Positions 1 through 1,095 of a stretch of 1,095 nt of DNA are shown piece after piece. The stretch comes from a phage, in the sequence record OR846380.1; one strand, written 5' to 3'. The position numbers and the translations under genes are program-made. The notes beneath the pieces were generated by a model. The model ran no database searches. It saw only the letters and a program-made list of their open reading frames with translations, and was not told the origin of the DNA. Within the stretch, counting starts at the first letter, position 1. Every line of letters starts with the position of its first letter.

Positions 1-1
1 C

Positions 2-349
2 TACAGTGACCACCCGTTCGCGCATGGCCGACCGGCGAAGGTGTTTAACCGTCGCGGTGAAAAATCCACGGCCTCCGGTCGCTATCAGCAGCTTTACCTG
101 TTCTGGCCGCATTACCGCAAACAGCTTGCCCTGCCGGATTTCAGTCCGTTGTCACAGGACAGACTCGCCATTCAGTTGATCCGCGAACGCGGTGCGCTGG
201 ATGACATCCGGGCGGGACGCATTGAGCGCGCCATTTCACGCTGTCGCAATATCTGGGCGTCCCTGCCGGGTGCCGGTTACGGTCAGCGTGAGCATTCACT
301 GGAAAAACTGGTCACCGTCTGGCGTACCGCTGGCGGCGTACCGGCTTAA
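2..349 (+). CDS. Phage endolysin, lambda R-family lytic transglycosylase, C-terminal portion (5'-partial; N-terminus lies upstream of the window)
   Basis: Seen in sequence: the frame beginning at position 2 is open from the window edge to TAA at 347-349. The GTG at 41 shown as M in the ORF track is internal, since the frame stays open upstream (YSDHPFAHGRPAK-VFNRR...). From memory, not a database search: the translation ...YSDHP...SGRYQQLYLFWPHYRKQLALPDFSPLSQD...IRERGALDDIRAGRIERAISRCRNIWASLPGAGYGQREH... aligns closely with the C-terminal half of phage lambda R (YSDHP...GAGRYQLLSRWWDAYRKQLGLKDFSPKSQD...IKERGALPMIDRGDIRQAIDRCSNIWASLPGAGYGQFEH), with the conserved blocks in the same order. The catalytic N-terminal region is not in the window. 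Confidence 0.9.
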   Translation, partial: YSDHPFAHGRPAKVFNRRGEKSTASGRYQQLYLFWPHYRKQLALPDFSPLSQDRLAIQLIRERGALDDIRAGRIERAISRCRNIWASLPGAGYGQREHSLEKLVTVWRTAGGVPA

Positions 350-363
350 ACGGAGTAAACACC

Positions 364-789
364 ATGAAGAAATTATCCCTTTCACTGATGCTGAACGTGT
401 CACTGGCGCTGATGCTGGCACTGTCCCTGATTTACCCGCAGAGCGTGGCCGTCAATTTTGTCGCTGCCTGGGCGATTCTGGCGACGGTTATCTGTGTGGT
501 TGCCAGTGGTGTCGGCGTGTATGCCACGGAGTATGTGCTGGAACGCTACGGACGGGAGCTGCCGCCGGAATCGCTGGCCGTGAAGATTGTCACGTCGCTG
601 TTTTTGCAGCCGGTGCCGTGGCGCAGACGGGCGGCGGCTCTGGTGGTGATGGTGGCGACGTTTATCTCGCTGGTTGCCGCCGGGTGGATTTTTACTGCGC
701 TGATTTACCTCGTGGCGTCGGTGTTCTTCCGGCTGATACGTACGGCCTGCCGTCAGCGTTTTGAGGGGCGGGAACTATGTCAAAGCTGA
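364..789 (+). CDS. Small polytopic inner-membrane protein, LysA-like lysis accessory protein (putative lysis-timing factor or antiholin); 141 aa
   Basis: Seen in sequence: ATG at 364 preceded by GGAG at 352-355 (8-nt spacer), TGA at 787-789, only 14 nt after the endolysin stop. Hydrophobicity pattern suggests 4 transmembrane segments: about residues 4-24, 28-53, and a 33-residue hydrophobic stretch (90-122) long enough for a helical hairpin. Basic residues sit at the N-terminus (MKK), in the central loop (ERYGRE...WRRR) and at the C-terminus (RLIRTACRQRFEGR), consistent with an N-in/C-in topology under the positive-inside rule. Established knowledge: P2 carries lysA, a multi-TMD protein affecting lysis timing, at this position between endolysin K and lysB. 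Alternative: a holin placed downstream of the endolysin cannot be excluded from this window. Confidence 0.8.
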   Translation: MKKLSLSLMLNVSLALMLALSLIYPQSVAVNFVAAWAILATVICVVASGVGVYATEYVLERYGRELPPESLAVKIVTSLFLQPVPWRRRAAALVVMVATFISLVAAGWIFTALIYLVASVFFRLIRTACRQRFEGRELCQS

Positions 790-1095
790 TGATTGTGATG
801 GTTGTGTTGTTATCGCTGGCGGTGGCGGCGCTGTTTCTGGTGAAACACAAAAACGCCAGCCTGCGCGCCTCGCTGGACAGGGCGAACAACGTCTCCAGCG
901 GGCAGCAGGCGACCATCACCATGCTGAAAAATCAGCTTCATGTTGCCCTCACCAGGGCAGACAAAAACGAGCTGGCGCAGGTTGCACTGCGTCAGGAACT
1001 GGAAAACGCCGCGAAGCGTGAAGCACAGCGCGAGAAAACCATCACGAGGTTACTCAATGAAAACGAAGATTTTCGCCGCTGGTACGGTGCTGACC
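777..1095 (+). CDS. Rz/LysB-like inner-membrane spanin subunit (i-spanin), 3'-partial; runs off the window end
   Basis: Seen in sequence: ATG at 777-779 preceded by GAGGGG at 763-768; open for 106 codons to the window edge, so absent from the stop-delimited ORF track. Translation: MSKLMIVMVVLLSLAVAALFLVKHKNASLRASLDRANNVSSGQQATITMLKNQLHVALTRADKNELAQVALRQELENAAKREAQREKTITRLLNENEDFRRWYGAD. It has a single N-terminal hydrophobic segment (about residues 4-22, a signal-anchor) followed by a charged, Ala/Gln/Glu/Arg-rich region typical of the periplasmic coiled-coil of Rz-type i-spanins. The start overlaps the upstream gene's last codons by 13 nt. In-frame ATGs also occur at 789 and 798, so the exact start is uncertain. 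Confidence 0.8.
   Translation, partial: MSKLMIVMVVLLSLAVAALFLVKHKNASLRASLDRANNVSSGQQATITMLKNQLHVALTRADKNELAQVALRQELENAAKREAQREKTITRLLNENEDFRRWYGAD
1057..1095 (+). CDS. Probable Rz1/LysC-like outer-membrane lipoprotein spanin (o-spanin), embedded in the +1 frame of the i-spanin gene; only the first 13 codons are in the window
   Basis: Seen in sequence: ATG at 1057-1059 in the +1 frame relative to the i-spanin, preceded by GAGG at 1046-1049 (7-nt spacer). Translation MKTKIFAAGTVLT has a basic n-region followed by the onset of a hydrophobic core, as in a lipoprotein signal peptide. The lipobox and mature Cys would lie beyond the window. Established knowledge: Rz1/LysC genes commonly begin inside the Rz/LysB gene in the +1 frame. 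Confidence is moderate because only 13 codons are visible. Confidence 0.5.
   Translation, partial: MKTKIFAAGTVLT

Follow-up and report, generated by a model that had tools for sequence, protein, structure and literature searches.

The open reading frame (ORF) at positions 364-789 of the 1095-nt stretch of DNA analysed here (hereafter, the window) is the lysA gene of a P2-like (Peduovirus) Escherichia prophage, i.e. an ordinary copy of an already known gene. The published account that has the best support, according to which LysA is a membrane antiholin that delays triggering of the Y holin, is probably correct. The analysis adds little to the biology of this gene, because lysA, its position and its role in timing have belonged to the textbook knowledge of P2 since the 1990s. 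The sole part of the results going beyond the literature that we found is the observation that members of the LysA family occur in two different contexts, either with the Y holin and the endolysin K, or with an unrelated holin and another type of endolysin.

Identification of the lysA gene

The window contains three genes on the + strand, namely the 3' part of the endolysin gene K, lysA, and the 5' part of lysB, which make up part of a P2-like lysis cassette (Table 1). A megablast search against 50,697 phage records returned 82 matches, 75 of which spanned at least 80% of the window, and the nucleotide identity over the whole length was 96.6-97.8% with P2, P2_AC1, fiAA91-ss, Wphi, L-413C and their relatives. 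The lysA locus was also present in 1559 of 5426 complete E. coli genomes, with the best matches at 99.9% identity. Because of the megablast results and of the matches in E. coli genomes, the window can be assigned to a Peduovirus prophage or phage of Escherichia. The ORF is conserved in related prophages, a point named for checking in the original prediction, made from the letters of the DNA.

The protein encoded at 364-789 shows 94% amino acid identity to P2 LysA (AAD03277) over all 141 residues and 96% identity to Wphi LysA, and both alignments are gap-free. Eight substitutions separate P2 LysA from LysA of the window (including G48S, V96M, L120V, K127T, L133F, P138L and G141S), and, as far as can be judged from the sequence, nothing in them seems to point to a functional difference. 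The protein matched PHROG 162 with an E value of 1.2e-68 (positions 1-141 of 141) and NCBIfam NF038378 with 123.8 bits (cut-off 40), with residues 1-134 aligned to profile positions 1-124 of 124; its homologues bear the precomputed Pfam assignment PF28015 'LysA'. A Pfam-A scan (E <= 1), performed with a release that does not contain PF28015, assigned no family, and EI24 appeared below threshold, with 10.4 bits against a cut-off of 32. All the sequence-testable defining features of the P2 LysA family are present, the topology as a prediction, and the functional ones rest on the literature.

The original prediction of a LysA-like protein was therefore borne out by the 94% identity to P2 LysA, by the position between K and lysB and by the timing note in the P2 GenBank record (see below), and it was also correct in its coordinates (from ATG 364 to TGA 787-789), in the length of 141 amino acids and in the residue features. 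It was too strong in considering this the least characterised component, and the one to be under-described if any is, since lysA is already named and catalogued, curated families are available (Pfam PF28015 'LysA', NCBIfam NF038378 and InterPro 'Antiholin LysA-like') and an antiholin role is found in the literature.

The neighbouring genes agree with this assignment. The K fragment matched PHROG 17029 (E 8e-78) and PHROG 90 'endolysin' (4e-49), and the gpK endolysin is annotated at the corresponding position in P2 and Wphi. The lysB fragment, whose start shares 13 nt with the end of lysA, matched TIGR03495 phage_LysB (5e-29) and PHROG 89 (1.8e-36), in agreement with the annotation of P2 and Wphi. 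The coordinates of lysC were transferred from the P2 record (lysC 8202-8492), and its ATG was read from the window. The gene order in the P2 GenBank record is X-Y-K-lysA-lysB-lysC-R-S, the order Y-K-lysA-lysB-lysC is annotated in both P2 and Wphi, and the placement of lysA, after the endolysin gene and overlapping the lysB start, is identical in the two phages. The holin gene Y falls outside the window, and is presumably located upstream, as it is in the near-identical genomes.

Scans of the window for Rfam families, promoters, terminators and tandem repeats gave nothing meaningful. Weak terminator-like stem-loops with T-rich tails were clustered at 804-833, within the region of lysB coding for the signal anchor, and the window held eight terminator-like sites against 1.2 expected from shuffles. 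The stem-loops at 804-833 are most likely a by-product of GC-rich Ala, Leu and Val codons followed by TTT and CTG codons, rather than functional terminators.

Table 1. Features of the 1095-nt window (aa, residues of LysA; AF2, AlphaFold2).
Feature	Position	Strand	Remarks
Endolysin gene K, 3' part (last 115 codons)	2-349	+	Stop TAA 347-349; from ORF list; upstream neighbour of lysA
GGAG Shine-Dalgarno	352-355	+	8 nt upstream of the lysA ATG; read from sequence
lysA CDS (141 aa + TGA)	364-789	+	ATG 364, TGA 787-789; orthologue of the P2 LysA antiholin
Predicted TMD1 (aa 4-24), after cytoplasmic M-K-K	373-435	+	Hydropathy; AF2 helix 2-23
Periplasmic turn Y/P-Q-S-V (aa 25-28), conserved	436-447	+	Alignments, per-segment conservation
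Predicted TMD2 (aa 29-53)	448-522	+	Hydropathy; AF2 helix 28-62
Cytoplasmic loop (aa 54-89), short helix 71-81, W-R-R-R end (nt 619-630)	523-630	+	
Predicted TMD3 (aa 90-106)	631-681	+	Hydropathy, AF2
G107 turn and predicted TMD4 (aa 108-122), motif G-W-I-F-T-A-L-x-Y	682-729	+	Hydropathy, AF2, alignments
Basic cytoplasmic C-terminal tail (aa 123-141), R-Q-R-x-E motif, C139	730-786	+	Hydropathy, conservation
lysB, 5' part (first 106 codons; Rz-like inner-membrane spanin)	777-1095	+	ATG 777-779; continues past the window edge
lysC start (Rz1-like outer-membrane lipoprotein spanin)	1057-1095	+	Within lysB, out of frame; ATG 1057-1059

It should be noted that the labels borne by lysA in databases are inconsistent. 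The description of PHROG 162 is 'endolysin', a name also given to lysA in many RefSeq phage records, so that two 'endolysins' appear in those records. The gene is elsewhere labelled 'holin', 'lysin', 'lysis regulatory protein' or 'hypothetical protein', and NCBI PGAP calls the product 'DNZ54_00345 family protein'. The confusion between lysA and endolysin names has already been pointed out in a passage of PMC11180984. An annotation correction is in order: the gene in question is lysA (antiholin), and not a second 'endolysin' as in PHROG 162 and in many RefSeq and pharokka-style labels, nor just a 'DNZ54_00345 family protein'.

Selection and natural alleles

The frame at 364-789 is coding and does not arise by chance, because it shows third-position bias, a pN/pS of 0.20, and a product that recurs unchanged in public data. 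Third codon positions hold 13 of the 21 differences from P2 and 11 of the 18 from Wphi, and the exact 141-aa sequence is present on 766 public contigs. Among 67 P2-like IMG/VR loci, the mean pN/pS was 0.20 for lysA, 0.20 for lysB and 0.023 for K; lysA is under purifying selection.

Among E. coli alleles, nt 640-660 in TMD3 (aa 93-99, LVVMVAT) are a natural hotspot of in-frame insertions and deletions within a GTGGTGATGGTG-type repeat. The stretch reads LVVT in proteins of 138 aa (one of which is found on 157 contigs), LMVAT in one of 139 aa (93 contigs), LVVVAT in one of 140 aa, LVVMVAT in the 141-aa form of the window, and LVVMVVMVVT in those of 144 aa (one on 377 contigs). As a result of this variation, the spacing between RRR89 and G107 ranges from 14 to 20 residues across the E. 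coli alleles.

Internally deleted lysA alleles (P0092, P0104 and P0116) were observed in genomes of Escherichia and Salmonella. One form, of 126 aa, is without part of the loop; another, of 98 aa, is without TMD2 and the loop; and a third, of 109 aa and found on 38 contigs, is without the loop end and TMD3. Three further alleles (P0102, P0118 and P0134) are frameshifted versions of lysA. The deleted and frameshifted alleles suggest that a non-essential gene is decaying, or being modulated, in resident prophages.

Predicted membrane topology and conserved residues

LysA has a GRAVY of +0.95 and four hydrophobic segments, at about residues 4-24, 29-53, 90-106 and 108-122, in each of which there are 19-residue windows with a summed Hessa apparent free energy of 0 or less. 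Positive charges are located at K2 and K3, at the end of the central loop (W86-R87-R88-R89), and in the tail, where R123, R126, R130, R132 and R136 are accompanied by E134 and E137. Since four membrane passes place all three of these charged regions on the same side of the membrane, an N-in/C-in orientation is expected from the positive-inside rule.

A single-chain AlphaFold2 model, built from a family alignment of 26 sequences (pLDDT 78.4, pTM 0.70), contains helices at residues 2-23, 28-62, 71-81, 86-106 and 109-138, with tight turns at 24-27 and 107-108. The model is therefore made of two helical hairpins joined by a cytoplasmic loop, and its periplasmic portions are turns of 2-4 residues only. 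These data support a predicted architecture of four transmembrane domains (TMDs) with both termini in the cytoplasm, in agreement with the published descriptions.

The original prediction of a strongly hydrophobic protein with four TMDs, N-in/C-in topology and a basic C-terminal tail is thus reproduced in all these points, and four membrane helices are predicted both by hydropathy, combined with charge for the orientation, and by AlphaFold2. The cytoplasmic loop, which had been described as highly basic, is so in its last four residues (WRRR); the description does not hold for the whole loop 54-89, which is only mildly basic, with four acidic and six basic residues.

When the model was compared by Foldseek with BFVD, only uncharacterised small helical phage membrane proteins were retrieved, the best match (E 4e-3) being an uncharacterised Erwinia phage protein, while nothing below E = 3 was found in PDB. 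The family profile had no match among PDB sequences, and no solved structure or fold relative was found. The structure offers no functional lead, because the comparisons with BFVD and PDB return no named relative.

Across the family, the two predicted periplasmic turns and the cytoplasmic tail stand out by their conservation. In the turn between TMD1 and TMD2 (P25-Q-S-x-A29-x-N-F), P25 is invariant and S27 and A29 are kept in at least 90% of the members; in the one between TMD3 and TMD4, G107 is invariant, within the motif G-W-I-F-T-A-L-x-Y115. The residue R88, preceding TMD3, is kept in at least 90% of the members, and F122 is conserved as well. The tail, with its conserved motif R-Q-R-I-E...C139, is among the better conserved segments, and the central loop is the least conserved one. 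A near-invariant cysteine (C139 in the window, nt 778-780) is located 2-4 residues from the C-terminus in a motif L/P-C-x-x in at least 90% of the members, and its predicted location is the cytoplasm.

The conservation of the first turn raises the question of whether TMD1 could be a cleavable or slowly cleaved signal peptide (MKK...SLIYPQSVA|VNF). Mature LysA would then have three TMDs and an N-out/C-in topology, would mimic a class I holin such as Y, and would poison holin oligomers. The sequence MKK followed by about 20 hydrophobic residues, with P25 at -5, S27 at -3 and A29 at -1, conforms to the (-3,-1) pattern of signal peptidase I, and these are the very positions that are invariant (P25) or kept in at least 90% of the family (S27 and A29). 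In addition, the conservation of TMD1 is slightly below that of TMD2-4 (top-residue frequency 0.52 against 0.55-0.59), and a precedent exists in the T4 antiholin RI, for which a cleavable signal peptide is mentioned in a part of PMC8385771. However, the conservation of TMD1 falls little short of that of the other helices, and the gap between TMD1 and TMD2 is of about four residues, so that the site of cleavage would fall in a tight hairpin at the membrane surface. Furthermore, AlphaFold2 packs helix 1 within the bundle (pLDDT 71-84), and the descriptions of LysA in the passages concerned of PMC11413866 and PMC3091744 give four TMDs. A cleaved TMD1 appears improbable on this evidence, and the four-TMD architecture is retained in what follows.

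Distribution of the LysA family

The LysA family has very few members. When 1.84 billion representatives at 50% identity were scanned in full with HMMER, 39 proteins were retrieved, mostly fragments of the P2-type cluster, with fewer than ten full-length diverged members (29-43% identity). A tblastn search against all phage records retrieved 79 records, only four of them below 60% identity, and a scan of one genome per species (185,579 species) gave ten loci, all under Enterobacterales labels except one labelled Vagococcus. The family is confined to Enterobacterales. The exception (L010, NZ_JBQPOM010000032.1, labelled Vagococcus sp. WN89Y) is the lysis and tail region of a typical enterobacterial P2-like prophage, and the assembly bearing this Gram-positive label is probably contaminated or mislabelled.

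Two holin/endolysin contexts

P2-type loci encode the Y holin (PF04550) and the endolysin K. The diverged LysA proteins (about 26-43% identity) are those of Erwinia phage EtG, Enterobacter phage ENT4, prophages of Enterobacter, Citrobacter, Scandinavium, Pantoea, Kluyvera and Kosakonia, the locus L016, and a lambdoid metagenomic contig. In all the examined members of this set, the LysA gene adjoins one for an HP1/phage-21-type two-TMD holin of 67-78 aa (PF16080) and one for a PF00959 lysozyme with a SAR-like hydrophobic N-terminus. These two proteins take the places of Y and K, to which they are not homologous. No similarity was found by BLASTP between the two-TMD holin of ENT4 and P2 Y. In the genome announcement of Midge, a relative of EtG, the lysis proteins are given as a class II holin, a SAR endolysin and two spanins, and the accession lying between the endolysin and the inner-membrane spanin goes unmentioned.

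The replacement could be followed in 11 loci (L003, L004 and L008-L016, at about positions 2287-3004 in loci of 6.4 kb), which belong to P2-like prophages of Enterobacter, Citrobacter, Kosakonia, Pantoea, Kluyvera, Scandinavium and Erwinia. Here, Y and K are replaced by a PF16080 holin of 71-78 aa and a PF00959 lysozyme of 170-171 aa with a SAR-like N-terminus (MSSIVKRCSVAAVLALAALMPDF), and lysA, lysB and lysC are kept. In 10 of the 11 loci, the identity between the P2-type and the HP1-holin type is 57-86% for the products of the flanking genes M, L, X, LysB, LysC, R and V and only 36-40% for LysA, which has diverged further than any other gene retained. L016 is the most distant locus, and every gene there has a lower identity, with LysA at 28%. 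In the HP1-holin set, no genes of the cassette diverge faster than those for LysA and the holin. The pairwise identity of LysA in this set correlates with that of the endolysin (Spearman 0.93), of the holin (0.83) and of LysB (0.56), and the closer tracking of the endolysin and the holin by LysA is to be read only as a hint, because the pairs are phylogenetically non-independent. Such tracking would be compatible with a co-evolution between LysA and the holin side of its cassette.

The lambdoid LysA-family member (30% identity) is located in the late region of the metagenomic contig just mentioned (Logan SRR28817685; L017, positions 1727-3429), outside the P2 architecture. The order of this region is NinG, the Q antiterminator, a PF16080 holin, a phage-21-like SAR lysozyme and Rz with an embedded Rz1. 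After Rz, there is a terminator-like, GC-rich hairpin with a T-run (GGCCTCGCAATGGCGGGGCTTTTTT), and the LysA-like gene is located 137 nt beyond it. Because of the PF16080 contexts, and of this contig in which Rz stands in for LysB, an association with Y or with LysB is not obligatory for the LysA family. The idea that lysA travels together with lysB and lysC, and not with the holin, was considered and rejected, as the lambdoid contig has Rz and not LysB, and LysA tracks the endolysin and the holin better than it tracks LysB.

The occurrence of the family with a class I holin and a soluble endolysin in P2, and with a class II holin and a SAR endolysin elsewhere, is what would be expected if LysA were a generic modulator of lysis timing, i.e. 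a portable, holin-independent delay module rather than a holin-specific antiholin. LysA could alter a property of the energised inner membrane (the proton-motive-force threshold, or lipid packing around the short hairpins) or could act via a host membrane factor, and any holin, pinholin or SAR endolysin depending on the altered property would fire later. The member that follows the spanin gene of a lambdoid Q-holin-lysozyme-Rz cassette points in the same direction, as do the location of the best conserved residues, in the two turns and in the cytoplasmic tail rather than on a TMD face, and the natural length changes of -3 to +3 residues tolerated by TMD3. On the other hand, the divergence of LysA across the boundary between the Y/K and the HP1-holin types, the largest among the retained genes in 10 of 11 loci, and its tracking of both holin and endolysin are as expected from re-adaptation to a new partner. 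Moreover, the Pfam, BFVD and PDB searches connected LysA with no channel or transporter, either by sequence or by fold, and LysA is presented as a holin-interacting antiholin in the relevant parts of PMC11413866, PMC3091744 and PMC11180984. Action independent of the holin is therefore rather unlikely.

A strictly Y-specific binding of LysA would require re-adaptation, because the family also pairs with an unrelated class II holin and with another type of endolysin. A partner-specific antiholin that was re-adapted after a swap of the holin is favoured, because the divergence of LysA is accelerated and because of its published designation. With its very small size and its two unrelated holin/endolysin types, the LysA family provides a clean natural test of holin-specific recognition against a general action.

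Proposed function of LysA

The P2 GenBank record carries the note 'nonessential; affects timing of lysis' for LysA; its entries for Y and K read 'holin; essential for host cell lysis' and 'endolysin; essential', respectively. P2 LysA is described in a passage of PMC11413866 as an antiholin with four transmembrane helices, with credit to To 2013, and in a passage of PMC3091744 as delaying lysis, with credit to Ziermann 1994. An InterPro-derived statement on the interaction between LysA and the holin is relayed in PMC11180984, in the portion dealing with this protein. No documented case of a physical LysA-holin interaction was found in the secondary literature on P2 LysA. Both the non-essential timing phenotype and the designation as an antiholin come from secondary literature and annotation, and not from data on the window. 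The original prediction had attributed a role in lysis timing to genes at this position in P2-like phages, which agrees with the P2 record, and had regarded their mechanism as unsettled; this still applies to the physical mechanism, but not to the role, which in the literature is that of an antiholin.

According to the mechanism proposed here, the translation of LysA would rely on its own GGAG site and would occur late, along with that of Y and K. The protein would insert in the inner membrane as two helical hairpins, leaving the N-terminus, the central loop and the basic tail in the cytoplasm, and would retard the triggering of the Y holin, so that lysis would occur later and more virions would accumulate. 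LysA would be dispensable, in that its loss would shift the timing of lysis and lysis would still occur. The retardation may be due to a direct binding of LysA helices to those of the holin within the bilayer, which would keep the holin from forming hole-nucleating assemblies.

A further reading is that LysA is a second holin or pore former; a holin-like protein in its own right was the alternative suggested in the original prediction. LysA is indeed a small protein of high hydrophobicity with a charged C-terminal tail, its gene lies in a lysis cassette, and in the P2-like record pro483 the gene is labelled 'holin'. However, a kinship with holins did not emerge from the Pfam-A scan, which gave no holin family and no match to LrgA/CidA. 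In addition, a separate holin is already present in every cassette examined, Y is annotated as essential and LysA as non-essential in P2, and LysA delays lysis rather than causing it according to the account in the part of PMC3091744 concerned. A pore-forming LysA is, on these grounds, unsupported and very improbable, more so than either of the two alternatives discussed above, and its antiholin role is kept for the comparison that follows.

Comparison with known systems

The closest known system is P2 itself, with which LysA of the window shares the position between K and lysB, the 13-nt overlap with lysB, the predicted four-TMD N-in/C-in architecture and the 94% identity. The Eganvirus-like and other Enterobacterales LysA proteins, such as EtG gp11 and that of ENT4, are alike in length, in their four hydrophobic segments and in a location overlapping the upstream end of lysB, as well as in the P-Q-S-x-A-x-N-F and G-W-I-F-T-A-L-x-Y turns and in the R-Q-R-I-E...C tail. 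They differ in sequence (26-43% identity) and in the replacement of Y and K by a PF16080 holin and a PF00959 lysozyme.

Lambda S107 and phage 21 S71 are membrane-embedded inhibitors of their cognate holin and set the timing of lysis. These proteins are N-terminally extended isoforms of the holin, produced from the same gene by a dual start, whereas LysA is the product of a separate gene, has four TMDs and shows no sequence similarity to its holin. A description of S107 is included in PMC11413866, in a passage on antiholins. T4 RI, like LysA, is a separately encoded antiholin that delays lysis. The periplasmic domain of RI binds the periplasmic domain of the holin T, and RI responds to superinfection. 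LysA differs from RI in this respect, because it is predicted to have almost no periplasmic residues, these being limited to two turns of 2-4 residues. It is in the outcome, a delayed lysis, that LysA would resemble the other antiholins.

Follow-up and report, generated by a model that had tools for sequence, protein, structure and literature searches.

At the junction between the lysA and lysB genes of a P2-like prophage, the lysB reading frame offers three closely spaced ATG codons, at positions 777, 789 and 798, and the first of them lies inside the end of lysA. Which of these codons starts the LysB protein, and does translation of lysA contribute to that of lysB? We addressed these questions in a stretch of 1,095 nucleotides (sequence record OR846380.1), which as a whole is referred to as the window; positions are counted from its first letter.

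The lysis cassette and the lysA/lysB junction

Judged by homology, the window corresponds to a lysis cassette, K–lysA–lysB(–lysC), from a P2-like prophage of E. coli. E. coli chromosomes carry DNA 99.9% identical to it, P2-like phages share 96-98% DNA identity with it, and the cassette was found in about 1,559 of 5,426 complete E. coli genomes. K, LysA, LysB and LysC all gave family matches (PHROGs and NCBIfam). The gene order Y-K-lysA-lysB-lysC-R-S is annotated in P2, Wphi and the E. coli CV261 prophage, and in the same three the counterpart of 2..349 is annotated as K or endolysin. LysA scored 123.8 bits against NF038378 (cutoff 40), and the P2 record describes lysA as nonessential and affecting the timing of lysis. 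The three window proteins gave no significant match to the available copy of Pfam, a promoter scan of the window found none, and the one match from an Rfam scan of the window, P27 on the minus strand at 224-363, stayed below the gathering score (17.7 bits vs 50) and was put down to chance. Terminator-like matches in the window all lie within coding sequence and were judged compositional. A minus-strand open reading frame that spans the junction (692-922, 76 aa) was dismissed: nothing supports it, and the two genes to which it is antisense are well supported.

The lysB product is, from its family matches, the inner-membrane spanin (i-spanin) of the P2 LysB / Rz-like family. The phrog_89 match was obtained with the 106 LysB residues that the window encodes, whereas the TIGR03495 (phage_LysB) score of 171.6 bits (cutoff 92.75) comes from the full-length copy in locus L134, the DNA of which is 99.9% identical to the window. 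Inspection of the translation, together with the alignment, points to a single N-terminal transmembrane domain (TMD) or signal anchor. For the role of LysB at lysis, the remark cited from the P2 record is 'nonessential; affects timing of lysis'. The P2 and Wphi coordinates of lysC map onto 1046..1059, the initiation region listed in Table 1. The lysC product begins MKTKIFAAGTVLT..., followed by a lipoprotein signal; its signal peptide, MKTKIFAAGTVLTCLMLCAGC, terminates in the lipobox Cys, and the protein scored 124.7 bits against NF038368 (P2_Rz1; cutoff 27). Lambda Rz and Rz1 resemble LysB and LysC in kind, being an inner-membrane subunit with an N-terminal TMD and, from the +1 frame, a lipoprotein of the outer membrane (PMC6139136, PMC3091744), with no detectable sequence match reported; the whole of Rz1 lies inside Rz, whereas lysC overlaps lysB in part and runs past its end (PMC3091744).

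A sequence-only reading of the window had placed the i-spanin start at ATG 777, 13 nt inside the upstream gene, with an embedded Shine-Dalgarno sequence (SD) and with two further in-frame ATGs as possible starts. The coordinates of ATG 777, TGA 787-789, GAGGGG 763-768 and the ATGs at 789 and 798 are all exact, and the 13-nt overlap, the embedded SD and the identities of the genes agree with the curated annotation of P2, Wphi and RefSeq. ATG 777 stands 10 nt ahead of the first base (787) of the lysA stop. Because an in-frame TGA at 762-764 closes the lysB frame, which opens at 765, ATG 777 is the first possible lysB start. In P2 (NC_001895 / AF063097; lysA 7509-7934, lysB 7922-8347) the same genes stand in the same order with the same 13-nt overlap, and the junction carries TGAGGGG-N8-ATG and a UGAUG at codon 5, as in the window (DNA identity ~93.5-96.6%). 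The two differ by point differences only, namely R3 in P2 vs K3 in the window, L8 vs M8, and a LysA end of ..EPCQG vs ..ELCQS. Both the overlap and the start equivalent to 777 are thus already known from the P2 reference record, Wphi and RefSeq/PGAP; the finding is correct but ordinary, and its importance extends little beyond annotation hygiene.

Table 1. Features of the lysis cassette and of the lysA/lysB junction (window positions).
Feature	Position	Strand	Remarks
Gene K, 3' part (endolysin, P2 gpK homologue)	2..349	+	Stop TAA 347-349; phrog_90 endolysin, E 3.9e-49
lysA SD, GGAG	352..355	+	8 nt upstream of ATG 364; anti-SD duplex -6.1 kcal/mol
lysA, 141 aa; multi-TMD membrane protein, putative antiholin	364..789	+	Open reading frame; phrog_162, E 1.2e-68
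In-frame TGA closing the lysB frame upstream	762..764	+	Part of tTGAGGGG; invariant in 85/85 P2-clade loci
lysB SD, GAGGGG	763..768	+	Within lysA codons E134-G135; 8 nt before ATG; G-rich tract to 773
lysB (i-spanin) start codon, ATG	777..779	+	Annotated in P2, Wphi, RefSeq; invariant in 85/85 loci
lysA/lysB overlap, 13 nt	777..789	+	LysA L138(part)-C-Q-S-stop; LysB M1-S2-K3-L4-M5(first base)
lysB coding sequence, first 106 of 141 codons	777..1095	+	Runs off the window; phrog_89 Rz-like spanin, E 1.8e-36
LysB transmembrane segment, L4-V22	786..842	+	19 uncharged, mostly aliphatic residues between K3 and K23
lysA stop, TGA	787..789	+	Open reading frame; TGG in 1/85 loci (L084), then TGA one codon later
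In-frame ATG, LysB M5	789..791	+	A in common with lysA stop (UGAUG, cTGATGa); A present in 84/85 loci
In-frame ATG, LysB M8 (polymorphic TMD residue)	798..800	+	SD -0.6 kcal/mol
lysC (o-spanin) SD GAGGT 1046-1050 and ATG 1057	1046..1059	+	+1 frame within lysB; -6.6 kcal/mol

The start codon of lysB

The strength of the SD and the conservation of the start both single out ATG 777. Its anti-SD duplex of -8.0 kcal/mol is the best of any ATG in the window, a value reached by only 0.75% of all window positions, and the arrangement GAGGGG-N8-ATG occurs once vs 0.20 times expected in shuffled sequences. The corresponding energies are -4.3 kcal/mol for ATG 789, where the sole SD-like match (GGGA, 15 nt upstream) is mis-spaced, and -0.6 kcal/mol for ATG 798.

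The sequence-only reading had considered that homologues might consistently start downstream, with no conservation of ATG 777 and its SD. The opposite was found, as TGAGGGG and ATG 777 are unchanged in all 85 P2-clade loci, which represent 32 junction haplotypes. Two synonymous lysA sites inside the SD, 765 and 768, are also invariant in these loci. Only 1 of the last 12 third-codon positions of lysA (753-786) is polymorphic, vs 37% gene-wide (p ~0.03, binomial estimate). Where the overlap varies, LysB is left unchanged or receives a similar residue, whereas LysA is altered. At 782 the clades have A, C or G, all of which keep Ser in LysB but encode Gln, Pro or Arg in LysA; 784 A>G replaces K with R in LysB and S with G in LysA; and 785 G>A does not affect LysB but replaces S with N in LysA. 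Across the clades that contain lysA, an ATG or GTG start followed by Ser-Lys/Arg is conserved. One locus, L130, is without ATG 777 and looks degraded. The matches to TIGR03495 and phrog_89 start near residues 4-7 of LysB, so residues 1-5 are an extension specific to the clade. This comparison of start codons across homologous cassettes settles most of the ambiguity in favour of 777, and we infer that ATG 777 is the codon used in vivo.

The ATG at 798 is in frame and downstream of the lysA stop, so that a start there would avoid the overlap. However, the position is ATG in only 19 of the 85 P2-clade loci and CTG (Leu) in the other 66, including P2 itself, and for that reason ATG 798 is not a credible start. 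Initiation at 798, besides having the weakest SD of the three codons, would yield a protein whose hydrophobic segment is 15 residues long and lacks a basic residue on its N-terminal side. Conservation effectively refutes a start at M8, to which we assign next to no probability.

The position of ATG 789 is best seen in a family comparison, which covers all but a few divergent loci (e.g. L004, L007, L105, L122-126). Throughout the family, it is always one particular start codon that has both the strong SD and Lys/Arg at residue 2-3, and where that codon lies relative to a conserved His varies by clade. It lies 19 codons before the His ('MK..') in the 186, PSP3, Klebsiella and Kosakonia types, 23 codons before it ('MSK/MSR') in the P2 clade, and 24 codons before it ('V(fM)SR') in the EtG/Midge clade. 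The start position has shifted between clades, and as a rule for the family the LysB start is the codon that has both an SD and a Lys/Arg at residue 2-3. In phage 186 (P-orf27), PSP3 (orf10-orf11) and Klebsiella ST147-VIM1phi7.1, the homologous i-spanin start resembles that of the window: it overlaps the upstream stop, has its SD within the coding sequence of the preceding gene and is followed by a basic residue. Unlike the window, these phages have no lysA but the endolysin gene upstream, a 4-nt ATGA overlap, and an 'MK..' N-terminus with the start 19 codons before His24, where the window has M5. Lambda R and Rz overlap by ATGA as well. Erwinia phage EtG and Escherichia phage Midge are like the window in having a LysA-like gene upstream and an upstream start with a TGATG a few codons later; a GAGGGGG SD lies 7 nt ahead of that start, and Ser-Arg follows it. 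They differ in having GTG as the upstream start, an overlap of 19 nt and a LysB of about 50% identity. Annotation is divided here as well, with the downstream ATG chosen in EtG and the upstream start, together with a ribosome-binding site, in Midge. In this GTG clade, GTG-TCN-AGA is invariant, and the SD variants GAGGGGG, AGGGAGG and GAGGAGG change the LysA residues (EG, RE, EE) while the SD is kept or improved.

Lying 19 codons before His24, ATG 789 is the positional equivalent of the start codon in most LysB homologues, and it forms a 1-nt stop-start overlap with the lysA stop. It could accordingly be argued that ATG 789 is the sole true start, reached by termination-reinitiation, and that ATG 777 is a fortuitous in-frame ATG inside lysA. 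The family profiles, which start near M5, would fit such a start, and some gene callers do choose this codon (P0018, P0120 and others). However, homologues that start at -19 pair that codon with a strong SD (-5 to -11 kcal/mol) and Lys2, and in the window both are found at 777; no basic residue follows ATG 789. Moreover, codons 2-4 counted from 777 evolve as lysB-frame coding sequence, L094, L112 and L114 must use the upstream start, and the downstream calls trace to a bias of gene callers against overlaps, which is a known problem with spanins (PMC6139136). Three calls at the equivalent of M5 (P0029, P0100, P0120) were rejected as evidence for a downstream start, since two of the three retain the upstream ATG/GTG-Ser-Arg and SD and the third locus is degraded. 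We consider it very improbable that LysB starts at 789 only. M5 here most likely has no role beyond that of second TMD residue. Of the ambiguity raised by the sequence-only reading, what stands is that ATG 777 is favoured and that ATG 789 is a possible minor reinitiation site, while ATG 798 falls away.

Both codons might also be used, ATG 777 directed by its SD and ATG 789 by UGAUG reinitiation after lysA, to give isoforms beginning MSKLM... and MIVM..., which would differ by the sole N-terminal basic residue. The sequence M1-S-K-L-M5 has two nearby in-frame Met codons with a basic residue between them at the N-terminus of a lysis membrane protein, as do the dual-start holins (lambda S107/S105; phage 21 S71/S68; PMC9636201). 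In the holins both starts have been shown to be used and the products are antagonistic, whereas the second start of LysB is not conserved in the sister clade. The stop-start overlap, the A at 789 in 84 of the 85 loci, the location of 789 where most homologues start, and the TGATG or ATGATG that the EtG, Midge and P0100 clades mostly also retain after the upstream GTG are all consistent with dual initiation. Against it, 3 of 11 sister-clade junction types (L094, L112, L114) lack a downstream ATG, the P2-clade locus L084 has GTG in its place, no SD lies at a usable distance before 789, and an i-spanin isoform without the basic residue has no known role. The conservation of ATG 789 is itself confounded: the lysA stop ends with its A, and Met is a residue well suited to a TMD. 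The loci therefore do not present the pattern expected of a dual start, in which both starts are conserved and each has its own initiation signals. Searches of the literature found no ribosome profiling, initiation-site profiling or N-terminal proteomics on P2 LysB, and no report of dual starts in spanins by title or abstract. We regard the use of both codons as unlikely. Slightly less likely still is that LysB exists in two forms, a long one driven by the SD of ATG 777 and a short one made by reinitiation at UGA 787-789/AUG 789, which for want of the basic residue would insert or behave differently. If this were true, the ratio of spanin isoforms would be tied to translation of lysA (the antiholin), and the dual-start motif would occur in a spanin, not a holin.

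Translation of lysA and initiation of lysB

The junction lies in the late (O) operon, and we are confident, though short of certain, that LysB is made from ATG 777, probably with help from lysA translation. Ribosomes would be recruited by GAGGGG, which is written into the last lysA codons, and would initiate lysB at ATG 777. In the product, Met-Ser-Lys..., the Lys would be the single cytoplasmic basic residue next to the signal-anchor TMD (L4-V22), in which M5 and M8 are presumably ordinary residues. The ATG of M5 probably survives from the ancestral start position, still used by most homologues, and is retained in part because its A is the final base of the lysA stop. Ribosomes translating lysA traverse the lysB initiation region and terminate 10 nt beyond the ATG; since they read through this region, lysA translation probably helps lysB, either by unwinding local structure or by reinitiation after termination. 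Such coupling would keep the two membrane proteins LysA and LysB co-expressed. A published account of how a lambda-like lysis cassette is expressed appeals to termination-reinitiation ('back-translational coupling'), which it did not test directly (PMC10101115).

As in a coupled pair, the lysB start was found inside the end of lysA and its SD within the lysA coding sequence, and every LysB homologue examined overlaps the upstream stop, of K or LysA, by 1, 4, 13, 16 or 19 nt. Translational coupling of lysA and lysB, as proposed by the sequence-only reading, is plausible on these grounds, and lysB may depend to some degree on lysA translation.

The overlap could instead reflect tight packing of phage genes and have no regulatory role, with ribosomes initiating independently at 777 by virtue of its own SD, the strongest in the window. 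This explanation, which differs from the preferred one in the coupling step only, is a substantial but lesser possibility. Overlaps and near-abutments are usual across the P2 operon (1 nt for both L/X and Y/K, 8 nt for R/S), lysA is nonessential, and natural variants with lysA deleted circulate. The natural deletion is, however, in frame and retains the lysA start and terminal codons, so that translation still enters the lysB start; this is weak evidence, because one third of deletions are in frame by chance. It also speaks against independent initiation that the homologues all keep a stop-start overlap and never a spacer.

RNA structure bears on the question from both sides. The minimum-energy fold pairs the lysB SD and ATG, but with z = -1.0 vs shuffled sequences (96-nt and 161-nt stretches) there is no significant sequestering structure, in keeping with independent initiation. 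The probability of being unpaired is 0.34 for the lysB initiation region, within the window background of 0.39 +/- 0.12 (35th percentile), vs 0.65 for the lysA initiation region. The lysB region is thus less open than that of lysA, which sits in the 14-nt K-lysA spacer that, as read from the sequence, houses the lysA GGAG; this difference counts against independent initiation. A structure masking the lysB start was rejected as evidence for coupling, given a z of about -1.0 and an accessibility within background.

Annotation of spanin starts

Correct spanin N-termini matter because membrane targeting depends entirely on them. Gene callers that avoid overlaps often pick a downstream Met, which removes the basic residue of the signal anchor. 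The lysC start also seems to be miscalled in this way in some RefSeq genomes.

The lysis cassette and its lysA/lysB junction

Reading of the ORFs showed that the window carries four genes, which are listed below together with the elements of the junction. The window DNA is 96-98% identical to that of P2-like phages (P2, Wphi, fiAA91-ss, L-413C and others), E. coli chromosomal prophages match it at 99.9% identity, and the cassette was found in 1,559 of 5,426 complete E. coli genomes. Because of the family matches and these identities, the window is assigned to the Peduovirus lysis cassette, as its K–lysA–lysB–lysC portion.

Genes of the window and elements of the lysA/lysB junction
Feature	Position	Strand	Evidence or remark
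Endolysin gene, 3' part	ends TAA 347-349	+	phrog_90 (PHROGs)
lysA, 141-codon ORF	364-789	+	phrog_162 (PHROGs), NF038378 (NCBIfam)
TGA closing lysB frame	762-764	+	part of tTGAGGGG
SD GAGGGG	763-768	+	8 nt 5' of ATG 777, within lysA codons E134-G135
lysB ORF	opens 777, runs off window end	+	phrog_89 Rz-like spanin, E 1.8e-36; TIGR03495 phage_LysB
lysB start ATG	777-779	+	sequence
lysA stop TGA	787-789	+	sequence; overlap 13 nt
In-frame ATGs	789 (M5), 798 (M8)	+	sequence
lysC start codon	1057, +1 frame of lysB ORF	+	NF038368 P2_Rz1 (NCBIfam)

The positions of the lysB start, its Shine-Dalgarno sequence (SD), the lysA stop and the two downstream ATGs, as given in the sequence-only reading, all proved correct on re-reading. 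That reading had overlooked the TGA at 762-764, which closes the lysB frame and therefore makes 777 the earliest possible start, and the A common to the lysA stop and ATG 789 (cTGATGa), a textbook 1-nt stop-start overlap. The 13-nt overlap and the 777 start are also those of the P2 reference genome (lysA 7509-7934, lysB 7922-8347), Wphi (7510-7935, 7923-8348) and RefSeq/PGAP at an E. coli prophage locus, L134, with DNA 99.9% identical to the window (1264-1689, 1677-2102), all of which give a 141-aa LysB. The junction is thus the P2 lysA/lysB junction itself with few point differences, and is already known. Overlaps are usual in this operon (L/X 1 nt, Y/K 1 nt and R/S 8 nt in the P2 reference record).

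The G-rich SD noticed within the lysA coding sequence is genuine. It pairs with the 3' end of the 16S rRNA at -8.0 kcal/mol, the best energy among the 13 plus-strand ATGs of the window and a value reached by only 0.75% of window positions, and the SD-spacer-ATG pattern occurs once against 0.2 expected. The SD before 777 is not a chance match.

phrog_162 and RefSeq phage records carry the misleading label 'endolysin' for LysA, which is a membrane protein with several TMDs and a putative antiholin. RefSeq E. coli genomes with loci whose DNA is 99.9% identical to the window assign the K endolysin (window 2-349) either to GH24 or to GH104. These labels are annotation noise. Terminator-like matches (hairpin plus T-run) were in excess, 8 against 1.2 expected, for example at 804-833 (+) and 850-871 (-). 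We rejected them as real terminators, since all lie within coding sequence, most of them in the GGCGGTGGCGGCG-rich lysB segment encoding the TMD, and they are probably compositional.

Conservation of the LysB start within the P2 clade

We compared start conservation among 85 P2-clade loci with 32 distinct junction haplotypes. TGAGGGG (762-768) and ATG 777 were unchanged in all 85. The ATGs at 789 and 798 had been put forward as alternative starts; the first is conserved, with A in 84 of the 85 loci, whereas position 798 is A in only 19 and C (CTG, Leu) in 66, including P2, ATG being the minority allele. Initiation at 798 has almost no probability. The lone exception at 789 is L084, a viral contig in which the lysA stop TGA became TGG followed by TGA; LysA is longer by one Trp, and the same mutation changes LysB M5 to Val.

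If LysB started at 789, positions 780-788 would be constrained by LysA only, and the observed pattern is the opposite. Clades differ at position 782 (A, C or G), the third base of LysB codon 2; LysB keeps Ser, whereas the LysA residue is Gln, Pro or Arg. At 784, A>G causes S141G in LysA and the conservative K3R in LysB; at 785, G>A causes S141N in LysA and is silent in LysB. These changes, which represent few independent events, all point to the lysB frame as the translated, constrained frame from 777 on. We consider 789 as the sole start very unlikely, and LysB is most likely translated from ATG 777.

The lysA synonymous sites within the SD (765 and 768) did not vary among P2-clade loci, and only 1 of the final 12 lysA third-codon positions (753-786) was polymorphic, compared with 37% gene-wide (67 lysA haplotypes). 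This near-invariance (binomial p ~0.03, suggestive but not strong) suggests that the lysB SD, start and first codons impose an additional constraint.

LysB starts in the wider family and in databases

Loci were aligned on the invariant His24 of LysB, and candidate starts were tabulated with their SD energy and the stop of the upstream gene. In most homologues the start lies 19 codons 5' of His24, as in phages 186 and PSP3 and in prophages of Klebsiella, Kosakonia, Enterobacter, Yersinia and Citrobacter, irrespective of whether the upstream gene is an endolysin or LysA-like. This start overlaps the stop of the upstream gene as ATGA, lies behind an SD of -5 to -11 kcal/mol and has Lys as the next residue ('MK..'). 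ATG 789 is its positional equivalent in the window; there, however, the only SD-like match is GGGA 15 nt upstream (-4.3 kcal/mol) and M5 is followed by Ile. It is 777 that has the strong SD and the basic residue (M-S-K).

The same solution, with GTG in place of ATG, is found in a sister clade with a LysA-like gene (Erwinia phage EtG, Escherichia phage Midge and several Pantoea, Citrobacter, Kluyvera and Enterobacter prophages). An SD of -9.4 to -12.2 kcal/mol is followed after 7 nt by GTG-TCN-AGA (fMet-Ser-Arg), 22-24 codons 5' of His24. Three of the 11 junction types in this clade (L094, L112 and L114) have no downstream ATG before the TMD end, so the upstream start is obligatory there. This dispensability in relatives, and the missing SD at ATG 789, argue against a dual start in which ribosomes also reinitiate at UGAUG 789, a reading favored by the similarity of M-S-K-L-M to the holin dual-start motif (PMC9636201) and one we regard as improbable. 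A literal match to the lambda-S-like Met-Lys-Met motif occurs in L098, a Scandinavium MAG whose LysB homologue begins M-K-M, with two ATGs two codons apart (~1477-1485), both downstream of a -10.7 kcal/mol SD.

Whatever the start position, one feature is kept in all clades: the anchor is preceded by a single basic residue. As a modest new point, the LysB start has moved between clades, lying at codon -19 in some and at -23 or -24 in others, along with its SD and basic residue. The sister-clade SD variants GAGGGGG, AGGGAGG and GAGGAGG encode EG, RE and EE in LysA while the SD is retained or improved, a sign that selection acts on the ribosome-binding site and not on the LysA tail. The lysB ribosome-binding site appears, a second modest point, to be the main influence shaping the LysA C-terminal tail. 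The new points are comparative, and a phage-lysis specialist would not be surprised by them.

A third modest point is that LysB start calls are inconsistent across databases. Several database proteins start at the M5 equivalent, and we inspected the DNA of three. P0029, with a natural in-frame lysA deletion, keeps ATG-Ser-Arg upstream (M-S-R-M-T-M-T...) and is called at the third Met; P0100 has GTG-Ser-Arg-Leu-Met-Met behind a -9.4 kcal/mol SD and is called at the Met right after the lysA stop. ATG 777 is genuinely missing only from P0120, where small indels removed it; several genes at this locus are truncated, suggesting prophage decay or poor assembly. We therefore rejected such calls as evidence for a downstream start; they fit the warning that gene callers biased against overlaps misplace spanin starts (PMC6139136). 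Curated records disagree likewise: for EtG the downstream ATG is given as the start, whereas the Midge record uses the upstream GTG and annotates an RBS for it.

The o-spanin gene lysC (window 1046-1095; L134 1957-2247) starts at ATG 1057 in the +1 frame within lysB, with a GAGGT SD upstream. Its long form (MKTKIFAAGTVLTCLMLCAGC...) includes a proper lipoprotein signal, and residue 4 is where the alignment to the NF038368 model starts. RefSeq/PGAP starts lysC of E. coli CV261 45 nt later ('MLCAGC'), where the signal peptide would be lost; this start is probably mis-called.

Initiation and possible coupling at the overlap

SD-directed initiation at ATG 777, the best-supported mechanism, would give a LysB in which M-S-K precedes a hydrophobic anchor of 19 residues (L4-V22) and K-H-K follows it. 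From what is established about the targeting of membrane proteins, a basic residue is expected in the n-region of a signal anchor. A start at M5 would lose this residue, and a start at M8 would in addition cut the anchor to 15 residues.

Ribosomes terminating lysA would cross the lysB SD and ATG and stop 10 nt downstream. This passage, the stop-start overlap kept by all LysB homologues examined, and the lower predicted accessibility of the lysB initiation region (0.34 versus 0.65 for lysA) make functional coupling of lysB to lysA translation plausible, and we favor it slightly. Independent lysB initiation with an incidental overlap is a serious alternative for this step; predicted RNA structure at the lysB start did not differ significantly from shuffled sequence (z = -1.0). 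Our literature search found no experiment on lysA-lysB coupling; termination-reinitiation has been invoked, without direct test, to account for how a lambda-like lysis cassette is expressed (PMC10101115).

We also noticed a circulating P2-like variant with an in-frame internal lysA deletion (L127-L129, 12 contigs; mini-lysA 1391-1498, lysB 1486-1914). What is left of lysA is 14 codons at the 5' end and about 20 at the 3' end; its stop still lies over the lysB start region, and the SD reads GCGGGG instead of GAGGGG. The deletion agrees with lysA being nonessential, and the variant may be in line with a requirement that upstream translation reach the lysB start.
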